Assembly: GCA_947626095.1 (NCBI GenBank)
Contig: CANQQV010000027.1
Span: forward strand, 1 to 15,522
Source: an uncultured Bacilli bacterium
GTDB lineage: Bacteria; Bacillota_I; Bacilli_A; RF39; UBA660
Direction of reading: 5' to 3'
Length of the DNA: 15,522 nucleotides
Of this stretch, positions 1-15,522 are shown piece by piece. The position numbers and the translations under genes were made by a program. The notes below the pieces were generated by a model. The model saw only the letters and a list, made by a program, of their open reading frames with translations. It was not told the origin of the DNA and did no database searches. Position 1 is the first letter of the stretch. Every line of letters begins with the position of its first letter.

Positions 1-2153
1 CAACCAGTACAATCTGCTTCTGAAACAACTATTTCAAAGTTATACTCTGGTTTACCTATCATTGGTACCCCATTATTTTTATCTGAACTAACAATTGGTC
101 TTATAACAGCATGAGGACAAACTATTGCACATTGACCACATTGAATACAATTTTCACTAACCCATTTAGGTACCATATTACTTGTCTTACGTTTTTCATT
201 CTTCGCTAAACCACAAGGGAATGTTCCATCTTTAAATGGCATTAAATCACTAACTTTTAATTCATCCCCTCTACGAGCATTTATCTCATCAAAAATATTA
301 CGTTTAATATTAACTTTCTCTTCTACTACATCTAACTTAGTCTTTACCTCTACTAAATTATCCATTGCTTCTAAGATTGCTTTCTTATTCGCATTAATGA
401 CTTCATCACCCTTAGTACTAAACTGTTTCTCTATCGAATGATTAACTACTTCTAAGACATTAGGAAAATTAATAAAGTTCAAAATAATTACTTCCATTAT
501 CTTACTTATTTTACCTTTAATACCTACTTTAGTTGCTATCTTTTCCGCATCAATCGTATAAAGTCTTACATGACGATCATTAATTATCTTTTTAACTTTA
601 TTAGGTAAATAACCATTTAATTCATCTACCCCTTTTATTGTATTAATAACGAATATTCCCTTTTCTTTAATATCATCAATCATATCAAACTTAAATAAAT
701 ATTCTTCTTTTGTAACTACGACAATATCTGGATCAGTAACATAAAATGGTGCATTAATCTTTTTATCAGAAATACGTAAATTACATATTGTAACTCCACC
801 ACTTTTTTTCGAATCATATTGATTATAGCTTTGAACAAAATTATCAGTACCTTCACCAACTATTTTCATAATATCTTTACTAGTACTAACCATTCCATCA
901 CTACCAAAACCAAATATCTTAATTCCTTTAGCTCCTATATCTAAATGATAATCATATATAGGTAAACTTAAATTAGTTACATCATCCTCAATACCTATTG
1001 TAAAATTATCTTTTAATTCTTTAGCTAACATTTTATAAACACTATATATTTGTGCTGGTGTTGTATTCTTACTAGATAATCCATATCTACCACCAACTAT
1101 TTTTATATCTTTATTTTTAAGCGCACTACAAATATCTAAGTACAATGGTTCACCCATACTACCAGCTTCTTTTGTACGATCTAAAACCGCTATCTTCTTA
1201 GTTGTCTTAGGTAATACCTCTAATAGATATTTAACACTAAAAGGTCGATATAAATGTACTTCTATTAAACCAACTTTTAATCCTTTACCCATTAAATCAC
1301 TAACTACTAATTTAGCTGTATCACAAACACTACCCATTGCTACAACTACATTAGTTGCATCTTTAGCTCCATAATAATTAAATGGTTTATAGTCTTTACC
1401 AGTTAACTTGTTAATTTCTTGCATATAGTTATTTACAATATCAGGCATTTCATTATATAAACTATTTCTTGCTTCAACAGATTGAAAATAAATATCTTCA
1501 TTCTCTGCCATACCCTTTTGGACGTTACTATTAACATTTAACATTCTTTCTTTAAATTCATTTACTTTATCATAATCAACTAGTTTTAATAAATCTTTAT
1601 CTTCTATTTCATTTATCTTATCAACTTCATGACTAGTTCTAAAGCCATCAAAGAAATGTAAGAATGGTAAACTACCTTTAATCGCACTTAAGTGAGCTAC
1701 TGCTCCTAAGTAATTAGCATCTTCAACATTAGTTGAAGCTAACATACAAAAGCCAGTTGCTCTTGTTGCATAAACATCTGAATGATCACCAAAAATCGAT
1801 AAAGCATGTGTCGCAATTGTTCTCGCTGCTACATGTATAACCGCTGGCAAACACTCACCAGCTATTTTATACATATTAGGTATCATTAAAAGTAACCCTT
1901 GACTAGCTGTAAATGTCGTTGCTAAAGAACCAGCTAATAACGCTCCATGCATTGTTCCCGCAGCACCCGCTTCACTTTGCATTTCTACAACTTTAACCTT
2001 ATCATTAAATAAATTTGTTTTATCAGTATGACTTAAAACATCAACTGTTGTTGCCATTGGACTACTAGGTGTAATTGGATAAATACTTGCTATCTCACTA
2101 AATAAATAAGCGACATCAGCACAAGCTGTATTTCCATCAGTTATTTTATACAT
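1..2153 (-). CDS. nifJ: Pyruvate:ferredoxin (flavodoxin) oxidoreductase, 5' part (~717 codons; runs off the left edge)
   Basis: Manual minus-strand translation from ATG at 2153 gives MYKITDGNTACADVAYLFSEIASIYPITPSSPMA (PFOR YPITP motif). Later come EMQSEAGAAG, TFTASQGLLLMIPNMYKIAGE, GFGSDG and the ferredoxin motif CIQCGQCAIVCPHAVIRP (~aa 669 on). A second motif, EADCTG(C), starts at the edge in the same frame. SD AAGGAAGG lies at ~2162-2169. Confidence 0.97.
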   Translation of the reverse strand, partial: MYKITDGNTACADVAYLFSEIASIYPITPSSPMATTVDVLSHTDKTNLFNDKVKVVEMQSEAGAAGTMHGALLAGSLATTFTASQGLLLMIPNMYKIAGECLPAVIHVAARTIATHALSIFGDHSDVYATRATGFCMLASTNVEDANYLGAVAHLSAIKGSLPFLHFFDGFRTSHEVDKINEIEDKDLLKLVDYDKVNEFKERMLNVNSNVQKGMAENEDIYFQSVEARNSLYNEMPDIVNNYMQEINKLTGKDYKPFNYYGAKDATNVVVAMGSVCDTAKLVVSDLMGKGLKVGLIEVHLYRPFSVKYLLEVLPKTTKKIAVLDRTKEAGSMGEPLYLDICSALKNKDIKIVGGRYGLSSKNTTPAQIYSVYKMLAKELKDNFTIGIEDDVTNLSLPIYDYHLDIGAKGIKIFGFGSDGMVSTSKDIMKIVGEGTDNFVQSYNQYDSKKSGGVTICNLRISDKKINAPFYVTDPDIVVVTKEEYLFKFDMIDDIKEKGIFVINTIKGVDELNGYLPNKVKKIINDRHVRLYTIDAEKIATKVGIKGKISKIMEVIILNFINFPNVLEVVNHSIEKQFSTKGDEVINANKKAILEAMDNLVEVKTKLDVVEEKVNIKRNIFDEINARRGDELKVSDLMPFKDGTFPCGLAKNEKRKTSNMVPKWVSENCIQCGQCAIVCPHAVIRPIVSSDKNNGVPMIGKPEYNFEIVVSEADCTG

Positions 2154-2171
2154 ATTATCAACCTTCCTTAA

Positions 2172-3398
2172 TTAATAGTTAAATGCATTATTTGGTTTTT
2201 CTTCTCCAAATAAGCTTAATTCATTTTCTTTTGCTTCATTATATATTTCCCATACGGTATCTAACCACAACTCATTACCATCACTTACCGGTGCATGAAT
2301 AGCTCCAACTTCTGCTAAAGTATTATACGAAACATCACTCAATGGTTTACCTATCATTCGATAATACTTAATAATTTCCGCACAAGTTTCAATAAAACCT
2401 TCCTCTATTGTATCAAACTTCCACCATGAGCCATTATTACGTAACCCTGCTGGATTATTCGCTGTTAAAAATAATTCACTCTTAAAATTACATTCTGTTC
2501 GACATATCGCATATAGTAAGCAACGATCAACTCCCATTACTTTAGCTATACTATTTATCTGAGCACAGTAATCAGTAGATGAATGATACTCATTATTATC
2601 ATACAAACTACCTATATCAATCCCAAATTGTTCTGGTAATTGTTTAATAGCTCTAATTGCATATAACAATATTTCTTCTTCCGAAGAGCCATATACTTCC
2701 TGCCCTTTACAAGTAACTCCCGTAATATGATAATTACTTAAAAAATCATCATCGGCAAAGTTATCAGTTAATTCAGCTAACTTATTAAAAGCTACATTCC
2801 TATTAATATGATAAATATCTGCATATTTATTAATTATTTCTCGTTCATACTTTAAATTATCTTCTGGCTCTGCCGTCGGTATCACTGTTTCATCAGTACT
2901 TACTATACCATCAAGCGGATCAGTCGGTTCATCAATAACAATACTTACACTTGTTGACGGTTCTTCTGGTGGTAAAGTTTCATTATTCCTTTCATTACCT
3001 GCTGCTTGTGTATTAAGATTCCAAATCATTCCTACTCCTAAAATAACTATCAAACTACCAATTACTACACGGTAACCAAACTTAATTTTAGGTGTTTCCT
3101 TTGTTTTATAACCATGATTATATTTATTACTACGATCTTTAGCCACAGCATAACGTTTAGTTGCTAAACCATTTTCAGGAACACTTTCTTCTTCCCTAGA
3201 TTTTACTCTTACTTCGCTTACTTTTTCTTCCCTTTTTTGTCCAAAATCATAATCAATAGCAATATTTGGATTTTTATGATATCTTCTTAAAGCTATAATT
3301 TCTTCTGCTGTTAAATTAAATATCTCCGAATTTTCAAAATCTACATACTTTCCTGTTCTAGTTATTTTACTTATATCTATTTTTGCTATATTTTTCAT
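2172..3398 (-). CDS. Membrane-anchored lysozyme-like/glucosaminidase-like (GH73-related) protein with a duplicated domain
   Basis: It has a ~110-aa charged N-terminus, one TM (aa ~111-128) and a Pro/Glu/Thr-rich linker. The C-terminal domain LLYAICRTECNFKSELFLTANNPAGL...KFDTIEEG resembles glucosaminidase domains (candidate catalytic E302, NNxxG motif). SD AGGTGG at 3403-3408. Confidence 0.65.
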   Translation of the reverse strand: MKNIAKIDISKITRTGKYVDFENSEIFNLTAEEIIALRRYHKNPNIAIDYDFGQKREEKVSEVRVKSREEESVPENGLATKRYAVAKDRSNKYNHGYKTKETPKIKFGYRVVIGSLIVILGVGMIWNLNTQAAGNERNNETLPPEEPSTSVSIVIDEPTDPLDGIVSTDETVIPTAEPEDNLKYEREIINKYADIYHINRNVAFNKLAELTDNFADDDFLSNYHITGVTCKGQEVYGSSEEEILLYAIRAIKQLPEQFGIDIGSLYDNNEYHSSTDYCAQINSIAKVMGVDRCLLYAICRTECNFKSELFLTANNPAGLRNNGSWWKFDTIEEGFIETCAEIIKYYRMIGKPLSDVSYNTLAEVGAIHAPVSDGNELWLDTVWEIYNEAKENELSLFGEEKPNNAFNY

Positions 3399-3413
3399 GA
3401 TACCACCTATTAT

Positions 3414-3422
3414 ATTATATCA
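3414..3422 (-). promoter_or_regulatory. Extended -10 element (TGaTATAAT) upstream of the 408-aa gene
   Basis: The minus strand reads TGATATAAT at 3422-3414, just past the 3441-3460 terminator hairpin. There is no convincing -35, and the 5' UTR would be very short. Confidence 0.45.
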
Positions 3423-3432
3423 TCTACTGCGC

Positions 3433-3460
3433 AAAATAAAAAGAAGAGTTAACTCTTCTT
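3433..3460 (-). terminator. Intrinsic terminator overlapping the HAD-GtrA stop codon
   Basis: The minus strand reads AAGAAGAG-TTAA-CTCTTCTT followed by TTTATTTT, a perfect palindrome at 3441-3460 with the TAA stop in the loop. Confidence 0.7.
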
Positions 3461-4474
3461 AAACACAAATAATTTACTTAACAAATAATTAAATATCATT
3501 ATTAAAATTTGCGTTACAATCGTCCATATCATTACCCATAAATCAGTATTTAATTTAAGTAATGTTACAAAGAACCACATAATAAACATTTCCATTAATA
3601 ATGTTAATATACGCGCTCCAAAGAATTGAAACATCTCTTTAATAATCTTTTTATTTTTACTTTTAAAAACATATATCCGATTAGTAACATAAGCAAATAA
3701 TACTGCTGCTGTCCAAGATATAACAATCGCCGACTGTAACTGTAAAGCATTATCCGCATTAAACACGGTAAATAAAAGTAGCCACTTAACACCAACACTA
3801 ACTATTGTGGTTAAACAACCAACAATTAAATAATTCCATAATTCTTCATTCTTATGATATATTCCCCATCCCCAACGCCAAAAACGAACAATAAAATTAG
3901 GTTTATACTCATAATAATTATATAGTTTATTTTTCTTTACTAAGATGCCTTCTTTAGCTTCTTTAATTAATGGTAAATCATTAATTGAATCCGTATACAT
4001 TTTACTAATTTTAGCTTTAGGATATTTCTTATAAAAAACTTTTACTTTTTCTTCCCCATGACAGTTATCACCTTTTATTTTACCGGTCTTTGGATCAATA
4101 TCTGTTGCAAATAAATCTTTTACTTTATATTTATCAGCAATTGGTTTTAACCAAAAATATCCCGAAGCCGAAATAATAATATCATTCTTATGATCTTTTT
4201 GTTCTGTCCAAAAATCTTTTAACTTATGTTCATGACCTTCCCAAAATTCTTCAACAAACTCTGAAGTATCAGGAAAATACTTTAAAAATGCAAAGATCTT
4301 ATTCTTCATATCTTTCTTAGTTCTTAACTTTAATAAATATAATATAACTGTTCCTAATGCTCCTAATAATGTCAAAAGAACTTTTGGTTTCTTCTTTATC
4401 GCAAATAAAACTAAATCTACTCCTGAATCCCCATCATAAATCGTTCCATCAAAATCATATAAATTGTACTTCAT
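3449..4474 (-). CDS. HAD-IB family phosphatase fused to a C-terminal GtrA-family membrane domain
   Basis: HAD motifs I (DFDGT), II (IISAS), III (NCHGEEK) and IV (YTDSINDLP) occur in aa 1-185. Aa ~210-341 form four hydrophobic segments with GtrA-type sequence (YLIVGCLTTIV, FAYVTNRIYVF, FNYLLSKLFVFKK). Confidence 0.88.
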   Translation of the reverse strand: MKYNLYDFDGTIYDGDSGVDLVLFAIKKKPKVLLTLLGALGTVILYLLKLRTKKDMKNKIFAFLKYFPDTSEFVEEFWEGHEHKLKDFWTEQKDHKNDIIISASGYFWLKPIADKYKVKDLFATDIDPKTGKIKGDNCHGEEKVKVFYKKYPKAKISKMYTDSINDLPLIKEAKEGILVKKNKLYNYYEYKPNFIVRFWRWGWGIYHKNEELWNYLIVGCLTTIVSVGVKWLLLFTVFNADNALQLQSAIVISWTAAVLFAYVTNRIYVFKSKNKKIIKEMFQFFGARILTLLMEMFIMWFFVTLLKLNTDLWVMIWTIVTQILIMIFNYLLSKLFVFKKS

Positions 4475-4480
4475 ATTGAA

Positions 4481-5557
4481 TCACTTCTTCTTTTTCACTT
4501 TATTCTTCTTTTCTTCATTATCTAAATGATGAAATAAAATATCTGTTCTTAAAACAATAAATAATAGTAAAAGCATTAAAGCAACATACAAGGCAATTGC
4601 TACTTTACTATCTCCTAATACATAGAAAATACTAATAGCTGCAAACACTATATTAATACCATATATTATTAAAACTGTTCCTCTAACCCCAAACTTCATC
4701 TTTAATAACTGATGATGAAAATGTTCTTTATCTGGTGTTGATATTTTCTCACCTTTCAATAATCTTCTAAAAATGGCAAAAGCCGTATCAAAAATTGGAA
4801 TTGAAAGAATTAAAATTGGAATAACTAAGGAAGTTAAAGTAGTAGCTTTAAATCCTAATAAAGCGATAACACTTATTGTAAAGCCTAAAAACAAACTACC
4901 AGTATCACCCATAAATATTTTAGCTGGATGAAAATTATGAATTAAAAAGCCTAAAGTTGAACCTAACATTATCAACGATAATATTATATCCAAACCTTGC
5001 ATTTTATTTAAAACAAAAGCAATTATCCCAATCGTTGTAAAATATATTGAACCAACACCTGCTGCTAAACCATCTAAACCATCAATTAAATTAATCGCAT
5101 TAGTCACACTAACAATAAAAATAATCGTTATTAGATAATTAAAAGGTGCTGGAAAATTAAAATTTAAACCAAAGAAACTAACATGATTTAAAACTATATT
5201 TCCATAAAAGACAACCACACAAGAAGCAACTAATTGAAAAAGTAACTTTGTACGTGCTCTAATCGGTTTTATATCATCAAATAAACCCGTTAAAACAATA
5301 ATAAAACCACCAATTAAAATTGATAACATCTGTATAGAAGTACGTGCAAATAACATATAACCTATTAAAAAAGCCCCAAATATTGCTAATCCTCCCATAC
5401 GTGGTGTTGGTACTGTATGAGAACTCCTTTCATTTGGAACATCTATTGCATTAGCATGAATAGCTGCCTTTTTTACAAAAGGAACTAATATAGCACTTGT
5501 TAAAAAAGTAATTAGAACAATAAAAAATATATTATGTCCATTAACTTCAAAATCCAT
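4481..5557 (-). CDS. tagO: UDP-GlcNAc:undecaprenyl-phosphate GlcNAc-1-phosphate transferase (TagO/WecA, MraY-like family)
   Basis: This polytopic membrane protein has PRMGGLAI, GLFDD, TNAINLIDGLDGLA, IFMGDTGS and the WecA/TagO HxHH motif (PDKEHFHH). The start was moved from 5575 to ATG 5557 (MDFEV..., 358 aa) because SD AGGTGG at 5564-5569 lies 6 nt upstream. Confidence 0.9.
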   Translation of the reverse strand: MDFEVNGHNIFFIVLITFLTSAILVPFVKKAAIHANAIDVPNERSSHTVPTPRMGGLAIFGAFLIGYMLFARTSIQMLSILIGGFIIVLTGLFDDIKPIRARTKLLFQLVASCVVVFYGNIVLNHVSFFGLNFNFPAPFNYLITIIFIVSVTNAINLIDGLDGLAAGVGSIYFTTIGIIAFVLNKMQGLDIILSLIMLGSTLGFLIHNFHPAKIFMGDTGSLFLGFTISVIALLGFKATTLTSLVIPILILSIPIFDTAFAIFRRLLKGEKISTPDKEHFHHQLLKMKFGVRGTVLIIYGINIVFAAISIFYVLGDSKVAIALYVALMLLLLFIVLRTDILFHHLDNEEKKNKVKKKK

Positions 5558-5622
5558 ATAAAACCACCTAAACATTATTATACGATATTTATTTTAAAAC
5601 ATAAATACTTCTTTATTTAACT

Positions 5623-5650
5623 AAAAAAGAGAAAAATTACTTTTTCTCTT
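5623..5650 (-). terminator. Intrinsic terminator overlapping the stop codon of the cohesin-like gene
   Basis: A perfect 10-bp stem (AAGAGAAAAA 5627-5636 / TTTTTCTCTT 5641-5650) has a 4-nt loop containing the TAA stop and is followed by a T-run on the minus strand. The stem is AT-rich and therefore weak. Confidence 0.6.
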
Positions 5651-7292
5651 CCTTATTAGCTTTCTTACGGCCTCTCGTTTTCTTTTTTTCTTCAACGACT
5701 TCTTCCGTAGGTTCATCTATTTTTTTAATTCTTCTTGTCTTTTCTTCTAAAACTTTATCCTCTTTTTCTAATCTTCTTAACTCTCTTTGTGATAATTGTG
5801 ATTTATCTACTTCTTTAGTTTCTTCTTTTACTTCCTCTTTAATATCTTTTACTTCTTTAGTATCTTTTACTTCTTTATTTTCTTTTACTTCTTCTATTGT
5901 TTCTTTAACTTTATTATCATTTTTGTCTTCTTTAATCTTTTTAGCTTTTTCTTTTAATTTGTCTGCTTCTTGATGCATCTTCATTAATTTAACTAATTCC
6001 ACTAATTTACTATTTTTCTCTCTAATCTTTGAATTATAAAGCATTAAAACAATTAATAAAATAATTGTTAAAAATGATATACCAACAAATATAAGTGCTA
6101 TTGAAAAATACAACTTTCCATTTTTATTATTACCTGCTTCATCTATTAAATATCTTTGGAAAGTCTCTTCTACAGTATCGTACTTATACCAACCAGTTTC
6201 TCCCGTTTTAGCATTCATACCATATACTAAAACAATATCACTTTCTTCTTCCCCCGTATAAGTAATAAATGTCATATCATTGATATTCATTTCCTTTTTC
6301 TCAGGATAATCATCTAATACACTAGGTGCATCTAAAGATATAAAAGTAAAACCTTCATTATTAATATATTTATATAGTTTATACGTTCCATCTTCATTAT
6401 AAATATATAAACTAATATCGCCGGCTTCATTCTTTAAAGCTAATAAAGTATAACCAGTTATATCACTATTTAATGCTGGTACAGTTTCTCCATCAATTAC
6501 TACTTCGCCCAAAGTATAATAAGCTGGAACTTCAATAGCGTCAACTTTACGTACAACAGCTAATTCTTCTCCGTCAACATTTACAATTACTGGATTTAAC
6601 TCTTTACGTGTAACTTCCACTACATAAGTCTTTTTATTACCTTTTTCGGCTGTTACTACTATTTCAAATCTATTTAATCCTTCAGTTAATTCTTTAGCTC
6701 CATCCCCAATAACTGTCGCATTACTATCATCTTTAGTTGCTGTAATGTTAATATTTTCTATTTCATTAGGTACTTCCAACGTATAATCTGTCGTATTCTT
6801 ATCAAAAGATGGTGTTAATTCATACCCTTCAACTACTAAACTCTTTAAATTAGCATTAGTACTATAACTCGCTTCAATCTCCGCTTGTGTACGCGCTTTT
6901 ATCGTAACTGAACCAACACTAACATTCATTGGTTTTAGTGAATCAAAGTCATATAAAGCATAATTTTTAACCGTTACTTTGGCATTACCACTTGCTACAG
7001 CTTTAAATTCATAAGTAACACTTTGATTATCTCCACCAACATAACCAGTAACAACTTCATTTCCACTTACTAAAACAAGTTTAGAATGGTCATAGTCAAT
7101 AGCATAATCCCAACCACCAACTTTACCAGCGCCGGTTCCAACACCATTAATTGTTACTGTAACTTTGACTTTATTTCCTACAACTACAGTACTGGCGTTT
7201 GCTTTAATTGAAATACCTGCAGCAGCATTAACATAAAGAATTCCAAAAAGACTAATTACCAAACTGAAAATTAAATATTTTATTTTTTTCAT
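5637..7292 (-). CDS. Surface protein: signal peptide, cohesin-like domain, cadherin-like beta-sandwich, C-terminal TM and long charged cytoplasmic tail
   Basis: The signal peptide ends in ...YVNA/A. Aa ~25-132 show a cohesin-like pattern (TVVVGNKVKVTVTI, IDYDHSKLVLVS, TYEFKAVASGNAKVTV). Aa ~144-230 are cadherin-like (NANLKSL...PSFDKNTTDYTLEV...IVVTAEKGNKKTYVVEVTR). A TM (LYFSIALIFVGISFLTIILLIVLML) precedes a ~130-aa K/E-rich tail. Confidence 0.75.
   Translation of the reverse strand: MKKIKYLIFSLVISLFGILYVNAAAGISIKANASTVVVGNKVKVTVTINGVGTGAGKVGGWDYAIDYDHSKLVLVSGNEVVTGYVGGDNQSVTYEFKAVASGNAKVTVKNYALYDFDSLKPMNVSVGSVTIKARTQAEIEASYSTNANLKSLVVEGYELTPSFDKNTTDYTLEVPNEIENINITATKDDSNATVIGDGAKELTEGLNRFEIVVTAEKGNKKTYVVEVTRKELNPVIVNVDGEELAVVRKVDAIEVPAYYTLGEVVIDGETVPALNSDITGYTLLALKNEAGDISLYIYNEDGTYKLYKYINNEGFTFISLDAPSVLDDYPEKKEMNINDMTFITYTGEEESDIVLVYGMNAKTGETGWYKYDTVEETFQRYLIDEAGNNKNGKLYFSIALIFVGISFLTIILLIVLMLYNSKIREKNSKLVELVKLMKMHQEADKLKEKAKKIKEDKNDNKVKETIEEVKENKEVKDTKEVKDIKEEVKEETKEVDKSQLSQRELRRLEKEDKVLEEKTRRIKKIDEPTEEVVEEKKKTRGRKKANKEEKK
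5824..5898 (-). repeat. Imperfect in-frame tandem repeat (18/21 bp) encoding xxEVK(D/E) units
   Basis: Four units start with TCTTTTACTTC at 5824, 5845, 5863 and 5881. They encode IEEVKE-NKEVKD-TKEVKD-IKEEVKE in the cytoplasmic tail. Confidence 0.7.
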
Positions 7293-7310
7293 TTCTATCC
7301 CTTTCCTTCT

Positions 7311-9299
7311 CTACAATGATGAGTAACCTAAGATATGTTTTTGTATTTTTAATAAATCTAAAGAGTTAAGTTTTCCATCATAACTAACATCTGCCGCATA
7401 ATAATCAGCGCCACTTAAAGTATTATATTTTAAAATATGTTTTTGAACTATTAGTAAATCTAATGAATTTATTTTACCATCACTATTTATATCTCCACTA
7501 ATAGCAACAGTAAAATTCTTTTCTTCCGTTGTTCCACTAATTTTAATCTTATCACCTGTAATTAAACTACCACTATTCTTCTTATTGCCTTCAGCATCAT
7601 AAACAATAGCATTTCCACCATTCTTAGTAATTGAATTAACTAATGTACTAACTTGCGTATTAGGTGATATACCATATACGATATCTTTATTAGCTTTAAC
7701 ATCGACTTTATTAATTACATCTTCTACTGATACAACTTCATTAGCATTAATTTTCTTAATTGTTAAATTATAGCTTTTAGTACTACCATCTTCTGCTCTT
7801 ACTACAATAGTTGTGTTGATAACATCATCAACAAAAGTTAAAGTTCCTGTTCCACTTATCACACTTGAAGAACTATTAGCAGGTAAGGCACTAAGTGAAA
7901 TATAATTTTCTTCTGTTGGATAATTAATATTGTATTCCACAACATCTGGATCAAAACCTGTAATCGTTGTTCCATTAATTGTTATATCAATTAAACTATT
8001 TACTGAACTTTTATTTAATGGTTGAGCAACTGGACCCATATTATTAAATACTGGAATTGTAAATACAAATGCTGAATCTAAAGCCCCAGATTTATCGTAT
8101 ACACTTTTAGCATCTTTACCTTCACTAGCTGGCGCATAAACATTTGTCATATATTGATTAGTATACATCTTATTATCACTAGCACGATAACTAGAAATAT
8201 TAAATTTTTGATAATAAATTGTATCTTGACCTATTTTTACATAACGTGAAGCAATAAAGTTAGCTCCTCCAGTAATCGCTTTCTCTTCTGTGTCCCATGG
8301 ACGACCATAAGAAGTACTTTCAAAGAATCCTGCTGCATAAGCAACTGCTCTTGTTGTTGGAGACATCCCATTAGCTTTATAAGCTCCTATATTATAGAAA
8401 TTATAATAACCATCTAATGATTTACCATCATATTTTATTCCTGTTTTAGTTGTATAAATACCAGATGAAGGACCATAACCGGCCGTATTATTTCCTTCTT
8501 GTTTACTACGTGCTACTAAGTCTACAACATTTATCCCCTCAGTTGAAGCTGCACTTTTAAAATAACTTAAATATTGTTTTAAATTACCATTACCAACTAA
8601 ATATTCAATTGTTGAATCATTAGCTAAATCTTTATTAGCATCAGAATCTAAAAATTGAAAGATTAAGTTTTCAAATAAACTATTACGTGGATCCATAAAT
8701 GATGCAATAACTGAAGATTTAATATAATACCAACATGTTCCTTTTGTAGGACATTCATTTGGTGTTGTCTTTAACCAATAATTTTGATTAGTTGTTTGTA
8801 AAGAGCAATAGTTTTCTTCGCCTTTACTTGCTTCTTCTAATGTCATCCCAACTCTATCAGCATTAAACACCCAACTAGGATGAATACTATGTAAATAATA
8901 TAAATAAGGACAATAACTATCATCAAAACCTTTACCAACTAAAGTACTACAATATGATTGATAAGATTCTACCCCTGGAGCATCAGAAGTTAATGTATTA
9001 TTATCAACATTTATAACATAACTTTTAGAAATATAACCAGTTTGATTACCATCATATTTAACACTATACATATTATTAGATGCTGAACCAGTTATAATAA
9101 CCCTACTACCATAAGCAATTTGTGTTACTTCACCCTTACTAGTACTAGGAACATCATGAACTACCAAAGCATCAGCTGTAATGATTCCATTAAATGGATA
9201 TACCTCAGCTGCCTTAGTTGTTTCAACCCTTTGTGTAATTAATAAGAAAGCACTTAATATAAAAACAAATAAACAAAATAATTTAACTAATTTATTCAT
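7311..9299 (-). CDS. Secreted peptidoglycan hydrolase: SH3b, GH73/LytD-like N-acetylglucosaminidase, cadherin-like domain and C-terminal type I dockerin
   Basis: An N-terminal signal peptide is followed by an SH3b-like region at aa ~37-96 (GIITADALVV...GYISKSYV). Glucosaminidase motifs include LVARSKQEG (E268), YYNFYNIGA, GQDTIYYQKFN and QYMTN. A cadherin-like region reads GFDPDVVEY...VRAEDGSTKSY. The dockerin (aa 602-662) has two Ca-binding loops, DINSDGKINSLD and DVSYDGKLNSLD. Confidence 0.88.
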   Translation of the reverse strand: MNKLVKLFCLFVFILSAFLLITQRVETTKAAEVYPFNGIITADALVVHDVPSTSKGEVTQIAYGSRVIITGSASNNMYSVKYDGNQTGYISKSYVINVDNNTLTSDAPGVESYQSYCSTLVGKGFDDSYCPYLYYLHSIHPSWVFNADRVGMTLEEASKGEENYCSLQTTNQNYWLKTTPNECPTKGTCWYYIKSSVIASFMDPRNSLFENLIFQFLDSDANKDLANDSTIEYLVGNGNLKQYLSYFKSAASTEGINVVDLVARSKQEGNNTAGYGPSSGIYTTKTGIKYDGKSLDGYYNFYNIGAYKANGMSPTTRAVAYAAGFFESTSYGRPWDTEEKAITGGANFIASRYVKIGQDTIYYQKFNISSYRASDNKMYTNQYMTNVYAPASEGKDAKSVYDKSGALDSAFVFTIPVFNNMGPVAQPLNKSSVNSLIDITINGTTITGFDPDVVEYNINYPTEENYISLSALPANSSSSVISGTGTLTFVDDVINTTIVVRAEDGSTKSYNLTIKKINANEVVSVEDVINKVDVKANKDIVYGISPNTQVSTLVNSITKNGGNAIVYDAEGNKKNSGSLITGDKIKISGTTEEKNFTVAISGDINSDGKINSLDLLIVQKHILKYNTLSGADYYAADVSYDGKLNSLDLLKIQKHILGYSSL

Positions 9300-9334
9300 T
9301 CTATCACTTCCTTATTTTCAATTATTCTTAAACA

Positions 9335-9343
9335 ATTATAGCA
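9335..9343 (-). promoter_or_regulatory. Extended -10 (TGcTATAAT) for the autolysin-cohesin operon
   Basis: The minus strand reads TGCTATAAT at 9343-9335, ~35 nt upstream of ATG 9299. SD AAGGAAGTGA precedes the start. The -35 is poor. Confidence 0.55.
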
Positions 9344-9412
9344 TACTTTACATTATAATAGAACCCTTCCAACGTCTATGAATGTAAAGGTGACAACTAG
9401 CAAAATCGTCAA

Positions 9413-9441
9413 TTGTTCTTAATATATAATTATGATATAAT
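9413..9441 (+). promoter_or_regulatory. Sigma-A-type promoter for the LCP gene
   Basis: TTGTTC (9413-9418), a 17-nt spacer and TATAAT (9436-9441), with an extended TG at 9433-9434. Confidence 0.6.
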
Positions 9442-9476
9442 TTTTAATAGTATAAATTATGCAAAGGGGCATCTAA

Positions 9477-11477
9477 ATGAAAGTATTATTTAAGAAACTT
9501 AAAAAAGTTGATGGCTTACAAAAGTTCTTCTTCTTTTTATCTCTTATCTTATATATATTATCACTAGGCTTTTTTATTTATGGTATTTATAAATACAAAA
9601 TAGTCCTATCTTTACTTGATAAAAAAGAAATGACTATTGTCATTACTGTTTTTGTCTTACTAGGTATCTGGTTCTTCCTTTATATCCTCGGTGGTCTCAT
9701 TACAATGATATCCAAAAAACTAAAGACATTTATTTTTATAACAGTCTTAACATTTATCTTTAGTTTATTACTATGTGGTTTATCTTTACTTCTTGATGAA
9801 ATCAAAGATCGTATGGACTTAACAAAAAACGAATTAACTTATACATCTAATTTAATTGCTTTAAAAGATACTAACTTTAATAGTTCTTTAAAAATAGGAA
9901 TGATTGATGCTAACGATGATATTGAAGGTAGTATCCTAGCCCAAAAATTAATCGAAAAAGAAAACTTAAAAAATGAAATTGAATTATATGAAGATTATAC
10001 AACAATGATTAATGAATTATATCAAGGTAAAATTGGTGCTTGTTTCGTATCTGCTAACTACGCTGTTCTTTTTGAAAGTAGTGAATATAAAAACGATCTA
10101 ATTGATAAAGGTGAAATACCTATATCTAAACGTGTTAAAGTTCTATATGAATATAGCGAAGATATGGAAAACCAAGATAACGTAACTTTAGCTCATAGTA
10201 AAGAAAAAACCTTAACTGAACCATTTACTGTCCTTATTATGGGTGTTGATTCAACTATTAATGGCTTAAAAGCTAACCAAGCTTTTAACGGTGATACCTT
10301 AATTCTTGCTACTTTTAATCCTAATACTTTAACAGCTACAATGTTTAGTATTCCAAGAGACACGTACGTTCCTATTGCTTGTAATCATAATCGTTATGCT
10401 AAGATTAACTCATCTGCTGCCTATGGTTCAACTTGTGTTATTAATACTATTAAACAATTAACTGATATCAATATTGATTATTATGTAAAAATTAACTTTA
10501 CTGGTGTAGTTGACTTAGTTAACGCCCTTGGTGGCATTGAAGTTAATGTTGAAAAACCAGACTTTTCTAAATACAATGGTCAAGTATGTGAACAAGACTC
10601 TCAAAGAAGATTTGGAAACAATCTAGTATGTATGGATCCTGGTTTACAAACTTTAAATGGTGAACAAGCTTTAGCTTATGCTAGATGTCGTCATTTATAT
10701 GCTATATCAGATATTGCTCGTAATCAACATCAACAAGATATTATTGAAGCTCTAGCTAAGAAATTAAAAACTTTAAACTCTATCGAAGATTTTAATAAAA
10801 TATTAAACGCTGTATCTAATAATATTGAAACTAATATTACTAACGATCAAATATTATCTTTCTTTGAAGTTGGTAAAGACATGTTAAATAATTCAACCGG
10901 TAATACTTTAGCAATTAAAAAGACACATCTATCATACTATAATCTTAAAGTATATCTACCAAGATCTGGCATGTACACAAGTGCCTTAGGTTATTACCCA
11001 GAGTCATTAGAAGCAATTAAAAAATTAATGCGTGTTAATCTTGAGCTAGAACAAGAAGAACCAATCAAAACTTTTAGCATATCTTATAATGAAAAGTACG
11101 AAATTCCTATAACTGGTAAAGGTCTTACTGGTGGTTCTAAATTAGCATTAGTTAAATCATTTATCGGTAATTCACAAATTAATGCTGAAAGTTGGTGTAA
11201 TAGTAATGGAATTACTTGTTCATTCCAAATTGGCACTGATTATAATCCTGAAGGAACAATCTATAATCAATCAGTTCATGAAGGTGAATTACTAAGTGGC
11301 ATTACTTCTATTACTTTCTATATCAGTGATGGCTTAGGTACTCCACCAATCACAGAAGACCCAGAAAATCCTGACGAAGAGGACACCGAAGATGATGATA
11401 ATAATGATTCTGAAGAAGAAACACCATCTATTCCAGGCATTCCAACTGAAAGTGAAGGAGATTTAACAATAGGATAA
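9477..11477 (+). CDS. LCP (LytR-CpsA-Psr) family glycopolymer transferase, CpsA-like, with a C-terminal PASTA-like domain and acidic tail
   Basis: Three N-terminal TMs and an accessory extracellular domain precede the LCP motifs TVLIMGVDS, SIPRDTYV, KIN, IDYYVKINF, LVNALGGIEV, GEQALAYARCRH and SDIARNQHQQ. Aa ~556-619 are PASTA-like and the tail is D/E/P-rich. Confidence 0.92.
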   Translation: MKVLFKKLKKVDGLQKFFFFLSLILYILSLGFFIYGIYKYKIVLSLLDKKEMTIVITVFVLLGIWFFLYILGGLITMISKKLKTFIFITVLTFIFSLLLCGLSLLLDEIKDRMDLTKNELTYTSNLIALKDTNFNSSLKIGMIDANDDIEGSILAQKLIEKENLKNEIELYEDYTTMINELYQGKIGACFVSANYAVLFESSEYKNDLIDKGEIPISKRVKVLYEYSEDMENQDNVTLAHSKEKTLTEPFTVLIMGVDSTINGLKANQAFNGDTLILATFNPNTLTATMFSIPRDTYVPIACNHNRYAKINSSAAYGSTCVINTIKQLTDINIDYYVKINFTGVVDLVNALGGIEVNVEKPDFSKYNGQVCEQDSQRRFGNNLVCMDPGLQTLNGEQALAYARCRHLYAISDIARNQHQQDIIEALAKKLKTLNSIEDFNKILNAVSNNIETNITNDQILSFFEVGKDMLNNSTGNTLAIKKTHLSYYNLKVYLPRSGMYTSALGYYPESLEAIKKLMRVNLELEQEEPIKTFSISYNEKYEIPITGKGLTGGSKLALVKSFIGNSQINAESWCNSNGITCSFQIGTDYNPEGTIYNQSVHEGELLSGITSITFYISDGLGTPPITEDPENPDEEDTEDDDNNDSEEETPSIPGIPTESEGDLTIG

Positions 11478-11503
11478 AAAGTACCTTAATGGTACTTTTT
11501 CTT
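11476..11503 (+). terminator. Intrinsic terminator after the LCP gene
   Basis: AAAAAGTACC-TTAAT-GGTACTTTTT forms a perfect 10-bp inverted repeat that begins inside the stop codon and ends in a T-tract. Confidence 0.75.
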
Positions 11504-11521
11504 ATCAAAGGAGGCTAAATA

Positions 11522-12364
11522 ATGCATAATGAAACATTTTATACTAACAAGAACATCGATGATATTAAAATAGCTCTTATTAGTGATATTCACTATTATC
11601 AAAAATATAAAGATAAAATCTTTTGTCGTCTTTTAAAGCAAATCAAAAATAATCAACCAAATTATATTACGATAGTTGGTGATATCTTAGATAGTAGTAA
11701 TATTAATGATATAAATCGTTTAATTAATTTCTTTAAAGATTTATCTAATATTGCCCCCGTTATCTTTGTTAAAGGCAATCATGATGAAAAAACTGGTTAT
11801 ATGCATAACTGGTATTTCCAAGAGAACCAATTATTAATTAAAGAATTAAATAAACTTAAAAACGTCCATTTCCTTGATGATACTATTTACCAAGATAAAA
11901 ACATTACCTTCTATGGTTTTAACTTATCATATAACTACTATGAATGTGAAATGGAATCATATAAATGCTTTTGTGATGAAGTTAGTAAATTAAAATGTTC
12001 TATTCCCAAAGACACTTATAATATTACTTTAATTCATACTCCTATCAATATTTATAATTTTTTAAAAGAAAATAAAAAACATCATTTAAATAATAGCGAC
12101 TTAATTTTATCTGGTCATATGCATAATGGTTGTTTACCATTTATCATCTCTCATCCTCTGAATAAGTTATTTAAAACTTCCCGTGGTCTAATATCACCAA
12201 ACCGATCACTATTCCCTAAATATGCCCAAGGAAGAGTATATGAAGAACATGAGGGATACATTTATGAAGGAGTTACTAAATTAAGTCATTCAACTAAATA
12301 TTTTCATAATTTCGATATCTTCTTCCAAAAGAATGTTGAATTTATTACTATAAAAAAGAAATAA
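11522..12364 (+). CDS. Calcineurin-like metallophosphoesterase (YkuE/YaeI-like)
   Basis: Motifs SDIH, GDILD, GNHD, IHTP and SGHMH are present. SD AAGGAGG at 11508-11514. No signal peptide is evident. Confidence 0.88.
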   Translation: MHNETFYTNKNIDDIKIALISDIHYYQKYKDKIFCRLLKQIKNNQPNYITIVGDILDSSNINDINRLINFFKDLSNIAPVIFVKGNHDEKTGYMHNWYFQENQLLIKELNKLKNVHFLDDTIYQDKNITFYGFNLSYNYYECEMESYKCFCDEVSKLKCSIPKDTYNITLIHTPINIYNFLKENKKHHLNNSDLILSGHMHNGCLPFIISHPLNKLFKTSRGLISPNRSLFPKYAQGRVYEEHEGYIYEGVTKLSHSTKYFHNFDIFFQKNVEFITIKKK

Positions 12365-12383
12365 CATTATTGTTATTTCTTTT
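12354..12383. terminator. Bidirectional terminator shared by two convergent genes
   Basis: A perfect 13-bp inverted repeat, AAAAGAAATAACA (12354-12366) / TGTTATTTCTTTT (12371-12383), has a TTAT loop. Each arm includes the last codons and stop of one gene. Confidence 0.65.
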
Positions 12384-13059
12384 CATTATACTTAGGCTCT
12401 AACGTTGGTTGAAAATCTACTACACTCCAATTAGTATTATTCTTTTCTTTACAAACGACAATTGAAGCTTCTTTATCATAACCTAAATCTTTTTTATACT
12501 CTATTTTAAGTTTAACAAGATATCCTTCTACTTCATTATCTCCTAATTTATAAGTAGTTTTTTCTGTTGAGACAGTTTCTACATTACTTACTTCAGGTAA
12601 TTCTTGATTTCTATCACCATACGTATTATCTAATAAAGTTGAATAAAATTCATATACTACTTTATTTTCTAATACTTCTCTCTTATCACTATAATAAAAT
12701 TCGTAACCACCAATATCATATTTATTAATTTTTGTACTTAACGTATATAAGTCTATCGTAAACATTCTTGCTACTTGTGTTGCATATTCTTCTTCATTAA
12801 CTGGCTCTTTTTTTATTATTTCAATTAACTTATTAAATTCTGTTTTATAGTATTCACTATCTTGATCAGTTAAAGTATATCCATAATTAGTATCTTGCTG
12901 TAATATATTAACTTTAACAGTCTCTTTCGGTTCTTCGTGAAAGAACTTCGTAATTACAAAAGTTCCAATTCCTCCAACTATCAATAAAACTATCAGAGCT
13001 ACTAATACTTCAATAAATATTTTTTTCTTCTCTTTTTTAGTTCTTACTTTTCTTGCCAC
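12373..13059 (-). CDS. Hypothetical bitopic membrane protein
   Basis: It has a GTG start with SD GAGGA inside the last codons of ltaS, a basic N-terminus, one TM (aa ~15-40) and a ~185-aa extracytoplasmic domain. No family was recognised. Confidence 0.85.
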   Translation of the reverse strand: MARKVRTKKEKKKIFIEVLVALIVLLIVGGIGTFVITKFFHEEPKETVKVNILQQDTNYGYTLTDQDSEYYKTEFNKLIEIIKKEPVNEEEYATQVARMFTIDLYTLSTKINKYDIGGYEFYYSDKREVLENKVVYEFYSTLLDNTYGDRNQELPEVSNVETVSTEKTTYKLGDNEVEGYLVKLKIEYKKDLGYDKEASIVVCKEKNNTNWSVVDFQPTLEPKYNEKK

Positions 13060-13062
13060 TTT

Positions 13063-15213
13063 TTATTCCTCGCCTTCTCCAGTTGAATCTTGAACAACTA
13101 TATTATCCCCCTCTTTAGCTATTAAATCATGAATAATAATATCATTAGAAACATCTAATCTTTCTTCTGTATATTCTTTCAAATTACTAATATAATCTTC
13201 ATCTATTACTGGTGAAGTAGTAATATTACCTACTTTATTACTTTGATCCGTATTTCTTATCACATATTTACCAGAAGCATTATTAAAATATACTTTATTA
13301 GTTATAAAACTACCATTAGGGAATATTACAACATTATCATCTTTAATATCATATATATCATGACCTAAAGCATATTTATTTTCAAAATTCATCATATTAC
13401 CTAAAGTTGGTGTAATATCATACATTCCAATAACATTAGTATTTTCTCTTTTTATCTTCTTAGCTACTTTTTGATTCTTCGTCCATATAACTAAAGGAGT
13501 CTTCTTATTCATTTCATTAGCAAAGTTATCATAGTTAACATAGTTAGGATCTCCCTCTTCATATACTGTACCTGTTGTAACATCATAATTATAATAATAA
13601 CGATAATCATCTTTATTAATACGAGCATCATGATCACCATATAATACGAAAACTGTATTTTCATAATATGGACTATTTTCTACATATTCAAAGAATGTTC
13701 CTAATGCCATATCTGCATAATGGGCACTTCTTAAGTAATCACCTAGTTCTCTACCTTCTAAGTAGTCATCAGTAATTGTTTCAACTTCTCCCGTTTCAGG
13801 ATCAGTAACTGTATAAGTATTAGTTAAAACTAAACGCCCAAAATCATCATATCTTTCAGGATGTTTTTTAGCTTCTAGATTAGCATATGGTGAATGGTTA
13901 GATAATTGAATTAAAGTTCCCATATAATTAGTATGTTCTGTTTCAATCTTTTCTAATTTACTTTGTAATTGTCTAAAGAATTCTTCATCAGAAAGGCCTA
14001 ATCCAACCCAAGTTTTATCATTATAATCGCCACCAATATCAAATTGGTCTTTAAAAATCATTTCATCATAACCTAAACTAGGATGCATACGATATCTATT
14101 CCACATTGTAGCTCCATTACCATGAGCACTAAATGTATAATATCCTTTTTCTTTTAATAATTTAGGAATTGATACATAATCACGATCATAATAACTCATA
14201 AATGCTGTTCCACTACTAGCAGGCATCAATGAAGTATTTAAAGTAAACTCTGTATCACTACTAGTTCCAATACTTACTTGTGGATAGAAATTACTAAAAT
14301 ACATTCCTTCTTTAGTTAATTTATTTAAAGTAGGAGTTATTTCCACATCATTAATCTTTGTATCAACTAACCATTGTTGTATACTTTCCATATGAATAAA
14401 TATAACGTTCATACCTTCTAATATTCCCGTATATTTATTATCTTCATGAACATTCGCAAACTCTTTACCATAAAAATCTTTAAATTCTTTAGCAGCTTCA
14501 TCATAACCAAATAAAGAATTAATCTTTGGAATTAAACTTTGTACTAAGTCATTACCTTGATATAAAATAATCCCGAATCTTCTAACAACTAACTCTCTAT
14601 CCCATTGTTTAACTAATCTACTAGCATCAGTCCCTGTTATGTTAACTAATGTAAAAGCCAAACAAATCACTCCAACCAAGATCGTTGAAGTAAACATCTT
14701 TTTACTTTTTTCAATTTTAGTTACAAAATGATAATAACTACCATTCTTTAAACTTGTATGAATCATATAATATATAATAGGAAATATTACATATATAAAA
14801 TCAATAAACCTAAATTTTTCAATTAATGAATCTCCTACTTCTCCAACTAATCCTAATTCGGCAATTAAACTAAATGAAGCAAAAGAAGTATAAAAAACAT
14901 AATAAATTGAGTTAACTACACACATCGTCGTAATAATAATTAACCACGTAAAATAATAATTAAACTGTTTTTTCGGTTTAATAAAATAGCCAAACGATCC
15001 TATTATGATCAGCAAAGCTAAATCACAAATAAAAGGTTTATAATCACTTATATCACGATAAGTATAATTCCTTATAAGAACTGTATCTATTAAAGCAAAA
15101 ATAACAAAAGTTAAAAATAATCTATTAGTAGATAAGTATTTAGATATTTTTTTTCTTATAGACTTAAGAATATTAATAAATTTCTTCTTAATACTAGCAA
15201 ATTTTTTCTTCAA
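13063..15213 (-). CDS. ltaS: LtaS-family lipoteichoic acid synthase / phosphoglycerol transferase (sulfatase superfamily)
   Basis: It has a TTG start with SD AGAAGGGA and five N-terminal TMs. The extracellular domain contains NVIFIHMES, ITPTLNKL, FYPQVSIGTSSDTEF, AHGNGATMWNR, SNHSPY and YGDH, matching LtaS metal and substrate ligands. Confidence 0.88.
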   Translation of the reverse strand: MKKKFASIKKKFINILKSIRKKISKYLSTNRLFLTFVIFALIDTVLIRNYTYRDISDYKPFICDLALLIIIGSFGYFIKPKKQFNYYFTWLIIITTMCVVNSIYYVFYTSFASFSLIAELGLVGEVGDSLIEKFRFIDFIYVIFPIIYYMIHTSLKNGSYYHFVTKIEKSKKMFTSTILVGVICLAFTLVNITGTDASRLVKQWDRELVVRRFGIILYQGNDLVQSLIPKINSLFGYDEAAKEFKDFYGKEFANVHEDNKYTGILEGMNVIFIHMESIQQWLVDTKINDVEITPTLNKLTKEGMYFSNFYPQVSIGTSSDTEFTLNTSLMPASSGTAFMSYYDRDYVSIPKLLKEKGYYTFSAHGNGATMWNRYRMHPSLGYDEMIFKDQFDIGGDYNDKTWVGLGLSDEEFFRQLQSKLEKIETEHTNYMGTLIQLSNHSPYANLEAKKHPERYDDFGRLVLTNTYTVTDPETGEVETITDDYLEGRELGDYLRSAHYADMALGTFFEYVENSPYYENTVFVLYGDHDARINKDDYRYYYNYDVTTGTVYEEGDPNYVNYDNFANEMNKKTPLVIWTKNQKVAKKIKRENTNVIGMYDITPTLGNMMNFENKYALGHDIYDIKDDNVVIFPNGSFITNKVYFNNASGKYVIRNTDQSNKVGNITTSPVIDEDYISNLKEYTEERLDVSNDIIIHDLIAKEGDNIVVQDSTGEGEE

Positions 15214-15236
15214 GAATATCCCTTCTTACTTTTTTC

Positions 15237-15266
15237 ATTATACCATATATCGCAAAATTGTTTCAA
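15237..15266 (-). promoter_or_regulatory. Sigma-A-type promoter for ltaS
   Basis: The minus strand has TTGAAA (15266-15261), an 18-nt spacer and TATAAT (15242-15237), with an extended TG. Confidence 0.65.
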
Positions 15267-15298
15267 TATCTTGATTATTGGCATTTTGCAATTTATAC

Positions 15299-15327
15299 TT
15301 GCATTTTATTCTTAATAATGATATTAT
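15299..15327 (+). promoter_or_regulatory. Sigma-A-type promoter for tRNA-Gly
   Basis: TTGCAT (15299-15304), a 17-nt spacer and TATTAT (15322-15327), with an extended TG at 15319-15320. It diverges from the ltaS promoter. Confidence 0.6.
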
Positions 15328-15340
15328 AATTTTACGTGTT

Positions 15341-15415
15341 GCAGGTGTAGTACAACGGTTAGTATGCGACCTTGCCAAGGTTGAGATGGCGGTTCGATTC
15401 CGCTCACTTGCTCCA
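15341..15415 (+). tRNA. trnG: tRNA-Gly (GCC)
   Basis: The sequence folds as a cloverleaf: acceptor GCAGGTG/CACTTGC, D-arm GTAC/GTAT, anticodon arm CGACC-TTGCCAA-GGTTG (GCC at 15374-15376) and T-arm GGCGG-TTCGATT-CCGCT. The discriminator is T and the CCA is encoded. Confidence 0.97.
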
Positions 15416-15429
15416 TTGAGGTTTAAACT

Positions 15430-15464
15430 CGCACACTTCAATTTGAAGAGTGCGTTTTTCTTTT
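15430..15464 (+). terminator. Intrinsic terminator after tRNA-Gly
   Basis: The hairpin CGCACACTTCA-ATT-TGAAGAGTGCG has one mismatch and is followed by TTTTTCTTTT. Confidence 0.75.
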
Positions 15465-15522
15465 ATAAAATAAGTTCATAGTATTTGATATTATGGGCTT
15501 TTTCTTTTGTTAGGAGGTGAAA

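Follow-up and report, generated by a model that had tools for sequence, protein, structure and literature searches.

Cohesins and dockerins are the connector domains of plant-fibre enzyme complexes. The confinement of wall hydrolases in Gram-positive cells is under active study, and the routes recognised so far are wall-binding repeats, transmembrane anchors and dedicated membrane partners. Here we describe a gene pair in which the two subjects appear to meet.

Among the closest described systems is 'Ruminococcus bicirculans', in which one dockerin and one cohesin are associated with GH73 (Wegmann et al. 2014, as cited in PMC4611034). As in our locus, one cohesin and one dockerin are tied to GH73 in a non-cellulolytic gut Firmicute; the citing sentence is silent on architecture, gene pairing, anchor type, distribution and binding. 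The X82 cohesin-dockerin complexes of Clostridium perfringens (NagJ, NanJ; 2vo8, 2w1n, 2jh2, 2ozn; PMC12997984) also lie outside cellulosomes, and their single cohesins are the nearest folds to that of gene 2. Those cohesins occur as fusions with secreted glycoside hydrolases acting on host glycans, whereas gene 2 has a shorter cohesin on a non-catalytic transmembrane protein, with a peptidoglycan hydrolase as its putative cargo. Single-cohesin anchoring scaffoldins with a C-terminal transmembrane helix have been described (PMC11557425, PMC13463774), and these, like OlpA/SdbA/ScaE-type anchors, display one cohesin at the envelope to hold dockerin proteins. They serve many polysaccharide-degrading enzymes or scaffoldins, whereas gene 2 appears to serve one wall hydrolase, gene for gene, and carries an additional domain, D3.

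In Staphylococcus aureus, SagB and SpdC form a peptidoglycan release complex in which the SagB catalytic residue is E155 (bioRxiv 10.1101/2020.05.21.109470). SagB shares its GH73 subtype with gene 1 and is held by a non-catalytic membrane partner, and by analogy our pair may work like SagB-SpdC. SagB carries a membrane anchor of its own, with a polytopic CAAX-protease homologue, SpdC, as partner, whereas the pair combines a soluble enzyme with a single-pass partner through a predicted cohesin-dockerin link. Neither a transmembrane-anchored GH73 nor a polytopic CAAX-family partner was found in it, and there was no CAAX family match. A full-text literature search returned no description of the pair or the anchor, though supplementary cohesin and dockerin tables may list members; PMC2914790 and PMC2810439 yielded nothing relevant to the pair.

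Organisation of the locus

The window is a stretch of 15,522 nucleotides from an uncultured Bacilli bacterium. The gene pair sits in it between LCP and TagO-like genes and comprises the following features.

7311-9299, minus strand: gene 1, a predicted secreted SH3-GH73-cadherin-like-X-dockerin peptidoglycan glucosaminidase of 662 aa (P0002; profile and PDB matches)
5637-7292, minus strand: gene 2, a single-pass membrane anchor of 551 aa with cohesin-cadherin-like-D3-TM-tail architecture (P0001; profile and hydrophobicity)
9335-9343, minus strand: candidate extended -10 of the two-gene unit, TGCTATAAT, its function suggested by position
5622-5655, minus strand: A/U-rich terminator-like hairpin over the gene 2 stop codon (folding z -2.9)

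The original prediction described a two-gene unit with an 18-nt spacer, its own extended -10 and a terminator after gene 2. Both reading frames lie where it placed them, and the spacer is at 7293-7310 with a purine-rich ribosome-binding site inside it. The promoter claim stands in part: the sequence is present, and the window holds 5 copies of its pattern where chance would give 3.33 (52/200 shuffles reach 5), so that position alone favours this candidate. The terminator is similarly divided. U's follow the A/U-rich hairpin, whose folding energy of -15.2 kcal/mol is equalled by 2/200 shuffles, and a scan for terminators of the G+C-stem type listed nothing 3' of gene 2. The gene 1/gene 2 junction is spanned without differences by contigs from public DNA runs, which may include the source sample. 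Elsewhere in the window, the reading frame at 2172-3398 had no family or PDB match.

The gene 1 enzyme

Gene 1 encodes a protein with a single N-terminal signal-like hydrophobic stretch and no other, followed by five regions, all on the minus strand.

9000-9200, minus strand: SH3b domain, aa 34-100 (Pfam SH3_3, aa 45-95)
8031-8999, minus strand: GH73 glucosaminidase region, Atl/SagB type, aa 101-423 (6fxo and 6u0o matches)
7752-7997, minus strand: cadherin-like beta-sandwich of the enzyme, aa 435-516 (PF12733 and our own profile)
7506-7733, minus strand: X module ahead of the dockerin, aa 523-598 (76 aa), with no Pfam family, conserved in 120 homologues
7314-7505, minus strand: type I-like dockerin, aa 599-662 (PF00404 and PDB dockerin matches)

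The SH3_3 match scores 28 bits against a cut-off of 27. For the catalytic region, PDB matches include the Atl glucosaminidase 6fxo (E 8.7e-15) and the SagB-type chains 6u0o (E 3.3e-8) and 6fxp; a SagB model matches it weakly, and a search of gene 1 with Pfam PF01832 gave no match. The catalytic Glu268 is encoded at 8496-8498 and a QYMT motif lies at aa 382-385, the YxT motif being a mark of the Atl/SagB-type GH73 family. E268, Y383 and M384 are invariant across 68 homologues, and the catalytic Glu is retained in 8/8 distant partner enzymes. Homology, catalytic Glu and motif thus assign gene 1 to the Atl/SagB-type GH73 enzymes, and its predicted glucosaminidase activity would cut peptidoglycan at GlcNAc-MurNAc.

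The cadherin-like match (aa 437-515) scores 19.6 bits with Pfam, below the cut-off, and E 9e-9 with our own profile. The X module, which the original prediction did not mention, is missing from many Lachnospiraceae and f5/f22 partner enzymes. The dockerin is matched by Dockerin_1 at aa 602-657 (E 1.4e-14, 54.5 bits against a cut-off of 22.9) and consists of two near-identical Ca-loop/helix repeats with conserved acidic ligand positions; among 120 homologues, D603, D607, D614 and D648 are present in 100%, and D637 and D641 in 95-98%. The predicted order of an SH3b-GH73 glucosaminidase ending in a dockerin is borne out by the SH3_3, 6fxo and PF00404 matches.

The gene 2 anchor

Gene 2 was proposed to display a short cohesin-like domain on a cadherin-like stalk, with a transmembrane helix and a long tail, and each of these elements was recovered.

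6888-7223, minus strand: shortened cohesin, aa 24-135, about 112 aa (fold and profile matches)
6597-6863, minus strand: cadherin-like beta-sandwich of the anchor, aa 144-232 (PF12733 at aa 149-230, E 6.5e-12)
6138-6596, minus strand: D3, the family-defining all-beta domain of two repeats of about 76 aa, aa 233-385 (153 aa; predicted model)
6045-6101, minus strand: transmembrane helix, aa 398-416 (Kyte-Doolittle mean 3.15)
5640-6038, minus strand: K/E-rich predicted cytoplasmic tail, aa 419-551, 133 aa, length not conserved

Profile and fold identify the N-terminal domain as a shortened cohesin. Its best fold match is cohesin 2vo8 (Z 11.6, rmsd 2.7, 109 aligned), 14 more cohesin entries follow at Z 9.3-11.5, and the top Foldseek match is 2w1n (E 2.9e-7). 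With the family profile, the 17 best matches among PDB sequences are all cohesin-containing chains, matched over the N-terminal half (best E 1.4e-7), and a language-model search likewise favours cohesin. The Pfam Cohesin model gives 19.1 bits, under its 24.1 cut-off, which some orthologues clear (L075, L079, G483, G484). The domain is about 30 aa shorter than the canonical nine-strand domain of about 140 aa. The DSSP string, taken apart from the coordinates, hints at one central strand fewer, and the canonical four-strand dockerin-binding sheet may well be short of a strand in this domain. Conservation of the beta-3 surface residue D62/E falls from 90% in close homologues to 34% in distant ones. 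The short cohesin and this uneven conservation weigh against the tether model.

D3, between the cadherin-like domain and the membrane, was not mentioned in the original prediction. It is modelled at pLDDT 94.9, its halves align to each other at 97.8% probability, and its family comprises 1907 clusters at 50% identity. Searches found no Pfam match at E<=0.1, no Foldseek match at E<=0.001, and no chain among 48,161 at Z>=5 (best 4.3), negatives that do not demonstrate a new fold. Each half loosely resembles small SH3/Tudor barrels or propeller blades. An Atlas search returned unnamed clusters only, at 0.84, and the D3 alignments are too divergent for pattern scanning.

Two functional proposals for these parts fared less well. 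The tail was suggested to direct localisation from inside the cell. This is unsupported because tail length ranges from 5 to 248 aa in 164 relatives (median 34.5), despite a juxtamembrane N-S-K-x-R-K-K-N-x-K-L motif conserved among close homologues. The cadherin-like domains were suggested to act as a ruler holding the hydrolase at a set height. This too lacks support, since long Ser/Thr/Pro/Asn-rich linkers separate the cohesin from the cadherin-like domain in many anchors, and the cadherin-like domain is missing from 3/70 dockerin-bearing enzymes and from eight anchors encoded behind LCP genes.

Conservation of the gene pair

The pairing of the two genes is conserved across three families of Bacilli and in Lachnospiraceae. 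Enzyme and anchor are adjacent in 22/22 close loci with upstream DNA. Among the D3 loci of 60 family genomes they adjoin in 42/45, and two of the other three have a dockerin gene directly downstream. In the Lachnospiraceae family that includes genome G484, the pair is adjacent in 22/58 anchor-bearing genomes, and 30/58 have no dockerin detected at E<=1e-4. Within the best 80 of 470 relatives, 66/69 dockerin-bearing enzyme loci with room adjoin a cohesin anchor, compared with 0/8 dockerin-less enzyme loci that have a D3-TM anchor. Dockerin is absent from 10/17 anchor-less family genomes versus 1/43 anchor-bearing ones, a contrast among kin that admits no valid p-value. At locus L181 of the cultured Bovifimicola ammoniilytica, the pair carries the sole dockerin found.

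We also considered whether the pair tracks the presence of peptidoglycan. This was rejected: murG is present in 60/60 family genomes and the anchor is missing from 17/60, so the pair is not required for a wall.

Cohesin and dockerin also travel together when the remaining modules change. Across 20 loci, the 17 cohesin-bearing anchors have 7 Atl-type GH73, 9 PF01832-type and 1 GH25 enzymes upstream, all ending in a dockerin, and the cohesin-less anchors (3/3) have no dockerin neighbour. D3 anchors are paired with M6 peptidases in 2 loci. At L166 it is the anchor that is swapped, a GH73-dockerin enzyme being paired with a divergent cohesin protein that ends in a sortase-like signal. Two loci retain the pair with the dockerin relocated into the GH73 domain.

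Proposed mechanism and alternatives

These patterns suggest that the cell probably keeps a wall hydrolase on its own membrane by means of a cohesin-dockerin connector, in an arrangement common in gut Firmicutes. Gene 1 would be exported as a soluble GH73 N-acetylglucosaminidase, and gene 2 would span the membrane and expose D3, the cadherin-like domain and the shortened cohesin on the outside. The Ca-loaded dockerin would bind the cohesin, as the folds and gene pairing suggest, so that a flexible leash retains the hydrolase on the inner side of the cell's own wall. There, by analogy with SagB-SpdC and Atl, it could trim or release glycan strands in growth or cell separation. The dockerin would replace the wall-binding repeats or transmembrane helix of other autolysins; among 6 dockerin-less enzymes scanned, 4 have 3-4 SH3 domains, 1 has 4 PG_binding_1 domains and 1 has a weak choline-binding repeat. 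We favour this surface complex of one enzyme and one anchor, with moderate confidence, over the alternatives below. A strict tether is incomplete as an account, as the anchor often persists without a dockerin.

That persistence gives some weight to a different reading, in which the anchor, bound to the membrane, chiefly regulates the hydrolase or serves as its co-factor, in an SpdC-like role that D3 or the cadherin-like domain would mediate, and the cohesin-dockerin contact is optional. A dockerin-free GH73 lies beside a cohesin-bearing anchor in 6 loci (L088, L218-L221, L229), four of these enzymes having a single SH3 domain. The GH73-anchor pair thus outlives the dockerin at at least three separate places in the D3 tree (FastTree supports only), and D3 and the transmembrane helix are the constant parts of the anchor family. 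However, three unrelated catalytic modules and the M6 peptidases use one anchor with the dockerin as their sole common part, and the partner gene is lost where the anchor has no cohesin. We consider regulation as the main role rather unlikely. A second, dockerin-independent role of the anchor through D3 or the cadherin-like domain is nevertheless probable, because some lineages have lost the dockerin and kept the anchor.

The complex might instead form and act outward on foreign peptidoglycan, in scavenging or attack (the 'lyticome' idea). Anchors similar to gene 2 carry C1, S8 and M6 proteases and other likely foraging enzymes, and dockerin-bearing lysozymes have been interpreted as competition factors (PMC6487960, PMC6403190). 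Yet a short membrane-anchored stalk would be expected to lie under or within the wall, gene 1 is the only GH73 found in the source genome, and the pair lies between the LCP and TagO-like genes, an LCP gene being within 3 kb in 27/80 related loci. We regard action on foreign walls as improbable.

It is equally improbable that the cohesin-like beta-sandwich has a structural or glycan-binding role and leaves this dockerin unbound, that the genes adjoin because both serve the wall, and that the dockerin binds another cohesin or nothing: GH2 Ig-like domains do come within 1 Z of the best cohesin match (but over only about 90 residues), the source genome has further cohesin-like domains, and 8 cohesin-D3-TM anchors without a cadherin-like domain persist behind LCP genes with no GH73 nearby, several of them in genomes without a detected dockerin, but adjacency in Bacilli is near-perfect, cohesin and partner are lost together, cargo swaps retain the dockerin, and the pair in G484 has both the sole dockerin found and the sole Pfam cohesin match.

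If the tether reading is true, a cohesin-dockerin leash would be a further route of confinement, in abundant gut lineages in which wall biology has hardly been studied. It would offer a concrete job for the lone dockerin-cohesin pairs of non-cellulolytic genomes, and it cautions that dockerin counts in gut MAGs should not be equated with fibre degradation. A far broader view is speculative and, taken whole, unlikely. Gene 2 would be the type member of a widespread, undescribed membrane-scaffold family (cohesin-cadherin-like-D3-TM) that in uncultured Bacilli, Erysipelotrichales-like families and Lachnospiraceae positions and regulates the main wall glucosaminidase. D3 would link hydrolysis to LCP-dependent wall-polymer attachment, and one-enzyme housekeeping would be the commonest, perhaps older, use of cohesin and dockerin and the source of multi-enzyme cellulosomes.

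Other dockerins and cohesins in the source genome

Pfam matches in the source genome (91% complete) number 2 for dockerin and 2 for cohesin, each single; the multi-cohesin scaffoldin and many dockerin enzymes of a cellulosome, amylosome or mucinolysome were not found in it. The second dockerin is on an M60 peptidase. Other dockerin proteins had been suggested to share the gene 2 anchor, which is unsupported because this sole other dockerin protein adjoins a transmembrane gene of its own. The product of that neighbourhood, a 334-aa transmembrane protein beside the M60 peptidase (contig C1), was considered as a cohesin carrier and set aside when searches gave no support. The additional cohesin-like domains are in a 2440-aa protein (C12) and a 620-aa protein (C2; hhalign 61%).

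Domain organization of the gene pair

The locus comprises two genes:

7311-9299, minus strand: enzyme, 662 aa, with SH3, GH73, cadherin-like, X and dockerin modules
5637-7292, minus strand: anchor, 551 aa, with cohesin, cadherin-like and D3 domains, a transmembrane (TM) helix and a tail

ORF and domain scans of the window recovered both reading frames, the 18-nt spacer and every domain named in the original prediction. They also revealed two overlooked modules: X (aa 523-598), which precedes the dockerin, and D3 (aa 233-385), a membrane-proximal domain of 153 aa. The extended -10 is present but its occurrence is not above chance, and the hairpin proposed as terminator after gene 2 is weak, A/U-rich (z -2.9) and absent from a standard terminator scan.

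Residues 101-423 of the enzyme align to the Atl glucosaminidase 6fxo (E 8.7e-15) and to SagB-type chains. Glu268 coincides with the conserved Glu of the catalytic helix, is invariant among 68 homologues, and is retained in 8/8 distant partners. The dockerin has two near-identical repeats with conserved Asp ligands; repeat symmetry of this kind is a usual trait of dual-mode type I dockerins. A phmmer search of the source genome, G000 (1.6 Mb, approximately 28% G+C, 91% complete), gave no second GH73.

The anchor carries a shortened cohesin

An AlphaFold model of the anchor ectodomain, built from an alignment of 93 sequences, has a mean pLDDT of 91.9 but a pTM of 0.53, so the domains are confidently predicted but their mutual placement is not. 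Structural comparison of the N-terminal domain ranks C. perfringens cohesins highest, namely 2vo8 (Z 11.6, rmsd 2.7, 109 residues aligned) and 2w1n (Z 11.5); many cellulosomal cohesins come next (Z 9.3-10.7, over 103-109 residues). GH2 Ig-like domains score equally with these (Z 10.4-10.7), over only about 90 residues. Foldseek ranked 2w1n first, the 17 best PDB matches to a 32-sequence profile are cohesin chains, and an Atlas search gave cohesin clusters at 0.88, which serves as a lead only. Profile and fold comparison thus agree with the cohesin-like assignment proposed originally, and we take the domain to be a cohesin homologue some 30 aa shorter, probably by one central strand. The N-terminal domain is apparently even shorter in anchors of families f5 and f22, which we take to be Erysipelotrichales-like; 10 of these 11 anchors match a broadened cohesin profile (E <= 5e-6) and one, L071, does not. 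D3 is a tandem pair of approximately 76-aa beta units (modelled at pLDDT 94.9). Its profile spans 1907 clusters at 50% identity, and Pfam, Foldseek and a wide structure comparison gave it no family assignment.

The gene pair is conserved in Bacilli

Close relatives of the enzyme are mostly from uncultured Bacilli; one, at 45% identity, is from a Candidatus Coprovivens sp. (L112), a taxon placed by NCBI in Bacilli incertae sedis. Of 24 genomes from the same genus, 23 encode a full anchor orthologue, compared with 1 of 16 at greater distance. A GH73-cadherin-like-X-dockerin gene lies directly upstream wherever upstream DNA is available (22 of 22 loci). In an even draw of 60 genomes from the source organism's family (f1, presumably RF39), 43 encode D3 and 49 a dockerin; at 42/45 D3 loci, a dockerin encoded upstream in the same orientation ends 650-810 nt away. 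Two of the three exceptions, from a different anchor clade, are directly followed by an M6 peptidase-dockerin gene; at the third (genome G483), a three-SH3 GH73 without a dockerin adjoins an intact cohesin anchor.

A phylum-level draw, in which all listed genomes came from the same class, yielded D3 in 25 of 399 scored genomes from four families. At the 20 loci fetched, the N-terminal domain is present in 17 anchors, each of them located after a wall hydrolase that ends in a dockerin (7 Atl-type GH73, 9 PF01832-type, 1 GH25). The three anchors without this domain have no such neighbour (0/3). Two of their genomes lack a dockerin; in the third, a second, complete anchor adjoins a GH73 whose dockerin is in another reading frame. 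Dockerins were absent from 5/5 D3-less family genomes tested from this draw. Since the genomes are kin, the Bacilli counts are non-independent events. At L068:664-4530, PF01832 glucosaminidase copies lie in tandem; the first has no SH3 or dockerin matches, and the anchor lies next to the second copy only.

Pairing and dockerin loss beyond Bacilli

Among the best 80 of 470 relatives kept from an enzyme-alignment scan, three loci had no room downstream. A cohesin anchor is the next gene for 66 of the 69 dockerin-bearing enzymes with room (D3 visible in 65), leaving three unpaired. None of the eight dockerin-less enzymes with room has a D3-TM anchor; four are followed by a cohesin-cadherin-like gene without a TM helix and four by nothing of the kind. 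Dockerin-less enzymes often have additional wall-binding modules (six scanned). At one unpaired locus (L166, Oscillospiraceae), there is a divergent cohesin gene with a terminal sortase-like signal. This arrangement may be similar to that of R. bicirculans, where one dockerin and one cohesin are linked to a GH73 enzyme (as cited in PMC4611034).

Data against strict tethering come from the family of Bovifimicola ammoniilytica (G484; presumably Lachnospiraceae). Of 101 genomes, 58 contain D3 and 34 contain a dockerin (both 28, D3 only 30, dockerin only 6, neither 37), and the two are adjacent in 22. Twenty loci, picked for the absence of an obvious dockerin neighbour, comprise eight cohesin-D3-TM anchors without a cadherin-like domain, behind LCP genes; five dockerin-less GH73-anchor pairs; two pairs with the dockerin inside GH73; and five other contexts. 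The LCP-context anchors (L211-L216, L224, L225) directly follow LCP, with glf or glycosyltransferase-like genes upstream and glmS-like genes often nearby. At L222:237-2462 and L223:2093-4210, the dockerin, preceded by an X-like stretch, is inserted where other Lachnospiraceae enzymes have long low-complexity inserts. A quick, midpoint-rooted D3 tree groups the LCP-context anchors in a single clade (0.99) together with one other anchor. The dockerin-less pairs are spread over three positions in this tree, at one of which they are sister to dockerin-bearing pairs (0.95). This pattern would fit repeated dockerin loss, although the deep branches are weak.

A probable tethered wall hydrolase

The gene pair, with its domains, catalytic residue, swaps and losses, is real and widespread, and is a new variant of non-cellulosomal cohesin-dockerin use. 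Judged from sequence, cohesin-dockerin binding within the pair is likely, and tethering of an own-wall hydrolase is the reading we consider probable. The enzyme would be exported, the anchor ectodomain would lie outside the membrane, docking would be Ca-dependent, and the hydrolase would act close to the membrane, on the wall of the cell that makes it. SagB-SpdC (bioRxiv 10.1101/2020.05.21.109470) is a functional analogue. The D3-only genomes, LCP-context anchors and dockerin-less pairs indicate that the cohesin can be retained where no ligand is detected, and that the dockerin by itself does not account for the pairing. A mainly regulatory anchor-enzyme partnership is the likeliest of the alternatives, if an unlikely one. 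We consider it quite improbable that anchor and enzyme do not bind directly. A foreign substrate for the tethered enzyme, in keeping with the interpretation of dockerin-bearing wall hydrolases as competition factors in PMC6487960 and PMC6403190, we likewise hold to be a slim prospect. In the literature, single cohesins with TM helices are classed as anchoring scaffoldins (PMC11557425, PMC13463774) and the C. perfringens X82 system is described (PMC12997984). The passages covered in PMC4081043 and PMC12484212 add nothing specific, and no published description of the pair appeared in the mostly non-subscription full-text literature searched.

Stalk, tail and other anchors

The cadherin-like domains had been proposed to act as a ruler. 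Family-wide this does not hold: the linkers from cohesin to cadherin-like domain are often long and low-complexity, and the cadherin-like domain may be missing from either partner. Within the clade of the source organism, this linker is predicted to form a short helix, so a stiffer stalk may be possible there. A localising tail is not borne out by lengths of 5-248 aa across 164 relatives. Nor does sharing of the anchor by other dockerin proteins find support, as the one other Pfam dockerin in G000 belongs to an M60 peptidase, next to which lies a separate TM gene. This 1753-aa peptidase (L102, C1:45919-51180) has a weak N-terminal dockerin and is directly followed by a 334-aa signal-domain-linker-TM protein (C1:44918-45922), with a similar layout in genome G182 (L100); a search for a cohesin in the 334-aa protein gave no support.

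The one-cargo, one-anchor layout recurs in related genomes, where the anchors are D3-less and the cargo is papain-like, a subtilase or of metallo-beta-lactamase/choline-binding type; it is thus a general display module in the lineage. At L091-L094, L097 and L098, dockerin-ended cargos (papain-like, subtilase, metallo-beta-lactamase with choline-binding repeats, and unassigned) directly precede D3-less cadherin-like anchors, 5/6 with a detected cohesin-like domain. G000 also encodes a 2440-aa protein (L103, C12:36098-43420) with an N-terminal cohesin (36.9 bits), a hydrophobic helix, GLUG-like repeats and Asp/Asn loops that are dockerin-like by eye; by eye it resembles a ZmpB/M26-type protein. 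A paralogous 620-aa anchor (L104, C2:80496-82358) has a weak cohesin-like domain (hhalign 61%), three cadherin-like domains, a TM helix, no adjoining dockerin gene, and relatives throughout the genus. A 319-aa protein (C5:30434-31393) of apparent CHAP-linker-cadherin-like-TM layout (CHAP by eye) looks like a wall hydrolase that carries the same type of stalk and anchor within its own chain. Genomes G470, G463 and G446 have 10-19 dockerin matches in 1.1-1.7 Mb.

Genomic neighbourhood

The window corresponds to contig C27 of G000. Pfam-type annotation places the pair within a cell-envelope gene cluster, with sulfatase/LtaS-like, metallophosphoesterase and LCP genes on one flank and TagO/MraY-family GT4 and HAD-GtrA genes on the other. 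Further features are:

2172-3398, minus strand: protein of 408 aa, with a TM-like stretch in its interior and a C-terminus that by eye looks lysozyme-like; zero matches in Pfam, NCBIfam and PDB searches
3449-4474, minus strand: fusion of HAD hydrolase and GtrA-like membrane domain, adjoining the TagO-like gene
5557-5582, minus strand: start region of the GT4 gene, with TATAAT 1 nt before the ORF finder's ATG and AGGTGG before Met7

The HAD-GtrA fusion probably has a role in lipid-carrier-linked wall-polymer synthesis. The positions of TATAAT and AGGTGG make 5557 the probable true start of the GT4 gene and suggest that this gene has a promoter of its own. Public DNA runs matching the window are rabbit-gut and gut metagenomes from two studies, the best of which may be the source sample.
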